Shown here piece by piece: positions 1-64,000 of a stretch of DNA of 64,000 nucleotides (the stretch's first letter is position 1; each line of letters begins with the position of its first letter). The notes under the pieces were generated by a model, which saw only the letters and a list, made by a program, of their open reading frames with translations, did not search any database and was not told the DNA's origin. Origin of the DNA: an uncultured Gammaproteobacteria bacterium. GTDB lineage: Bacteria; Pseudomonadota; Gammaproteobacteria; Natronospirales; JAIVGZ01. The DNA is taken from NCBI GenBank assembly GCA_964402835.1, contig CAYODZ010000187.1:3461-67460 (forward strand), read 5' to 3'. The position numbers and the translations under genes are program-made.

Positions 1-8
1 TTGCTGGC

Positions 9-977
9 TCACAGAACCGTCTCTTCGAATCGGAGCGCTGCGCCCACTGCGGTCAGGCAACGCGCCTGCGTTGCCAGATCCGGCAGTGTCGCGCTCGGGA
101 AGAGCCGCATCAGGTCCAGGTCGTGCGTGCGCAGATTAAGGTTCGCTTCAAGATAACGCGTGAGGTAAGGCATCGGCGGCGCACACGGCGCGACCAGCAT
201 CTCACCGAGCGGGGGTAGCGCGAAGTGCGAGTCGTAGTAGTCGAGCGAGCGTTGAATCTCGAGCGTGACTTGCTCTAGCAGCGAAATGAGCGACTCGCCG
301 AAGTCGCCGTTGTCAGGGTCGCCGGATTGCGCCGCGCTGAACAAGTGGTTCGTGCCGATTTCGATGCGCCGCGAGAGATAAAGCTCGTCTTCCCGAACGA
401 GCAGAATGAGCCCGTAGTCGGCGCCGAACCAGAGCAGGCACGTGCCACGCCGGTCCTGGTCGGCCAACGCGGCAATGTTCCGTAGCGCGAGCTCCTCGAC
501 GTCAATCGCCGTGAGCTCGAGCCCGGCGTCTTCAATTTGGTCGATGCGCGATCGGACGCGCGCGCTACGCGCCGCGACAACATACATCATGCGTGCGCGA
601 CCGCGATCCTGGCCGGGTATTTCAACGACGTCGACGACGGCGTCGTCGATATGGAAATCAATCAAGTCTTTGATGCGCCAGCGGATTGCGGCGCGCAGTT
701 CGCTCGACTCCACGTCGGGCGCTTCGACGAGTAACAACTGGTAATCGCCGGCATTAAGTAGGGTGGTACATCGGGTGTTTGCCGACCCCGTTGCGGACAA
801 AGTCTCGCGCAACGCCTCGGCCGCGTTGCTGCCGTCGTGCGGGTGAAATTCGCAAGCCAGTAATTGAGCCCCGAGTGTCGGATCGGTGTGGATAGCGGCG
901 ATGCCGATACCGTCGTCGGCGAACGTAATCGCGGTCAGCGCATCACGACCCTTTTTGCGCTTGAATAGCTGGTACAG
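9..977 (-). CDS. mshI: MSHA-type (type IV) pilus biogenesis protein MshI-like
   Basis: ORF 9..812 has the MshI-like core (YQLLLVEAPDVESSELRAAIRWRIKDLIDFHIDD...). The same frame stays open upstream to 1007 and encodes a typical MshI N-terminus (LYQLFKRKKGRDALTAITFADDGIGIAAI), but it contains no ATG/GTG/TTG. A CTG at 975-977 lies 6 nt after a perfect AGGAGG, so I extend the gene to it. The family call is from remembered sequence patterns. Confidence 0.55.
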   Translation of the reverse strand: MYQLFKRKKGRDALTAITFADDGIGIAAIHTDPTLGAQLLACEFHPHDGSNAAEALRETLSATGSANTRCTTLLNAGDYQLLLVEAPDVESSELRAAIRWRIKDLIDFHIDDAVVDVVEIPGQDRGRARMMYVVAARSARVRSRIDQIEDAGLELTAIDVEELALRNIAALADQDRRGTCLLWFGADYGLILLVREDELYLSRRIEIGTNHLFSAAQSGDPDNGDFGESLISLLEQVTLEIQRSLDYYDSHFALPPLGEMLVAPCAPPMPYLTRYLEANLNLRTHDLDLMRLFPSATLPDLATQARCLTAVGAALRFEETVL

Positions 978-1119
978 AGCAAGCCTCCTGCGGATGCTCT
1001 CGTTCGGCTAACGCCGAGTCCCCACTCCCCACCGCCGCCCTAGTTCCCCAAGCGCCGGCCCCTATTGCTCCTTTATCCCAAAACAGACTACACAGGGTGT
1101 AAGGGCTTGTAAATAAAAG

Positions 1120-2091
1120 TTATCGGGCGGAATGGCAACCGACGGTCGCGCGACTGGCATCGAGCGAACCGATGAGTTCGGAGACGTGGTTCATGCGGTG
1201 GCGGGTCAGGTAGTCGGCGATGCCGGCGCTGATGCGGGTGCAGGCGAGGGGGTCATAGAACAAACCGGTGCCGACGCCGACCGTCGTCGCGCCCGCAATC
1301 AGGAATTCGAGCGCATCGTTCGCGGTCACGATGCCGCCCTGGCCGATGATCGGGATGCCGTGCGGTTTCGCGACTTGATACACCTGCCACACCTTCAAGA
1401 GTGCGACGGGTTTGATGGCGGGCCCAGACAGTCCGCCTTGTACGTTACCGATCACAGGGCGCCGCAATTCCGCGTCGATCGCCATCCCCGTCAGCGTGTT
1501 GATGACCGCGAGGCCATCGGTCCCGGCCTCGATGCAGCGTTGCGCGCTGTACGCGATGTCGGTCTGGTTCGGAGATAGCTTTGTAATCAATGGCTTACGT
1601 GTGGCCTTGCGACAGGCCTCGACGACACGCGCCGACATGTCGGGGTCGTTGCCGAACTGGACGCCGCCTTCTTTTACATTCGGACAGCTGATGTTGATCT
1701 CGATGGCGTCAATCGGCGAGTCGTCGAAGCGACGGGTGACCTCGATGTACTCGTCGATCGTTGAGCCCGAGACGTTCGCGATGAAGCGCGTCTCCGAAAA
1801 ATCGAGCGTCGGCAGAATCTTGTCGACGACGTGGGCCGCGCCGGGATTCTGCAGGCCAATCGCGTTCAGCATGCCCATCGGCGTTTCATAGACGCGGTGC
1901 GGTGGGTTGCCGAGGCGCGCGGCACCGGTCGTGCCCTTCAGGACGATGGCCCCGGCATGCGCGTTCGAGAAGCCCTCGACGCGCGTATACTCCTCGCCGA
2001 ATCCGACGCAGCCCGACAGCAACACAATCGGGTTCGTCAGTTTCAACCCGCAAAAGTCGGTCGCGAGCGGCGAGGCCTCGTTATGTTTCAT
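1120..2091 (-). CDS. pyrD: class 1 (1B-like) dihydroorotate dehydrogenase catalytic subunit
   Basis: ORF 1120..2262 trimmed to ATG 2091 ([32 protein letters not shown]), which is colinear with B. subtilis-type PyrD. Motifs: [19 protein letters not shown] (class 1 Cys loop), [22 protein letters not shown] lies 4 nt upstream of the ATG. There is no adjacent pyrK. Confidence 0.75.
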
Positions 2092-2547
2092 GTTGTCCTT
2101 TACCAACCGGAAATCCCCCCGAACACGGGCAATATCATACGCCTGTGCGCGAACACGGGCGCCGACTTGCACCTCGTCCATCCGCTCGGCTTCGAACTCG
2201 ATGAGCCGCGCTTGCGCCGTGCGGGTCTTGATTACCGGGAGTGGACCCGAATCCATGAGCATCGCGATCTCGCCGCGTGCATCGCAGCGCTCGGCGACCC
2301 GCGCGTGGTCGCGTTCTCGTCAAAGGGCGGGACGCCATTCCAGGAATTCAAATTCGCGCCGGGTGACGCGCTGCTGTTTGGCCCCGAAACGCGCGGCTTG
2401 CCAGATGCGGTGACCGCACCGCTGCCTCCATCGCAGGTGTTGCGCTTGCCGATGGTGGCCGGGAACCGGAGCTTGAATCTTTCCAATGCGGTGGCGGTCG
2501 CCGTCTACGAAGCCTGGCGCCAACACGGCTACTCGGGCAGCCTCTAA
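2083..2547 (+). CDS. trmL: tRNA (cytidine/uridine-2'-O)-methyltransferase TrmL (SpoU family)
   Basis: ORF 1831..2547 trimmed to ATG 2083. [26 protein letters not shown] is nearly identical to the E. coli TrmL N-terminus, and the C-terminus has [20 protein letters not shown] lies 7 nt upstream. Confidence 0.88.
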
Positions 2548-2571
2548 TCCCCGCGGCCGCGACGCCTTGGC

Positions 2572-2818
2572 GGCGGCCTGCTACGACGGCCGGACCGAAC
2601 TCGCCGCTGCCGCTTCCCTCGACTGCGCGGCTGATTGACTGCTGCCTTGGGTGACCGGTTCTACCGCGGCAACTCTGTAAGGCGCTTTCGATTGAAGGGC
2701 TTACCCACGGTCGTCTCGGTCGCTCCCGGCGAGTTGTCCGTCCGCTCCGCTGGCCGGCTGAGGCATTGCTGCCAAGGTTGGCTGTGTCAGGTGGGAGCGA
2801 CGCTCCGCGTCGCGATTG
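2572..2818. repeat. copy A of a ~245-nt structured intergenic repeat (unknown family)
   Basis: Hand alignment to 48300-48545 gives about 90% identity in the same orientation, and the first ~105 nt differ at 2 positions. A 7-bp GC hairpin lies at 2797-2813. A long-range complement pairs 2591-2606 with 2727-2740. No coding potential is conserved. Confidence 0.8.
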
Positions 2819-2821
2819 GGG

Positions 2822-3817
2822 TCACTCGGCCTTAGGTTCGCGTGCCATCAGCGCCTGAAACGCGTCGCGCGGCGCGACGCCACCGTTCGCGACCGCATCG
2901 ACCTGCACGGCAATCGGCATCTCGATGCTGAGCTGCTGCGCGAGCCGCACGGTTTCAGCCGCTGCGCTGATGCCCTCGACGACTTGTCGGATTTCGCGTT
3001 CGGCGGTCGCGCGGTCGGCGCCACGGCCGAGTGCGAGGCCGAATCTTCGGTTGCGGGACTGATCGTCGGTACACGTGAGCACCAAGTCCCCGATGCCCGC
3101 GAGACCGAGAAAGGTCTCCTGCCGCCCACCGAGTGCGATCCCGAGTCGGACAATTTCCGATAGTCCGCGGGTGATCAGCGCGGCGCGTGCATTCGCGCCA
3201 AAGCCGAGCCCGTCCGACAGCCCCGCGGCGATGGCGAGGACGTTCTTCACGGCACCACCGACTTCGACACCGATGACGTCATCGCTGGAGTAAGTTCGGA
3301 AGCGTCCATGGTGTAAGGCTCGCGTCAGCGCGGATGCGAAATCCGCGTGCTTGGTCGCGGCGACAATCGCGGTCGGCAGGTCGGCGGCGACTTCGGCCGC
3401 GAACGTCGGTCCCGACAATACGGCGGTCGGTACCGAATCACCGAGAACTTCAGCGGCGACCGCGTGTGGCAGCGTTCCAGTGCCGGGTTCAAAGCCTTTG
3501 ACCGCGTAGGCGACGCGGGCGTCGGGCTGTAAGTGTGGTGCGATGCGTTCGAGCGTTTCGCGGAACGCATGCGACGGCACGGCGATGATGAAGTCGCGCA
3601 CACCAGTGCACGCAGCGTGAAGGTCCGCGGTCGGTTCGAGCGCGTCGGGAAAACGGGCGCCGGGTAGGTATCGCGCATTCTCGCGCGCCGTCGCCATCGC
3701 ACCCATCTGGACCGAGTCCCGGCCCCATAACCGGGTGTCGCCTGCCCTCGCGAGTTGCATCGCGAGCGCGGTGCCCCAAGAGCCCGCGCCGATGACCGCG
3801 ATCGGCGGGGTGGTCAG
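2822..3817 (-). CDS. gpsA: NAD(P)H-dependent glycerol-3-phosphate dehydrogenase
   Basis: ORF 2822..3760 has the GpsA core (SGPTFAAEV, GGAVKNVLAIAAG, TCTDDQSRNRRFG) but lacks the dinucleotide-binding N-terminus. That segment (IAVIGAGSWGTALA) is encoded in frame at 3761-3805. There is no in-frame ATG/GTG/TTG between the upstream stop (3902-3904) and 3760. CTG at 3815-3817 overlaps the secB stop as CTGA. The exact start is uncertain. Confidence 0.85.
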   Translation of the reverse strand: MTTPPIAVIGAGSWGTALAMQLARAGDTRLWGRDSVQMGAMATARENARYLPGARFPDALEPTADLHAACTGVRDFIIAVPSHAFRETLERIAPHLQPDARVAYAVKGFEPGTGTLPHAVAAEVLGDSVPTAVLSGPTFAAEVAADLPTAIVAATKHADFASALTRALHHGRFRTYSSDDVIGVEVGGAVKNVLAIAAGLSDGLGFGANARAALITRGLSEIVRLGIALGGRQETFLGLAGIGDLVLTCTDDQSRNRRFGLALGRGADRATAEREIRQVVEGISAAAETVRLAQQLSIEMPIAVQVDAVANGGVAPRDAFQALMAREPKAE

Positions 3818-4296
3818 TGGGCGCTGCCCGCCGTGGGGTCGGCCGGCGGCGTGATGCCTGCGCCGGCGGCCTTCGCCGCACGGTTCTGCTGGTAGAACTG
3901 CTCAAAGTTCACGAGCGGCAGCATCACCTGCGTAAAGCCGGCGTGCATCGACATGGTCGAAATCGCTTCGCGGGCGTACGGGTACAGCTGTGTTGGTGTC
4001 CACGCGCCGAGCAGGTGGTCGAGGTCGTCTCCCTCGACACCGGTGATGTGCAACAAGCCCGCCTGTTGAACCTCGATGAGGAACATTGTCTGCTCGCCCA
4101 TCATCGCCTTCGCGGACAGCGTCAAGGTGACCTCGTAATGATCGCTGTCGCCCTTACGGTGCGTGACGTTCACTTCGAGCTTGAACTGCGACTCGCCGGT
4201 CGCGGTGAAAATGCCCGGCGTGTTCGGCGACTCCAGCGACGCATCGCGCAAGTAAGTGCGCAACAGGTTTGCGGTTTGTTTCGGTGCTTCTGCCAT
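3814..4296 (-). CDS. secB: protein-export chaperone SecB
   Basis: ORF 3814..4365 trimmed to ATG 4296 (MAEAPKQTANLLRTYLRDASLESPN...), giving 160 aa. The grxC stop and secB start overlap as TGATG. The grxC-secB-gpsA order matches E. coli. Confidence 0.9.
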   Translation of the reverse strand: MAEAPKQTANLLRTYLRDASLESPNTPGIFTATGESQFKLEVNVTHRKGDSDHYEVTLTLSAKAMMGEQTMFLIEVQQAGLLHITGVEGDDLDHLLGAWTPTQLYPYAREAISTMSMHAGFTQVMLPLVNFEQFYQQNRAAKAAGAGITPPADPTAGSAH

Positions 4297-4562
4297 CACT
4301 TGCTTCCTTCGTTGATCAATGGGTCGAGCTTGCCCGCGCGTTCCAGCGCATACAAGTCGTCGCAACCCCCAATATGGTGGTCGCCGATAAAAATCTGCGG
4401 CACGGTGCGGCGGCCGCTGCGCTGCATCATTTCCTTACGCCGCTCGGGGTCGCTGTCGACGCGGACGTCTTCGAACGCGACGCCCTTCTGCTCGAACAAC
4501 TGCCGTGCGCGTGAGCAATAGCCGCAAAAACCGGTGCTGTAGATGGTGACAGCCGCTGTCAT
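4296..4562 (-). CDS. grxC: glutaredoxin 3
   Basis: 88 aa with active site CGYC and the motif TVPQIFIGDHHIGGCDDL. It sits between the rhodanese gene and secB. Confidence 0.9.
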   Translation of the reverse strand: MTAAVTIYSTGFCGYCSRARQLFEQKGVAFEDVRVDSDPERRKEMMQRSGRRTVPQIFIGDHHIGGCDDLYALERAGKLDPLINEGSK

Positions 4563-4975
4563 TTCGCCAGCGGCATGCCCGCCGACTGCCAGGCTGCGAG
4601 GCCGCCATTCAACTGATAGACGCGTTTGCAGCCGCCGCGCACCAACTGTGCCGCAACGCGCGCGGAGGTCGCGCCGTTTTCGTCGTAAACGATTAGCGCA
4701 CTGTCCGCATACTTCCCGAGGTCCTGATCGGCGATCGAGTCTGCCGGCAGGCTCACCGCGTTGATGATGCGTCCCTGCTTGTAAGCGTCACGCGGTCGGA
4801 CGTCGAGCACCACGGCATCATCGTGGTTGATGAGGCGCGGCGCGTCAGCGGCATCGACGCTCTGATAGCCGCGCGTTGCATTGCGCAGCTCGAACGCGAC
4901 AATCAGCCCGAGCAGCGCCGCAGCGGACGCCGTCAGGAACGGATGATTCGAAATGAACTCGAGATACTGGGACAT
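4559..4975 (-). CDS. yibN: membrane-anchored rhodanese-domain protein (YibN-like)
   Basis: ORF 4559..5152 trimmed to ATG 4975 (MSQYLEFISNHPFLTASAAALLGLIVAF...). It has an N-terminal TM helix followed by a rhodanese fold (VVLDVRPRDAYKQGRIINAVSLP). Its position upstream of grxC matches E. coli. Confidence 0.75.
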   Translation of the reverse strand: MSQYLEFISNHPFLTASAAALLGLIVAFELRNATRGYQSVDAADAPRLINHDDAVVLDVRPRDAYKQGRIINAVSLPADSIADQDLGKYADSALIVYDENGATSARVAAQLVRGGCKRVYQLNGGLAAWQSAGMPLAK

Positions 4976-4985
4976 TGGCCGGCAC

Positions 4986-5000
4986 ATTGTAATGTAAAAT
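4986..5000. promoter_or_regulatory. candidate overlapping divergent -10 elements (yibN / gpmI)
   Basis: This is the AT-rich core of a 31-nt divergent spacer. TAAAAT (4995-5000, + strand) ends 6 nt before the gpmI ATG. TACAAT (complement of 4986-4991) ends 10 nt before the yibN ATG. Neither gene has a Shine-Dalgarno sequence. Confidence 0.3.
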
Positions 5001-5006
5001 GCGCGC

Positions 5007-6548
5007 ATGCCGAACCGCCCCCGACCAATCGTCCTGGTCATCCTTGATGGCTGGGGCCACAGCGAAACCCTCGAACACAACGCCATCAAGGCCGCGAATA
5101 CGCCCTTTTGGCGCCAGTTGTGGCGCGATGCGCCGCACACACTCATCGACACCTCCGGCGATGCCGTTGGTCTCCCGGCCGGCCAAATGGGTAATTCCGA
5201 GGTCGGCCACCTGAATATCGGCTCTGGGCGTGTCGTTTACCAAGAGCTCACGCGCATCGGTTTGGCCATCGAAGACGGCACTTTTAACGATAATCCTGCG
5301 CTCGTTGCGGCCGTCGACGGCGCAACGAAGGCCGGTGGCGCGGTGCATGTGTTTGGGTTGCTGTCGCCCGGTGGCGTGCATAGCCATGAAGACCATCTTT
5401 TCGCGATGGTCGAGCTCGCGGCACGTCGCGGCGCGCAGCGCATCAACGTGCATGCGTTCCTCGATGGCCGTGATACACCGCCGCGAAGCGCACTCGAGTC
5501 GGTCGAGCGGCTCGAGGCCGTATGTTCCCGTTTCAATGGCGCGCGCATCGCATCGTTGTGTGGACGTTATTACGCGATGGACCGCGACAAGCGATGGGAC
5601 CGCGTGCGGCTTGCGTACGACATGCTGACGCTGGGCGTTGCGTCATACACCGCCCCGGATGCAGCCGCTGCGCTCTCCGCGGCGTATGCGCGCGACGAAT
5701 CCGATGAGTTCGTGAAGCCGACGCTCATCGGCGAGCCCGCGCCGGTCGTGGACGGCGACGCAGTGGTGTTCATGAATTTTCGGGCCGACCGCGCGCGCCA
5801 ATTGACGGCGGCATTCACGCAGCCCGCGTTCGATGGTTTCCAGCGCACGCGTTGCCCCGCGCTCGCGGCATTCGTCACGCTGACGGAATACCAGCAGGAC
5901 TTCGACTGTCCGGTTGCATATCCGCCAGCCGCGCTGTCGAACGTGCTCGGCGAGTACGCCGCAGCGAATGGCCTCCGGCAGTTGCGCATTGCGGAGACCG
6001 AGAAGTACGCGCATGTGACGTTCTTCTTCAACGGCGGGCGGGAAGACGAATTCGAGGGCGAAGACCGTGTGCTCGTGCCGTCACCGCGCGTCGCGACGTA
6101 CGACCTGAAGCCGGAAATGAGCGCGCCTGAGCTCACCGACCGCCTTTGCGATGCGATCCGATCGGGTACGTACGACCTCATTATTTGCAACTACGCGAAC
6201 GCGGACATGGTCGGCCATACCGGTGTGTTCGCAGCGGCGGTCGCGGCCGTTGAAGCCATCGACGCGAGCCTCGCACGCATTGCGGACGCGCTGAGCGAGG
6301 CGGGCGGCGAAATGTTGATTACCGCGGACCACGGCAACGTTGAGCAGTTGCACGATGCGGAAACTGGGCAAGCGCATACCGCGCATACGACCAATCTCGT
6401 GCCGCTTGTTTACTTCGGGGCGCGCGCCGTCGAGATGACGGGCACCGGCGTCCTCTCGGACGTTGCGCCGAGTCTGCTGGTGTTGCTGGGCATGCCACAG
6501 CCGAAAGAGATGACGGGTAAGGCGCTTCTGCGGGTCGTGAGTGGCTGA
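5007..6548 (+). CDS. gpmI: 2,3-bisphosphoglycerate-independent phosphoglycerate mutase
   Basis: 513 aa full-length match to the iPGM pattern ([26 protein letters not shown]). Confidence 0.95.
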
Positions 6549-7728
6549 GCGGAAAAATCTTGGCGCGAAGGCGCCGCTCCGACACTTGCCGCTACTCGTG
6601 ATGCTGGTAATCCTCGGTTTGCCGTCGGCGGCGGGCGCGCAGTCCGACGAAGCGGCGCAGCGAGCGGCCGAGCTCGAGCAACTGCGCGAGCGCATCCAAT
6701 CGTTACGCTCGACGCTCGATGCCGACCTCGGCCGGCGCGATAATGCGCGCGCGGCACTGCGCGATAGCGAACAGACCGTTGCAAGGCACGCTGCAATTCT
6801 GCGGGATATCGAGCAACGGCTCGGCGACGGGCGCGCGCGGCTGCAAGCCATTGCAGCTAATCGTGCGCAGCGGACGCGCGAACTCGACCGCGAACAGGCA
6901 TCGCTCGCCGGCCAACTTCGCGCCGCGTACGCACTCGGCCGCCAGGAGCGTCTGAAGCTGATGCTGAACCAGCAGGATCCAGCTGCCGTCGGGCGGACGC
7001 TCGTTTATTACGATTATCTGAACCGCTCGCGCGTCGCACGCATCGACCGCGTTGCGGGCTTGCTTGAGGAGATTTCCGCGCTCGAAGTCCAGGCGGCAGC
7101 AGAGCAAGCCGCACTCGCCGCCGCGCAGAACGAGGAACGGCGTGCGCTTGACGCGTTTGCACGCACGCGCGATGAGCGCGCCGCAGTCATTGCGGCCATC
7201 GAACGCGAGGTACGCGACCGTGGGCAGCGGCTGCAGCGCTTGGAAGCCGATGAGCAGGCGTTATTGAAATTGCTCGAATCGCTTTCGAACTTGCTCGCTG
7301 ACGTGCCGGACGAGCTCGGCGCAGGCGGAGATTTCGCGGCACTCCGCGGTGGACTCGGCTGGCCCGCGCGCGGCGGCACGCTGACGCGGTTTGGTGAGCG
7401 CCGCGATGGTGCGCCGCGCTCCCGCGGAATGTTGATTGGCGCGCCGGCCGGCACCGACGTGCGTGCGATTGCGTATGGCCGCATCGCCTGGGCGGGCTGG
7501 ATGCCACACTATGGCAATCTACTCGTGCTCGATCACGGAAACGACTACTACACACTGTACGGACATAACCAGACGCTGTTGCGGGAAGTCGGAGAGTGGG
7601 TTCGTGCCGGCGATGTGATTGCACAAGTCGGCGACAGCGGCGGGCAGCCGCAGCCGGCGTTGTATTTCGAGCTCCGCAAAGGTCGTACACCACTGAACCC
7701 CCAGCAGTGGCTTGCGCGCGCGAACTGA
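6541..7728 (+). CDS. envC: murein hydrolase activator EnvC-like (coiled coil + M23/LytM domain)
   Basis: GTG start overlapping the gpmI end by 8 nt. It has a signal peptide ([18 protein letters not shown]), a long Q/E/R/A-rich coiled coil, and a C-terminal LytM domain ([16 protein letters not shown]...GDSGG). Its position after gpmI matches E. coli. Confidence 0.8.
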
Positions 7729-7741
7729 TTAAGAGGCTGAC

Positions 7742-8893
7742 ATGCACCGATTATTGATAACGATCATCCTGCTCTGTGCTGTGGCCTCCCCCGCGGGTGC
7801 TGAGTCGGTCCCGCTGCACGAGCTTCGCATGTTTGTCGAGGTCATGGAGCGCATCAAGTCGGACTACATCGAGGAGGTTGATGACGCGACGCTCATGCGG
7901 CACGCGATTCGCGGGATGCTGCGCGGCCTCGACCCGCATTCGGATTACCTGAATGAGGAGGGCTGGTCGGACATCGAAACGCTCACCACCGGCCGATACG
8001 AAGGCCTCGGTATTGAGGTGATCGTCGATGAAGGCCTACTTAAGGTTGTGGCGCCCATCGACGGCGGGCCGGCGAAAGCGGCAGGCGTGCGTCCCGGCGA
8101 TACGATTTTGCGCATCGACGACACCGTTGTGCAGACACTCGAAGGCGCCGATGCCATCCGTTTGCTCCGTGGCCCGGCTGGAAGTGCAGTGAAGCTGCAG
8201 CTCGACCGGGACGGCGTCGAGGCACCGTTCACGCTCACGCTTAAGCGCGCAAACATCGCGCTCACGAGTGCGCGCGGCATGCTGTTCGATGAGCGGTTTG
8301 CGTATCTGCGTTTGTCGGTTTTCAACGAGAACACCGGCGCCGAGGCGCTGAAGGAGTTCGACCGGCTCGCAGGCTTTTCACAGGGTATCGACGGCGTCGT
8401 GCTCGACTTACGTAGTAATCCAGGTGGCGTCCTTGAGGCTGCAGTCGCGGTCGCGGATCTGTTTCTTGAGGAGGGGCTGATCGTGCGTGCAGCAGGCCGG
8501 ACGCCGGCCGCGCGTTATGAGCGCCGCGCGACCGACGGCGACATCATCGACGGTCGTCCGATGGTTGTGCTGATTGATGGTGGGTCGGCATCGGCATCCG
8601 AGATTGTCGCGGGGGCGCTGCAGGACCATCAGCGGGCGGTCGTGATGGGCGAGCAGAGTTTTGGCAAAGGGCTGGTGCAGAGCGTGCTCGCGCTCGGGCC
8701 CGACCAAGGGATCAAGCTGACGACCGCGCGATATTTCACGCCGTCGGGGCGATCGATCAATGCGGTCGGCATCACGCCAGACGTCGAAGTGGATGCCACG
8801 GCGGCGACGGATCCCAACGACGACTATTCGCTGAAAGAAGCGCTGAACTTGTTACGCGGCATGCGCATCATGCACGCGCGCGCGGGTCGATGA
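7742..8893 (+). CDS. ctpA: S41 carboxy-terminal processing peptidase
   Basis: Signal peptide, PDZ segment (GLGIEV...GGPAKAAGVRPGDTIL), and an S41 catalytic region (LDLRSNPGG, GGSASASEI, SFGKG). Confidence 0.85.
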   Translation: MHRLLITIILLCAVASPAGAESVPLHELRMFVEVMERIKSDYIEEVDDATLMRHAIRGMLRGLDPHSDYLNEEGWSDIETLTTGRYEGLGIEVIVDEGLLKVVAPIDGGPAKAAGVRPGDTILRIDDTVVQTLEGADAIRLLRGPAGSAVKLQLDRDGVEAPFTLTLKRANIALTSARGMLFDERFAYLRLSVFNENTGAEALKEFDRLAGFSQGIDGVVLDLRSNPGGVLEAAVAVADLFLEEGLIVRAAGRTPAARYERRATDGDIIDGRPMVVLIDGGSASASEIVAGALQDHQRAVVMGEQSFGKGLVQSVLALGPDQGIKLTTARYFTPSGRSINAVGITPDVEVDATAATDPNDDYSLKEALNLLRGMRIMHARAGR

Positions 8894-9648
8894 ACCCACT
8901 TGCCGCGACAGTGCTCGCGGTGGCGCTCGCGGCAACGCCGCGTATCGCAATCATCATCGACGACATCGGCGACCGTGAGGCGGAGGGCGTACGCGCGACG
9001 ATGCTAGATGGACCCGTCGCACTCGCATTCCTTCCACATGCGCCGTACACAGCAACGCTGGCCGAGCGCGCGCACGCGCAGAACAAGGAAGTCATGTTGC
9101 ACCTGCCATTGCAGGCGCTCAGTGGCAAAGACCTCGGGCCTGGCGCAATCACGCTAGATACCGGCGAAGCCGAGTTCAGTCGCGTGCTCGCCGCGGGTCT
9201 CGCATCGGTCCCGCACGTCACCGGCGTCAATAACCATATGGGCAGCTTGCTCACGCGCCATCCGGGCCACATGGCGTGGCTGATGAACGAACTCAACGCA
9301 CGCACGCCGTTGTTCTTCGTCGATAGCTACACGGCGGTGGAGAGTGTCGCATTCCCGCTGGCAACGGAGGTCGGGGTCCCAGCGATTCGGCGCGATGTCT
9401 TCCTCGATACGGACCCTTCGCCCGAGCAAGTCGCATTCCAGTTCGAGCGCTTGTTGAAACTGGCGCGTGCAGAGGGTTCCGCGCTGGGCATTGGGCACCC
9501 GTATCCGGCGACGCTCGAATTGCTTGAGCACGAACTGCCGCGCCTCGCCGCGGAGCACGGCGTCGAGCTCGTCACCGTGCGTGAGTTGATCGCTTACCGC
9601 AGCAGCGCGTATCCGAACGCCGCGACACCGCCGACGCCGACCAAGTAG
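8890..9648 (+). CDS. yibQ: divergent polysaccharide deacetylase family protein (YibQ-like)
   Basis: ATGA overlap with ctpA. YibQ-like pattern (IAIIIDDIG...FLPHAPY...NNHMGS...GIGHPYPATL). Synteny with gpmI-envC. Confidence 0.78.
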   Translation: MNPLAATVLAVALAATPRIAIIIDDIGDREAEGVRATMLDGPVALAFLPHAPYTATLAERAHAQNKEVMLHLPLQALSGKDLGPGAITLDTGEAEFSRVLAAGLASVPHVTGVNNHMGSLLTRHPGHMAWLMNELNARTPLFFVDSYTAVESVAFPLATEVGVPAIRRDVFLDTDPSPEQVAFQFERLLKLARAEGSALGIGHPYPATLELLEHELPRLAAEHGVELVTVRELIAYRSSAYPNAATPPTPTK

Positions 9649-11228
9649 CCGAGCCCCTCAAGGTCCGCACCGAGCAGGATCGCCGCAGCGATCACGAGCC
9701 CCGCGCCGACAATGGCGACTGCACGCCGTCGACTCCCAATGTTCATTTCGTCGTGCCAGCGGTCGAACTGCGCGGAGTGCCACTCCATTGATGTGCGGTG
9801 CTCGGAGAACTCCTCGAGCGCACGGGCCGCAAGCCGAGGCAGGTGGAGCAGCGCACGGATGTTCTCCGGTAGATGCTCGCGCCATTCGCGGTAGGCGGCG
9901 GTGACACCGAGTTGCTCTTGCATCCAGTTTTCGAGATACGGCTTCGCGGTCGCCCAGAGGTCGAGGTCTGGGTAGAGTTCGCGCCCGAGCCCCTCGATGT
10001 TCAGCAGGGTTTTCTGCAGCAGCACGAGCTGGGGCTGCACTTCCATGTCGAAGCGGCGCGCGGTCTGGAACAAGCGAATCAATAACAGCCCGAACGAAAT
10101 CTCTTTGAGCGGTCGGTGAAAAATCGGCTCGCACACCGTGCGAATCGCGCTCTCGAATTCGTCAACGCGCGTGCCTGCCGGCGCCCAGCCAGACTCGACG
10201 TGCAATTCCGCGACGCGACGGTAATCGCGGTTGAAGAACGCCAAAAAGTTTTCGGCGAGATAGCGTTGGTCTTCCGGGTTCAGGGTGCCGACGATGCCGA
10301 AGTCGATCGCGAGCCAGCGCGCATGCTCAGGGTCGGTGACGTCAACGAAGATGTTCCCTGGGTGCATGTCCGCGTGGAAGAAGTTGTGACTGAACACCTG
10401 CGTGAAGAAGATTTCAACGCCGTCTTCCGCGAGTTGCTTCAGGTTCACGCCGGCGGCGCGCAGCGCCGCCATATCGTTGACCTGGATACCCGAGATGCGT
10501 TCCATGACCATGACGCTGCGGCGCGTGAGGGGCCAGAAAATGTTCGGCACGCACAGCAACGGGGAGTTCTCCCAATTCCGGCGTAGGTGCGCGGCATTCG
10601 CGGCTTCGCGCATCAGATCAAGCTCGTCGTGGAGCGTCTTTCCGAACTCATCGACGACGGCGACCGGCCGCAGCCGCCGTCCGTCCTGCCAGTACCGCTC
10701 AGCCGCTTGCGCGATGAGGCGCATCAGCTCGACGTCCTCGCGAATGTGCTTCTCGACGTTGGGCCGCAAGACTTTGACCACTACCTGCGTGCCGTCGTGC
10801 AACTCGGCGGGGTGGACCTGCGCAATCGATGCCGAGGCGAGCGCGGTTTCATCGAATTTTGCGAACAGCGTGTCTACGGGTTCACCGAGGGCGCGTTCGA
10901 TTTCCGCACGCGCAAGCGCACCGGGGAACGGCTCGACACGGTCCTGCAACAGCGTGAGCTCGGCGGCGATGTCTGCGGGCACGACGTCGGGGCGTGTCGA
11001 CATCATCTGGCCGAACTTCACGAATATCGGGCCGAGTTCCTGTAGCGCAAGGCGGATACGCTGTCCGCGTGGCAGGCGGTCTGCGCGACGCCAATTCCAC
11101 GGCATCAAGTAGAGCATCCACCGAACCGGGCGGAAGAAATGCGTACTCAGTATCAGTTCGTCGAGGCCGTACTTCACCAAGACCTGCTGGATGCGAACTG
11201 CGCGCGCGATTTGTCTCGGCGAGATCAT
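9594..11228 (-). CDS. ubiB: ubiquinone biosynthesis regulatory protein kinase UbiB
   Basis: 544 aa ABC1/UbiB pattern (LQELGPIFVKFGQMMSTRPD, ASIAQVH, HADMHPGNIF) with C-terminal TM helices. ATGA overlap with ubiJ. Confidence 0.92.
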   Translation of the reverse strand: MISPRQIARAVRIQQVLVKYGLDELILSTHFFRPVRWMLYLMPWNWRRADRLPRGQRIRLALQELGPIFVKFGQMMSTRPDVVPADIAAELTLLQDRVEPFPGALARAEIERALGEPVDTLFAKFDETALASASIAQVHPAELHDGTQVVVKVLRPNVEKHIREDVELMRLIAQAAERYWQDGRRLRPVAVVDEFGKTLHDELDLMREAANAAHLRRNWENSPLLCVPNIFWPLTRRSVMVMERISGIQVNDMAALRAAGVNLKQLAEDGVEIFFTQVFSHNFFHADMHPGNIFVDVTDPEHARWLAIDFGIVGTLNPEDQRYLAENFLAFFNRDYRRVAELHVESGWAPAGTRVDEFESAIRTVCEPIFHRPLKEISFGLLLIRLFQTARRFDMEVQPQLVLLQKTLLNIEGLGRELYPDLDLWATAKPYLENWMQEQLGVTAAYREWREHLPENIRALLHLPRLAARALEEFSEHRTSMEWHSAQFDRWHDEMNIGSRRRAVAIVGAGLVIAAAILLGADLEGLGYLVGVGGVAAFGYALLR

Positions 11229-11833
11229 TCGTGTGAGCGCCGCTCGGAAACCAGTGATTCGAAGCGCGCGGCCGCGCGCTCGACGTCGTCGCGCACTTCG
11301 TCCACTGCGCCGACAAAGGTCTGGACCTCGGCTTGAGTCGGCAGCGTACGCGCCTCGTACTGCAAGTACTCGCCCGCCATGCCTGCGAGCGAGTTCACGC
11401 TGTCGCGGCCGAACGAGGCGACAGCGCGGAACGCGCGACCGAGTTGGTGTGCTGGCACGTCGCCAATGAGCGCGGCGAGGCGCTCGTCTGGGTCGAAGCG
11501 CACACGGCGAAACAGCGCGCGCACCGAATGCGCGAGTTCTGCGTCACCACTAATCATCAGACGCGGTGGCGGCGTTTGCGTACCGCGCGCCATCCTGAGC
11601 AGATCGGCGCTCGTCGCCGCGATTCTGACGTCCGGCGCGTCGGACGTCGCGAGCATGACGCTGATGCCCGTCTCGTGTGGGCGCAGGCACAACTCGGTGT
11701 CGAGGTCGGTGACCTCAACCGCGATGCACCGTCCTGCGAGCGCGGCGCAGTCGGCGCGCACCTCCGGCGTGTCCTTGATCCAGAAGTCGAATGCGGCTTG
11801 GAGCAGCCGCTGGATCGGCTCGGGCGCAGTCAC
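11225..11833 (-). CDS. ubiJ: ubiquinone biosynthesis accessory factor UbiJ (SCP2 domain)
   Basis: ORF 11225..11884 trimmed to GTG 11833, a GTGA overlap with the ubiE stop. SCP2-like N-terminal part and a coiled C-terminal part. Its position between ubiE and ubiB matches E. coli. Confidence 0.7.
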
Positions 11834-12570
11834 AGCCGAAAGCCGCGGTGCGCAGCGACGATGCCGCCGTTGAGGTCGTGCCAATCGCAGCGCTCGAACC
11901 CCGCTGTCTCCATCATCGTGCGGAGGGTCGGCTGGTCCGGGTGCATGCGAATGGATTCCGCGAGATAGCGGTAGCTGTCGGCGTCACCGGCAATCAGTTT
12001 GCCCATACTCGGCAGCACTTTGAACGAATACAAGTCATACAGCGGCGCGAGTCCGGGCAAGGTCGGCGTCGAGAACTCGAGCACAACGGCACGACCACCC
12101 GGCCGCAGTACGCGATGCATTTCGCGCAGCGCGGCGTCTTTGTCGGTGACGTTGCGCAGACCGAACGCAATGATGATGGCATCGAACGAGCTGTCCGGGA
12201 ACGGCAGTGTCTGCGCGTCCGCCAACACGAACTCTACGTTACCCACGATGCCGAGGTCGGCGAGTCGACGGCGGCCGCGTTCGAGCATTCCCTCGTTGAT
12301 ATCGGAAACGACGACCTTGCCGCCCGAGCCGACGGCCGGGGCGAGCAGGCGCGCGAGGTCACCGGTGCCGCCCGCCAGATCCAGGATCGATTGCCCGGGC
12401 CGGACGTTCAGTAGGCCCATTGCGAAACGCTTCCACAGCCGGTGGATTCCGAACGACATCAGGTCGTTCATCAGATCGTAGCGGTCGGCGACGGAATCAA
12501 ACACGGCGCGCACGCGGCGCGCCTTGTCTGCGCGCGGCACCTGCTCGAAGCCAAAATCAGTGCTATCCAT
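11830..12570 (-). CDS. ubiE: demethylmenaquinone/ubiquinone C-methyltransferase UbiE
   Basis: 246 aa with [25 protein letters not shown] and the SAM motif LDLAGGTGD. Confidence 0.93.
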
Positions 12571-12579
12571 CCGCTGAGT

Positions 12580-12924
12580 TTACCGCCTTGACGCGCCCGC
12601 GGCCTCCAGCCTTTCCAGGTATTCGCGCCAAAGGCGGTCCTGGTCGCGCCCGAGTTCCGCGAGCGTCGTCCAAGAATAGAGACCGGAATCGTGGCCGTCA
12701 TCGAACACCAGCCGGACCGCGTAGTTGCCAACGGGCTCGATCGCGCGGATACCCACGCCCTGTTTACCGGTCTCGAGTTTCATCGGGCCGCCGTGGCCGC
12801 GCACTTCGGCCGACGGGGAATAGACGCGTAGATACTCTGCGGGCAACACGTGACTTACGCCATCGGCAAACGTGACCACGAGCGTGCGGTCGGCCTTGTT
12901 ATAGCGGAGCTCGGTTGGCGTCAC
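12580..12924 (-). CDS. DUF971 family protein (gamma-butyrobetaine hydroxylase N-terminal-like)
   Basis: 114 aa with a GTG start (GTGA overlap with the xerC stop). Pattern: L.V.F.DG....L.AEYLRV.SPSAEV.GHG. The gene ends 9 nt upstream of the ubiE start. Confidence 0.65.
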
Positions 12925-13823
12925 CGGCGTTTCGCGCGCGGATGGGCCGCGTCATACACCTGCGCGAGGTGTTGGAAATCGAGGTGCGTGTAAATTTGCG
13001 TGGTTTTGATGTCCGCGTGTCCGAGCAACTCTTGGACGGCCCTTAAATCGCCGCTCGACTCGAGTAGGTGCGTCGCGAACGAATGGCGGAGCATGTGGGG
13101 GTGCACGTGGCGGTCGATGCCTTGCTGCTGCGCCCAGAACGTGAGTCGTCCCTGCACCACGCGCGGGCTGATGCGCGCGCCACGCTTGCCGACGAACAAG
13201 GCTGTTTCCGTCGCGCCCGCGAGTTTTGCGCGCACCGTGAGCCACGCTTTGACCGCGGCCCGCGCGGGCGTGCCGACGGGCACGATACGCGTCTTGTCGC
13301 CTTTGCCGGTGACACGCACCTGCGCATCGGCGAGGTCGACATCGCCGAGATCGAGCGAGCACAACTCGGCGAGGCGCAAACCCGACGAATAAAACAACTC
13401 GAGCATGGCTCGGTCACGCACGGTTTCGACCGAGTTGCCCTTGATGTCCAACAGCCGGCCGACTAGGTCGGCATCGAGAACAGCAGGAAGATGGCGCGCC
13501 GGTTTCGGTGTGCGGACGTCGAGTGCGGGGTTATGGCCGAGTTCGCCCTCGCGGATCAACCAACTACAGAACGTCCGGACGGCGGACAACCGGCGGCGAA
13601 GGCTCGCGGGCGACGATCCACGCCGGTGCTGTTCTGCAACAAACGCACGCACGTGGTGCACCGTGAGATCGCGCCATTCGGCGATTTCGTGCGCGCCGCA
13701 ATAGCGGAGGAGCGTGTTTAGGTCGCTGCGGTAAGCGTCTGCGGTGTGCGCCGACAGCCGGCGCTCGTGGATGAGGTGGCGGTCGATGAAGCGGTCGACC
13801 GCCGCCCCGAGGTCGGCGGGCAT
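12921..13823 (-). CDS. xerC: site-specific tyrosine recombinase XerC
   Basis: 300 aa with catalytic-region motifs ([38 protein letters not shown]). dapF-yigA-xerC synteny. Confidence 0.88.
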
Positions 13824-14515
13824 CAGCCCTGGCGGCTGGTCAGCGCGAGGCCGACGAGCACGCCCATGCGCGCGAGGTACACGGTACCCATCGTAGGATT
13901 AAATTGATCCGGTCGACGGCTACCGACGCCGAGGATGCCGTGTTCCGCACGCTCGCCGAGTGGCACGAGCGCTGCCGATGCAATATCGCCGGCACGCTCG
14001 CCGAACAGGAACTCAAGCTGGGCGGTTTTCAGTTTGCCGAGGACCGGCCGGCCGGCCTCTAAAAAGCCTGCAAAATGCTCGGTCATCGCCGGGTCGTTGC
14101 GGTCAAGGGTGCGTGCGGGCGCGGGCACCGACGCGTCGAACGCGCACAGTGTCACTTCGTCGGCGCCGAAGCCGTCACGCAGCTGCTCGAAGACCGTTTG
14201 CACGACGCGCTCGGCATCGGTCGCCTCGAACAAGCCGACCGTCAGGCGCTGCATGCGTTCCATTAATTGGTCGTTGGAGCGGGCGACCTCGACCAGATCG
14301 ACGAGTTTGCGTTCGAGCTGACGATTTTGCTGGCGTAGGATCGTCATCTGACGCTCGACGAGCGAGACCGCACCCCCGGTCGGGTGCGAGATGCGCATCT
14401 GCGCGAGCAGATCGGCATAGCCTTCGAAAAATTCAGGATGGTTCTGTAGGTACTGGGCGACGGCTTCATCGTCGATGGCCGCCTCGGTAAATCCCCGTTT
14501 ACGCTGTGTGCTCAT
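13823..14515 (-). CDS. yigA: DUF484 family protein (YigA-like)
   Basis: ORF 13823..14560 trimmed to ATG 14515, directly after the dapF stop. The N-terminus [19 protein letters not shown] is typical of DUF484. TGATG overlap with xerC. Confidence 0.75.
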
Positions 14516-15345
14516 GCGTAGTCCCCACGAAATACCTCGACCGCGGGACCGGTCATCCACACCGGGTCGCTGTCGTCGCCGGACCAGCTTATCACGAGGC
14601 GGCCGCCGGGAAGGTCGACGTTGACCGTGTCGTCGAGTTCATCCCAGACACGGCCGACGCTCACTGCCGCGCAGGCACCGGTGCCGCAGGCGAGTGTCTC
14701 ACCGGTGCCGCGCTCGAACACGCGCAACCGGATGTGATTGCGCGTGACGACCTCCATGAAGCCGACGTTTGCGCGATCGGGGAAGCGCGGGTGGCGTTCG
14801 AGGCGCGGCCCGAGTTCAGCGACCGGCGCGCGTCGCACGCTCGCGACCGCGAGCACGAGATGGGGATTGCCCATCGAGACGGCACCGACGCGCTGCGGCG
14901 CGCCGTCGAGCTGTAGCTCATAAGCCGGCGCGCGTGCGTCGGCATCGAACGGAATTTCGTGCGGCTCGAAACGCGGCGGCCCCATATCGACGGTAATCTG
15001 GCCATCCTCGAGCAGACGAGTGCGTACGAGGCCGCCGGGACTCTCGAGGCGAATCTCTGCGCCGCGCGCATGGCCACGTGTCGCGAGCCATTGCGCGATG
15101 CACCGCACGCCGTTGCCGCACTGGCCAGCCGGGCCGCCGTCCGCGTTGAAGACGCGGTATTTGAAGTCTGCATCGGGCACCGTGGCGGGCTCGAGAACGA
15201 GGATTTGGTCGCAACCGACACCGCTCCGGCGGTCGGCAAGGCCCCGCATCCAGTCGGCATCGTGCGGGCTGGTCGCGCCTTGGAGGTGGTCGAGCACGAC
15301 AAAGTCATTGCCGAGGCCGTGCATCTTCGTAAAGGGGACTCCCAT
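14512..15345 (-). CDS. dapF: diaminopimelate epimerase
   Basis: 277 aa (FTKMHGLGNDFVV, QCGNGVRC, ACGTGACA). Confidence 0.93.
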   Translation of the reverse strand: MGVPFTKMHGLGNDFVVLDHLQGATSPHDADWMRGLADRRSGVGCDQILVLEPATVPDADFKYRVFNADGGPAGQCGNGVRCIAQWLATRGHARGAEIRLESPGGLVRTRLLEDGQITVDMGPPRFEPHEIPFDADARAPAYELQLDGAPQRVGAVSMGNPHLVLAVASVRRAPVAELGPRLERHPRFPDRANVGFMEVVTRNHIRLRVFERGTGETLACGTGACAAVSVGRVWDELDDTVNVDLPGGRLVISWSGDDSDPVWMTGPAVEVFRGDYA

Positions 15346-15809
15346 TAACTGTTGCCGTCCTTCAAGGCCGACAAATCAACTAGTGGCAAACCATCTCGAT
15401 ACAGGCAGCGGTCCATGACGACAAAGACCCCCGCCGCCTCGGCGCGCCGGGCCGCGGCGTGGTCGATCACCCCGTCTTGCAGCCAGACGGCCGGTAGGCC
15501 GAGCCGCACCACGTCATCGATGATGCCCGGCACATGCTCCGACGCGCGGAACACGTCGACCAAATCGACCGGTTCGTCGATCTCGTCGAGGGACGCGCGC
15601 ACCGGTTCGCCGAGAATCGTACCGCCGCCGGGCCGAACCGGAATGATCCGGAACCCGGCGTCCTGCATCGCGCGGGCGACACGGAAACTCGGGCGTGACT
15701 CGTCGGGCGACAGACCGAGGACCGCGATGGTACGGACATTCTGAAGGCGCGCCGCGATCGCATCACGGCTTGGGTTCGTGAACTCGCTCATGGGTGCCGA
15801 TTGTGCCAT
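15345..15809 (-). CDS. CoA-binding domain protein (YccU-like)
   Basis: ORF 15345..16001 trimmed to ATG 15809, because the upstream part overlaps ubiD and is Arg/Pro-rich noise. Pattern: RTIAVLGLSPDESRPSFRVARAMQDAGFRIIPVRP...VDLVDVFR. TAATG overlap with dapF. Confidence 0.7.
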   Translation of the reverse strand: MAQSAPMSEFTNPSRDAIAARLQNVRTIAVLGLSPDESRPSFRVARAMQDAGFRIIPVRPGGGTILGEPVRASLDEIDEPVDLVDVFRASEHVPGIIDDVVRLGLPAVWLQDGVIDHAAARRAEAAGVFVVMDRCLYRDGLPLVDLSALKDGNS

Positions 15810-15819
15810 GACGTGTTCG

Positions 15820-15827
15820 CTTATACT
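15820..15827. promoter_or_regulatory. candidate shared -10 core of a 21-nt divergent spacer (CoA-binding gene / ubiD)
   Basis: CTTATACT reads TATACT on + (15822-15827) and TATAAG on - (complement of 15820-15825). The start codons lie 3-10 nt away and neither has a Shine-Dalgarno sequence. Confidence 0.3.
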
Positions 15828-15830
15828 TGA

Positions 15831-17315
15831 ATGATAATGAAGTACGGGGATTTGCGGGATTTCATCGGGCTGCTGGAGCGGCGCGGCGAGCTGAAACGCA
15901 TCAGCGCCGCGGTTGACCCGTGTCTCGAGATGACGGAAATCTGTGATCGAACGCTGCGGGCCGGTGGGCCTGCACTGCTGTTCGAAAATCCGGTCGGACA
16001 CACCGTGCCTGTGCTCGCGAACTTGTTCGGGACGCCCGAGCGTGTTGCGCTCGCGATGGGCGAGGAATCGGTCGACGCGCTGCGTGAAGTCGGCAAGGTC
16101 CTCGCCGCGCTGCGCCAGCCCGACGCACCGACCGGCATGAAGGATGCGTGGTCCAAACTTCCAGTCTTCAAGCGCGTGCTCGACATGGCGCCGAAGGAGC
16201 GGTCCAGTGCGCCGTGCCAGGACGTCGTCATCGAGAGCGATGCCGTCGACCTTGCCAAGCTACCCATCCAGACCTGCTGGCCAGGCGATGCGGGTCCGCT
16301 GATTACGTGGGGCCTCACGGTTACGCGCGGACCGAACCAAGCGCGTCAGAATCTTGGCATCTACCGCCAGCAAGTCATCGGGCGCAACCGCGTCATCATG
16401 CGCTGGCTCGCGCATCGCGGCGGTGCGCTGGATTTTCGTGACTTTCAGGAAAAACGTGCAGGTGAGCCATTTCCGGTCGCAGTCGCGCTCGGCGCGGATC
16501 CCGCCACGTTGATCGGCGCCGTCACGCCAGTGCCGGACGCGTTGTCCGAATATGCGTTCGCCGGGTTGCTGCGCGGTCAGCGCACCGAGGTCGTACGCTG
16601 CATCGGGTCCGATCTGCAAGTCCCCGCAGGTGCAGAATACGTTCTCGAAGGACACATCGCGCCGGGCGATGAAGCAGACGAGGGTCCGTTCGGCGACCAC
16701 ACCGGTTACTACAACGAAGTCGAGCGCTTCCCGGTGTTCACGATCGACCGCATCACGCATCGCCGCGACCCGATTTACCACAGCACCTACACGGGCCGGC
16801 CGCCGGACGAGCCCTCCGTGCTCGGCGTCGCGCTGAACGAAGTGTTCGTACCGCTGCTGCAGAAGCAGTTCCCGGAAATCACGGACTTCTATTTGCCGCC
16901 GGAGGGCTGTTCGTATCGCGTCGCGGTTGTGTCGATGCGTAAACAGTATCCGGGCCATGCGAAGCGCGTGATGTTCGCGGTATGGTCGTTCCTGCGCCAG
17001 TTCATGTACACGAAGTTCGTGATCGTCGTTGACGACGACGTCGACGCGCGAGATTGGAAGGATGTGATCTGGGCGATCAGCACGCGAATGGATCCGGCGC
17101 GGGACACGCTGCTCGTCGAGAACACGCCCATCGATTACCTCGATTTTGCATCGCCGGTTTCCGGCCTGGGCTCGAAGATGGGGCTCGACGCGACGAGCAA
17201 GTGGCCGGGTGAAACACAGCGTGAATGGGGCAGGCCGATCGCGATGACGGATGCCGTCAAGGCAAGAATCGACGAAATATGGGGAACATTGGGGATACAA
17301 CCCGAGGGGGAATGA
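15831..17315 (+). CDS. ubiD: 4-hydroxy-3-polyprenylbenzoate decarboxylase UbiD
   Basis: 494 aa, colinear with E. coli UbiD over the full length (MKYGDLRDF..., [34 protein letters not shown]). The start could be ATG 15831 or 15837. Confidence 0.95.
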
Positions 17316-17959
17316 TGCGCACGATCATGGTGATGAACGCGAAGGGTGGCTGCGGCAAGAGCACGCTCGCCACGAGTCTCGCGACGTATTACGCCAACGA
17401 AGACCTGGCGGTCACGATTGCCGATTACGACCCACAGTGCTCGAGCCTGGATTGGCTCGCCGTACGACCCGCCGATCGGCCGCCGATTCAAGGATTGCCG
17501 GCATTTCGTAACGGCCTGCGCGGTTTGAGCCGCGACACCGACGTGCTGATCATCGACGCGCCTGCGCGTGTGCATGGTAATGAGGTCAAGGATATGTTGA
17601 AGCGCGCAGAGACGATGATCGTCCCGGTGCTACCATCCCCGATCGATATGCGTGCGGTCGTGCATTTCTTGAATGAAGTGCAAGCGACGCCGCAGTACCA
17701 GAACAAGGAGATTCGAGTCGGGCTCGTCGCGAATCGCGTGAAGAGCGGAACGAACATCGCGCTGGAGCTCGATGATTACCTGACGAAAGTCCGCATGCCT
17801 TACCTGACCGCGTTGCGGGAGACGCAAAACTACAATCGCGCGCAAACTCGCGGGCTCGGTATCTTCGAATTACCGCCGTATCTCGCCGCGCCGGATTGGG
17901 AGTATTGGGATCCGCTGATGAAGTGGTTGAATAGCCAGCGCAGCCTGCCGCAGGGCTAA
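17312..17959 (+). CDS. orphan ParA/MinD-family P-loop ATPase
   Basis: ORF 17225..17959 trimmed to ATG 17312 (ATGA overlap with the ubiD stop). Deviant Walker A at the N-terminus ([13 protein letters not shown]) and a Walker B-like motif (VLIIDAP). No parB-like gene is adjacent. Confidence 0.75.
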
Positions 17960-17960
17960 C

Positions 17961-19238
17961 TCACTTCGAGGTACGCAGCCCCGGCCGGGTCGTGGTATCG
18001 GACCGAGGCTGGACGCCGGCACGCACCGCAGGCAGGCGCTCAACGCCGGTGTCATCACCGAGCGCCGTGAGCAATCCGCGGCGGGTCGCCTCGCTCGCGC
18101 CTTCCGGTTCACCGGTGTGCTGCAAGAGTTTCGCGAGTTCGTGCCAGGTGTCGGCGCGCGGGGTTCCTGCGAGGCTCGATTCGAGGTAGCTACGCGCTTT
18201 GCCCCACAGACCGCTACGCATGCACAAGCGCCCGCAGGTCAATAGCAGCACGGGCGTGTCGCCGCGCTCGCGCAGCCACGCTTCGGCGCGCGCGAGTTGC
18301 TTCGAAGGATCGGTGGTCCGCAGCTGGCCGTACTGCAGGACAAGGTCGTCGTCCCAGCGCTGCCTCAATACAGAACGCAATAGGACTTCGGCATCATCGC
18401 CTCGCCCCGATGCGTTGAGCGTCGCCGCGTACGGCGCGACCAATTCAGGCGCTTGGCGTAGCGCACGCGGCAGTTCTTCCCAGAGCACTCCGGCTTGTTC
18501 GACATCGCCACGATCGGTCGCGGCCGCAAGGCGAACGCGATAGATGCGCGTGATGAGTGCGTCCAGCTCGGCATCTGTGAATGCATCGTGCCGCTTCAGA
18601 TCCGGCAACAACGCGTGCAACCCATCCCATTCTCCGCGGCGCTCGTGGAGCATCGCGAGCAAACGCAGTGCGAACGCATGATTTGGCGCGAGTTCACGCA
18701 GGCGGTTGAGCGTCGCAAGCGCGCGCTCATATTGCGCGTCGGCGAGTTGTAGCTCCGCTTGCGTCAAGAGCACCGCGATTGTCGCGGCGGGCGTCGTCTC
18801 GTAGGCGAGTTTTAAATGGTTGTCGCGCCGGTCGTGCTCACCTTGTAATTGGGCGGCGCGCGCTGCAACAAGGTAATGCGGCAGCGGTGTCGGCGAGTGG
18901 CGTGCATAGCGGAGCAGTGAGCGCTCCCCTTCGCGCCAGCGACCTTCGGCGAGCTCGATCAATCCACGCGTCAGTGACAGCTGCGCCTTCCGTAGACGCT
19001 GCCGTCGGCGCATGGCGCGAAGCCGTGACGGCAGGCGCCAAGTACCAACGACGAGCCGCAACACCGCCCATGTCACCGAAAACAGGATGGCCGTCAACAA
19101 CGCGAGCATCGCGAGCGACATCTCGACGGTTGTTTCGCCCCAGGCCAGCAGCGCGTAACCGTTGTCCGCGCGCAGGCCGACCGCGACCGCGATGGCGATA
19201 AACAGGACGGCCAGCAAGGCGACCGCGTAGCGCATCAC
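17961..19238 (-). CDS. hemY: HemY-like heme-biosynthesis-associated TPR membrane protein
   Basis: 425 aa with two N-terminal TM helices, then a HemY_N-like segment (RLRKAQLSLTRGLIELAEGRW) and TPR repeats. It follows hemD/hemX. The start is GTG 19238 or ATG 19235. Confidence 0.75.
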   Translation of the reverse strand: MMRYAVALLAVLFIAIAVAVGLRADNGYALLAWGETTVEMSLAMLALLTAILFSVTWAVLRLVVGTWRLPSRLRAMRRRQRLRKAQLSLTRGLIELAEGRWREGERSLLRYARHSPTPLPHYLVAARAAQLQGEHDRRDNHLKLAYETTPAATIAVLLTQAELQLADAQYERALATLNRLRELAPNHAFALRLLAMLHERRGEWDGLHALLPDLKRHDAFTDAELDALITRIYRVRLAAATDRGDVEQAGVLWEELPRALRQAPELVAPYAATLNASGRGDDAEVLLRSVLRQRWDDDLVLQYGQLRTTDPSKQLARAEAWLRERGDTPVLLLTCGRLCMRSGLWGKARSYLESSLAGTPRADTWHELAKLLQHTGEPEGASEATRRGLLTALGDDTGVERLPAVRAGVQPRSDTTTRPGLRTSK

Positions 19239-21019
19239 GGTGCGCCCGTGCGGCCGTCAGCGCCGCGCAACAAACGCAGGGCACCGGTGATGTCGGGCAA
19301 CGGCGGGTTCAGTCGCTGGCCTTCGAGTGCATTGAGTTCGCCGAGCATCGCTTGCACGGTCGGGTCGCTGGTGTCGTACCAGCGCGCAATCCACGCCTGC
19401 GCACTTCGTACGCTGTCGCGGAAAGCATCGCCGTCGCGGCGAAGCGCTGCGACGCGTGCACCCTCGAGTTTGAGCTGGGCGTTCAGATGGACGAAGTACT
19501 CCTCGCTTGGCGCGAGCAACAATTGCTCGGGACGCCCTTCGCGACGAATCGTGACCATTGACTTGAAGCTTTCGCGGATGCGCCGCCAGAGGCCGCTCCA
19601 GTCCACGCCCGCGAACCCGGGCTCGGCCTCGCGCGGCGTCTTTCGGCGCAAAGGCTCTGGCTGTACCAGCGGCAGGCGGTCGATGGCGTTCGCAATACCG
19701 TCAACCGTGAGCATGATGCCGCCGATGTCCGGCATCGAGACCTGCTCGAGCGCGGCGATATCCTGCCTGAGGCGATCGACAACCCGTGCGTAGGCGGGGT
19801 CCGCAAAGTCGCTCAGTCTGCGCTCCGCCGCGCGCAACGCGGCGAGCGCGCCGCCGGGGTCGCGTTCGACCTCGAGGTGCTGCGCCGCCATACGGAGCAC
19901 ATACTCGACTTCTGTCCGGACCCACGAGCCCCGCGCGCCTTCGGCCTGCGAGCGTAGGTATTCGATGCTATCCGCGAGTTGCTGGTTCCGGCGCTCGAAC
20001 TCGGAGATTCGTCGAACAAGGTTCTCTGCGTAATCATTGGCGCGGCGCTCCGATGCCTGCGACATGTCACGCATTTCGAAACGGACGTCGCTGATGCGGT
20101 CCTTGAGTTTCTCGCGCTCTTTTTCGAGATAAATGCCGCCGGCGAGCGCAATCGCCGCAATCACGGCGGCGGCCCACGCGACGGTCGTCGTCGTTGGGTC
20201 GCGGCGCAGCGGCGCCGGCTTCGCTTCAGTGGTTTCGTCGTTCATTGAATTCCGCCGATCTCCTGCCCAGCGAATGAGTGTGTCGACCAGCGCCTGGTCA
20301 CCGGGGGCAGCGGCGACAAGCGGCTTCTCGAAGCCGAGCGACTCGGCCAGTTTTACCATACGCGCGCTTGAAACGACCAGTTGCGACCGCAGCAGGCCGT
20401 TGCGCAGGTCGCCTTCGCAGAGGTCGAAAACGCCCTGGAGAGCCTGTGCGCTCGTCGCGAGCGTTGCGTGGATTCGGCCGCCCCGTAATGAGGCGGCGAC
20501 CTCGCCACTCGGCGGCGCGGCGGGTTGGCGCCGATAGACCTCCGCGTATTCCACCGATGCACCGCGTTGCGTGAGCGTTTCGCCGAGCAGCTCACGCCCA
20601 CCGTCGCCCCGCAAGATGATGATGCGCGCACCCGAAACGTCGGAGAACGCGGGTAGGGCAAGTAGGGCTTCGCTGTCAAAGCCGCTCGCGGGCGCGATGA
20701 CCTCGGTCGCACCGGCGTCTTCGAGCGCACGCGTGGTCGCCGGCCCAACCGCGGCAACGCGCAGACCCGGCGGCAATGGTCCACCCCGAAGCTCAACGGT
20801 GCGCGCGACGGCATTCGTACTTACGAACACCGCAAAATCGAATTCCTCGAGTCCTTGCGCGACGGCCGCAGCGTGCGCGACATCGGTCGGTTCGTCGATA
20901 ACGAGCGCCGGTAGGCGCAGTGCGCTGCCGCCTTCGCGTTCGATCATTTCGCACAACGCGTCGGCTTGATGCGCCGGCCGCGTGACGAGCACCGTGATGC
21001 CTGCGAGTGGTGCAGTCAT
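19235..21019 (-). CDS. hemD: fused uroporphyrinogen-III synthase HemD / membrane protein HemX
   Basis: A single 594-aa ORF. Residues 1 to ~255 are HemD-like (ITVLVTRPAHQADAL...). From MNDETTEAK onward it is HemX-like (TM helix plus long coiled coil). There is no stop codon between the two parts. Confidence 0.75.
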   Translation of the reverse strand: MTAPLAGITVLVTRPAHQADALCEMIEREGGSALRLPALVIDEPTDVAHAAAVAQGLEEFDFAVFVSTNAVARTVELRGGPLPPGLRVAAVGPATTRALEDAGATEVIAPASGFDSEALLALPAFSDVSGARIIILRGDGGRELLGETLTQRGASVEYAEVYRRQPAAPPSGEVAASLRGGRIHATLATSAQALQGVFDLCEGDLRNGLLRSQLVVSSARMVKLAESLGFEKPLVAAAPGDQALVDTLIRWAGDRRNSMNDETTEAKPAPLRRDPTTTTVAWAAAVIAAIALAGGIYLEKEREKLKDRISDVRFEMRDMSQASERRANDYAENLVRRISEFERRNQQLADSIEYLRSQAEGARGSWVRTEVEYVLRMAAQHLEVERDPGGALAALRAAERRLSDFADPAYARVVDRLRQDIAALEQVSMPDIGGIMLTVDGIANAIDRLPLVQPEPLRRKTPREAEPGFAGVDWSGLWRRIRESFKSMVTIRREGRPEQLLLAPSEEYFVHLNAQLKLEGARVAALRRDGDAFRDSVRSAQAWIARWYDTSDPTVQAMLGELNALEGQRLNPPLPDITGALRLLRGADGRTGAP

Positions 21020-21945
21020 CGTTGAGCCGCTGCCGCAAGAATCGCGGCAGCGCCTTGTGAGAGTAACGACTCGGCCACGCGCTCACCGAGCACGACGGGT
21101 TCGCTAGAAGGGCCCGTTGCCACCGCTTCGAGCAAAGTCACGCCATCGGGGCTCCCGACCCGCGCAAGCAGCGTCAGCGCGTCACCGTCATGCGTTGCGT
21201 ACGCGGCGACCGGCGCCTGACAACTGCCATGCAGCGTGCGGTTTACCGTGCGCTCGGCGCTGACACGTTCCCGCGTTGGCGCATGTTCGAGCGCCGTGAC
21301 CAACGCTTGGGTGTCCGCATCATCGGCGCGACACTCGATGGCGAGCACGCCTTGCCCGATCGCTGGCAGACACATGGCGGGGTCGATGCGCTCGCGCACG
21401 CGGTCCGCGAGCCCGAGTCGCTCGAGACCGGCCGCCGCGAGAATGATCGCGTCATAGTCGCCGGCATCGAGTTTTGCGAGCCTCGTGTTCACGTTGCCGC
21501 GCAGCCCGACGAACTCGAGTGCAGGAAAGCGATGACGCAACTGCGATTCCCGGCGCAGGCTCGAACTGCCGACGCGCGCGCCGGGCGGCAACGTTTCGAC
21601 CGAAGCGTGTTGATTGGAGACCAGCGCATCGAACGGGTCAGCGCCCTCGAGTACCGCCGCGAGCGACATCCCGTCCGGCAGCAGCGCGGGCATGTCCTTC
21701 AATGAATGAACTGCGAGGTCAGCGCGATCCTCGATCATCGCGTTCTCGAGCTCTTTCGTGAAGAGGCCCTTGCCGCCGATCAATGCCAGCGACCTATCGA
21801 GAATCTCATCTCCACGCGTTGATAGCGGTACCAGTTCGACGATTAGTCCCCGGTGCGCGGCGCGCAATGCCGCCGCGACGTGTTCGGCCTGCCATAGCGC
21901 GAGTGCGCTGCGGCGCGTTGCGATTCGGAGCCGGTCAATGGCCAC
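21016..21945 (-). CDS. hemC: hydroxymethylbilane synthase
   Basis: ORF 21016..21972. I prefer GTG 21945 (GGAGG 7 nt upstream; VAIDRLRIATRRSALALWQA matches the E. coli N-terminal spacing), though ATG 21972 is possible. Motifs: SLRGNVNTRLAKL, AVGQGVLAIE. Confidence 0.9.
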   Translation of the reverse strand: MAIDRLRIATRRSALALWQAEHVAAALRAAHRGLIVELVPLSTRGDEILDRSLALIGGKGLFTKELENAMIEDRADLAVHSLKDMPALLPDGMSLAAVLEGADPFDALVSNQHASVETLPPGARVGSSSLRRESQLRHRFPALEFVGLRGNVNTRLAKLDAGDYDAIILAAAGLERLGLADRVRERIDPAMCLPAIGQGVLAIECRADDADTQALVTALEHAPTRERVSAERTVNRTLHGSCQAPVAAYATHDGDALTLLARVGSPDGVTLLEAVATGPSSEPVVLGERVAESLLSQGAAAILAAAAQR

Positions 21946-22642
21946 GTAGAAACCTCCGCAGCGCCGGCGCATGGCGGCGACTCACGTCAATGGGTGCGTC
22001 CATCCCCGCCAGCGTGACCCGCTCGCCGTCGAATGACTCGACGTGCTCGGCCGCCACCAGCGTATTACGGTGCACGCGGATGAAGGCACCCGCGAATTCG
22101 TGTTCGAGTTCTTTCAAGGTCTCATTCAACACCAGCTCACCATCTGGGTACCGTGCGACGACGTACTTGCTGTCCGCGGAAAAAGCGCGCACCCGCGCGA
22201 CCGGCACCAACTGTAATCGCTCGCCGATGCGTGCGGCCAAATGACGCCGCGCCGCGCCGGCGTTCAACGCACCCAGTTGCGCGCGGCTTGGTCGGCATGC
22301 ACGTTGGAGCGCCGCTTCAAGCCGGTCACCGCGTACTGGTTTGAGCAGGTATGCAACCGCGTTCGCATCGAACGCCGCGAGTGCGTATTCGTCGTACGCC
22401 GTCGTAAAGATTACCGCAGGTGGCGTGTCGAGCGCTGCGAGGTGGCGAGCGGCTTCCATGCCGTCCATGCGCGGCATGCGTACGTCGAGCAGCACGACAT
22501 CTGGATTTACTGAGGCAACCTGGGTGAGCGCGTCAATTCCGTCCGCGGCTTCGCCAGCGACCTCCCATCCGTCCAGCGCCTCGACGAGCCGCGCGAGTCG
22601 CGCGCGCGCCGGGGCCTCGTCGTCGACGATCAGTGCCCGCAT
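21935..22642 (-). CDS. algR: LytTR-family two-component response regulator (AlgR-like)
   Basis: REC domain (MRALIVDDEAPAR...LDVRMPRMDG) plus a C-terminal LytTR DNA-binding domain. Its position upstream of hemC matches Pseudomonas. Confidence 0.82.
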   Translation of the reverse strand: MRALIVDDEAPARARLARLVEALDGWEVAGEAADGIDALTQVASVNPDVVLLDVRMPRMDGMEAARHLAALDTPPAVIFTTAYDEYALAAFDANAVAYLLKPVRGDRLEAALQRACRPSRAQLGALNAGAARRHLAARIGERLQLVPVARVRAFSADSKYVVARYPDGELVLNETLKELEHEFAGAFIRVHRNTLVAAEHVESFDGERVTLAGMDAPIDVSRRHAPALRRFLRGH

Positions 22643-23715
22643 GGAAATCTCACCGTGACCACGAATTCGTCGTCGTGGTCTTCAAACTCGAGCGATCCGT
22701 CACCGGGAAATGCGAGCTGCAGCCGCTCGCGTACATTGTCGAGTGCGATACGCAAGCCATGTCGCGGTGTCGTGCGAGCCGGGGCCATCGGATTGCGGAC
22801 CTCGATTTCTGCGCAGTCCCCATCGAGGCGCCCTGTGACGGTGACTGTCGCGCCGTCACTCGCGAGCTCGACGCCGTGGTAAATCGCATTCTCGATCAAT
22901 GGTTGCAGAATCAAACCGGGCACGGGCGTGTCTTTGGGTAGATCCGCGATTCGCCAGTCGACATGAAGGCGCTCGCCGAGCCGCAGCTTTTCGATGCGCA
23001 CATAGCGCTGGCAAAGCTCGAGTTCGTCCGCGAGCGTGACGTGCACGTCGCCCTCCGCAAGGCTCGCACGGAACAGGTCGGACAGGTCCTCGGTCGCTTG
23101 CTCGGCGGCGGCCGGGTCGCTGCGCGTGAGCGCCGCGATGGTGTTCATGCTGTTGAATAGGAAATGGGGTCGGATGCGTGCTTGTAGCGCCGCGAAGCGC
23201 GTCGCCGCTTCCGCGCGTACACGCTCGCGCCACTGATGCCGGACCCACAGATAACGCAGGACGAGCGCGCCGATGATCAGCGACAGCCCAAAGGTGCGCA
23301 ACATGAACTCCGCGTGGCCGGACGGAATCAGCGTTGTCCCGATGCCGGTCGTATGCGCGGTCCACCATGCGAGTTCCGCGAACCCAGCGGCGACGAGCGC
23401 GAGCAGCGCGAGCGCGTACACGGCTGCACGACCCGGCGCCAGCGTCGCGAGCCAGCGGCGGCTCAGGCATAGCGCGCCCGCGCTGAGCAGCGCAATCCAC
23501 TGCAAGAACAGCGAAAGGCGCAACAGGTCGAACCAGGGTTCCGCGCCGCTCGGGCGTGCGAGTGTCAGGACGAATGCGGTCAGCTGCGCCACCACCACGA
23601 CCGTGACCACATTACGCGCGGTACACAGGTCGGGCAGGAAGAAGCGGTCGATGCCCGCGTTATCCGCTTTCAAACATCGCCTTCTTGAGTCTGAACAGCG
23701 ACGAGACGTCCTCAT
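22630..23715 (-). CDS. algZ: LytS/AlgZ(FimS)-type sensor histidine kinase
   Basis: Multi-TM N-terminal half, then a His_kinase motif (RIRPHFLFNSMNTIAAL) and an HATPase part (LILQPLIENAIYHG). The start is uncertain: ATG 23715 (56-nt overlap with the upstream gene) or TTG 23673. Confidence 0.8.
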   Translation of the reverse strand: MRTSRRCSDSRRRCLKADNAGIDRFFLPDLCTARNVVTVVVVAQLTAFVLTLARPSGAEPWFDLLRLSLFLQWIALLSAGALCLSRRWLATLAPGRAAVYALALLALVAAGFAELAWWTAHTTGIGTTLIPSGHAEFMLRTFGLSLIIGALVLRYLWVRHQWRERVRAEAATRFAALQARIRPHFLFNSMNTIAALTRSDPAAAEQATEDLSDLFRASLAEGDVHVTLADELELCQRYVRIEKLRLGERLHVDWRIADLPKDTPVPGLILQPLIENAIYHGVELASDGATVTVTGRLDGDCAEIEVRNPMAPARTTPRHGLRIALDNVRERLQLAFPGDGSLEFEDHDDEFVVTVRFPCGH

Positions 23716-24544
23716 CGCCGTGGCCGGCCTCTATCAGGCGCCGGTAATGAATGGTGGTCATCTCGACAATCGGAAGTTGGACGCCGTGGTCAGCGGCCAT
23801 CGCACGACAGATCTCGAGATCCTTCTGGTGCAGACGGACGCGGAATCCGAGTGGAAACGACATACGCGCCATGTTCGGGCCGCGGTTCGCGAGGAACCAA
23901 GATTGGGCGGCGCCGCCGCCAACCGCATCAATCACGCGCGCTAGGTCGAGCCCATGCGCCTCGGCGAACGCGAGCGCTTCGGAGACGGCCTGGTTCACGC
24001 CAGCGACCGCAATCTGGTTCACGGCTTTCGTCGCCTGCCCGGCACCGTGCGGACCCATGTGCACGATGCGCTTGCCCATTGCCTCAAGAACCGGCATTGC
24101 GCGGCCAAGCGTGGCTTCGTCGCCGCCAGCCATGATCGACAGCGTGCCGTTGACCGCGCCCTCGGTGCCACCGGAGACCGGGCAATCGAGGAATGCGGCC
24201 CCGACTTTCGAGAGTCGCTGCGCGGCGTCGCGCGCGGTATTTGCGGCGACAGTCGAGCAATCGATGACGATGGCTTCAGGTTTTAACGCAGGGGCGAGCG
24301 CATCCACCATCGCGAGCACGTCGTCGTCCGCAGACACGCACAGCACGATGACGTCGCACTGGGCCGCGAGTTCGGCGGGCGTCGCCGCGACCGCGCAGCC
24401 GAGCTCGTCGCCGAGCGCGGTCGCGGTAGAAAGCGTCCGGTTGTAGACCGCGGCCAGCAGGCCGGCCTTCGCGAGGTTGCGCGCCATCGGTGCGCCCATC
24501 GCACCGAGCCCGGCGAAACCCGCGCGCAACGACTCAGTCTTCAA
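23660..24544 (-). CDS. NAD(P)-dependent oxidoreductase, 3-hydroxyisobutyrate dehydrogenase/6-phosphogluconate dehydrogenase-like family
   Basis: TTG start. Rossmann motif (GFAGLGAMGAPMARNL) and family pattern (DCPVSGG...A..G.L). Confidence 0.8.
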   Translation of the reverse strand: MKTESLRAGFAGLGAMGAPMARNLAKAGLLAAVYNRTLSTATALGDELGCAVAATPAELAAQCDVIVLCVSADDDVLAMVDALAPALKPEAIVIDCSTVAANTARDAAQRLSKVGAAFLDCPVSGGTEGAVNGTLSIMAGGDEATLGRAMPVLEAMGKRIVHMGPHGAGQATKAVNQIAVAGVNQAVSEALAFAEAHGLDLARVIDAVGGGAAQSWFLANRGPNMARMSFPLGFRVRLHQKDLEICRAMAADHGVQLPIVEMTTIHYRRLIEAGHGDEDVSSLFRLKKAMFESG

Positions 24545-26429
24545 GGTAGGTATACCCCTTCAGGCCTTCCTCGAGTTCGTGCATGTGCGATGCGCGCTGC
24601 GCGTCGCTGAGGTCGGCCGCGGCGATCTTCTCGCGGTACATCTTAAGGAGCTCTTCTGGCTCGAAGTGCACATACCGCAGGACATCGGACGCGACGTCAC
24701 CTTGTTCCGGCTTCACCAGCCGATAGCCGCCATCGTCGGTGAGCTCGACGTTCACGGAGTCGGTGTCACCGAACAGGTTGTGCATGTCGCCGAGGATTTC
24801 CTGATACGCGCCGACCATGAAGAAGCCGAGCAGATACGGCGTGCCACGCTCGATGCCGTGCACCGGCATGGTTGCCTCGACGCCCTCGTTGTCGACGTAC
24901 CATTCGATGCGTCCGTCCGAATCGCAGGTCAGATCTTGCAGTACGGCACGCCGGTCGGGAATTTCGTGCAAGCGGTGCAGTGGGATGATCGGGAACAGCT
25001 GGTCAATCGCCCACACGTCAGGCAGTGATTGGAACACCGACAGGTTGATGAAGTACTTGTCCGCGAGCTTTTCATTCAGTTCGTCGAGCACGAGCCGGTG
25101 CGCCTTGCTCGTCGGCGCCAGCAGTTTGCGCACGCGCTGACAGATTGCGTAGTAGAGCTGTTCGACGCGAGCGCGTTGCTCGAGCGTCAAAACGCCGTGC
25201 GTGTACATCGTTTGGCCTTCGCCGGCCCAGTAATGCGCTTCGTGGTAAATCTCCAGTGCCGACTTCCGGTCGATCGCCTGATACACCTCCCACAAATCCA
25301 TGAGGATCAGTGGATCGTCCTCAGTGGGCTCGGCCGGGACGAGGTCGGGGGCCGACTCGACGTCAATGACGTTCGTGAGCAGCACCGCGTGATGCGCAGT
25401 CATCGCGCGCCCCGATTCCGTGATGATGTCCGGGTGCGGAAGCTCGAACTCGACGCAGATTTCGTACAGCGTACGCACGACGGTCAGCGCGTACTGCTCA
25501 ATCGTGTAGTTCGTTGAGCAGTCGCTCCGTGAGCGGCTGCCTTCGTAGTCGACACCGAGGCCGCCGCCGACGTCCATCACCTTCACAGGGACGCCGAGCG
25601 CCTGTAGCTCCTGATAATGACGCGCCGCTTCGCGCATGCCGCGCTGGATGTCGCGGATGTTCGCGATCTGGGAACCAAGGTGGAAATGCAGCAGCTGCAG
25701 GCAATGTTCCTTACCAGCAGACTTCAGTCGGTTCACTGCGTCGAGTACCTGCGTCGCGCTGAGACCGAACTTCGATTTCTCTCCGCCGGTGGTCTGCCAC
25801 TTGCCCGCACCCATGCTCGCAAGCCGGATACGAATCCCGATGAGCGGGTCGACCCCAAGCGCGTCGGCTTCGCGTAGCAGTACGTCGAGCTCCGACAGCT
25901 TTTCGACCACGATGAATACACGATGACCTAGCTGGCGGCCAATCAGGGCGAGGCGCAGATATTCGCGGTCTTTGTAGCCGTTACAGACAATCGTGCTGCC
26001 GGCCGGCGCCATCGCGAGCACCGCCATCAATTCGGGTTTGCTACCCGCTTCGAGACCGACGCGACCGTTGCCGCCGTGATGGATGATTTCTTCAACGACG
26101 GAGCGTTGTTGGTTGACCTTGATCGGATACACGAGCGTGTAACCACCCGTATATTCGTAATCGTGGCGCGCTTTGTCGAATGCGCTGCAGACGACGTCAA
26201 TGCGGTCGTGCAGGATGTCACCGAATCGAAGCAACACCGGCAAGTTGAGGTTGTGCTTGCCGACATCGCTTGCGAGTTTGTACAAATCGACGGCGCCATC
26301 GTCAGGGTTACGGGTCGGGTAGACGACGAGGTTGCCGTCGTCGTTCACATCAAAGTAACCGTTGCCCCAGTGCGAGATGTTGTAGGTATCGCGGGCTTCC
26401 TGCGTCGTACGCGTATTCATCGGCACCAT
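24534..26429 (-). CDS. speA: biosynthetic arginine decarboxylase
   Basis: 631 aa, colinear with E. coli SpeA (YNISHWGNGYF, YPIKVNQ, GGGLGVDYEG, FFMVGAYQEILGDMHNLFGDT). An alternative ATG at 26420 would give an ATGA overlap. Confidence 0.95.
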   Translation of the reverse strand: MVPMNTRTTQEARDTYNISHWGNGYFDVNDDGNLVVYPTRNPDDGAVDLYKLASDVGKHNLNLPVLLRFGDILHDRIDVVCSAFDKARHDYEYTGGYTLVYPIKVNQQRSVVEEIIHHGGNGRVGLEAGSKPELMAVLAMAPAGSTIVCNGYKDREYLRLALIGRQLGHRVFIVVEKLSELDVLLREADALGVDPLIGIRIRLASMGAGKWQTTGGEKSKFGLSATQVLDAVNRLKSAGKEHCLQLLHFHLGSQIANIRDIQRGMREAARHYQELQALGVPVKVMDVGGGLGVDYEGSRSRSDCSTNYTIEQYALTVVRTLYEICVEFELPHPDIITESGRAMTAHHAVLLTNVIDVESAPDLVPAEPTEDDPLILMDLWEVYQAIDRKSALEIYHEAHYWAGEGQTMYTHGVLTLEQRARVEQLYYAICQRVRKLLAPTSKAHRLVLDELNEKLADKYFINLSVFQSLPDVWAIDQLFPIIPLHRLHEIPDRRAVLQDLTCDSDGRIEWYVDNEGVEATMPVHGIERGTPYLLGFFMVGAYQEILGDMHNLFGDTDSVNVELTDDGGYRLVKPEQGDVASDVLRYVHFEPEELLKMYREKIAAADLSDAQRASHMHELEEGLKGYTYLED

Positions 26430-26860
26430 TCTTCGACTTGTCTGCGGGCTTCGGCGAGCGCGGCGGCGCGCTCTTCCTCGTTATAGGTTCGGCGGTTGCC
26501 GTCGTCATCGACGCGTGAGAGTCGGCGCGCAGACTCGATGGTCGCGACGCGTTCGCGGGCCTGCACACACGCGCGCTCGACCGCGGCACGGTGGGCGACC
26601 TCGGCTTCCGCATCTTCGGCCGCGCCGGCCTCAGTCCGCTCGCGCAATTCGAGTTCTCGCTCGCGCGCAACCTGCTCGCGCAGCGTGGCCTCGAGGTCGG
26701 TTTCCTCGGACTTGATCGGCAGGAGCGTCGCTTCGGTCTCGGACGGTGGCGTATCGGAATAATGAACGCGCCCTTCGTCGTCGGTCCATTTGTAGACTTG
26801 CCCGACTGCGGGCGCAGCGAGCAGCGCGCCGCAGAGGACAGCGATGGCAAAGCGAATCAC
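26417..26860 (-). CDS. DUF4124 domain protein (exported)
   Basis: GTG start (GTGA overlap). Signal peptide, then the DUF4124 signature VYKWTDDEGRVHYSDTPP. The middle is acidic/Arg-rich coiled, with a C-terminal Cys pair. Confidence 0.65.
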   Translation of the reverse strand: MIRFAIAVLCGALLAAPAVGQVYKWTDDEGRVHYSDTPPSETEATLLPIKSEETDLEATLREQVARERELELRERTEAGAAEDAEAEVAHRAAVERACVQARERVATIESARRLSRVDDDGNRRTYNEEERAAALAEARRQVEEWCR

Positions 26861-27309
26861 GGCGCGGTTTCGGGGAATTCGGCGCAGTGCTCATCGACGG
26901 CCCGCTGCGCATTCGCCTTGACCTCGGCGGTCTCGTCTTCGTCCAGCACTCGGCGATTGCCGGTTGCGTCACGTTCGTACAAAAACTCAGAACGGCCGTA
27001 GGCAGCGACGGTCTCGCGGGCGAGTTCGCAATGGCGCAGCTGGATCGCGCGTCGCGCGGCTTCTTCGCCGTCCGTGTCGGCCTCGGCGAATGCCTCTGCG
27101 GTCTCTACGGCTTCGTTGTTCGCGGGCCGCTGCGCCTGCACCGTGCGTGCATCGACGCCCGGCGGCGGATGGTTACCGCACTCGGTCACGCCCTGGGCGT
27201 TTTTCCAGCAACGCGGCGCTTGCGCCCAAGCTGTTGCGGGCACGGCGAGGATCAGCACCACTATTAGATATCTCATCGTGAACCTCCGACTTTGGGGGCA
27301 GTTTATCAC
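26857..27309 (-). CDS. DUF4124-like exported protein, tandem paralog of 26417..26860
   Basis: Signal peptide MRYLIVVLILAVPATAWA. It has a degenerate DUF4124 motif with Cys (CWKNAQGVTECGNHPPP). Its C-terminal block aligns with the neighbour (GNRR..E.E......A...V.E.C). The start is GTG 27309 (GTGA overlap with fetB) or ATG 27276. Confidence 0.5.
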   Translation of the reverse strand: MINCPQSRRFTMRYLIVVLILAVPATAWAQAPRCWKNAQGVTECGNHPPPGVDARTVQAQRPANNEAVETAEAFAEADTDGEEAARRAIQLRHCELARETVAAYGRSEFLYERDATGNRRVLDEDETAEVKANAQRAVDEHCAEFPETAP

Positions 27310-28115
27310 TCGGCCTCGGCGAGCCGGTCCAGGCGGAGCCGCTCGCGTGGGTCGAAGAGGGCCGCCGTACCAAGGTGTACCGCGAGCATCGTACCGAAAC
27401 CGGTGCCGGCCGCAATCAGGAACATCACGAGAATCTGGTATTTGACCGCGTCGAACGGCGAGACCCCCGCGAGAATCTGGCCGGTCATCATGCCCGGCAG
27501 GCTCACGAGTCCCGCCGCTGCCATCGAATTCGCAATGGGAATGAGGCCTGCGCGCATCGCATGGCGCCGGAGCGCGTTGGTCGCGGCTTTATACGGCTGA
27601 CCGAGCATCAGCCGCTGTTCGATGACGGCGCGCTGCTCCCAGGCGCTTTGCGTGAGGCGGTCCAGCGCGACAGCAACGCCGGTCATCGTGTTCCCGAGCA
27701 ACATACCGAGCAGCGGGATTGAATACCGTGGTGAATACCACGGGTCGACCTCGATCAACACGACCAGCGCGAGCAAGGTGACCGAGAACGACGACACGAA
27801 CATCGACGACAGGCCGATTTGATAGCCACGGCCGCCGCGGTATCGGCGTGACTGGCGTGCGATGACTTCGCGCCCGGCGACCAACAACATGACCAGCGCC
27901 CACCCGCCAATCAGCCACGGCGATTCAATTTCGAACAGCGTGTCGAGCACGAGCCCGACAAGCAGGAGTTGGATTACCGTGCGCACCGCGCCGATTGTGA
28001 TCGGTCGCGCGATGCCCAGCCGCGCGGGTAGCGAAAGCAGCGCAAGCGCGGCGACGAGCGCGGCCGCGAGAATCAGGTCCAGCGAGGTGACCGGGATTAC
28101 GCCGCCGTCGACCAC
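27306..28115 (-). CDS. fetB: iron export ABC transporter permease FetB (YbbM/UPF0014)
   Basis: 269 aa multi-TM protein, colinear with E. coli YbbM (VSLPGMMTGQILAGVSPFDAVKYQILVMF). Confidence 0.8.
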   Translation of the reverse strand: MVDGGVIPVTSLDLILAAALVAALALLSLPARLGIARPITIGAVRTVIQLLLVGLVLDTLFEIESPWLIGGWALVMLLVAGREVIARQSRRYRGGRGYQIGLSSMFVSSFSVTLLALVVLIEVDPWYSPRYSIPLLGMLLGNTMTGVAVALDRLTQSAWEQRAVIEQRLMLGQPYKAATNALRRHAMRAGLIPIANSMAAAGLVSLPGMMTGQILAGVSPFDAVKYQILVMFLIAAGTGFGTMLAVHLGTAALFDPRERLRLDRLAEAE

Positions 28116-28690
28116 ACCCCGCCCTCCATGTGAAGTCTTTGGTCCGCTACGCGAGCGAGTTGTTCAAGATCGTGGCTGACCCATACCACCGCGCGATCGA
28201 CGCCGCGCCGCCACTCGGTGACCAAGCGTTCGACGCGTGCCGTATTCCGCTCGTCGAGATTCGCCGTGGGCTCGTCGAGCAGCAGCACACGCGGATCGAG
28301 TGCAAGTACGCGTGCGAGCGCCAGACGCTCTCGCTCACCGCTCGATAATCGCTCGATCTCCCAGTTGGCGGGGTCCGTGTCGAAACCCAGGTCGTCACGC
28401 AGCGGCACGATTCCGTCCACGAAATGGTCACCCACGCGCGGGTCCCACCAATGGCTTTCCGCGGCGAGCAGCGTGACCTGGCGTCGCCACTCACACGGTG
28501 GCGTGTCCTGCTGGGATTCACCGTTAAGCCAGACATCGCCTTCATGCGGGTCGAGGTCGGCGAGCATTCTGAGCAGCACGGATTTACCCGCGCCCGAAGG
28601 GCCGCTGATGCCGAGGCAGCCGCCGGCCGGGAGGTCAAAATCGATGGGGCGGAGGCCGAGGCGGTGCAGGCCGCGCGCACTCAGTAGCAC
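28097..28690 (-). CDS. fetA: iron export ABC transporter ATP-binding protein FetA (YbbL)
   Basis: GTG start. Walker A GPSGAGKS, signature LSSGERERLALAR, Walker B LLLDEP. Confidence 0.8.
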   Translation of the reverse strand: MLLSARGLHRLGLRPIDFDLPAGGCLGISGPSGAGKSVLLRMLADLDPHEGDVWLNGESQQDTPPCEWRRQVTLLAAESHWWDPRVGDHFVDGIVPLRDDLGFDTDPANWEIERLSSGERERLALARVLALDPRVLLLDEPTANLDERNTARVERLVTEWRRGVDRAVVWVSHDLEQLARVADQRLHMEGGVWSTAA

Positions 28691-28695
28691 GGCGC

Positions 28696-29043
<348 letters not shown>

Positions 29044-29078
29044 CTAACATTCCCGTTTGGCCCGATAGGGGTACACTC

Positions 29079-29405
29079 ATGGTCATGGATACCAAGAAAC
29101 TCGACGAACTCGCCCGGAAACTCGCCGAACTCGTCCCGCCGGGCGTGCGCGGCATCGGCGATGAGCTAGAGCGTAACTTCAAGGCGGTGCTGACCTCGAC
29201 TTTCGCGCGGCTCGACCTCGTCACGCGCGAGGAGTTCGAACTCCAGCAGGCGCTGCTCGCCCGCACCCGCGAGAAGCTCGACGGCCTGATTGGCCGCCTC
29301 GCCGAATTCGAAGCTGAATTGTCGGCCGCCGCGCCGCCGAAGAAGCGGGCGAAGAAGGCGACCAAGAAGAAAGCCGCCGCGAAGGACGACACCTCCCGCC
29401 ACTAA
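29079..29405 (+). CDS. ubiK: ubiquinone biosynthesis accessory factor UbiK (YqiC/BMFP family)
   Basis: 108 aa with the pattern LDLVTREEFELQQALLARTREKL and a Lys/Ala-rich tail. Confidence 0.72.
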   Translation: MVMDTKKLDELARKLAELVPPGVRGIGDELERNFKAVLTSTFARLDLVTREEFELQQALLARTREKLDGLIGRLAEFEAELSAAAPPKKRAKKATKKKAAAKDDTSRH

Positions 29406-29431
29406 TCCGGCAACGCTCTCGGCGTCGCGAT

Positions 29432-30931
29432 TCAACGCCGGTCCAAGCGCCGATAGCTGATGGCCTCCGCCACGTGTTCCGTCGCGACCGTCGTCGCGCC
29501 TGCGAGGTCCGCGATACTTCTCGCCACTTTCAACACGCGGTGGTACGCACGCGCTGAAAGCCCAAGTTGGTCGATCGCGTCGCTGAGCAACTGCCGCGCT
29601 GCGCGCTCGACATCTGCGGTGGTCTCCAGGTTGCGCGCCGCCAGGAACGCATTCGCACACCCCTGCCGCTCAAGCTGTAACCGGCGTGCTTCGACCACGC
29701 GGGCACGTACTGTCTCGCTGGATTCGGGCTCGGTTTCGGATTCAAGTACGCCCTGCGGCACGCGTGGCACGTCCACCTGGATGTCGATTCGATCGAGCAG
29801 CGGCCCGGAGAGTCGCGCTCGGTAGCGTTCGACCTGCTCGGACGTACAGTTACAGCGGCCGCTCGGATCGGCCATATAACCACAAGGACACGGATTCATG
29901 GCCGCGACCAATAGGAATCGCGCGGGAAACTCGACCTGCCGCGCGGCGCGCGAAATCACGATTCGCCCCGCCTCGATCGGCTCGCGCAACGACTCGAGTG
30001 CGTGCCGCTGGAACTCCGGCAACTCGTCAAGAAAAAGCACGCCATTGTGCGCGAGCGAAATCTCACCGGGTCGCGGCGTACTTCCGCCACCCACCAGCGC
30101 GATATTCGAAGCGGTGTGATGCGGGGCGCGAAAAGGCCGTAACCCCCACTCGCGTGCGGCATCGAATCGTCGGCCGCTGATCGACGCAATGGTCGCGACG
30201 TCGAGCGCTTCATCGTCATCCAGCGGGGGCAGGACGCCGGGTAATCGATTCGCGAGCATGCTTTTGCCGGTACCGGGCGGTCCCATGAGCAGCAGGTTGT
30301 GGTGCCCTACGGCAGCGACTTCGAGCGCGCGGCGCGCATGCGGCTGCCCACGGACGTCGGCGAGGTCATCGCCGGAACTCGTACGGGCGCGTCGGATGGG
30401 CGGCACCGGCGGTAATGTCTCGCGGGCTGCAAGGTGTGCACATACGGCGAGCAGGTCGGGTGCGCCGAGTACGACCAGGTTCGGGACGAGCGCCGCCTCA
30501 TTCGCACTCGCGCACGGCGCGATGAGCGCGCGACCGGCGCGTTGCGCGGCACGCGCCGTCGGCAGTATCGAGGGCACGGGTCGAAGTTCGCCGCTGAGCG
30601 CGAGCTCGCCGACGAATTCGTACTGGTCCAGCTCGGAGGTGGGCAGTTGTTCGCTTGCCGCAAGAATTCCGATCGCGATCGGCAGATCGAAGCGCCCGCC
30701 ACTTTTCTTCACGTCGGCCGGGGCGAGATGCGCGATGATGTGGCCCGGCGGCAGGGTGAAGCCCGCATGCCGCATCGCACCGCGCACACGGAAACTCGCC
30801 TCTTTCACCGCCGTCTCTGTCAGCCCGACGATCGAGGTGCCGAATTCACCGCCGGTGAGTTGGACCTCGACGGTGACTGCGCGCGCGTCGAGGCCCGACG
30901 GCGCGCGCGTATGGACGGTCGCGAGTGGCAT
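29432..30931 (-). CDS. comM: YifB/ComM family Mg-chelatase-like ATPase
   Basis: 499 aa with an N-terminal Lon-protease-like part, Walker A GPPGTGKS, and the motif NPCPCGY. Confidence 0.9.
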   Translation of the reverse strand: MPLATVHTRAPSGLDARAVTVEVQLTGGEFGTSIVGLTETAVKEASFRVRGAMRHAGFTLPPGHIIAHLAPADVKKSGGRFDLPIAIGILAASEQLPTSELDQYEFVGELALSGELRPVPSILPTARAAQRAGRALIAPCASANEAALVPNLVVLGAPDLLAVCAHLAARETLPPVPPIRRARTSSGDDLADVRGQPHARRALEVAAVGHHNLLLMGPPGTGKSMLANRLPGVLPPLDDDEALDVATIASISGRRFDAAREWGLRPFRAPHHTASNIALVGGGSTPRPGEISLAHNGVLFLDELPEFQRHALESLREPIEAGRIVISRAARQVEFPARFLLVAAMNPCPCGYMADPSGRCNCTSEQVERYRARLSGPLLDRIDIQVDVPRVPQGVLESETEPESSETVRARVVEARRLQLERQGCANAFLAARNLETTADVERAARQLLSDAIDQLGLSARAYHRVLKVARSIADLAGATTVATEHVAEAISYRRLDRR

Positions 30932-31017
30932 TCCCGGAGTATGACGGCGCGGAGTCGCCAGTCGCCGGCGAGGGACACGCCGGCGTGCAACCTTCGTGCC
31001 GCGACAAGGCGCTGCCG

Positions 31018-33411
31018 TTACCTGAGGTGTTCTTCGAACAGCATGAAGATCCGGCGGTACTCGTCGAGCCAGCTCGACGGCTCCACGAACGAATGGTCCT
31101 CGACCGGGTAGATTGCGTTCGTGAAGTACTCGGTCTTCTCGAGTTCAATCAATCGTTGCGTGAGCCGCACGGTGTCCTTGAACAACACGTTGGTGTCGAC
31201 CATCGGGTTCAGGATCAACAGCGGCTTGTTCAGCCCTTCCGCGAATTCAATCGGCGAGCTCGCCGCGTACGATTCCGGGTCGACTTCCGGCGTGTTCAGG
31301 ATGTTCGCGGTATAGCCATGATGATACTGCGCCCAGTCTGCAACCGGACGGAGCGCAGCGCCGGCGGCGAACATCTCCGGTTCGCGGAACAGCGCCATGA
31401 ACGCGAGGAAGCCGCCGTACGAACCGCCGTAAATACCCATGCGCTCGGTATCGACGTTGTGCTCGCGGGCGAGCCAGGCGATTCCATCCTTGAAGTCCTG
31501 GAGCTCCGGCGTGCCCATCTGTCGGTAGATCGCCGTACGCCAGTCGCGGCCGTAGCCGGCCGACGCACGGAAATCCATGTCGATCACGACGTAACCGCGT
31601 TCGGCAAGGTAGGTGTGGAACATGAACTCGCGGAAGTAACCCGACCAGCCCATGTGTATGTTCTGCAGGTAACCGGCGCCGTGGGCGAACATCACGACCG
31701 GGTAGGGTTCTGTGCGGTCCGCGTCGTAGTCGCGCGGTAGGTAGAGGCGGGTGTATATGTCGCGGCCGCGCGCGTGCGTCGACGGAATCGCAACCGTCTC
31801 CGGCGTGATCCACGGGTACGCGCGGAACTGCTCGCTCATCGAGTGTGTAACCCGGCGCGCTTCCGCGTTAGGCTCTGCGGCCTGCACGAATAGTTCGTCG
31901 TGATTCATCACCGATGAACTCGTGAGCAACAGCTTCGTTTCATCCGGCGACAGCACGTATTGCGTGCGGGCGTTCAACTCGGTCAGGCGCTGTAGATTCT
32001 TGCCGTCCACGCCGATGCGGTAAACCTCGTGGACGCCTGGGTGAGGTGCGTTCGCGACGAAATAGAAGTCATCGCCGTCGCGCGTCAGCGTTGGATAGGA
32101 AACTTCGAAGTCGCCGCGGGTCAGCGCGCGCGCACGGCGGGCGCGCGGGCCGAGCACATAAAGGTGCGAGTAGCCGGATTCCTCGGACAAATACCACAGC
32201 GATTCGTCGTCGTTCAGCCAGCCAAATTCATTGAACCAGTAGAAGTCGCGGCCGGTGTACCAATTGATCCAGGCCTCGTCGGTGAGGCGGTGGCGCGGCG
32301 TCAGTTGCTGGTCGGCGGTCGTGACCGTCGCGATCCAGCGGTCCTTGTTGTCCACGGCGCGGAACATCAGCGCGAGGCGGTCACCGGCGGCATTCCATTC
32401 CGCACCCATCACCGCGATTGCACGCGGCCCCTCGAGCGCTGGCTGTTCGTTCGCCTTGCGCAGGCGTGCGAGTGGGTCGCGGTCGATACCGGGGAGTTTC
32501 GAGATATCCAGGTCGACTTTTGTACCGCTCGCAAGATCGAGCAGCGCGAACGCATGGGGTTTCCCCTCGCCCGCGGTGACTTTCGGTCGTACGGGCCGGT
32601 TCTCGACGTACGCGTCGTCGGTGATGAAAAACGGGACCGTGTCGCGCTTCGGCGCACTCTTCTCTTTTGGCTCGGTAACGACGAGCAGCCATCGGCCATC
32701 GGGGGACAGGCTCGTCGTGACGAGCGCACGCTCGTCGCCGAAGTAGTACGGCCGCATCGGCCGGCCCGGGTCGAGATCTGCTTCGGCGGCAGCGCGTGTC
32801 CGGTCCGCCGCCGCGTCTTCCTGACGCTCACGGACGACCGTGAGCAGTCGGCGTTGCTGCTCGGCGAGATAGGCGGTCGACGGCGGCTTGTCGTTCGGAT
32901 CCTTCTCGAATCGGATTTCCGCGAGTCGCTCATGCGTGCCCGTGTCGAGGTCGAACGCATGGAACGCATTTCCGACACGCGCGGCGACGCGGCCGTCGAC
33001 GAGGAACTGCGCGCCCGAGTATCCGGCTGCGGTTCGCGAAAGCTGGCGAATGCCGCCGTCTGTAAGATTCTGCACGTACAGGTCGCCGTGCCGCGCGTAC
33101 ACCTTCAGCGTGCGGTCCTTGTTGTACGCACCGCCGTCCGCAGCGTGCTGCACACGTTCCTCGACGGGCACCACGCGCGCGTCGCCGTCGAGCGGCATCA
33201 CCCACAAATCATCGCCGCGCTCGCCGATTCGGTCCTTCGTGAAATAGATGGCTGTGCTGTCAGCGGACCAGTACGCATCCTCGGGTGCGGTGCCGAGCCA
33301 CTCCGGGTCAGCCATGATTTGCTTCAGCGTGATGCTTTCTTGCGCGGCGACCAATGGGGTAAACGCGAGCGAGGCCGCGATGGCGACCAGGGCGAACAGG
33401 TTACGGGTCAT
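31018..33411 (-). CDS. exported S9 family serine peptidase (DPP IV/prolyl oligopeptidase-like, beta-propeller + alpha/beta hydrolase)
   Basis: 797 aa with a signal peptide and a long propeller region. The C-terminal hydrolase domain has the nucleophile motif GIYGGSYGG and a distal D/H region. Confidence 0.85.
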   Translation of the reverse strand: MTRNLFALVAIAASLAFTPLVAAQESITLKQIMADPEWLGTAPEDAYWSADSTAIYFTKDRIGERGDDLWVMPLDGDARVVPVEERVQHAADGGAYNKDRTLKVYARHGDLYVQNLTDGGIRQLSRTAAGYSGAQFLVDGRVAARVGNAFHAFDLDTGTHERLAEIRFEKDPNDKPPSTAYLAEQQRRLLTVVRERQEDAAADRTRAAAEADLDPGRPMRPYYFGDERALVTTSLSPDGRWLLVVTEPKEKSAPKRDTVPFFITDDAYVENRPVRPKVTAGEGKPHAFALLDLASGTKVDLDISKLPGIDRDPLARLRKANEQPALEGPRAIAVMGAEWNAAGDRLALMFRAVDNKDRWIATVTTADQQLTPRHRLTDEAWINWYTGRDFYWFNEFGWLNDDESLWYLSEESGYSHLYVLGPRARRARALTRGDFEVSYPTLTRDGDDFYFVANAPHPGVHEVYRIGVDGKNLQRLTELNARTQYVLSPDETKLLLTSSSVMNHDELFVQAAEPNAEARRVTHSMSEQFRAYPWITPETVAIPSTHARGRDIYTRLYLPRDYDADRTEPYPVVMFAHGAGYLQNIHMGWSGYFREFMFHTYLAERGYVVIDMDFRASAGYGRDWRTAIYRQMGTPELQDFKDGIAWLAREHNVDTERMGIYGGSYGGFLAFMALFREPEMFAAGAALRPVADWAQYHHGYTANILNTPEVDPESYAASSPIEFAEGLNKPLLILNPMVDTNVLFKDTVRLTQRLIELEKTEYFTNAIYPVEDHSFVEPSSWLDEYRRIFMLFEEHLR

Positions 33412-34535
33412 GCGTGCTCCAATGCCTGTGCGAGATCGTCGCGCAGGTCGTCAGGGTGTTCGATGCCGACGGCGAGGCGCAACAGCGTCGCCGGTGTGCG
33501 TGTCGTCGGGCCTTCCGTCGACGCGCGGTGCTCAATCAAGCTCTCGACGCCGCCGAGGCTCGTTGCGTGTTGGAAAAGACGTGTACGGGTGGCCACGCGT
33601 AATGCGACCTCGCGCGACGAATCAAGTTCAACCGACAGCACGCCGCCACCCGCGGCCATTTGCCGCTGCGCCAACGCATGCTGCGGGTGCGATGCCAGGA
33701 ATGGATAGTGCACGCGCGTGACGCGTGGGTGTTCGGTCAGCCACTCGGCAAGCGCGAGCGCGTTTGCGCTTTGTGCGCGCACGCGCAACGCGAGCGTTGC
33801 AAGGCCGCGAAGTATCAGGTAACAATCAAACGGTGCGGGGACGGCGCCGCCGCGCGCCTGCACGGCGCGAATTCGGTCGAATAGCTCGCCATCCTCCCGT
33901 ACAACGAGCGCGCCGCCGAGGACGTCGCTGTGGCCGCCGAAATACTTGGTCGCCGAATGCATGACCGCATCGAAGCCATGCTCGAATGGCCGCTGCAACA
34001 CCGGCGTCGCGAACGTGTTATCACAAACCGCGATGGCGCCCGCCGCGTGCGCGAGTGCGGCGACTTCATCGAGATCGCACAACTTCAATAATGGATTCGA
34101 CGGTGTCTCCGCCCACACGAGCGCGGCGCCGGGTTTGAGCGCGTCCGCGAGCGCGATGCGGTCGCTGAAATCTGCGTACGCGACGACGAGCCCCCACGGG
34201 CCCATCACTTCGTCAAGCAATCGGTGTACGCCGTGGTAAGCGTCTTGCGAGACGACGACACGGTCGCCTGGCTTCAGCGCCTGAAAGAGCGCGTGGGCGG
34301 CGGCCATCCCCGAGCCGAACGCCGCAGCACTCGTGCCGCCCTCTAGCTCGGCGATGCAAGCCTCGAGCGCGACCCGGTTTGGGTTCGCGTAACGCGTGTA
34401 CTGATACGGGCCGGTGATGCCGCCCTCGGCATCCCGCGCGTACGTCGTGGACAGGTGTAGTGGCGGAACGACCGCGCCAGTCTGCGGGTCGGTCTCGCGG
34501 CCGGCGTGAACCGCGCGCGTCTCCAGTTTCGTCAT
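33408..34535 (-). CDS. Cys/Met-metabolism PLP-dependent enzyme (cystathionine gamma-synthase/gamma-lyase/beta-lyase family)
   Basis: 375 aa (TRAVHAG..., PLP-lysine region HSATKYFGGHSDVLGG). No signal peptide. ATGA overlaps on both sides. Confidence 0.85.
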   Translation of the reverse strand: MTKLETRAVHAGRETDPQTGAVVPPLHLSTTYARDAEGGITGPYQYTRYANPNRVALEACIAELEGGTSAAAFGSGMAAAHALFQALKPGDRVVVSQDAYHGVHRLLDEVMGPWGLVVAYADFSDRIALADALKPGAALVWAETPSNPLLKLCDLDEVAALAHAAGAIAVCDNTFATPVLQRPFEHGFDAVMHSATKYFGGHSDVLGGALVVREDGELFDRIRAVQARGGAVPAPFDCYLILRGLATLALRVRAQSANALALAEWLTEHPRVTRVHYPFLASHPQHALAQRQMAAGGGVLSVELDSSREVALRVATRTRLFQHATSLGGVESLIEHRASTEGPTTRTPATLLRLAVGIEHPDDLRDDLAQALEHA

Positions 34536-35569
34536 TGTGCGAGGGCCCAGTAGAGGAACGGCAGTGAGCGGTCCATGCGGTAATCGACGCCGGAGTGATC
34601 GTCGGGGAATTCTTCGTACGTATGGCGAACGCCATGTTCGCCGAGGGCTCGCGACAGCTGCCGCGTGCCGTAATGGATGTGGTACTGGTCACGGTCGCCG
34701 CAATCGATGTACAAGCCGCGCAGCGATGCAAGGTTCTTCTTGTAACGACCGACGAGCCGCACCGGGTCGTGTTTCAGCCAGTTGCGCCACCGCGCCTCGT
34801 CGACCTCACACGTCACTGGGTCAAACGGTAGGTGGAATCCGAGTGGGGCGGTGGGGTCCGGGTCGTACGTCGCAGCCATGCAAATCGTCATTAGCGTGTG
34901 CATGTCACGCCCGGTGGGTTTCTGCTTGCGCCAGAACGCTTTCAAGAAGCGTTCGATTCGATAATCGTACTGCGCGAGCGAGTTCGCGACGCCCGGAAAA
35001 TCGCTGCGGTACACAAGGTCGAATGCGCAATCGCCCGAGTGGTTCGCGATGGCGCCCCAAGTCTTCGGGTAACGCATGCCGTGGATCATCGCGCCGTAGC
35101 CGCCGGATGATTTACCGAACACGCCCCGATGCTCGCGCGACGCGAGCGTGCGCAGTTCGCGGTCCACGAACGGCACGAGCTCGCGCGTCAGATAGTCCGC
35201 GTAGTTTCCGACCGCTGACGAGTTGATGTATTGGTTGCCGCCGAGGCTCGTGAAGCAGTCGGGGAAAACGACAATCGCCGGACCCATTTCGCCATCGCGA
35301 ATCAGACGGTCGAGCCGTTCGGGCAGGTTCTCGTTGAACGCACTCCAGTTCGTCAGCTTCGGCCCTGCGCCCGTGTAGCCGGCCAGCGCCCATAACTGGA
35401 CAAAACGCGCGTCTTCGCGGCGGTCGTAGTCTGCCGGCAGGTAGACCTGTAGCGTCCGCGTGGCGGGGTCGCCGAGCGGGTTGTCGCGCAGAATGCGCGA
35501 TTCGTGCTCAAGCGAAACGACGCGCCCGCCGCGCGGACGCCGCGTCGGGCGCACGCGCGGCATGGGCAT
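34532..35569 (-). CDS. putative esterase (esterase D / enterochelin-esterase-like alpha/beta hydrolase)
   Basis: ORF 34532..35710 trimmed to ATG 35569 (TGATG overlap with the M28 stop). GxSxG nucleophile elbow GKSSGGYGA. No signal peptide. Confidence 0.68.
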   Translation of the reverse strand: MPMPRVRPTRRPRGGRVVSLEHESRILRDNPLGDPATRTLQVYLPADYDRREDARFVQLWALAGYTGAGPKLTNWSAFNENLPERLDRLIRDGEMGPAIVVFPDCFTSLGGNQYINSSAVGNYADYLTRELVPFVDRELRTLASREHRGVFGKSSGGYGAMIHGMRYPKTWGAIANHSGDCAFDLVYRSDFPGVANSLAQYDYRIERFLKAFWRKQKPTGRDMHTLMTICMAATYDPDPTAPLGFHLPFDPVTCEVDEARWRNWLKHDPVRLVGRYKKNLASLRGLYIDCGDRDQYHIHYGTRQLSRALGEHGVRHTYEEFPDDHSGVDYRMDRSLPFLYWALAQ

Positions 35570-37257
35570 CAGTCGTCGAGCCCTTCGCGCTGCGCGTCGC
35601 GCGTCATACGGAATTCGTTGCCCTCGACCCAATTCGGCCACTCGTCGGTTTCCGCGACGCGACGGCCGATTTCGAAGAACAGCTTCAGGTCTTCGGAAGC
35701 GCCGGTCCAATCCATGTCGGGCGAGTACTTGTCTGCGGGTGCGTGGTAGCGCTCCGCGGTGTAGCGGGCCGCGGCGTCGTTGCCTGCATCGCGGCCGCCG
35801 TCGACCAGATCACGCCCCATGTTCGGGTACAACGCCGGAACGCCTTTCTTCGCGAAGTTGAAGTGATCGGAGCGGTAGTAGATGCCTGCCGCTGGCCGCT
35901 GGTCGCCCTGCACGGAGCGATTGAAGTCTGCGGCAACCTCGTCGACGAATCGGTCGAGCTCTGACGCGCCGTAGCCGACAACGGTGATGTCGCGCGTCGG
36001 TCCGATGTAGTTCAGCGAGTCCATGTTGATCACCGCGGCGGTCTGCGCAAGCGGGAAGATTGGGTTCTCGCCGTAATGCGCGGAACCGAGGAGTCCTTGC
36101 TCTTCCGCCGTGACCGCGAGGAAGACGATGGAGCGCGCGGGACGGTCCTCTTCGGACAGCGACGCGAACGCGTTAGCGAGCAGGATGAGGCCAGCAGTAC
36201 CGGACGCGTTATCGACCGCGCCGTTGTAGATTTCGCCCTCGTTCATCCCGAGGTGGTCCCAGTGCGCGGTGTAAATCACGTACTCGTCCTTGCGTTCGTC
36301 ACCCGGGATCATCGCAATTACGTTCTCGGAGACCGACTCACGTATCGTGTTCTGCACCGACACGGACAGGCGCGCGTCGAGCGGCACGGCCTCGAACTCA
36401 CGCGACTTGGCCGATTCGGCGAGCGCGTCGAAGTCTTGGCCCGCGGCGGTGAACAACTCGCGCGCAGCCTCTTCCGTTATCCAACTCTCGATCGCCGCTC
36501 GCGACATATTGCGGTCCTCAGCGACGAGGCCGAACTGTTCGCCGGTCCAACTGCCGCGTACGACTTCCCAGCCGTAACTCGCGGGCGCAGTCTGATGAAC
36601 GACGATTGCGGCTGCGGCGCCTTGGCGTGCGGCCTCCTCGAACTTATAGGTCCAGCGGCCGTAGTACGTCATTGCTTCGCCGGTAAACAGCGCGTCATCG
36701 CGCGTCGCGTAGCCGGGGTCATTCACGAGCATCACCACGGTCTTGCCCTCGACGTCGAGGTCCCGGTAGTCGTCCCAGCCATACTCAGGTGCGACGATGC
36801 CGTAGCCGACGAACACAAGCTCGCTTTGCTCGACCGACTCGCTCTCGATGACGCGGCGTGTCCACGCGACCATTTCGGTGCCGACATCGAGGGCGATGTC
36901 GCCGCCCGGCGTCGCGAACGTCATTTGGGTTGGCTCACTGGTGATTGCGACGAGCGGCACTTCCTGCGTGAAGCCACCCTCATTCCCTGGTTCGAGACCG
37001 AGCGCCTGGAACTGCTCGATGAGGTACGCGACGGTTTTTTCCCCACCCGGCGACGACGGCGATCGACCGCCGAACTCATCCGAGGCCAGCACGCTGATGT
37101 GCTCGTGCAGCGCGTCATCGGTAATGAGGGCGAGCGGATCGGCGGATTGGTGTGTCTGCGCGTCCGTCCGGTCGTTGTCATCCGCGGCGTCGCGGTCGCC
37201 ACAAGCGGCAATCAGCAGGGCGGCGAGGGCCAGCGTAGTGAGTCTCGTCTTCATCAT
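35569..37257 (-). CDS. M28 family metallo-aminopeptidase with PA domain, lipoprotein
   Basis: Lipobox LLIAAC. M28 metal-ligand motifs (HWDHLG, GAVDNASGTAGL, VTAEEQGLLGS). Confidence 0.8.
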   Translation of the reverse strand: MMKTRLTTLALAALLIAACGDRDAADDNDRTDAQTHQSADPLALITDDALHEHISVLASDEFGGRSPSSPGGEKTVAYLIEQFQALGLEPGNEGGFTQEVPLVAITSEPTQMTFATPGGDIALDVGTEMVAWTRRVIESESVEQSELVFVGYGIVAPEYGWDDYRDLDVEGKTVVMLVNDPGYATRDDALFTGEAMTYYGRWTYKFEEAARQGAAAAIVVHQTAPASYGWEVVRGSWTGEQFGLVAEDRNMSRAAIESWITEEAARELFTAAGQDFDALAESAKSREFEAVPLDARLSVSVQNTIRESVSENVIAMIPGDERKDEYVIYTAHWDHLGMNEGEIYNGAVDNASGTAGLILLANAFASLSEEDRPARSIVFLAVTAEEQGLLGSAHYGENPIFPLAQTAAVINMDSLNYIGPTRDITVVGYGASELDRFVDEVAADFNRSVQGDQRPAAGIYYRSDHFNFAKKGVPALYPNMGRDLVDGGRDAGNDAAARYTAERYHAPADKYSPDMDWTGASEDLKLFFEIGRRVAETDEWPNWVEGNEFRMTRDAQREGLDD

Positions 37258-39005
37258 TCAATCCTCCCGACCGGGTAAATGTTCAGTCGTTCGTCAAAGT
37301 AAGGGGTGCGTTCATAAAACCAGTACAGCCGCGCGCGTGGGCTTGCGGCAAATTCAGGGTCGTCACTCAGGCGTTTCTCGAATTCAGCCTTCAGCGCCGG
37401 GTCCTTGGCCATCATCTCGCGCGCCATGCGCTCAAGGACGCGGGGTTCTGCATACTCCTTGGATTCGAAAATATGGTCGAAGAACCCCCATCGGAGCATC
37501 GAGTCGGGTGCGTGGGGCTCGAGCAGATGCATGATCACGTTCGCGGTCGGCTGCGCGAGCGACACTACGGCGGACCCTGCGGGATAGGTGATCGTCCGGG
37601 TGATGGGCTCGGCCTCGAACTGGGTGATCATGTGCCGGTTCTCAAAAGGCCGCGTTGCCCACTGGACCGAGGTGAACCGCCACGTCCGGACACTCATCTC
37701 CGCGGCATTCTCTAGCCGTCGATACGCGATGCCGTGCAGATCGAGACGCTCGATCACGTCGGTCAACGCCGCTGGCACCACATACTCGCGTGGTGTCGTC
37801 GCGTCGACGTCGACCACGAGGTCATCGTAAATGGGCACGGTCAGGGTGACCGGGGCGTCTGGGTCGTACTGCACCCATGTGCCACCCGAGACATCGCTGT
37901 CGGTGCGCGTGTACTCGACGGCGAGAAACTCATAAGGGCGAGATTCTTCGGTCAGCTTCAATTGCAGCGTGTAGGTGCCGGCATCCTCATGCCGCGTCGC
38001 GGTTGCCGCATCGGCGGCATCGACGGCTGCGCGCAAGCGTCCCGGGTTCGCATTCAAGTGGCGCAGCGTCTCGACCAGTATGTCGTACGCGCCGTCCACC
38101 CGAGTGCGGTAATCCTTGAGCATGTGCATTTCGACGAGCAGGCCCGGGCGATTCCGGACCGCCGTATAGCCGGTCGAATAGCGCGGCTCGGAGTGGAACA
38201 CTTCGAAGCCCTTCGCGACATCGGTCCCGTCTTTGAGCACGATGTAGGGCGCGAGCTTGTGGCCGCCAGCCTCGAGCGCCGGGAATATCGATTCGATGAA
38301 CGCGGCCTGCTGCCACGCGACCAACGCCGGGTCCGCGTTGTCGAAGAGTTCGAGGCCGTAGGTGATGTCGTACTGGTAGTCGGCGCCGTTGGTGTTGTGG
38401 ATGTCGATGAACAGGTCGGGCAGCCACGCATTGAAGAGCTTCAGCCACGCGCGCATTTCGGGCGCGTCGGCCTTCAAGAAGTCCCGGTTCAGGTTGTAGT
38501 TCTGCGCAGTTGCGCGCCATCCCGATTCCTCGGGCCCGTTCTGGTTGATGCGGGTATGCGGATGGAATCGTTCGTGGCCGTCGACGTTGAAAATTGGAAT
38601 GAACAGTACGATGACATTGTCGAGCAGGTCGCGATGCTTGCCATCGATCGCGATGTCGCGCAGCAACGCAAGGCCCGCGTCCTTGCCCTCGATTTCGCCC
38701 GGATGGATGCCGGCCTCGACCAGGACGATTTCCTTGCCAGACGCCCGCGCCGCCGCCGGCGTGAACGCGCCGTCGGACGAGGCGACGAGCACCGCGATGT
38801 CACGACCCTCGGGCGACTTGCCGAACACCTGGTAGTCAATCAGCGTGGACTCAGCGGCGAGGCGCTGTGCCCACGCGAGCGTGTCGGCGTGCCGCGCGGT
38901 CCGCGCATAGCCGCTGGTCTCGGCAAGCGTCTGCCAGCCGGAATCGTTACCCATACTGTCTCCTGAAGCGAACCACAGGCAAGCGAGGAGTGCGAACGTC
39001 CGCAT
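37254..39005 (-). CDS. exported M14 family zinc carboxypeptidase-like protein
   Basis: ORF 37254..39209 trimmed to ATG 39005 (MRTFALLACLWFASG signal), because the upstream 68 codons are Arg-rich noise overlapping the previous gene. HxxE zinc motif GIHPGEIEG and the motif NVDGHER. Confidence 0.72.
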   Translation of the reverse strand: MRTFALLACLWFASGDSMGNDSGWQTLAETSGYARTARHADTLAWAQRLAAESTLIDYQVFGKSPEGRDIAVLVASSDGAFTPAAARASGKEIVLVEAGIHPGEIEGKDAGLALLRDIAIDGKHRDLLDNVIVLFIPIFNVDGHERFHPHTRINQNGPEESGWRATAQNYNLNRDFLKADAPEMRAWLKLFNAWLPDLFIDIHNTNGADYQYDITYGLELFDNADPALVAWQQAAFIESIFPALEAGGHKLAPYIVLKDGTDVAKGFEVFHSEPRYSTGYTAVRNRPGLLVEMHMLKDYRTRVDGAYDILVETLRHLNANPGRLRAAVDAADAATATRHEDAGTYTLQLKLTEESRPYEFLAVEYTRTDSDVSGGTWVQYDPDAPVTLTVPIYDDLVVDVDATTPREYVVPAALTDVIERLDLHGIAYRRLENAAEMSVRTWRFTSVQWATRPFENRHMITQFEAEPITRTITYPAGSAVVSLAQPTANVIMHLLEPHAPDSMLRWGFFDHIFESKEYAEPRVLERMAREMMAKDPALKAEFEKRLSDDPEFAASPRARLYWFYERTPYFDERLNIYPVGRIE

Positions 39006-39025
39006 CCACCGAATGGTACCACCGG

Positions 39026-40858
39026 TCAGTCGGCGGGCGGGTACTCCTGAGCGCCGACCACGAGTGCACCGGGCCCTGCATGGACACCGAGTGCCGGGCC
39101 GACTTCGACGAGCCACGACGCCTGCACGTCCGGCAGCGCCGCCACGAGCATCTCGCGCAGGCGCGCGGCATCCCCGGGCGCGTTGCCGTGACTCACAATG
39201 AGGCGCCATGACTTTGCGGGGTCAAGTCGTTTCAATACAAAGCGCGCGAATTTACCGACCATGTCCTGTTTGCCGAACAACACGCCGCCAACGCCGACCC
39301 GACCGTCCGGTAGCGCAGTGAGAATGGGCCGCAATCGTAGGAAATCGGCAACGGTCTGTTTAGTCCGACTTACACGACCGCCGCGCACCGCGTGTTTGAG
39401 GTCGGCAATCGCCGCCCAGGTGAAGGTGCGCGGACGCATCATCTCGAGCCGTGAGGTGATTTCGTCGAGCGGCTTGCCGGCTTGAGCGAGTTCGGCCGCG
39501 TACATCGCGAGCAGCCCCTGACCTGCCGCGACGTTCATCGAATCGATGACGCGTACCGGCCCGCCGTCGACGCGCGACGCGGCGGACTCGGCCGCCTGAC
39601 AGGTGCCGCTGACACGCCGCGTCAGACTGACGGAGAGTACGGCATCGTGGTGCGTGGTCAGGAACTGGAATTGGCGGCGGAAATCGCCCGGCGCCGGTTG
39701 CGACGTCATCGGCTGGTGATCGGCACGGGCGAGCGCCTCGTAAAATTCACGCGGCGAAATCGAGACCTTGTCGAGGTAACTCCGATCGCCGAAATGCAGA
39801 CGCAGCGGGACGATATGGATGTTCAGACGCTCGAGTTCGCTGTCCGGGATGTCGGCGCCGGAGTCGGTGATCACCGCAACGCCGCGCGCGTGGGCTGCGG
39901 CCGTTGAGCTTTGGGCCTGCATATCGTCGGCTTTCTGGCTCGAGAGCGTGCCGAACATTTCCGCGATCAGGAACGCTTGTGCAGGGCTGTCGACGTGGAC
40001 GTGGACTTTGACCTTTTGCTTGGTGCCCGCGATGACGAGGCTCGAGCCGATTTCGGCGAGCTGCTCGCGCAGCGCCCGTCGGTCGATGTTTGTGCCGCTG
40101 ATGACGCATTCCGTGCAGTAACGGTGCTCGAGGTCGCCGGAATCGGCGGACGCCATCTGGTCGAACCCGGCGTCCGCCTCGCCCGCGGCAATCGGCGGCA
40201 AGCCGTCGCGCAGCGAGCCGCTATTGATGTACTCGACGACGCCGCGCAGAAGTTCCACGAATCCCGCGGCGCCCGCGTCGACAACATTCGCTCGTCGCAG
40301 CGCGTCGAGTTGCGCGGTGGTTCCAGCCAACGAGCTTTCCGCAGCTTTCAGTCCGTTCTCAAGTAGCGAGGCGAGGTCGCGCACCTGGCCGGTCGCGAGT
40401 TGCGCCTCGAGCGACACGGCGAAGTCTGTCAGTACCGTTAGGAGCGTTCCCTCCTTCGGTTCGCTGAGCGCTTCGCGCGCGTAGTCGGCGCCGAGGCGGA
40501 CCGCACGCGTGAACCGTTTGACCGACAACATACGCAGGGCCGTCGCGCCATCGCTCATGCCTTGAAAGAACTGCGCGAGGATCGCACCCGAATTGCCGCG
40601 GGCACCGTCGAGCGCGGAATCGGCGAGCGCGTTCAGGAGGTTACCGACGTGTCGGTCGAGGTTGTTGGTGACGCCAGCGAGTACCGCGCTCAGCGTTAAG
40701 GAGATATTTGTGCCCGTGTCACCGTCAGCGACCGGGAACACATTGATCTTGTTCAGATGCTCCTGGCGCGCGATGACGCGCTGTATGCCGGCATGCAACG
40801 CGCGGTGGAGGCGAAATCCGTCGATATACCCGATGCCGGGTGTGCTAACCGCTGACAT
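39026..40858 (-). CDS. DAK2 (DhaL/FakA-like) domain fused to DegV (FakB-like) fatty-acid-binding domain
   Basis: ORF 39026..40972 trimmed to ATG 40858. N-terminus: INVFPVADGDTGTNISLT (DAK2 Mg-nucleotide motif). Middle: VDAGAAGF, HRYCTECVI, GSSLVIAGTKQKVKVHVHVDSP (FakA/YloV-like). C-terminus: VAVITDSGADIP...IVPLRLHFGDRSYLD...MTSQPAPGDF...VSGTCQAA (DegV pattern). Confidence 0.8.
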   Translation of the reverse strand: MSAVSTPGIGYIDGFRLHRALHAGIQRVIARQEHLNKINVFPVADGDTGTNISLTLSAVLAGVTNNLDRHVGNLLNALADSALDGARGNSGAILAQFFQGMSDGATALRMLSVKRFTRAVRLGADYAREALSEPKEGTLLTVLTDFAVSLEAQLATGQVRDLASLLENGLKAAESSLAGTTAQLDALRRANVVDAGAAGFVELLRGVVEYINSGSLRDGLPPIAAGEADAGFDQMASADSGDLEHRYCTECVISGTNIDRRALREQLAEIGSSLVIAGTKQKVKVHVHVDSPAQAFLIAEMFGTLSSQKADDMQAQSSTAAAHARGVAVITDSGADIPDSELERLNIHIVPLRLHFGDRSYLDKVSISPREFYEALARADHQPMTSQPAPGDFRRQFQFLTTHHDAVLSVSLTRRVSGTCQAAESAASRVDGGPVRVIDSMNVAAGQGLLAMYAAELAQAGKPLDEITSRLEMMRPRTFTWAAIADLKHAVRGGRVSRTKQTVADFLRLRPILTALPDGRVGVGGVLFGKQDMVGKFARFVLKRLDPAKSWRLIVSHGNAPGDAARLREMLVAALPDVQASWLVEVGPALGVHAGPGALVVGAQEYPPAD

Positions 40859-40874
40859 TCGGCCGACTATATAA

Positions 40875-41414
40875 CTATTGCGCAGGGATGCGGAAGCGGA
40901 CCCCGCGCCACTCAAGCTCAGCGCCGTCGGGTAGTACCGAGATAAGACGCAGGCCGTCCTGCACGATGTCACCTTCGCGATAGAGGCGCCCGTTCAGCAT
41001 CACGAACCGTCTCGTCGCGTTGTCCGACCAGACGTGGGCATCGACGGCAAGCGGCGGCACGGAGGCCCGCACAGCGGTCGACAACGTCGATAGCAAGGGT
41101 GCAGGCGGGAGCGCGGGGGTGTCCACGGCCGCGCGTGTCGGCACCGAGATCTCGGCGAGCGAACTCCCGTGGACGGGTGGCGTAATTTCGATGACGCTCG
41201 GCGCCGCCGCGGGTGCCGTTGAGGTCTGGAAGCTGGGTCGAGTGAGCCATCCGGCGATACCCGCGCCAACCACAGCGACGAGCGCGACCCACAGCGCAGT
41301 CCGCGTCAGAGGGCGTGGTTGCGCGCGCGGCGGCATTGCCTGCGTCACGCGCCGGCTGACATCCCGCTCACGCGAACGATCGGCTCGCCGTAGTGCGTCA
41401 AGAATCAGGGACAT
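40875..41414 (-). CDS. gspB: GspB/ExeB-like type II secretion accessory protein
   Basis: 179 aa. N-terminus MSLILDALRRADRSRE, one TM helix, and a C-terminal T2SSB-like block (FVMLNGRLYREGDIVQDGLRLISVLPDGAELEW). 17-nt overlap with exeA. Confidence 0.65.
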   Translation of the reverse strand: MSLILDALRRADRSRERDVSRRVTQAMPPRAQPRPLTRTALWVALVAVVGAGIAGWLTRPSFQTSTAPAAAPSVIEITPPVHGSSLAEISVPTRAAVDTPALPPAPLLSTLSTAVRASVPPLAVDAHVWSDNATRRFVMLNGRLYREGDIVQDGLRLISVLPDGAELEWRGVRFRIPAQ

Positions 41415-42960
41415 GAGCGCTCAGGCGTGGACCGCCGCTGGCGGAGATTCCGTCAAGATGGACGAGTGTTTGCTCGCCGGCGACGCCGTCGACGGCGAGG
41501 CCCAGTGATTGTTGAAACTCGCGCACGTTGGCTTCGAGCTCCGCGTCGAAAACCATCCCTTCGGGTGCTTCGAACGCCCGGCGGAGCCATGCGACGCTCT
41601 CGCCCACGTAGCCTCGTTGCAACGCGGATTCCGGAATTGGCGGTCGCCATAGCAGCAGGTATTCCCCAAGCCAGAGTTGATCGAGGGCGAGCAACGGGAC
41701 TTCACGTGTTTCACCATCAATCCACAGTCGCGCAGCAGCGCGGTCAATACCGACCAGCAATACGGTGCGTGTGACGCCGTCCGCACGCAGCTCGAGTAGC
41801 GCTGGACGGTCCAGTACGCGCAGGTTGTTCCACGTGCCGCGCCCGCGAACGCACGCGAGATTCGCATCTGCAGCCGCCGTGCATAGGTGCTCGGGCAGTC
41901 CAGCGGGTGGCGCCACACCCCAGCGGTCGAGCAACGCCGCGGAAGCGCCCGCGAGGTTGTCGGCCGCAGGCAGCGTCAGCGCTGCACCGGACACGCGTTC
42001 GGGTTCCGGCGCCGGAACGCGCACGAGCATCGGGACGGGGTCGACGACCATCGGCATCGGCGGCGCGAGATGCCAGGCGACGGCGCTACCGACGGTTGCG
42101 ACAAACGCCGCGACCCCAATCGCTGCGGCCCAACGCACGCGCGGTGTCTCGAGTTCGCCGGCCACCTCTCGGGCGGCGCGCCTGACGAGCGCCGCATCGA
42201 CGCGGCGCGCGCCGTCTGCAAACGCGCCGAGCAACGCACGATCGCAGACGATGTTGATGCGACGCGGGATACCTCCGCTCATGCGGTGAACTGCGCGCAG
42301 CGCGCGTGGCGTGAAAAGTGTGTCGCCCGCGCCGCCCACCTCAAGACGATGCCGCACATACGCCGCGGTTTCCCGTGGGTCCAGCGGTTCAAGGTGGTAA
42401 CGGGCGGTGATTCGCTGCGCAAGCTGTCGAAGATCATTCCGCGCAAGCGTGTCGCGAAGTTCCGGTTGTCCAATGAGAAGAATCTGTAGCAGCTTCTCAC
42501 GGTGTGTTTCGAGATTTGTCAGTAGGCGAATCTGTTCAAGCAGGTTGACGTCGAGATTCTGCGCCTCGTCGACGATCAACACGGTGCGTCGACCGCGTTC
42601 GTGCGCAGCGAGTAGATGGTGGTTCAGCGCGTCGGTGAGTTGTTTCGGAGAGTGTGGATCGGCCGGAAGCGGGACGCCCAGTTCGTCGCAGATCGTTTCC
42701 AGAAATTCAGTGAGCGATACGCGTGGGTTGTAAACGAGCGCCGCGTCGACATTCGTCGGCAATTGATCGAGCAGAGTGCGAGTCAGCGTCGTCTTGCCGG
42801 TCCCGACCTCGCCGGTCAACTGAATGAAGCCGCCGCCTTCCGTCACGCCGAATAGAAGGTGTGCCAGCGCTTCGCGATGGCGTTCGCTGAGATAGAGGTA
42901 ACGCGGGTCCGGTGTTATCGAGAAAGGCCGGTCGCGGAGGCGGAACCAGTCGGCATACAT
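41398..42960 (-). CDS. exeA: ExeA/GspA (MshM-like) AAA ATPase with C-terminal peptidoglycan-binding domain
   Basis: 520 aa. N-terminus MYADWFRLRDRPFSITPDPRYLY, Walker A GEVGTGKT, and a C-terminal PG_binding_1-like block (VREFQQSLGLAVDGVAGEQTLVHL). Confidence 0.8.
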   Translation of the reverse strand: MYADWFRLRDRPFSITPDPRYLYLSERHREALAHLLFGVTEGGGFIQLTGEVGTGKTTLTRTLLDQLPTNVDAALVYNPRVSLTEFLETICDELGVPLPADPHSPKQLTDALNHHLLAAHERGRRTVLIVDEAQNLDVNLLEQIRLLTNLETHREKLLQILLIGQPELRDTLARNDLRQLAQRITARYHLEPLDPRETAAYVRHRLEVGGAGDTLFTPRALRAVHRMSGGIPRRINIVCDRALLGAFADGARRVDAALVRRAAREVAGELETPRVRWAAAIGVAAFVATVGSAVAWHLAPPMPMVVDPVPMLVRVPAPEPERVSGAALTLPAADNLAGASAALLDRWGVAPPAGLPEHLCTAAADANLACVRGRGTWNNLRVLDRPALLELRADGVTRTVLLVGIDRAAARLWIDGETREVPLLALDQLWLGEYLLLWRPPIPESALQRGYVGESVAWLRRAFEAPEGMVFDAELEANVREFQQSLGLAVDGVAGEQTLVHLDGISASGGPRLSAHVPDS

Positions 42961-42977
42961 GCCTCGATTCTACCTGC

Positions 42978-43562
42978 TCAGGCCTCCGGCGCGATGTACC
43001 CCGGCGGGAATTCGGCGATGATTTCGCTGACGGCTGCGGCAATCGCCTCATCGGTGTAGTTCTGCGCGTCGACGGTATTGCGTACCCATCCGCGCCACAT
43101 CAGGTCGCGGGTGTCGGCGTTGAGGACGTCGATTATCAATGTGCCTTCCTGATAGCCCTCGATGCGCGGGAAATAATGGTCGCCAACATGCATCGAGCCG
43201 TAGCCATGTCGCCAAGGGCGCCCGATACCCAGTCCGATGCTGAAGCCGCCGCGATCGCGCAGGCGCTCACGACTCGCAGTGTGGTATGTGACGAGGAAAT
43301 CCGCATCCGCAGGATGCTCGGTGCGGGAATAGCCGCGCTGTAGCAACGCATTGCCAACCGCGCGCTGGACTTTGCGCGTGAGAAGCTGGCTGTCGAGTAC
43401 CGGATCCTCGATGTCGTCGACGACCGGATCGAGCCAGGCGAATGTCTGTAACGTGTCAAAGCGCGCGCTGCCATCGTAGTCAGTCGCGACGCGGCTGCCC
43501 GCACACGCGGCGAGCACGAGTGCGGCAAGGCCGATGACAGCATGTTTTAGCGAGGTCTTCAT
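42978..43562 (-). CDS. DUF4136 family lipoprotein
   Basis: Lipobox LVLAAC. C-terminal pattern GTLIIDVLNADTRDLMWRGW is typical of DUF4136. Confidence 0.62.
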   Translation of the reverse strand: MKTSLKHAVIGLAALVLAACAGSRVATDYDGSARFDTLQTFAWLDPVVDDIEDPVLDSQLLTRKVQRAVGNALLQRGYSRTEHPADADFLVTYHTASRERLRDRGGFSIGLGIGRPWRHGYGSMHVGDHYFPRIEGYQEGTLIIDVLNADTRDLMWRGWVRNTVDAQNYTDEAIAAAVSEIIAEFPPGYIAPEA

Positions 43563-43614
43563 ACGGTTGATTGGACCGCCGGAAACGTGCGAGGTTCCGT
43601 GCGCAACCGAACGC

Positions 43615-44049
43615 TTAATACGAAGTCGAGATGTATTGGCGCATCGATTCCGCTTCGGCTTGGGTCTCCTCCATCCGCGCCTTCACGACGTCCCCGATGG
43701 AAATAATGCCGACGAGCGCGCCGTTTTCCACGACCGGGACGTGTCGGAAACGATGACGCGTCATGAGTTGCATCACGGATTCGATGCTCGCGTCGGGCGA
43801 TGTTGTGTGCACTGGCGTACTCATCAACTCACCGGTCGTCTGGCGTCCGAGTTGTTCGCCGTGCCGCGCAAACTGACGCAACACATCGCGCTCGGTGAGG
43901 ATACCGGCCGGAAGACCATCTGGGCCTGCAACGATTGCGCTGCCAACGCCACGGTCGCACATTGCTGCGACGGTTTTCGTGATGGTGTCATCACGCTCTA
44001 CGAGCAGCACATCACCACCTTTTTGATCGAGGATTTTCCGCACTGTCAT
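43615..44049 (-). CDS. CBS domain pair protein
   Basis: 144 aa with two CBS motifs (...AAMCDRGVGSAIV..., ...MTRHRFRHVPVVENGALVGIISIGDVV). Confidence 0.8.
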   Translation of the reverse strand: MTVRKILDQKGGDVLLVERDDTITKTVAAMCDRGVGSAIVAGPDGLPAGILTERDVLRQFARHGEQLGRQTTGELMSTPVHTTSPDASIESVMQLMTRHRFRHVPVVENGALVGIISIGDVVKARMEETQAEAESMRQYISTSY

Positions 44050-44085
44050 AAGGCCGCCTCCGGATGCGCGAGTCTGTAGACAAGT

Positions 44086-45840
44086 ATGGACCTATTGCGA
44101 CAGTTCTCAAGTCGGGCTACTTTAGCGCCCGTCGGCGACGGAGTTGCCGTCCTTTTCCTCCGTCGTCGAAGGATACAAAATCGAATGAGTCACCCCGAAC
44201 GCCGCCACCAGGCGGTGACGGCCTTGATGCGCCAACTATTTCGCCAAGACCTGACCGGCGTATCTGTCGATGGGTTTGCGTCGTTGTTTCTCGAACAGTT
44301 GACCGGTCTGCTGATGCTGGATACTGCGGTGCTCATCCTCGATGGCCGTATCCGCGCGGTGGGTCGGGTGCCCGACCGTGCCACGCTTGAGGAGGACGAC
44401 TCGCTTTCCTGGGCACGCGACGAGGGTGCGGGCGTGGAGCTTGCGTTGGGTAACGTAGGCGGAGAGATCGCGGAGTCCGCGCTGGGTATTTTCGTCTGCC
44501 TCGTCGAGCGGCGGCGCGCCGAGCAACGGCTGATGCACGATGCTTTCCACGACGCATTGACCGGGCTGCCGAATCGCGCATTGTTCCTCGAGCATCTCGA
44601 CCACGCGATGGAGCGTGCTCGACGGTCGTCGGGTTACATGTTCTCCGTTCTATTTATCGACCTCGATCGTTTCAAGCTCGTCAACGATGGGCTTGGGCAC
44701 GACGCCGGGGACAAACTGTTGGTTGGTTTCGCGCAGCGGCTTCGTCGACTGGTGCGTGGTGGAGACGTCGTCGCGCGCCTCGGCGGTGACGAGTTTGCGA
44801 TCCTTGCGGACGAGCTCGCGGAGGTCAACGACGCAATCCAGATGGCGAGCCGGATTAAAAACGGCATGCAGGCTCCGTTCGAGTTTGACGGTCGCACAAT
44901 CAGCATGAGCGCGAGCGTCGGCGTCGCGCGGAGCGCGCCGAGATATGAGCAGGGCAGCGAGCTATTGCGAGATGCAGACATCGCGATGTGTCGCGCGAAG
45001 GCGCAAGGCGGCGGCACGCATCTGATGTTTGATGCTGAGATGCACGCCAGCAGCGTGGCCCGTATGCAACTGGAGACGGACTTACGGGCCGCGGTGGGTG
45101 GAAATCAACTGCGTCTCGCTTACCAGCCAATCATCCGGGTCGCGGATGGACGACTCGCGGGTTTCGAGGCGTTGTTGCGGTGGCGTCACCCCACGCGCGG
45201 CAATATTCCGCCGGCTGATTTCATCAGTGTGGCGGAGGAAACCGGCTTGATCGTACGCATCGGGCGGTGGACGCTCGGCGAAGTTTGTCGGCGCTTGTCG
45301 GTGCTGAACCACAATCGTGCTTCCCCGGTTTCCATCAGCGTAAACCTGTCGGACCGTGAATTCTTGCAGCCGGGTCTCGTCAACGAGATTGAATACGCGC
45401 TACGGGAGCATGGCGTGCGTCCGGAAACGTTGCATATCGAACTCACCGAGCGAATGTTGATGGCGCACACGTCAATAGCGACCGAGGTGTTGCCCCGCCT
45501 CCGGGAAATCGGCGTGAAGTTGATGCTCGATGACTTCGGAACCGGACAGTCGTCGCTGAGCCGGCTCGAGCGCCTGCCGGTCGACGCACTGAAGCTCGAC
45601 TATTCGTTCATTCGGGGTATGGATACAAACCGTGTGCGCGGCGGTATTGTGCGCGCGGTCGTTGGTCTCGCCCATGACCTCGATATCAAGGTCGTCGCCG
45701 AGGGTGTTGAGAGCGCGGAGCAGCTCAATTTATTGCGCGCGGCGGGATGCGATTTCGCGCAGGGCTACCTTTTCTCTGAGGCGCTTGAGGACCGTAGCGT
45801 CAGTCCGATGCTCGCGCGCGAGGCTTGGCTACCGGCGTGA
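44086..45840 (+). CDS. GGDEF-EAL dual-domain cyclic-di-GMP signalling protein
   Basis: GGDEF motif RLGGDEFAIL, EAL motif FEALLRW, and DDFGTGQSSLS. The ~150-aa N-terminal region has no fold I recognise. An alternative start is ATG 44185 (AAGGA upstream). Confidence 0.85.
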   Translation: MDLLRQFSSRATLAPVGDGVAVLFLRRRRIQNRMSHPERRHQAVTALMRQLFRQDLTGVSVDGFASLFLEQLTGLLMLDTAVLILDGRIRAVGRVPDRATLEEDDSLSWARDEGAGVELALGNVGGEIAESALGIFVCLVERRRAEQRLMHDAFHDALTGLPNRALFLEHLDHAMERARRSSGYMFSVLFIDLDRFKLVNDGLGHDAGDKLLVGFAQRLRRLVRGGDVVARLGGDEFAILADELAEVNDAIQMASRIKNGMQAPFEFDGRTISMSASVGVARSAPRYEQGSELLRDADIAMCRAKAQGGGTHLMFDAEMHASSVARMQLETDLRAAVGGNQLRLAYQPIIRVADGRLAGFEALLRWRHPTRGNIPPADFISVAEETGLIVRIGRWTLGEVCRRLSVLNHNRASPVSISVNLSDREFLQPGLVNEIEYALREHGVRPETLHIELTERMLMAHTSIATEVLPRLREIGVKLMLDDFGTGQSSLSRLERLPVDALKLDYSFIRGMDTNRVRGGIVRAVVGLAHDLDIKVVAEGVESAEQLNLLRAAGCDFAQGYLFSEALEDRSVSPMLAREAWLPA

Positions 45841-48256
45841 ACTTCGCCGCCTCGGTGCCGAGCGCGTCGAACTCGAAGTCGTCGACCGCGATCACCGCAG
45901 CGGTGAGTTCCGCGGCGCGAGCAAGTTGTCCGTACTCGGTGTCGCTGATGAGGCCCGCGTCCCGCGCGGCTCGCGCATCCTCCGTCTCGCCGGTGCGCTG
46001 CAACTCGCGCAGCTTCCGATAGGCGGCATCTGCCTTGATGACGGCCTGCAGTGCGAGGCCAAGCTGGCCGACCGGGTCGCTAGCGTCGTCCGGCGTGTAG
46101 ATATCCGCGCACAGCCGTGCACGGACCGACGTCGATTCCATCAGTTGGTCGGCAACCTCGTGGCCAAGCCGGTCGCTCGGCGCGGAGTAAGTGCGACCGA
46201 GCGGGAAGCTCAGAATGCGCAATACGAACGCCACCGGTCGATTCGGAAAATTGCGTAGGAATCCGTGCAGTTGTTCCTGAAACCGGTACAGCTGCGTCCG
46301 TAAAGCCCATTCGACCAATGGCAGGTCCGCGGTCTGGCGGCCATCGTCCTCGAATCGTTTGAGAATTGCAGAGGTGATGTAGAGGTGGCTCAGCAAATCG
46401 CCGAGTCGGCCCGAGAGCTTTTCACGCCGCTTCAAGTCGCCCCCCATCACGAGCATCGCAACGTCGGCAGCGAGCGCGAATGACGCCGCGAAGCGATTCA
46501 GGTGCTGGTAGTAACGGCGAGTCGGTGACGACGGCGCCGCGGAGAATCGCGACATTGTCAGCGCCATCCAGAACGAGCGCACAGCGTTCGAGATCGCGAA
46601 ACCGACGTGCCTAACGAGTGCGCGGTCGAAGCGCACGAGACCGGCGTCGGGGTCGGGGTCGCGCGCGGCTTCCATTTCCTCGAACACGAACGGATGACAG
46701 CGGATTGCGCCTTGACCAAAGATGATGAGGCTGCGCGTTAGGATGTTCGCGCCCTCGACGGTGATGGCAATCGGCACGGACTGCCATGATCGTCCGAGCC
46801 AGTTGCGGGGCCCGAGGCAGATGCCCTTGCCGCCGTGTACATCCATCGCATCGTTCGCGACGCTACGACCGAATTCGGTTGCGTGATACTTCGCAATTGC
46901 GCCGGCGACTGCGGGCTTCTCGCCGGCATCCAGCGCGGCAGCCGTGAAGCTGCGCAACGCGTCAACCGCATAGGTAAAGCCACCGATGCGCGCGAGCGCC
47001 TCTTCGATGCCTTCGAATCGCCCGATCGGTAGCCCAAACTGGTGGCGGACGCGTGCGTACGCACCGGTCGCCCAACACGCGAACTTCGCACCACCGGTCG
47101 CGTTCGCAGGCAGCGAGATGGAGCGGCCAACCGAGAGGCATTCCATCAGCATGCGCCAGCCTTCACCCACCATCGCGGAACCGCCGACGATGAAATCAAG
47201 TGGGACGAACACGTCGGTACCGCGCACGGGACCGTTATGGAACGGAATGTTCAGCGGGAAATGACGGCGCCCGATTTCCATCCCTGGCGTGTCGCGTGGA
47301 ATGAGCGCGAGCGTGATGCCGCGATCCTCGTCGCCGCCGAGCAGGCCGTCGGGATCCTTGAGCCGGAACGCTAGCCCAATCACGGTCGCGATTGGTGCGA
47401 GTGTGATGTAGCGCTTGTCGAACGTGAGTCGCATACCCAGCACGTCTTCGCCGTTCCACTCGCCGCGGCAGACCACGCCGGTGTCCGGCAGCGACGCAGC
47501 GTCGGAACCGGCGGTCGGACCGGTCAGTGCAAAACAGGGAATGTCTTCACCACGCGCGAGGCGGGGCAAGTAATGGTCCTTCTGCGCCTCGGTGCCGTAC
47601 ATCAACAAGAGTTCCGCAGGCCCGAGTGAGTTCGGCACGGCGACCATCGATGCGGCGGTCGGACTGCGAGACGCGATCTTGCCGAGCACTTGTGAATGCG
47701 CGTACGCCGAGAACTCGAGGCCACCGTAGTGCTTCGGGATAATCATCGCGAAAAAGCCATTGGACTTGATGTAGTCCCAGGCCTCGGGCGATAAGTCGGC
47801 CCGCTCGTGCGTGATTTCCCACTCGTTCAACATCCCGCACAGGGTCTCTACGGGGCCATCGAGGAACGCGCGTTCCTCATCACTGAGTCGGGGTGCGGCG
47901 AGTGCGTGTAGGTCGCGCCATGCGGGAATGCCGCTGAACAAAGTGCCTTCCCAGCCGACGGTGCCGGCCTCGAGCGCGTCGCGCTCGGTGTCCGACATCG
48001 AGGGAAGCACGCGACGGAATGCAGCGAACGCTGGACGCGAGAGGTACTCGCGTCGGATGGCGACGACATTCAGGGGAATCGCGACGGCGGCGAGCACCAG
48101 CCAACCGAGCAACGCGAGCCAGCCCGAGTCACCGAACAGCGTGTAGAGCAGGACAAACCCGGCGGCGACCGCGGTGGATGTCGCGAGCGACGCGCGGTAC
48201 CACGCAAGGGCCCCGAAGGTCGCGAATAACAGCACCAGCCAAAGTACGGTTTCCAT
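45800..48256 (-). CDS. fadE: large membrane-anchored acyl-CoA dehydrogenase FadE
   Basis: 818 aa with N-terminal TM helices, an ACAD core, and the long C-terminal FadE extension. Length and layout match E. coli FadE. Confidence 0.9.
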   Translation of the reverse strand: METVLWLVLLFATFGALAWYRASLATSTAVAAGFVLLYTLFGDSGWLALLGWLVLAAVAIPLNVVAIRREYLSRPAFAAFRRVLPSMSDTERDALEAGTVGWEGTLFSGIPAWRDLHALAAPRLSDEERAFLDGPVETLCGMLNEWEITHERADLSPEAWDYIKSNGFFAMIIPKHYGGLEFSAYAHSQVLGKIASRSPTAASMVAVPNSLGPAELLLMYGTEAQKDHYLPRLARGEDIPCFALTGPTAGSDAASLPDTGVVCRGEWNGEDVLGMRLTFDKRYITLAPIATVIGLAFRLKDPDGLLGGDEDRGITLALIPRDTPGMEIGRRHFPLNIPFHNGPVRGTDVFVPLDFIVGGSAMVGEGWRMLMECLSVGRSISLPANATGGAKFACWATGAYARVRHQFGLPIGRFEGIEEALARIGGFTYAVDALRSFTAAALDAGEKPAVAGAIAKYHATEFGRSVANDAMDVHGGKGICLGPRNWLGRSWQSVPIAITVEGANILTRSLIIFGQGAIRCHPFVFEEMEAARDPDPDAGLVRFDRALVRHVGFAISNAVRSFWMALTMSRFSAAPSSPTRRYYQHLNRFAASFALAADVAMLVMGGDLKRREKLSGRLGDLLSHLYITSAILKRFEDDGRQTADLPLVEWALRTQLYRFQEQLHGFLRNFPNRPVAFVLRILSFPLGRTYSAPSDRLGHEVADQLMESTSVRARLCADIYTPDDASDPVGQLGLALQAVIKADAAYRKLRELQRTGETEDARAARDAGLISDTEYGQLARAAELTAAVIAVDDFEFDALGTEAAKFTPVAKPRARASD

Positions 48257-48299
48257 GGCTGAATCTTAGCAGCCCTACTGGGCGGCGGCCCGCTCAGGT

Positions 48300-48545
48300 G
48301 GCGGCCTGCTGCGACGGCCGGACCGAACTCGCCGCTGCCGCTTCCCTCGACTGCGCGGCTGATTGACTGCCGCCTTGGGTGACCGGTTCTACCGCGGCAA
48401 CTCTGCGCGGCGCCTTCGGTGGAGGGCTTACCCACGGACGTCTCGGTCGCTCCCGGCGAGTTGTCCGTCCGCTCCGCTGGCCGGCTGCCGTCGTGTCGCC
48501 AAGGTTCGCTGCGTCAGGTGGGAGCGGCGCTTCGCGCCGCGATGG
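48300..48545. repeat. copy B of the ~245-nt structured intergenic repeat
   Basis: See copy A (2572-2818). Hairpin at 48524-48540 (GCGGCGC-TTC-GCGCCGC). It lies between the mdh stop and the fadE start. Confidence 0.8.
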
Positions 48546-48621
48546 TCGCGCCACCGGCGTGTCCCGTTGGTGCCTGACCCCATGTGTCCCATGGCACCGC
48601 GCGATGGTTATGCCACCGGCG
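48538..48621. repeat. composite short-repeat block flanking repeat copy B
   Basis: A 22-nt direct repeat CGCGATGGTNNNGCCACCGGCG lies at 48538-48559 and 48600-48621 (19/22 identical). It brackets GTGTCCC-N-TGG direct repeats (48559..., 48584...) and a GGTGCC/GGCACC inverted pair (48569-48574 / 48593-48598). Confidence 0.6.
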
Positions 48622-48640
48622 CTCTCGCGGCGACGAGGCG

Positions 48641-49621
48641 TTAGCCGAGCAGTTCCTCGACGCCGGCGCGCTCCTCACGGAGCTCCGAGTTGGTCGCGTC
48701 GAGCCGCTCGCGGCTGAATGCGTCGATATCGAGCCCTTGGACGATCTCGTACTGGCCGCCCTTGCAAGTGACCGGGAATGAGTAGACGACGCCTTCTTCG
48801 ATGCCGTAACTGCCATCGGACGGAATCCCCATCGACGTCCAGTCACCGTCGGCGGTGTCGAGCGCCCAGGTCCGCATATGGTCGATCGCGGCCGACGCTG
48901 CCGATGCGGCAGAAGACGCACCGCGCGCCTTGATGATCGCGGCGCCGCGTTGCTGGACGGTGGGGATGAAGGTCTCAGTGAGCCAAGCGCTGTCGAGCCG
49001 CTCAATGGCCGGCTTACCGGAGACCAACGCGTGGCTGACGTCCGGGTACTGAGTGGACGAGTGGTTGCCCCAGATGGTCATACGAGTGATGTCGCTGGTA
49101 TGGACGTCCAGCTTCAGCGCGAGCTGCGCGAGCGCGCGGTTATGGTCGAGGCGCGTCATCGCCGTGAATTGACGGCGGTCGAGGCGCGGCGCGTTGCTCG
49201 CTGCGATCAGTGCGTTCGTGTTCGCGGGGTTGCCCACGACGAGCACGCGCACGCCCGAATCTGCATGGTCGTTCATCGCCTTGCCTTGGACCGAGAAAAT
49301 CGCCGCGTTCGCGGTGAGTAGGTCCTTGCGCTCCATGCCCGGGCCGCGCGGACGGGCGCCGACGAGCAGTGCGTAGTCGGTCGACGCAAACGCATCTTCC
49401 GGCTTGTCCGTGGCGACGATGTCGACAAGGAGCGGAAACGCACAATCGCGCAGCTCCATTACGACGCCTTCCAGTGTCGGCAACGCTGGCGTGATTTCAA
49501 GTAACTGAAGGATGACCGGTTGGTCGGGGCCGAGCATGTCGCCAGCCGCGATACGGAACGCGAGCGCGTAGCCAATTTGACCGGCGGCGCCTGTAATGGT
49601 GATTCGAACGGGTTTTTTCAT
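48641..49621 (-). CDS. mdh: malate dehydrogenase
   Basis: 326 aa ([14 protein letters not shown], catalytic region [12 protein letters not shown]). Confidence 0.95.
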
Positions 49622-49681
49622 GGCGGCGATTTTAGCATGTGAATTGACCGTATCCCGCTGCGCGCGGTACCGTGTGCCACC

Positions 49682-50968
49682 TTGAATACGACCACGCTAA
49701 ACCTCGAAGAAATGCTGGCCAGCGCGAACCGCTTGGCCGCCGAAGGCCGCCTCGCCGATGCGGATGCCCTGTTTTCGCGTGTCCTCGAGGCAGCGCCAGA
49801 ACATCCACTTGCGCTGCGGTTCAAAGCGTTTCAAGCGCTCGAGGCCGGGCAACACCCCATCGCGGAGGGTTTCCTGCGCCGCCTAATCGCGTGCGCGCCC
49901 GACGACGCGTGGGCCTGGTACAACCTGGCGCTCGCGGTGTACTCGCAGGACCGTTTCGATGACGCGCTCGCCGCGCTCGACGAGAGCCTGAAGCATGATC
50001 ACGAGCAGCCGACCGCGTGGCTGTACCGTGGCATCCTGTTGCAGGACTTCAAGCGCCACGACGATGCGGTCATCAGCTTCTTGCGCGGCGTGAAGATTGC
50101 AGAGAAACATGGGCTGGTCCCGGAAGACCCCGACATGCAGCGCTTGATGCAGCATGCGAGCGCGGTCGTGGCTTTCGAGTTGAATAGCCGCCTTGATGCC
50201 GCGCTTGCACCCGTCATCGATCGGTTCGGCGCCGAAGCAGTCGCGCGGATCCGCAAGGGCGCCGATATTTTCGTCGGAAAGCGCCCGTTCGAGGGGGCGC
50301 ATCCGCTGTGGCGTCCTAGCCTTTTCTATGTGCCTGACCTCACGCCACGCATGTTCTTCGAGCGCGAAGAATTCCCGTGGACGGCGCAGGTCGAAGCGGC
50401 CACGGCCGAGATTCGCGATGAGATGCGCGCGGTGCTTGAGGACGGCGAGGGTTTGAAGCCGTACGTGAACCATGCGGCCGGCACCCATCAGGCGCGCACC
50501 TGGGCCAGCATCAATCAGTCCAAGGATTGGTCGACGTTCCACTTCTTCCGGCACGGCGAGCGCTACGACGAGAATTGCCGCCGGTGTCCGCGCACGGCCG
50601 AGTTGCTCGATTCGCTCGATCTCAATCGCGTCCCGGGCTATGGCCCGGAAGCGATGTTCTCTGTATTACGGCCGCATACGCGCATTCCGGCCCATTACGG
50701 CTCCGTGAACGGGCGCGTGATCGTGCACCTGCCGCTTGTGGTGCCCGAGAACTGCGGTGCGCTACGCGTCGGCGACCAGCAACGCGCGTGGACCGAGGGC
50801 GAGCTCATGATGTTCGATGACTCGTTCCAGCACGAGGCGTGGAACGACAGCGACGAAACCCGGGTTGTGCTGATATTCGATAGCTGGAATCCGCAATTGA
50901 GCGCCGCCGAGCGCGAAGGCTTCTCCGAGGTGCTGCAGGCTGCGCAGCGCTTCAATAACCTGCTCTGA
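49682..50968 (+). CDS. TPR-repeat / aspartyl-asparaginyl beta-hydroxylase family protein
   Basis: TPR repeats in the N-terminal half. The C-terminal half has a 2OG-oxygenase (Asp/Asn hydroxylase-like) pattern ([15 protein letters not shown]...[11 protein letters not shown]). TTG start at 49682, with ATG 49712 as an alternative. Confidence 0.72.
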
Positions 50969-50988
50969 TTTAACATAACGCACCGTTT

Positions 50989-51006
50989 GGTCCCGTAATC
51001 GGGACT
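50989..51006 (+). terminator. weak candidate terminator hairpin after the hydroxylase gene
   Basis: GTCCCG-TAAT-CGGGAC is a perfect 6-bp stem, but only TT follows it, so the U-tract is poor. Confidence 0.3.
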
Positions 51007-51013
51007 TAAGGGC

Positions 51014-51041
51014 TTGCACTTTCAAAAACAGGTGTTATAGT
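51014..51041 (+). promoter_or_regulatory. candidate sigma-70 promoter of the gntR-ABC operon
   Basis: TTGCAC (51014-51019), a 16-nt spacer, then TATAGT (51036-51041), about 33 nt upstream of ATG 51074. Short inverted repeats (TATAGT/ACTATA and GTGTT/AACAC) overlap it at 51032-51057. Confidence 0.4.
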
Positions 51042-51073
51042 CAGCTACAACACTATACGAGTGGGATGGTCCG

Positions 51074-51445
51074 ATGGATCCGAACTGGAACGACAGTCAA
51101 CCAATTTACCGCCAGCTGCGCGACCGCGTCGTGGCGATGATTATCGAGGGCGTATTGAACGACGGCGAAGCGCTGCCGTCCGTGCGCAACGTCGCGGCCG
51201 AATACCAACTCAACCCATTAACGGTCCTCAAGGGCTATCAGGCGCTCGTCGACGAGGACCTCGTCGAGAAGCGGCGTGGCCTCGGGATGTTCGTCAAAGA
51301 AGGTGCGCGCAAGAAGCTCACGCGCGACGAACGCCAGCGTTTCATCGAGGAAGAATGGCCCTTGGTCGTCGAGACGATCAATCGCCTCGGCATTGACGCC
51401 GAAGAATTGCTGAAGGTTTTGGATAAGAACGGGGAATCACGATGA
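51074..51445 (+). CDS. GntR family (YtrA-subfamily-like) transcriptional regulator
   Basis: 123 aa winged-HTH protein (PIYRQLRDRVVAMIIEG...LPSVRNVAAEYQLNPLTVLKGYQAL). The short effector part is typical of YtrA-type regulators coupled to ABC transporters. Confidence 0.85.
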   Translation: MDPNWNDSQPIYRQLRDRVVAMIIEGVLNDGEALPSVRNVAAEYQLNPLTVLKGYQALVDEDLVEKRRGLGMFVKEGARKKLTRDERQRFIEEEWPLVVETINRLGIDAEELLKVLDKNGESR

Positions 51446-52299
51446 ACACGCTGATCAAGGCAAAGGGGCTCAGCAAGCAGTACGGCACACTGCGCGCGCT
51501 CGACGACGTGAGCTTTTCGATCGAGCCAGGCCGCATCGTCGGTCTGATCGGTCCGAACGGCGCGGGCAAGACGACGGCGCTCAAAGCGATTCTCGGTCTC
51601 GCGGACTTCGATGGTGAGCTCGACGTGCTCGGCTTCGACCCGCGCAAACAGCGCCACCGGATGATGCAGGAGGTGTGTTTCATCGCCGATGTCGCGACGC
51701 TTCCGCGATGGATGCGCGTGCATCAGGCGATTGATTTCGTCGAGTCGGTGCATCCGCGCTTTCGTCGTGACCGCGCCGAACATTTTCTCGCCCGCACCGA
51801 GATCCGGCGTGACAGCAAGGTCAAGGCGCTGTCGAAGGGCATGGTCACGCAGTTGCATCTCGCACTCGTGATGGCGATTGACGCGCGGCTGCTCGTGCTC
51901 GACGAGCCGACACTCGGGCTGGACATCCTATTCCGCAAGGAGTTCTACACCACGCTCCTCAGCGATTACATGGATGACGACAAGACCATCATCGTGACGA
52001 CGCACCAGGTCGAGGAAGTCGAGAAGATTCTCACGGACCTCATGTTCATCCATCACGGCAAGATCGTGCTCGACGTGTCGATGGAGACGCTCGAGCAGCG
52101 CTTCGCCGAGGTGCTCGTTCCGCCCGACCACGCCGCTGAAGCGCGCGCGTTAGGCCCGATTCATGAGCGCGAAGTATTCGGCAAACGGCTGTTCATATTC
52201 GACGGTGTCGACCGTGAACGCATCGCCCGGTTCGGCGAGGTCCACACGCCGAGTGTGTCCGATCTCTTTGTCGCGAAGCTGAGGGGGGCGACCGCATGA
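51442..52299 (+). CDS. ABC transporter ATP-binding protein
   Basis: ATGA overlap with gntR. Walker A GPNGAGKT, signature LSKGM, Walker B LLVLDEP. Confidence 0.85.
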   Translation: MNTLIKAKGLSKQYGTLRALDDVSFSIEPGRIVGLIGPNGAGKTTALKAILGLADFDGELDVLGFDPRKQRHRMMQEVCFIADVATLPRWMRVHQAIDFVESVHPRFRRDRAEHFLARTEIRRDSKVKALSKGMVTQLHLALVMAIDARLLVLDEPTLGLDILFRKEFYTTLLSDYMDDDKTIIVTTHQVEEVEKILTDLMFIHHGKIVLDVSMETLEQRFAEVLVPPDHAAEARALGPIHEREVFGKRLFIFDGVDRERIARFGEVHTPSVSDLFVAKLRGATA

Positions 52300-53228
52300 A
52301 GACTTTCATTGCATTGGTGCGGCGCGAGCATTGGGAATCATCGGCGTTCTGGATCGTTCCCGGCGTATTCGCGCTGCTGCTGGTTGCGGGCAGCCTGTTC
52401 GGTTTCTTCTCGCTGTGGCAACACGGCGTCGACCCCGAAGACCTGCGCCACGGGCTCGATAATCTCGCCGACATGGCCGGCGACGAGCGCCGTGAGATTC
52501 TCAAAATCGCGCTGTTGAGCGCCGCTGCGCCTTTTAACGTGTTCCTCATCGGCGTCACGTTCTTCTATGCGCTGGATGCGCTGTACTCAGACCGCAGGGA
52601 CCGGAGCGTGCTGTTCTTCAAATCGTTGCCGGTGTCCGACCTGCAGACGGTATTGTCGAAGCTCGCAATGGCGTTGGTGGTTGGCCCTGCGCTGACTTTC
52701 GCAGTCGTGGCGGTGTTCCAGGTGTTCACGCTACTGCTCGGCACCGGCCTTATGTTGTGGTCGGGGACGGACGCCTGGTACCTCGGGCTCGACCCACTCG
52801 CGCTCCTCTACGCGTGGTCGACGATGGCGTGGGCGCTGTTCGCGCAGTCCCTCGTGTACCTGCCGATTGTGGCGTGGCTGATGCTCGCTTCGGCGTGGGC
52901 GAAAAAAGCGCCGTTCCTGTGGGCGGTCGTGCCGCCGGTTGCGGTGCTCATCGTTGAGGGTTGGATACGGCGCTTCGACGGCGACACCGTGCTCGGCAAT
53001 TGGCTCGCCGACCGCGTCGCAAATGCGCTGCCGTTGTCGTTCAACGTGGTCGGTCGCGGCGATGGACTGCGCATATCGACCCATGGCGGTGTGCTCAGCG
53101 CCGATGGCGGCATCAGAGTGAATTTTGACCTGCTGTGGAGCGGGATGGTGTGGCAAGGGGTGGCGATCGCCGCGGTCCTGTTGGCTGGCGCAGTCTGGCT
53201 ACGCAGATACCGTGCCGAGGCCGAATAA
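52296..53228 (+). CDS. multi-pass membrane protein, probable ABC-2-type permease partner
   Basis: ATGA overlap with the ATPase gene. About 6-7 hydrophobic helices, plus a FFKSLPVS motif seen in ABC-2-like permeases. The family is not firmly recognised. Confidence 0.6.
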   Translation: MKTFIALVRREHWESSAFWIVPGVFALLLVAGSLFGFFSLWQHGVDPEDLRHGLDNLADMAGDERREILKIALLSAAAPFNVFLIGVTFFYALDALYSDRRDRSVLFFKSLPVSDLQTVLSKLAMALVVGPALTFAVVAVFQVFTLLLGTGLMLWSGTDAWYLGLDPLALLYAWSTMAWALFAQSLVYLPIVAWLMLASAWAKKAPFLWAVVPPVAVLIVEGWIRRFDGDTVLGNWLADRVANALPLSFNVVGRGDGLRISTHGGVLSADGGIRVNFDLLWSGMVWQGVAIAAVLLAGAVWLRRYRAEAE

Positions 53229-53620
53229 TGGGAAAGGAGAAGCTTGTGTATAGAAATATTGCAGTCGCCGCGTTGGCGATGGTGATGGGGTCGGGTTGCG
53301 TGCTCGTGGTCGCCGACGGTGAAGTGGTCCGCGACGGCAAGCGGAACAGCGTGCTCGAACAACAGAAATACAATCAGGTTGCGGTGCCGAAAATCGCGCT
53401 TGGCACGTCGATCGACGCCGTGCGCGACGACCTCGGTGAGCCGCACTTTGCGGAAGCATTCAGCGGAGAGGATGGCGAGTACCGCGTGTTGTTCTATCGC
53501 ACGCACCGCACGCACCAAGACGGCGATACCACCCGCGACGAGACGACGCCGGTCGTGTTCCGTGATGGCGCGGTGGTCGGTATCGGCGACGACTTTTACC
53601 GTCGCTTGACCGGGGGCTAG
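53228..53620 (+). CDS. small lipoprotein (DUF3192-like)
   Basis: ORF 53135..53620 trimmed to ATG 53228 (TAATG overlap). Lipobox MGSGC. Pattern: G.S.D.V...LG.P...E.F....EYRVLFYRT. Confidence 0.55.
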
Positions 53621-54108
53621 TCCCGAAAGTTGGTGTATTGCAGCGGCTGGCCGAGCTCGGCTTGCTTGCTCCGCAACAACGCGATGACCTCCTGCAGGTC
53701 ATCGCGTTTTTTTCCGGTGACGCGAACTTGGTCGCCCTGGATCGCGGCTTGAACCTTCATTTTCTCATCCTTGATCATGCGCACGATTTTCTTCGCAAGT
53801 TCCGAGCTGATGCCCTGCTTAACCTTCAATAACTGCTTCGCTTTGTCACCGGAGATTGCTTCGATCTTCCCGGGTTCGACGGACGCGACGTCGATACCGC
53901 GTTTAGCGAGCTTCTGATACAGGATGTCCGTCACCTGTTCCAGCTGGAAGTCGCTGTCGCCGTAGGCCATGAGTGATTCCTCGACGCGCTCGACCTTCGC
54001 GCTCGATCCCTTGAAGTCGTAGCGGTTGCCGATTTCGCGCATCGCCTGATCCACTGCGTTGGTCAACTCGTTCATGTCCACTTCGGATACAACGTCGAAA
54101 GATGGCAT
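53617..54108 (-). CDS. yajQ: YajQ family nucleotide/cyclic-di-GMP-binding protein
   Basis: ORF trimmed to ATG 54108. [21 protein letters not shown] is nearly identical to the E. coli YajQ N-terminus. 163 aa. Confidence 0.88.
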
Positions 54109-54110
54109 CG

Positions 54111-55322
54111 CTATTCCTCCTGCAATTCTAGAATGGTGCAAGCCTGGTCTACGGTGAGCGCGTGCATCGCCCGCACCGCCTTCGCGCGTGCTGTAGCGAG
54201 GGTGTCCGCGCGGGCGAGCGTCACGCCCATGCGTCGCTTACCTTGCACCGTCGGTTTACCGAAAAGCCGAAGTGCCGTGCCTGGTTCTGCCAGCGCCGCT
54301 TCGACGCCGCCGAACGCGACGCCTTCGGCATCACCGGCAACGACGATTGCGCACGAGGCGGACGGCCCGCACTGAACGATGTCGGGAATGGGGAGGCCGA
54401 GAATCGCGCGCACATGCAGCGCGAATTCGGATAGATCCTGTGAAATCAGCGTAACCAACCCGGTGTCGTGCGGGCGCGGCGAGACTTCGCTGAACCAGAC
54501 CTCGTCCCGCTTCACGAAGAACTCGACGCCGAACAGACCGCGGCCGCCGAGCGCGTCGGTGACTGCGTGCGCAGCCGCTTGCGCACGCTCGAGCGCGAGT
54601 GCGCTCATCCCGTGCGGCTGCCAGGACTCGCGGTAATCACCGTCAATCTGGCGGTGGCCGATGGGCGCGCAGAATGACGTCCCGCCCGCATGACGAACGG
54701 TGAGTAGCGTGATTTCGTAATCGAAATCAATGAACCCTTCGACGATGACGCGCCCGGCGCCCGCGCGCCCGCCGCGCTGCGCGGTTGACCAGGCCTCGTC
54801 GACATCACTGGCCACCCGAACTGTGCTTTGGCCTTTTCCCGATGAGCTCATCACGGGCTTCACGACACAGGGCATGCCGATTTGTGCGACCGCGTCGCGG
54901 TATTCGCTTTGTGTATCGGCGAATCGGTATGGCGATACGGCGAGCTGCAATTCCTCGGCGGCGAGCCGACGGATGCCCTCGCGATCCATCGTGAGGCGCG
55001 CCGCCCGTGCGGTTGGGATGACCGTCAGCCCATTGGCTTCGAGCGCGACGAGGGTCGCCGTCGCGATCGCTTCGACCTCCGGCACGACGAGCGTTGGCTC
55101 TACCCGCTCGATCAGCGCTTCAAGCGCGGCGCCGTCGAGCATGTCGAGCACTTCGAACCGGTGTGCGACCTGCATGGCAGGCGCATCCGGATATCGGTCG
55201 GCGGCAATCACCTCGACGCCGAGGCGTTGCGCTTCAATCGCAACTTCCTTGCCGAGCTCACCGCTACCAAGCAGTAGCAGGCGCGTGGCGGAGGGGGTCC
55301 CGGGCGTGCCAAGCGAAATCAT
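54111..55322 (-). CDS. purT: formate-dependent phosphoribosylglycinamide formyltransferase
   Basis: 403 aa ATP-grasp protein with a PurT-like N-terminus ([31 protein letters not shown]). Confidence 0.9.
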
Positions 55323-55396
55323 CGAGCAATGTTACCAAGCTTGACCCACCGGCCGCGCTTGCCTCTTAATGGCCCGACGGTTTCCTGGAGATTCGC

Positions 55397-56719
55397 ATGC
55401 GACTGCCACTGCTCTTCGTCATTCTGTCCGTCTCGTCGGCTGCATTCGCCGAGACGCCGTTTCCGTCCACTTACAAGCCGCTCCCACCCGAAACGGTGCT
55501 GTTGCAGAACGCGACGCTCCTGACCGGAGATGGTGCGCGACACGACGGCGCCGACCTATTGCTCGTTGATGGCCGTATCGCGCAGATTGGCGAGGGTATC
55601 AGCGCCCCGGACGGTGCGCGTGTGATCGATGCGAGTGGCAAGTGGGTCACGCCGGGGCTCATCGACAACCATTCACACCTCGGTGTGTATCCCTCACCGG
55701 GGGCTGCCGCGCATTCCGACGGCAATGAAATGACCTCGCCGAATACGGCAGAGGTCTGGGCCGAGCATTCGGTGTGGGCCCAGGACCCCGGGTTCGTGCG
55801 CGCACTCGAGGGCGGGGTGACGACCCTGCAGATCCTGCCGGGCTCGGCAAACCTGATTGGTGGGCGGAGCGTGACGGTCCGTAACCTGCCCGGACGCACG
55901 GTCCAGGACATGAAGTTTCCCGGTGCGCCGTACGGGATGAAAATGGCCTGCGGTGAGAATCCGAAACGCGTTTACGGCGGCAAGGGGCGCGCACCCTCGA
56001 CGCGCATGGGTAACGTCGCCGGCTACCGCGCGGCGTGGATCGCGGCCGCCGAGTACCGCGAAAAACTCGACGGTGACGAACCGCCGAAACGCGACTTACA
56101 ACTCGAGACGCTCGCGGGCGTGCTGGCCGGCGAGATCCTTGTGCACAACCATTGCTACCGGGCCGACGAGATGGCGGTGATGCTCGATATCGCGGACGAG
56201 TTCGGCTACAAGGTCACGTCGTTCCACCATGCGGTCGAAGCGTACAAAATCGCCGACCGTCTCGCGGAAGCCGGCGTGTGCTCGTCCATGTGGGCCGATT
56301 GGTGGGGTTTCAAACTCGAGGCCTGGGACGGCATCCGCGAGAACATCGCCATCGTCGAGGCAGCGGGTGCCTGCGCAATCGTGCACTCGGATTCGGACAT
56401 CGGCATCCAGCGACTGAACCAAGAAGCCGCGAAAGCGATGGCAGCCGGGCAGCGCGCCGGGCTTGAAATCGGGCCCGAGACCGCAATCCGCTGGATTACC
56501 TTGAATCCAGCGCAATCGCTGGGCGTGGCCGATGAGACCGGCAGCCTTGAGGTCGGCAAGCGTGCCGACGTCGTGTTGTGGGACCGCAATCCTTTCAGCG
56601 TCTACGCGCGTGCAGAAATCGTGTTTATCGACGGGGCCCGTGCCTACGACCAGGGCGACCCCGAACGGCAGCCACGCACCGACTTCGAACTCGGCGCCCA
56701 TACCGGAGGTGCACGATGA
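55397..56719 (+). CDS. exported amidohydrolase-superfamily enzyme (COG1228-like)
   Basis: Signal peptide. Metal-ligand HxH motif (IDNHSHLG) and a distal HH/D pattern. Confidence 0.8.
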
Positions 56720-57978
56720 AGCTACTTCACTTCACCGCCGCCGCTGTGCTCGCCACCGTCTCCACCTACGCAACCGCAGAAACCGTGGCCATCACGGGTG
56801 CGACGGTCCACACGATGACGCGCGCGGGCACGCTCAACGACGCGACCGTCGTCATCGTCGATGGTCAGCTTCGCGCAATCGGTAACGGCGTTGCGGTGCC
56901 CGATGGCGCGCGTGTGATTTCGGGGGATGGACTCGTCATAACGCCCGGACTCTTCGATGCATGGGGCGAGATGGGCCTTGTTGAAATCAGCGCTGTCGAC
57001 GGTACGAACGACTCCAGAGCGGAGGATACCGACTACGGTGCTGCGCTCAACGTCGCCGATGCGGTAAACCCGCGCTCGGAGCTCATCGCGGTCAATCGTA
57101 TCGAAGGGGTGACGCGCTCGGTCGTTGCGCCGACCGCCGATGGATACCTGATTGGCGGGCAAGCGATTGTGATTAACCTCGGTGGCGCCGGAGACTGGCT
57201 CGAGAAGAGCCCGGCCGCGCTCGCCGTTCAACTCGGCGAGCGCGGCGCCTCGCTGTCGGGCGGCTCACGCGCGGCCGCGCTTCTTGCACTGCGTGAAGCG
57301 TTGACTGACGCCCGTGATTACGGGCGTAATCGCTCGGCATTCGAACGCGGCTCGCGACGCGCCTACGCGCGCTCGCGGCTCGATCTTGAAGCGTTGCAAC
57401 CCGTGCTCAAGGGTGACATTCCCATCGTCGCGCTCGTGCACCGCGCTGCAGACATCGAAGCGTTGTTGCGGCTGAAGCGCGAGTTCAAGTTGCGGGTAAT
57501 CGTATCGGGCGGCGCCGAAGCATGGCTGGTCGCGGATCAGCTCGCAGCGGAATCCGTCCCGGTCATCGTCGACCCGCTGATGAATTTACCCGGTAGCTTC
57601 GAGCTGCTGCGCGCGACGGGTGAGAATGCCGCGCGTCTGCATGCCGCCGGCGTGAGCGTTGCGTTCGGGACCAACGATTCGCACAACGCGCGAAATCTTC
57701 GGCAGGCCGCGGGCAATGCCGTCGCCCGTGGGCTGCCGTGGGATGTCGCGCTCGCCGCGACCACGGTCACCGGCGCCCGCGCGTTCGGCATCGACGCGTC
57801 GCTCGAAGCGGGCAAGGTCGCCGACCTAGTCGTGTGGGACGGCGATCCGCTCGAACTGTCTAGTTTCCCCGTCGCGGTGTTCATCAATGGCGCGTCGATT
57901 CCACTGACCAGCAGGCAGACGGAGTTGCGCGACCGTTATTTGCGCAAGCCCGACGCGCTGCCACATTCCTACAGGTAA
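56716..57978 (+). CDS. exported amidohydrolase-superfamily enzyme, divergent partner of 55397..56719
   Basis: ORF 56578..57978 trimmed to ATG 56716 (ATGA overlap). Signal peptide [21 protein letters not shown]. Amidohydrolase fold, but the first metal motif is degenerate ([11 protein letters not shown] instead of HxH). Confidence 0.75.
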
Positions 57979-57982
57979 CCTC

Positions 57983-58387
57983 ATGACTGGACTTACGATT
58001 ACTCCAATCTACGCGGCCGTCCTCGCGCTGCTCGTCGTCGGCCTCACGCTGCGCGTGGTTCGGCTTCGGTGGAAGTTCAAGGTCGGTATTGGTACCGGCG
58101 ACGAGCGCGACCTCGCAAAAGCGATCCGTGCGCACGGCAACGCGACCGAGACAATCCCGCTCGCACTCCTGCTCATGCTCCTGGTGGAGCTTGGCCAAGT
58201 GCCGGCGGTGGCCTTGCATTCGGCGGGCATTGCGCTCGTCATTGGACGCTTTGCGCATGCGTTCGGATTGAGCCAGCACGCAGGTACCTCGCCCGGCCGA
58301 ATGGCCGGAATGCTGCTCACGCTCCTGGTCGTGCTGTTTCTGACTGGCATCCTCATCGGGCGGGCCGTCTCATCGACGATGCACTGA
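57983..58387 (+). CDS. MAPEG family membrane protein
   Basis: 134 aa with four hydrophobic helices and a MAPEG-like motif (RAHGNATETIPLALLL). Confidence 0.7.
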   Translation: MTGLTITPIYAAVLALLVVGLTLRVVRLRWKFKVGIGTGDERDLAKAIRAHGNATETIPLALLLMLLVELGQVPAVALHSAGIALVIGRFAHAFGLSQHAGTSPGRMAGMLLTLLVVLFLTGILIGRAVSSTMH

Positions 58388-58821
58388 ACGCGGACCTACT
58401 CGCACGGCTGCATCAGATCGCAGCCGAGGCGCCGGTACCGCTCGAGATCCCGCCGCGCATTTTTCAGTCGCTCGGCGGTCACTTCACCGCATTCGACGCG
58501 GACGCTGCGTCGCTCTCCGCGCGGTTTCCCGTCAAGCAAGACTATCGGAACCCGTTAGGTTTCATGCAGGGCGGGATGATTATCGCCGCCATCGACAACA
58601 CCATGGGGCCGCTGTGCTTCCTCAGCGGATTTCTCGGGGTCTCCACCCAAATCAATACGACGTTCGTCCGCCCGGTCACCCCGACCGAGGAGTGGCTCGA
58701 CGTCGACGCTCGAATCGTTGAACGGACTGCAACGCTCGCGCAGGTGTCGGCGCGCGCCATCAACGGCGCCGGCAAGACCGTGGTGCTCTGCCAGGCTACG
58801 TTCGCGCTCGCGCGTCCATAG
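58384..58821 (+). CDS. PaaI-family hotdog-fold thioesterase
   Basis: The C-terminal part of ORF 58069..58821 has the PaaI pattern (NPLGFMQGGMIIAAIDNTMG). The frame has no ATG/GTG/TTG between the region overlapping the MAPEG gene and the conserved core. CTG at 58384-58386 overlaps the MAPEG stop as CTGA. The start is uncertain. Confidence 0.68.
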   Translation: MNADLLARLHQIAAEAPVPLEIPPRIFQSLGGHFTAFDADAASLSARFPVKQDYRNPLGFMQGGMIIAAIDNTMGPLCFLSGFLGVSTQINTTFVRPVTPTEEWLDVDARIVERTATLAQVSARAINGAGKTVVLCQATFALARP

Positions 58822-60145
58822 CGTCCGCTGTGACTGCGGCCGCGCGTCCGCGCGCCTGATCAACGAACAGGCATGCGATCGCCGCCGCCGCGAACAGCGC
58901 GATGCAGAAAAGAATCGCGCGATGCAGGCCGAACGACACCTGCAGCAGACCCAAACCAAAGATTCCGAACACCGCTGCCAGTTTTGACGACAACCCCCAG
59001 AAGCCAAAGAACTCGGCGGCTTTGGCGCGCGGCGACATCACCCCGACCAGCGCGCGTCCAGCCGATTGGCTCGAACCCAACGACAATCCGGCAAGACACC
59101 CAGCCACGAGAAACACGTGTTGCGCCTCCCACTGCTTATCGAACGCCTCGTTCACGATCGCGGTGACGCCGGGCGTCGCGTAGATGGCTGCGATTGCGAC
59201 AATCCAGAGGAGGAGCGTCGTGATGTAGGTGGTGCGCGCGCCGATGCGGTCCTGCAACAGGCCGAAGCCGAGCGCGCCGATCGCCGCGGTGATCTGCACC
59301 ACGATGAACATAATGTTGCGGACCGTGCCGCTCCAGCCGATGACCTGCGCGCCGTAAATAAACGCGAACGCGATGACGATGTAGACGCCGGCCATCGCGA
59401 AGAATACGGACACCATAAGAATCGCCATATCGCGTGATTCGCGGACCCTCGATACGGTGTGTGCGAGACGGCGCCAGCCGAGTCGCGCGAGCGATTCCCC
59501 CGCGGGGAGCGACTGACGCCGGCCGTGCTCGCGCAGCCACGCGAAAGTGGGAATCGCTGCGAGCAGGAAAAAGATACCGGCAAACGGCCCGACCCACCGG
59601 ATGCGCTCAAAATTCTCCGCGCTGACTTCACCGAGAAACACGAGCGTGAAACCGGCCGCGAATAATCCACCCACGTAGCCGAGCGCCCAGCCGAATCCCG
59701 ATATCCAGCCGAGTCGGTCGGGCGGGCCGAGGTCCGGAAGGAAGCTGGCGATGAACGACTCTCCGACCGAGTACGCGAAATTCGAAACGATGATGAGCGC
59801 GATACCCAGCCACACCGCGCCGGGTTCCACGAAGTAGAGCGCGCAGGTCGCGATAATCGTGAGCACATAACTGTGGAACAGGAAGCGCTTCTTCTGCGCG
59901 GTGAAGTCCATAATCGCGCCGAGCAATGGGCCGCAAGCCACGACAAGCAGGTAGCTGACGGCGAGCGCGCTGCTCCAAAGCAGGTTCGCTGTCCGGAACC
60001 CGTCCCCGCGGTCGCCGACGATCACGCGTACGAACAAGTCGCCGAAAACGACCGTGATAATCAGCAGCGTATAGGCCTGGTTCGCGAAATCGAACATTGC
60101 CCAGCCGAAAATTTCCTTGCGGCTGGCCTGTGCCGGGGCGGTCAT
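58796..60145 (-). CDS. MFS transporter (UMF1/Atg22-like family)
   Basis: 449 aa with about 12 TM helices. N-terminus IFGWAMFDFANQAYTLLI is typical of this family. Confidence 0.78.
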   Translation of the reverse strand: MTAPAQASRKEIFGWAMFDFANQAYTLLIITVVFGDLFVRVIVGDRGDGFRTANLLWSSALAVSYLLVVACGPLLGAIMDFTAQKKRFLFHSYVLTIIATCALYFVEPGAVWLGIALIIVSNFAYSVGESFIASFLPDLGPPDRLGWISGFGWALGYVGGLFAAGFTLVFLGEVSAENFERIRWVGPFAGIFFLLAAIPTFAWLREHGRRQSLPAGESLARLGWRRLAHTVSRVRESRDMAILMVSVFFAMAGVYIVIAFAFIYGAQVIGWSGTVRNIMFIVVQITAAIGALGFGLLQDRIGARTTYITTLLLWIVAIAAIYATPGVTAIVNEAFDKQWEAQHVFLVAGCLAGLSLGSSQSAGRALVGVMSPRAKAAEFFGFWGLSSKLAAVFGIFGLGLLQVSFGLHRAILFCIALFAAAAIACLFVDQARGRAAAVTADAMDARART

Positions 60146-60225
60146 ATGGGAATTAAAGCATGGAACTTTCCGTTGGCGCGCGGGTCAGGCAGAATCAAGC
60201 CTTTCACTTTTCAGGGGTCACTCCT

Positions 60226-62949
60226 ATGCGCCGCTCAATCCTCGCGCTATTGCTCTGCCTGATCGCCCTGCCGCTCTCTGCGGCGGAGACGCTCGACATC
60301 CCGTACACCCGCTACACGCTCGACAACGGCCTACGCCTGCTGGTGCACGTCGACAAGAAGGCGCCGATTGTTGCGGTCAACGTCTGGTATCACGTCGGCT
60401 CGAAAGACGAGAAGCCGGGCAAGACCGGGTTTGCACACCTGTTCGAGCACTTGATGTTCAATGGCTCCGAGAATCATGACGAGGATTGGTTCAAGTTGAT
60501 GCAGCGCATCGGCGCGACCGACCTAAACGGTACGACCAACGTCGACCGCACGAATTATTTCCAGAACGTCCCGGTTTCCGCGCTCGACACGGTGCTATGG
60601 ATGGAGTCCGACCGCATGGGCCACATGCTCGGCGCGGTCACGCAAGAAAAGCTCGACGAGCAGCGCGGCGTCGTCCAGAACGAAAAACGGCAGAGCGAAA
60701 ACCAGCCTTACGGCCGGGTCTGGGAGTTGGTGTTCACGAACGCGTTCCCGAAGGGTCATCCATATTCATGGCCGGTGATCGGCTTCATGGAAGACCTCGA
60801 GGCGGCGACGCTCGACGATGCGCATGACTGGTTCAAATCGTATTACGGCGCATCGAACGCCGTGCTCGTGGTCGCCGGCGACGTCGATCCCGATGCAGTG
60901 TTCGAGCGGGTAAAGCACTTCTTCGGCCATATCGCGCCGGGTCAACCGCTCCCGCGCCACGAAGCATGGGTCGCAAAGCGCGAGGGTGAGCACCGGATGG
61001 TGCTCGAAGATCGCGTTCCGCAGGCGCGTGTCTATAAAGTGTGGAACATCCCCGAAGAAGGTCACGTCGACACCGACCATCTCGCGCTGGTGTCGAGCAT
61101 GCTCACGAGCGGCAAGAACTCTCGTCTGTACGAAAGACTCGTGTACCGCGACCAGATTGCAACGGACGTGGGTTCGTTCGCGTATGGCATGGAGATCGCC
61201 GGCCTGTTCGTGATGTGGGCAACCGTACAGCCCGATGGCGACCTTGCGGCCGTCGAGAAGGCGATGGACGAGGAGGTCGCGCGGCTGCTCGCGCGCGGCG
61301 TGACGCGGAGCGAGCTTGACCGCGTACGCACGGGATACCGCGCCGGCTTTATCCGCGGTGCCGAGCGCATCGGCGGATTCGGCGGTAAATCGGATCTGCT
61401 CGCATCGGGCGAGGTGTATTTCAACGACCCGGACCAATACAAGGAAGGACTCGCGCGCATCGCGTCGGCGACGCCGCGCGACATCCAGCGCGTCGCCCAG
61501 CAGTGGCTGTCCGACGGCGTATTGGTTCTCGAGGTCACGCCGTACCCCGACTACAGCGTCGCCGAATCAACCGTCGACCGCAGTGCCGGTGCCCCGCGCC
61601 CCGATTCGTTCCCGACGGTGGATTTCCCGACGCCGGAGCGCGCGACGCTCTCCAACGGTCTCAAGGTCGAACTCGTGCAGCGCGACGCGGTCCCGGTCGT
61701 GAACATGACCTTCGTGTTCGATGCAGGCTACGCCGCCGACCAGTTCAGTGCCCCGGGCACCGCCGATCTCGCGGTCAGCATGCTCAATGAGGGTACGCGT
61801 CGGCGGAGCTCGCTCGAAATCAGCGACGAACTGCAGCGCCTCGGTGCAAGCATTTCCTCCGGCTCGAACCTTGATTTGTCGTATCTCGGGCTCTCCTCGC
61901 TCAAGGAGAACCTCGACAAGTCGCTCGACCTGTTCGCGGATGTCCTGCTCAATCCGACGTTCCCGGAAGCGGATTTCAAGCGCCGGCAACAGCAGCAGCT
62001 TGCGGCGATCCAGCGCGAAAAAGTCACGCCGGTGTCGATGGCATTGCGCGTAATGCCGCGCCTGCTCTATGGCGAAGACCATGCTTATTCGACGCCGCTG
62101 ACCGGTTCGGGTACGACCGAGTCGGTGACCGCGATGACGACGGCCGACCTGCGTGAGTTCCACGGCACTTGGTTCAAGCCGAATAATGCGACGCTCGTCG
62201 TGGTCGGTGACGTATCGATGTCAGAATTGCAGCCGCGACTGGAAAAGTTATTCAAAGGCTGGGCGCAGGGCGAAGTTCCGACGAAGAATGTCGGGGCGGT
62301 CGACCATCCACAAGGTGCGGTCTACCTCCTCGATCGACCGGACTCGATGCAGTCGATCATTTTCGCCGGGCAGCTCGCGCCACCGAAGGACAACCCGACT
62401 GAACTGGCCATCGGTACGATGAACCAGGCGCTCGGCGGTAACTTCAATGCACGGCTCAATATGAACCTGCGTGAGGACAAGGGCTGGTCGTATGGCGCGC
62501 GGACGCTGTTCATGGATGCGGCCGGGCAGCGCCCGCTGATCGCCTACGCGCCGGTCCAGTCCGACCGTACCGCCGACTCGATGCGCGAAATCTTGAATGA
62601 GCTGTCCGGCATCGTCGGCGATGCACCGGTCACGGACGAGGAACTTGCGAAGTCCGTAGACGGTCAGGTGCTTTCGCTGCCGGGTCGTTGGGAAACCGGC
62701 GGCGCGGTCGCGAGTTCCTTGATCGAGTCGATTCGGTTCGGGTACCCCGACAACTACTGGGATACCTATGGTGAGCGTCTGCGGGCGCTGAATCTCGCCG
62801 AAGTGCGAGAAGCAGCGGCATCGGTGCTGCGGCCGAAAGATCTCGTGTGGGTGGTGGTCGGCGATCGGAGCGAGATCGAGGGTCCGATCCGTGAACTCGG
62901 CTTCACCGATATCCGCTTCCTCGACGCCGATGGAAATCCCGTCGAATGA
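60226..62949 (+). CDS. exported M16 (pitrilysin/insulinase) family zinc peptidase, double-unit
   Basis: ORF 60160..62949 trimmed to ATG 60226 (signal peptide MRRSILALLLCLIALPLSAA). Inverted zinc motif HLFEH followed by ENE further along. The second M16-like half lacks the motif. Confidence 0.85.
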   Translation: MRRSILALLLCLIALPLSAAETLDIPYTRYTLDNGLRLLVHVDKKAPIVAVNVWYHVGSKDEKPGKTGFAHLFEHLMFNGSENHDEDWFKLMQRIGATDLNGTTNVDRTNYFQNVPVSALDTVLWMESDRMGHMLGAVTQEKLDEQRGVVQNEKRQSENQPYGRVWELVFTNAFPKGHPYSWPVIGFMEDLEAATLDDAHDWFKSYYGASNAVLVVAGDVDPDAVFERVKHFFGHIAPGQPLPRHEAWVAKREGEHRMVLEDRVPQARVYKVWNIPEEGHVDTDHLALVSSMLTSGKNSRLYERLVYRDQIATDVGSFAYGMEIAGLFVMWATVQPDGDLAAVEKAMDEEVARLLARGVTRSELDRVRTGYRAGFIRGAERIGGFGGKSDLLASGEVYFNDPDQYKEGLARIASATPRDIQRVAQQWLSDGVLVLEVTPYPDYSVAESTVDRSAGAPRPDSFPTVDFPTPERATLSNGLKVELVQRDAVPVVNMTFVFDAGYAADQFSAPGTADLAVSMLNEGTRRRSSLEISDELQRLGASISSGSNLDLSYLGLSSLKENLDKSLDLFADVLLNPTFPEADFKRRQQQQLAAIQREKVTPVSMALRVMPRLLYGEDHAYSTPLTGSGTTESVTAMTTADLREFHGTWFKPNNATLVVVGDVSMSELQPRLEKLFKGWAQGEVPTKNVGAVDHPQGAVYLLDRPDSMQSIIFAGQLAPPKDNPTELAIGTMNQALGGNFNARLNMNLREDKGWSYGARTLFMDAAGQRPLIAYAPVQSDRTADSMREILNELSGIVGDAPVTDEELAKSVDGQVLSLPGRWETGGAVASSLIESIRFGYPDNYWDTYGERLRALNLAEVREAAASVLRPKDLVWVVVGDRSEIEGPIRELGFTDIRFLDADGNPVE

Positions 62950-64000
62950 GGGGTGCGCTCGCGGTGGTGTTGTTCGCCGCCTGTACTGCGGCAGGTGCGC
63001 AGGCGCCGTTGTCGGACGCGGTCATCGAAGGTGCTGCGGCCGTCCGTGACCGCGCGCTCGAGGACAATCGGGCACACGCGACCTTGACGGCGTTGTTGAC
63101 CGAGGTTGGGCCCCGTTTCGCCGGGACGCCCGGTGACCAGGTAGCGGTCGCGTGGGCGTTGCGCGCCTTGCGGGATGCCGGCCTCGACAATGTCCGCGCG
63201 GAACCGGTCGAGGTACCGCGCTGGGTCCGGGGTCACATCGCGGTCGAGATTACGGCGCCGTACCCGCAATCGTTGGTCGCAGTCGCACTCGGCGGCAGCG
63301 TTGGCACGCCGGACGGCGGCATCGAGGCGCCGGTGCTGATGGTTGCGGACCTCGATGAGCTTAAGTCACTGCCAGAGACGGCCGTGGCCGGCAAAATCGT
63401 GTTCTTCAACAAGCGCATGGAGCGTCGCGAGGACGGGGCCGGCTACGGGCAGACCGTGCCGGCGCGTACGCAGGGTCCAGCGGAAGCGGGGGCACGCGGT
63501 GCCGTTGGTGTAGTGATTCGCTCGGTCGGGACCTCGGACGAGCGCGTCGCGCATACCGGCGCAACGCGCTACAAGGAAGGCGTCGCAAAGATCCCGGCCG
63601 CATCGTTGTCGAATCCCGATGCCGATACGCTCGCGCGGCAACTCGCGACCGGCCGTCAGGTCACGGTGCGCCTCGACATCGGTGCCCGTGAGCTTTCACC
63701 CGGGCGGTCCGCCAATGTGATTGGTGAACTGCCTGGCCGCGGGCCCCACGCGGACGAACTCGTTCTTCTCGGTGCACATCTCGATTCATGGGACATCACG
63801 CCGGGCGCACATGATGATGCGGCCGGCGTCGCGATCGTGACCGAAGTGGTGCGGCTGCTCGCCGCGGAGCGTCGGCGGCCGGCCGGGCGTACGATTCGGG
63901 TCGTGCTGTTCGCCAACGAAGAGTTCGGGCTCAGCGGCGCGCGCGCGTACGCGGACGCTCGCGAGAGCGAAATTGCCCGTCATGCGATTGCGATTGAAGC
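62946..64000 (+). CDS. exported M28 family peptidase with PA domain (3' end outside the window)
   Basis: This ORF is not in the ORF track because it runs off the end. My translation from ATG 62946 (ATGA overlap with the M16 stop) gives MRGALAVVLFAACTAAGAQA...LLGAHLDSWDITPGAHDDAAGVAIV...VLFANEEFGLSGARAY, which carries M28 metal-ligand motifs. Confidence 0.75.
   Translation, partial: MRGALAVVLFAACTAAGAQAPLSDAVIEGAAAVRDRALEDNRAHATLTALLTEVGPRFAGTPGDQVAVAWALRALRDAGLDNVRAEPVEVPRWVRGHIAVEITAPYPQSLVAVALGGSVGTPDGGIEAPVLMVADLDELKSLPETAVAGKIVFFNKRMERREDGAGYGQTVPARTQGPAEAGARGAVGVVIRSVGTSDERVAHTGATRYKEGVAKIPAASLSNPDADTLARQLATGRQVTVRLDIGARELSPGRSANVIGELPGRGPHADELVLLGAHLDSWDITPGAHDDAAGVAIVTEVVRLLAAERRRPAGRTIRVVLFANEEFGLSGARAYADARESEIARHAIAIE

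Follow-up and report, generated by a model that had tools for sequence, protein, structure and literature searches.

A duplicated intergenic sequence in an uncultured gammaproteobacterium pairs a predicted REP palindrome with a non-coding body

Two similar stretches of non-coding DNA on one chromosomal segment of an uncultured gammaproteobacterium each end in a GC-rich hairpin in which a double substitution preserves pairing. The original prediction proposed either a REP/MITE-like element or a repeated structured RNA module, and we asked which of these describes the repeat. The segment, 64 kb in length and referred to here as the window, has a G+C content of 63.9% and carries conserved chromosomal genes. 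In a blastn alignment, positions 2569-2816 and 48297-48543 were 90.7% identical across 248 nt (E 6e-96), and a repeat finder and a MAFFT alignment concurred on two direct copies. The predicted pair of ~90%-identical copies in the same orientation is thus upheld, and the limits first proposed for it (2572-2818 and 48300-48545) lie no more than 3 nt from those of blastn. The copies differ at 23 positions, comprising 15 transitions, 7 transversions and 1 one-base indel, and only 2 of these fall within 2572-2677, as had been claimed. No third copy or fragment was detected within the 64 kb window by blastn at word size 7 or by nhmmer. The claim that the copies occupy the only two sizeable spacers is roughly right, but crude ORF tiling, which covered 96.8% of the window, left two further gaps of ~230-300 nt (813-1119 and 40367-40592). 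The predicted placement of both copies downstream of minus-strand gene ends, those of gpsA and mdh, was also correct. The copies and their flanking genes are as follows.

2083-2547, plus strand: trmL, flanking copy A
2569-2816, plus strand: repeat copy A (body and REP) by blastn, filling the spacer between the convergent trmL and gpsA
2822-3760, minus strand: gpsA, flanking copy A, with its stop at 2822-2824; the REP A stem begins 8 nt past the stop
45800-48256, minus strand: fadE, flanking copy B, with its ATG at 48256
48297-48543, plus strand: repeat copy B (body and REP) by blastn and MAFFT, within the 384 nt mdh-fadE spacer
48641-49621, minus strand: mdh, flanking copy B, with its stop at 48641-48643

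The hairpin provided the clearest indication of what kind of element is involved. Inspection of the sequence and a pattern match, which returned GTGGGAGCGACGCTCCGCGTCGCGAT and GTGGGAGCGGCGCTTCGCGCCGCGAT as the two REP sequences in the window, placed 7 bp GC hairpins with 3 nt loops where the original prediction had them.

2788-2816, plus strand: REP A, CAG-GTGGGA-GCGACGC-TCC-GCGTCGC-GAT, with the head at 2791-2796, stems at 2797-2803 and 2807-2813, and the hairpin spanning 2797-2813
48515-48543, plus strand: REP B, CAG-GTGGGA-GCGGCGC-TTC-GCGCCGC-GAT, with the hairpin spanning 48524-48540

As DNA, hairpin A folded at -9.1 kcal/mol (z -2.3 against shuffles) and hairpin B at -10.4 kcal/mol (z -2.9). 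Both units have the dimensions of a REP palindrome (20-40 nt), and GTGG stands at the 5' foot of each (2791-2794 and 48518-48521), in keeping with the GT(A/G)G that characterizes REPs. Published consensus sequences include PF8 of Pseudomonas fluorescens (GTGGGAGCGAGCTTGCTCGCGAT), Pput3 of P. putida (TGTGGGAGCGGCCTTGcGTCGCGA) and that of Xanthomonas campestris (GTAGGAGCGCGCTCGCGCGCGA) (Nunvar et al. 2010, PMC2817692; Nunvar et al. 2013, PMC3686654). The head and tail seen here, GTGGGAGCG...CGCGAT, are identical to the PF8 consensus and close to those of Pput3 and X. campestris. Since head, stem position and tail all match published REPs, we assign the 3' hairpin to the REPs; judged by its sequence, the case for a canonical unit of the class GT(A/G)GGAGCG...CGCGA(T) is strong. 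Both units are extragenic, REP A lying 8 nt past the gpsA stop and REP B ~100 nt past the mdh stop, and at the gpsA, mdh and gpmI sites alike the REP keeps one orientation with respect to the upstream gene. The resemblance to RAYT-associated REPs (PMC2817692, PMC3686654) extends to a length of ~26 nt, a GTGG head 5' of a GC-rich 7 bp palindrome, a 3-5 nt loop and a CGCGAT tail, as well as to extragenic placement after gene ends, variable presence at orthologous sites, paired changes that keep the palindrome and the formation of clusters by the class in other genomes. The difference is that the units in the window are single, each fused to a 220 nt body. REPs usually number >100 copies per genome, and RAYT is a Y1 HUH transposase whose gene is flanked by its own REPs.

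The fourth stem pair is A:T in copy A and G:C in copy B, the compensatory change that had drawn attention to the repeat. We scanned metagenomes with the pattern TCGCGRCGC-N3-6-GCGYCGCTCCCAC, leaving the fourth pair free within purine/pyrimidine, and recovered 77 loci, some of which were rpmF coding sequence and many intergenic. Across 53 deduplicated, non-rpmF, non-coding-like loci the fourth pair was G-C in 32, A-T in 10, G-T in 7 and A-C in 4 (Fisher p 5e-4, with kinship among loci ignored). Because this pair covaries across the 53 loci, the compensatory change is DNA palindrome maintenance in the REP family and no evidence for RNA; the change itself is real, but its reading as a sign of RNA falls to a covariation that is family-wide among REPs. 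The same class occurred in other metagenome loci (each labelled L with a number) as a tandem triplet (L072) and as inverted doublets ~60-70 nt apart (L017, L047, L066 and L039). It was also present on the 3' side of gpmI in L096, L095 and L008, a position at which the window lacks it. On the 3' side of gpsA, the hairpin was found in L009 (GpsA 88% identical), L010 (81%), L095 and L096 (86%). REP density was 2 per 64 kb in the window and 2 per 21 kb in L096, with further sites in L008 and L095.

Upstream of the REP, each copy consists of a body that abuts the REP head, and the ~245 nt repeat therefore did not hold up as a single unit, being a REP plus a separable body of ~220 nt.

2569-2787, no strand assigned: body A, ~220 nt, non-coding, abutting the REP head, with no Rfam match and no ORF in common with copy B
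48297-48514, no strand assigned: body B, with the same properties
48294-48301, plus strand: TCAGGTGG at the left edge of copy B, recurring at 48514-48521 (REP head); copy A has CTTGGCGG at the corresponding place
2591-2606 (48319-48334 in copy B), no strand assigned: left arm of an internal inverted repeat, CGGAC(CG)AACTCGCCG, the same in both copies and so uninformative for covariation
2727-2740 (48454-48467 in copy B), no strand assigned: right arm of the internal inverted repeat, CGGCGAGTTGTCCG
2678-2695, no strand assigned: variable block 1, with 7 of the 23 differences
2761-2770, no strand assigned: variable block 2, with 7 of the 23 differences

Body and REP join at the identical nucleotide in both copies (...GTCAG|GTGGGAGCG), and similarity to the solo REP of L010 begins at CAGGTGG. 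The TCAGGTGG pair at copy B could be a target duplication or a core repeat. The predicted long-range complement between 2591-2606 and 2727-2740 is found in either copy and consists of 9 perfect bp and, past a 2 nt bulge, 5 more; a 9 bp perfect inverted repeat also arose in 8% of body shuffles (p about 0.08). Differences between the copies are clustered, the first 110 nt having 4 and the last 138 having 19 (Fisher p 0.007), for which constraint, partial gene conversion or loop-like variable segments are possible causes. Searches for the body gave no homologue among 96 fetched loci (blastn and nhmmer), no match in a plasmid collection by distant blastn, no exact 22-mer in JGI metagenomes and neither of two 22-mers in viral contigs. 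An exact 20-mer search of GTDB representative genomes, a collection that does not include the source genome, returned four chance matches only, and a search of 5.8 billion proteins with the concatenated six-frame translations, meant to pick up spurious ORFs called on further copies, found no match among the best 8000 candidates. On these searches the body appears to be confined to this lineage. We also considered whether the body was built from decayed REP units and rejected this, as it did not significantly resemble the REP unit in direct or inverted orientation. The idea that a left-end hairpin of copy A (2556-2578) is a second REP was likewise rejected, since its z was about 0 against shuffles and copy B has no counterpart.

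Comparison with orthologous sites strongly suggests, from sequence, that both copies are insertions whose positions are empty or differently filled in close relatives. The contrast of filled and empty sites expected of MITEs was found at both. At site A, the gpsA and trmL stops are 1 nt apart in L007/L008 (GpsA 78%), the 41 nt gpsA/trmL spacer of L010 holds the REP alone (AATCGCGACGC-cgtga-GCGTCGCTCCCACCTG), and L096 carries the REP followed by a ~150 nt segment unrelated to the body. This segment was tried as a diverged homologue of the body and rejected, the best z being 1.5 once the REP was excluded. At site B, L094 (Mdh 94% identical) has a mdh-fadE spacer of 7 nt and L089-L093 (Mdh 88%) one of 6 nt, and mdh and fadE, 6-7 nt apart in these relatives, are probably co-transcribed. 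The L088 spacer is 53 nt long and holds a different, GTAG-headed palindrome. Since relatives have only 6-7 nt at this position, the whole 384 nt spacer of site B is new; it is laid out as ~40 nt, the body, the REP and then ~95 nt with a decayed copy of the REP lead-in and tail. Three short segments border the copies.

2548-2568, no strand assigned: trmL-proximal flank of copy A, not in copy B, with a partial match to L096 at the same position (CCCCGCGRCCGCKACG)
48266-48274, minus strand: GGCTGCTAA, just upstream of the fadE ATG, resembling the end of mdh plus spacer in relatives (GGCTAA-TCCAGGC-ATG)
48582-48621, plus strand: remnant of a second REP lead-in and tail, lying 62 nt downstream of REP B (CGCGATGGTTATGCCACCGGCG versus CGCGATGGTCGCGCCACCGGCG, 86% identity)

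The flank at 2548-2568 is probably ancestral spacer. At the start of fadE, GGCT(GCT)AA-GATTCAGCC-ATG resembles the corresponding stretch of L094, and the segment before the ATG may be left over from a duplication of the mdh stop region.

The reading we favour, with confidence a little above even, is that the repeat is a low-copy, REP-associated, non-autonomous composite that DNA-level copying has placed at two extragenic sites. Body and REP would have been copied together as DNA into the site between the convergent trmL and gpsA stops and into the mdh-fadE site, where the 384 nt insert would now part mdh from fadE. RAYTs, which act on REPs and REPINs (PMC3116915, PMC3333891), are the enzymes thought to maintain this REP class in gammaproteobacterial genomes. 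The composite would be selfish and non-autonomous, copied in trans by an enzyme acting at the REP head, candidates being a RAYT or an IS110-type REP-targeting recombinase. A Pfam scan of the ~60 ORFs of the window found no RAYT, IS transposase or integrase beyond a housekeeping XerC-like recombinase (12921-13823). Several observations weigh against a selfish element. Only two copies are known, both within the 64 kb window, and a multi-copy, mobile body is a presumption. The repeat has no terminal inverted repeats, an 8 nt flanking direct repeat accompanies copy B alone, and the window is without RAYT or transposase. The REPs are single, whereas inverted doublets (REPINs) are thought to be the mobile form. 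The clustering of differences could reflect functional constraint on part of the body, for which a selfish element would not account, and the plus-strand G-U pairing in 2681-2701 is weakly compatible with RNA.

The alternatives differ in how well they account for these features. A duplicated structured sRNA gene, with two paralogues in which the REP hairpin serves as 3' (plus strand) or 5' (minus strand) stabilizer, would suit the conservation of predicted helix stems with differences in two short blocks, the conserved 14 bp long-range complement and the small hairpin at 2681-2701, in which two one-sided changes stay paired via G-U on the plus strand only, a behaviour weakly compatible with RNA. 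The remaining tests point the other way, and neither this gene nor the structured RNA module first suggested was borne out. The Rfam check proposed with that suggestion matched no family: Rfam 15 at gathering thresholds gave no match over the whole 64 kb, and a search of both spacers at E up to 10 gave only a chance match of CRISPR-DR20 to the REP hairpin (13.7 bits against a gathering threshold of 42, E 7.7). Folding energy was no better than that of shuffles on either strand of either copy, with z values for the two copies and two strands of -0.5, -0.9, +0.5 and +1.4 and thus none below -0.9. RNAalifold on both strands found one compensatory pair only, in the REP stem, where pairing is maintained as a family-wide property of DNA. 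No sigma-70 promoter consensus was found on either strand of either copy, nor was an intrinsic terminator (GC hairpin plus T-tract) on either strand, which agrees with the earlier observation that the hairpin, having no U-tract after it, is no plain intrinsic terminator; no Rho-utilization-like C-rich strand bias was seen, GC skew being about 0. The element is also absent from the orthologous sites of relatives whose flanking proteins are 78-94% identical, unlike a conserved RNA gene. Its non-coding nature was confirmed, in that six-frame translation gave no ORF common to both copies and the peptides of the two copies have only LTAALGDRFYRGNS in common before diverging. We regard an sRNA gene as highly improbable, and the view that the body is selfish DNA and not an RNA gene as moderately supported.

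A one-off segmental duplication or gene conversion is unlikely, though it deserves more weight than an sRNA gene. Here a REP-containing spacer would have been copied once between the sites, through recombination or template switching at the REP or at GC-rich microhomology, with neither mobility nor function. It agrees with the finding of two copies only across the window, plasmids, GTDB/JGI k-mers, 96 loci and viral contigs, with the lack of terminal inverted repeats, of a consistent target duplication and of a transposase in the window, and with the REP already present at the gpsA site in relatives, which could seed recombination. It leaves no obvious ancestral donor, however, as both sites are inserted relative to relatives; at both sites homology breaks off at the same positions to within a few nt, and the flanks add none; REP A is closer to REP B (3 nt loop) than to the orthologous REPs of L009/L010/L096 (5 nt loops); and the other segment on the same REP head in L096 suggests recurrent events at this junction. 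A further alternative is an orphan non-coding module of a REP-targeting IS110-family element. ISPpu9 (IS110 family) inserts at an AG whose position within the P. putida REP is fixed, with the palindrome just downstream of its right end, and the orphan ssr9 modules of P. putida KT2440 consist of an sRNA of ~180 nt between 43 and 16 bp boxes, lie in intergenic REPs and circularize with transposase in trans (PMC12288879, PMC8450116). By analogy, a module of ~200 nt that possibly encodes an sRNA would leave its site as a circle and integrate at a fixed REP-head dinucleotide via a recombinase encoded elsewhere. The repeat shares with the orphan modules a non-coding, transposase-free length of a few hundred nt (the body being similar in size to ssr9), a low copy number and a fixed REP position with the palindrome downstream, the body abutting the REP at ...TCAG|GTGG in both copies; TCAGGTGG at both ends of copy B and the different insert at the same junction in L096 fit as well. 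It departs from them in showing no sequence similarity, no recognizable A/B-box-like ends and no known parent element, cognate transposase or transcript, and in having the AG repeat with copy B only, since copy A has no AG (TCAGGTGG) on its left. A palindrome near the left end of the body is no better than shuffles (z about 0), the window has no IS110 transposase, and the body has no promoter or terminator consensus, Rfam match or similarity in the plasmid collection. We consider such a module very unlikely.

Like REPINs (Bertels and Rainey 2011, PMC3116915) and BIMEs, the repeat is a REP composite in extragenic space, between convergent genes or inside operons, copied within the genome, and site B even has a second, decayed REP-tail unit in tandem. 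A REPIN, by comparison, is two inverted REPs ~60-70 nt apart that form one long hairpin, whereas the body has no second REP and the whole element folds no better than shuffles. Classical MITEs are similarly short, non-coding and intergenic, with empty sites in relatives, and differ in their terminal inverted repeats and consistent target-site duplications and in exceeding the two copies known here. The ends of the repeat are not inverted with respect to one another, and no terminal inverted repeats were found in it, the one notable inverted repeat (2591-2606 with 2727-2740) being internal. The label 'REP/MITE-like' stands for the hairpin, which belongs to a published GTGG-headed REP class, and for the copies as lineage-specific insertions.

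Effects on the host would be incidental to copying. A REP after the gpsA or mdh stop could stabilize or modulate the 3' end. Liang, Rudd and Deutscher reportedly found in 2015 that, in E. coli, a gene is expressed less when a REP lies within ~15 nt of its stop. In four lineages the REP stem begins 6-10 nt beyond that of gpsA, so the REP may affect gpsA at the level of the host.

A known kind of element, the REP, joined by a low-copy, lineage-specific passenger, accounts for most of what the repeat shows. Its main lesson is a warning. When a repeated intergenic element in a proteobacterium of high GC content has a GC hairpin with a 'compensatory' change, this marks a REP palindrome and not a structured RNA. 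Of more modest interest is that the body meets the REP at one nucleotide in both of the recently filled sites, and that a relative has an unrelated insert at the same junction. A broader proposal, which we think quite unlikely, is that short non-coding modules insert site-specifically into REP heads in this lineage, which serve as their landing sites; the body would be one of them, possibly RNA-encoding, and would be mobilized in trans, either in the manner of ssr9/ISPpu9 or as unrecognized RAYT-driven cargo. Different inserts at the same REP junction, such as the body and the 150 nt segment of L096, would follow from landing sites of this kind. If further copies exist, the repeat would represent natural non-coding cargo that uses REPs as integration sites outside Pseudomonas, and also a case of such an insertion splitting a tightly coupled gene pair, mdh-fadE. 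In three related organisms, four Logan contigs break off 1-3 nt past the REP head, and one of them, L095, has a REP head at its start as well; contig ends at these points fit a multi-copy or polymorphic junction.

A REP of the class that terminates both copies of the 248-nt repeat was located downstream of gpmI in three relatives (fetched loci carry the prefix L):

L096:7235-7262, REP downstream of gpmI
L095:2-30, REP downstream of gpmI
L008:765-793, REP downstream of gpmI

In contrast, the window carries no REP of that class downstream of gpmI (site 6541-6548), where gpmI (5007-6548) overlaps its next gene. The position is an orthologous site with presence/absence polymorphism, the REP being present in three relatives and absent from the window. 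REP heads also coincided with the limits of assembled sequence. Logan contigs from three related organisms terminated 1-3 nt beyond a REP head (the ends of L001, L002 and L009, and L095), with L095 displaying REP heads at both its start and its end. REP heads act as break points in assembly, which points either to k-mers that are identical in multiple copies or to a population that is heterogeneous at the junction concerned.

In four metagenome contigs (L019, L020, L053 and L056), the same REP was found within a larger conserved palindrome (CTCCATGTA-REP-...TCGTGGACATGGAG), indicating that the class is embedded in larger repeat units in other organisms. The REP pattern TCGCGGCGC-N5-GCGCCGCTCCCAC additionally matched the start of rpmF, encoding ribosomal protein L32 (...SRRNMRRSH...). 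This coding sequence accounted for about 11 of the 64 distinct metagenome matches to the pattern, and rpmF is therefore a source of false positives for REP regular expressions. Matches of the rpmF type were as follows:

L012, L014, L024, L030, L033, L041, L044, L046, L060, L061, L064 and others, rpmF-type match to the REP pattern

Within copy A, body positions 2719-2727 (GTCGCTCCC) are complementary at all 9 nt to the REP head and left stem at 2793-2801 (GGGAGCGAC); in copy B, 8 of the 9 positions are complementary, with a G-T pair at the changed position. This complementarity could allow the strand to pair in an alternative way, in competition with the REP hairpin, or it could have arisen by chance, for which a rough estimate gave a p value of about 0.05.

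In the relative L096, whose GpsA is 86 % identical, the trmL stop is separated from the same REP head by an unrelated non-coding segment of ~150 nt (11029-11182), which contains several GTAG motifs and had no match elsewhere among the fetched sequences. The mdh-fadE spacer of another relative (L088:4651-4703) contains a different, GTAG-headed palindrome (AGTAGTAGTCGACGCGGCCGGGCGCGTG), indicating that this junction was independently colonised by another REP-like sequence.

Two further stretches of the window, of about 230-300 nt (813-1119 and 40367-40592), fell outside the crude ORF tiling, and neither contained a REP or displayed similarity to the repeat. The longest trmL ORF (1831-2547, 238 aa) includes an 84-residue N-terminal extension overlapping pyrD (1120-2262) on the opposite strand; the TrmL domain begins at the ATG at 2083, as does the homolog in the relative L007. 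Near copy B, local synteny differs, as a GGDEF-EAL gene (44086-45840) adjoins fadE in the window, whereas a small CBS-domain gene occupies that place in the close relative L094.
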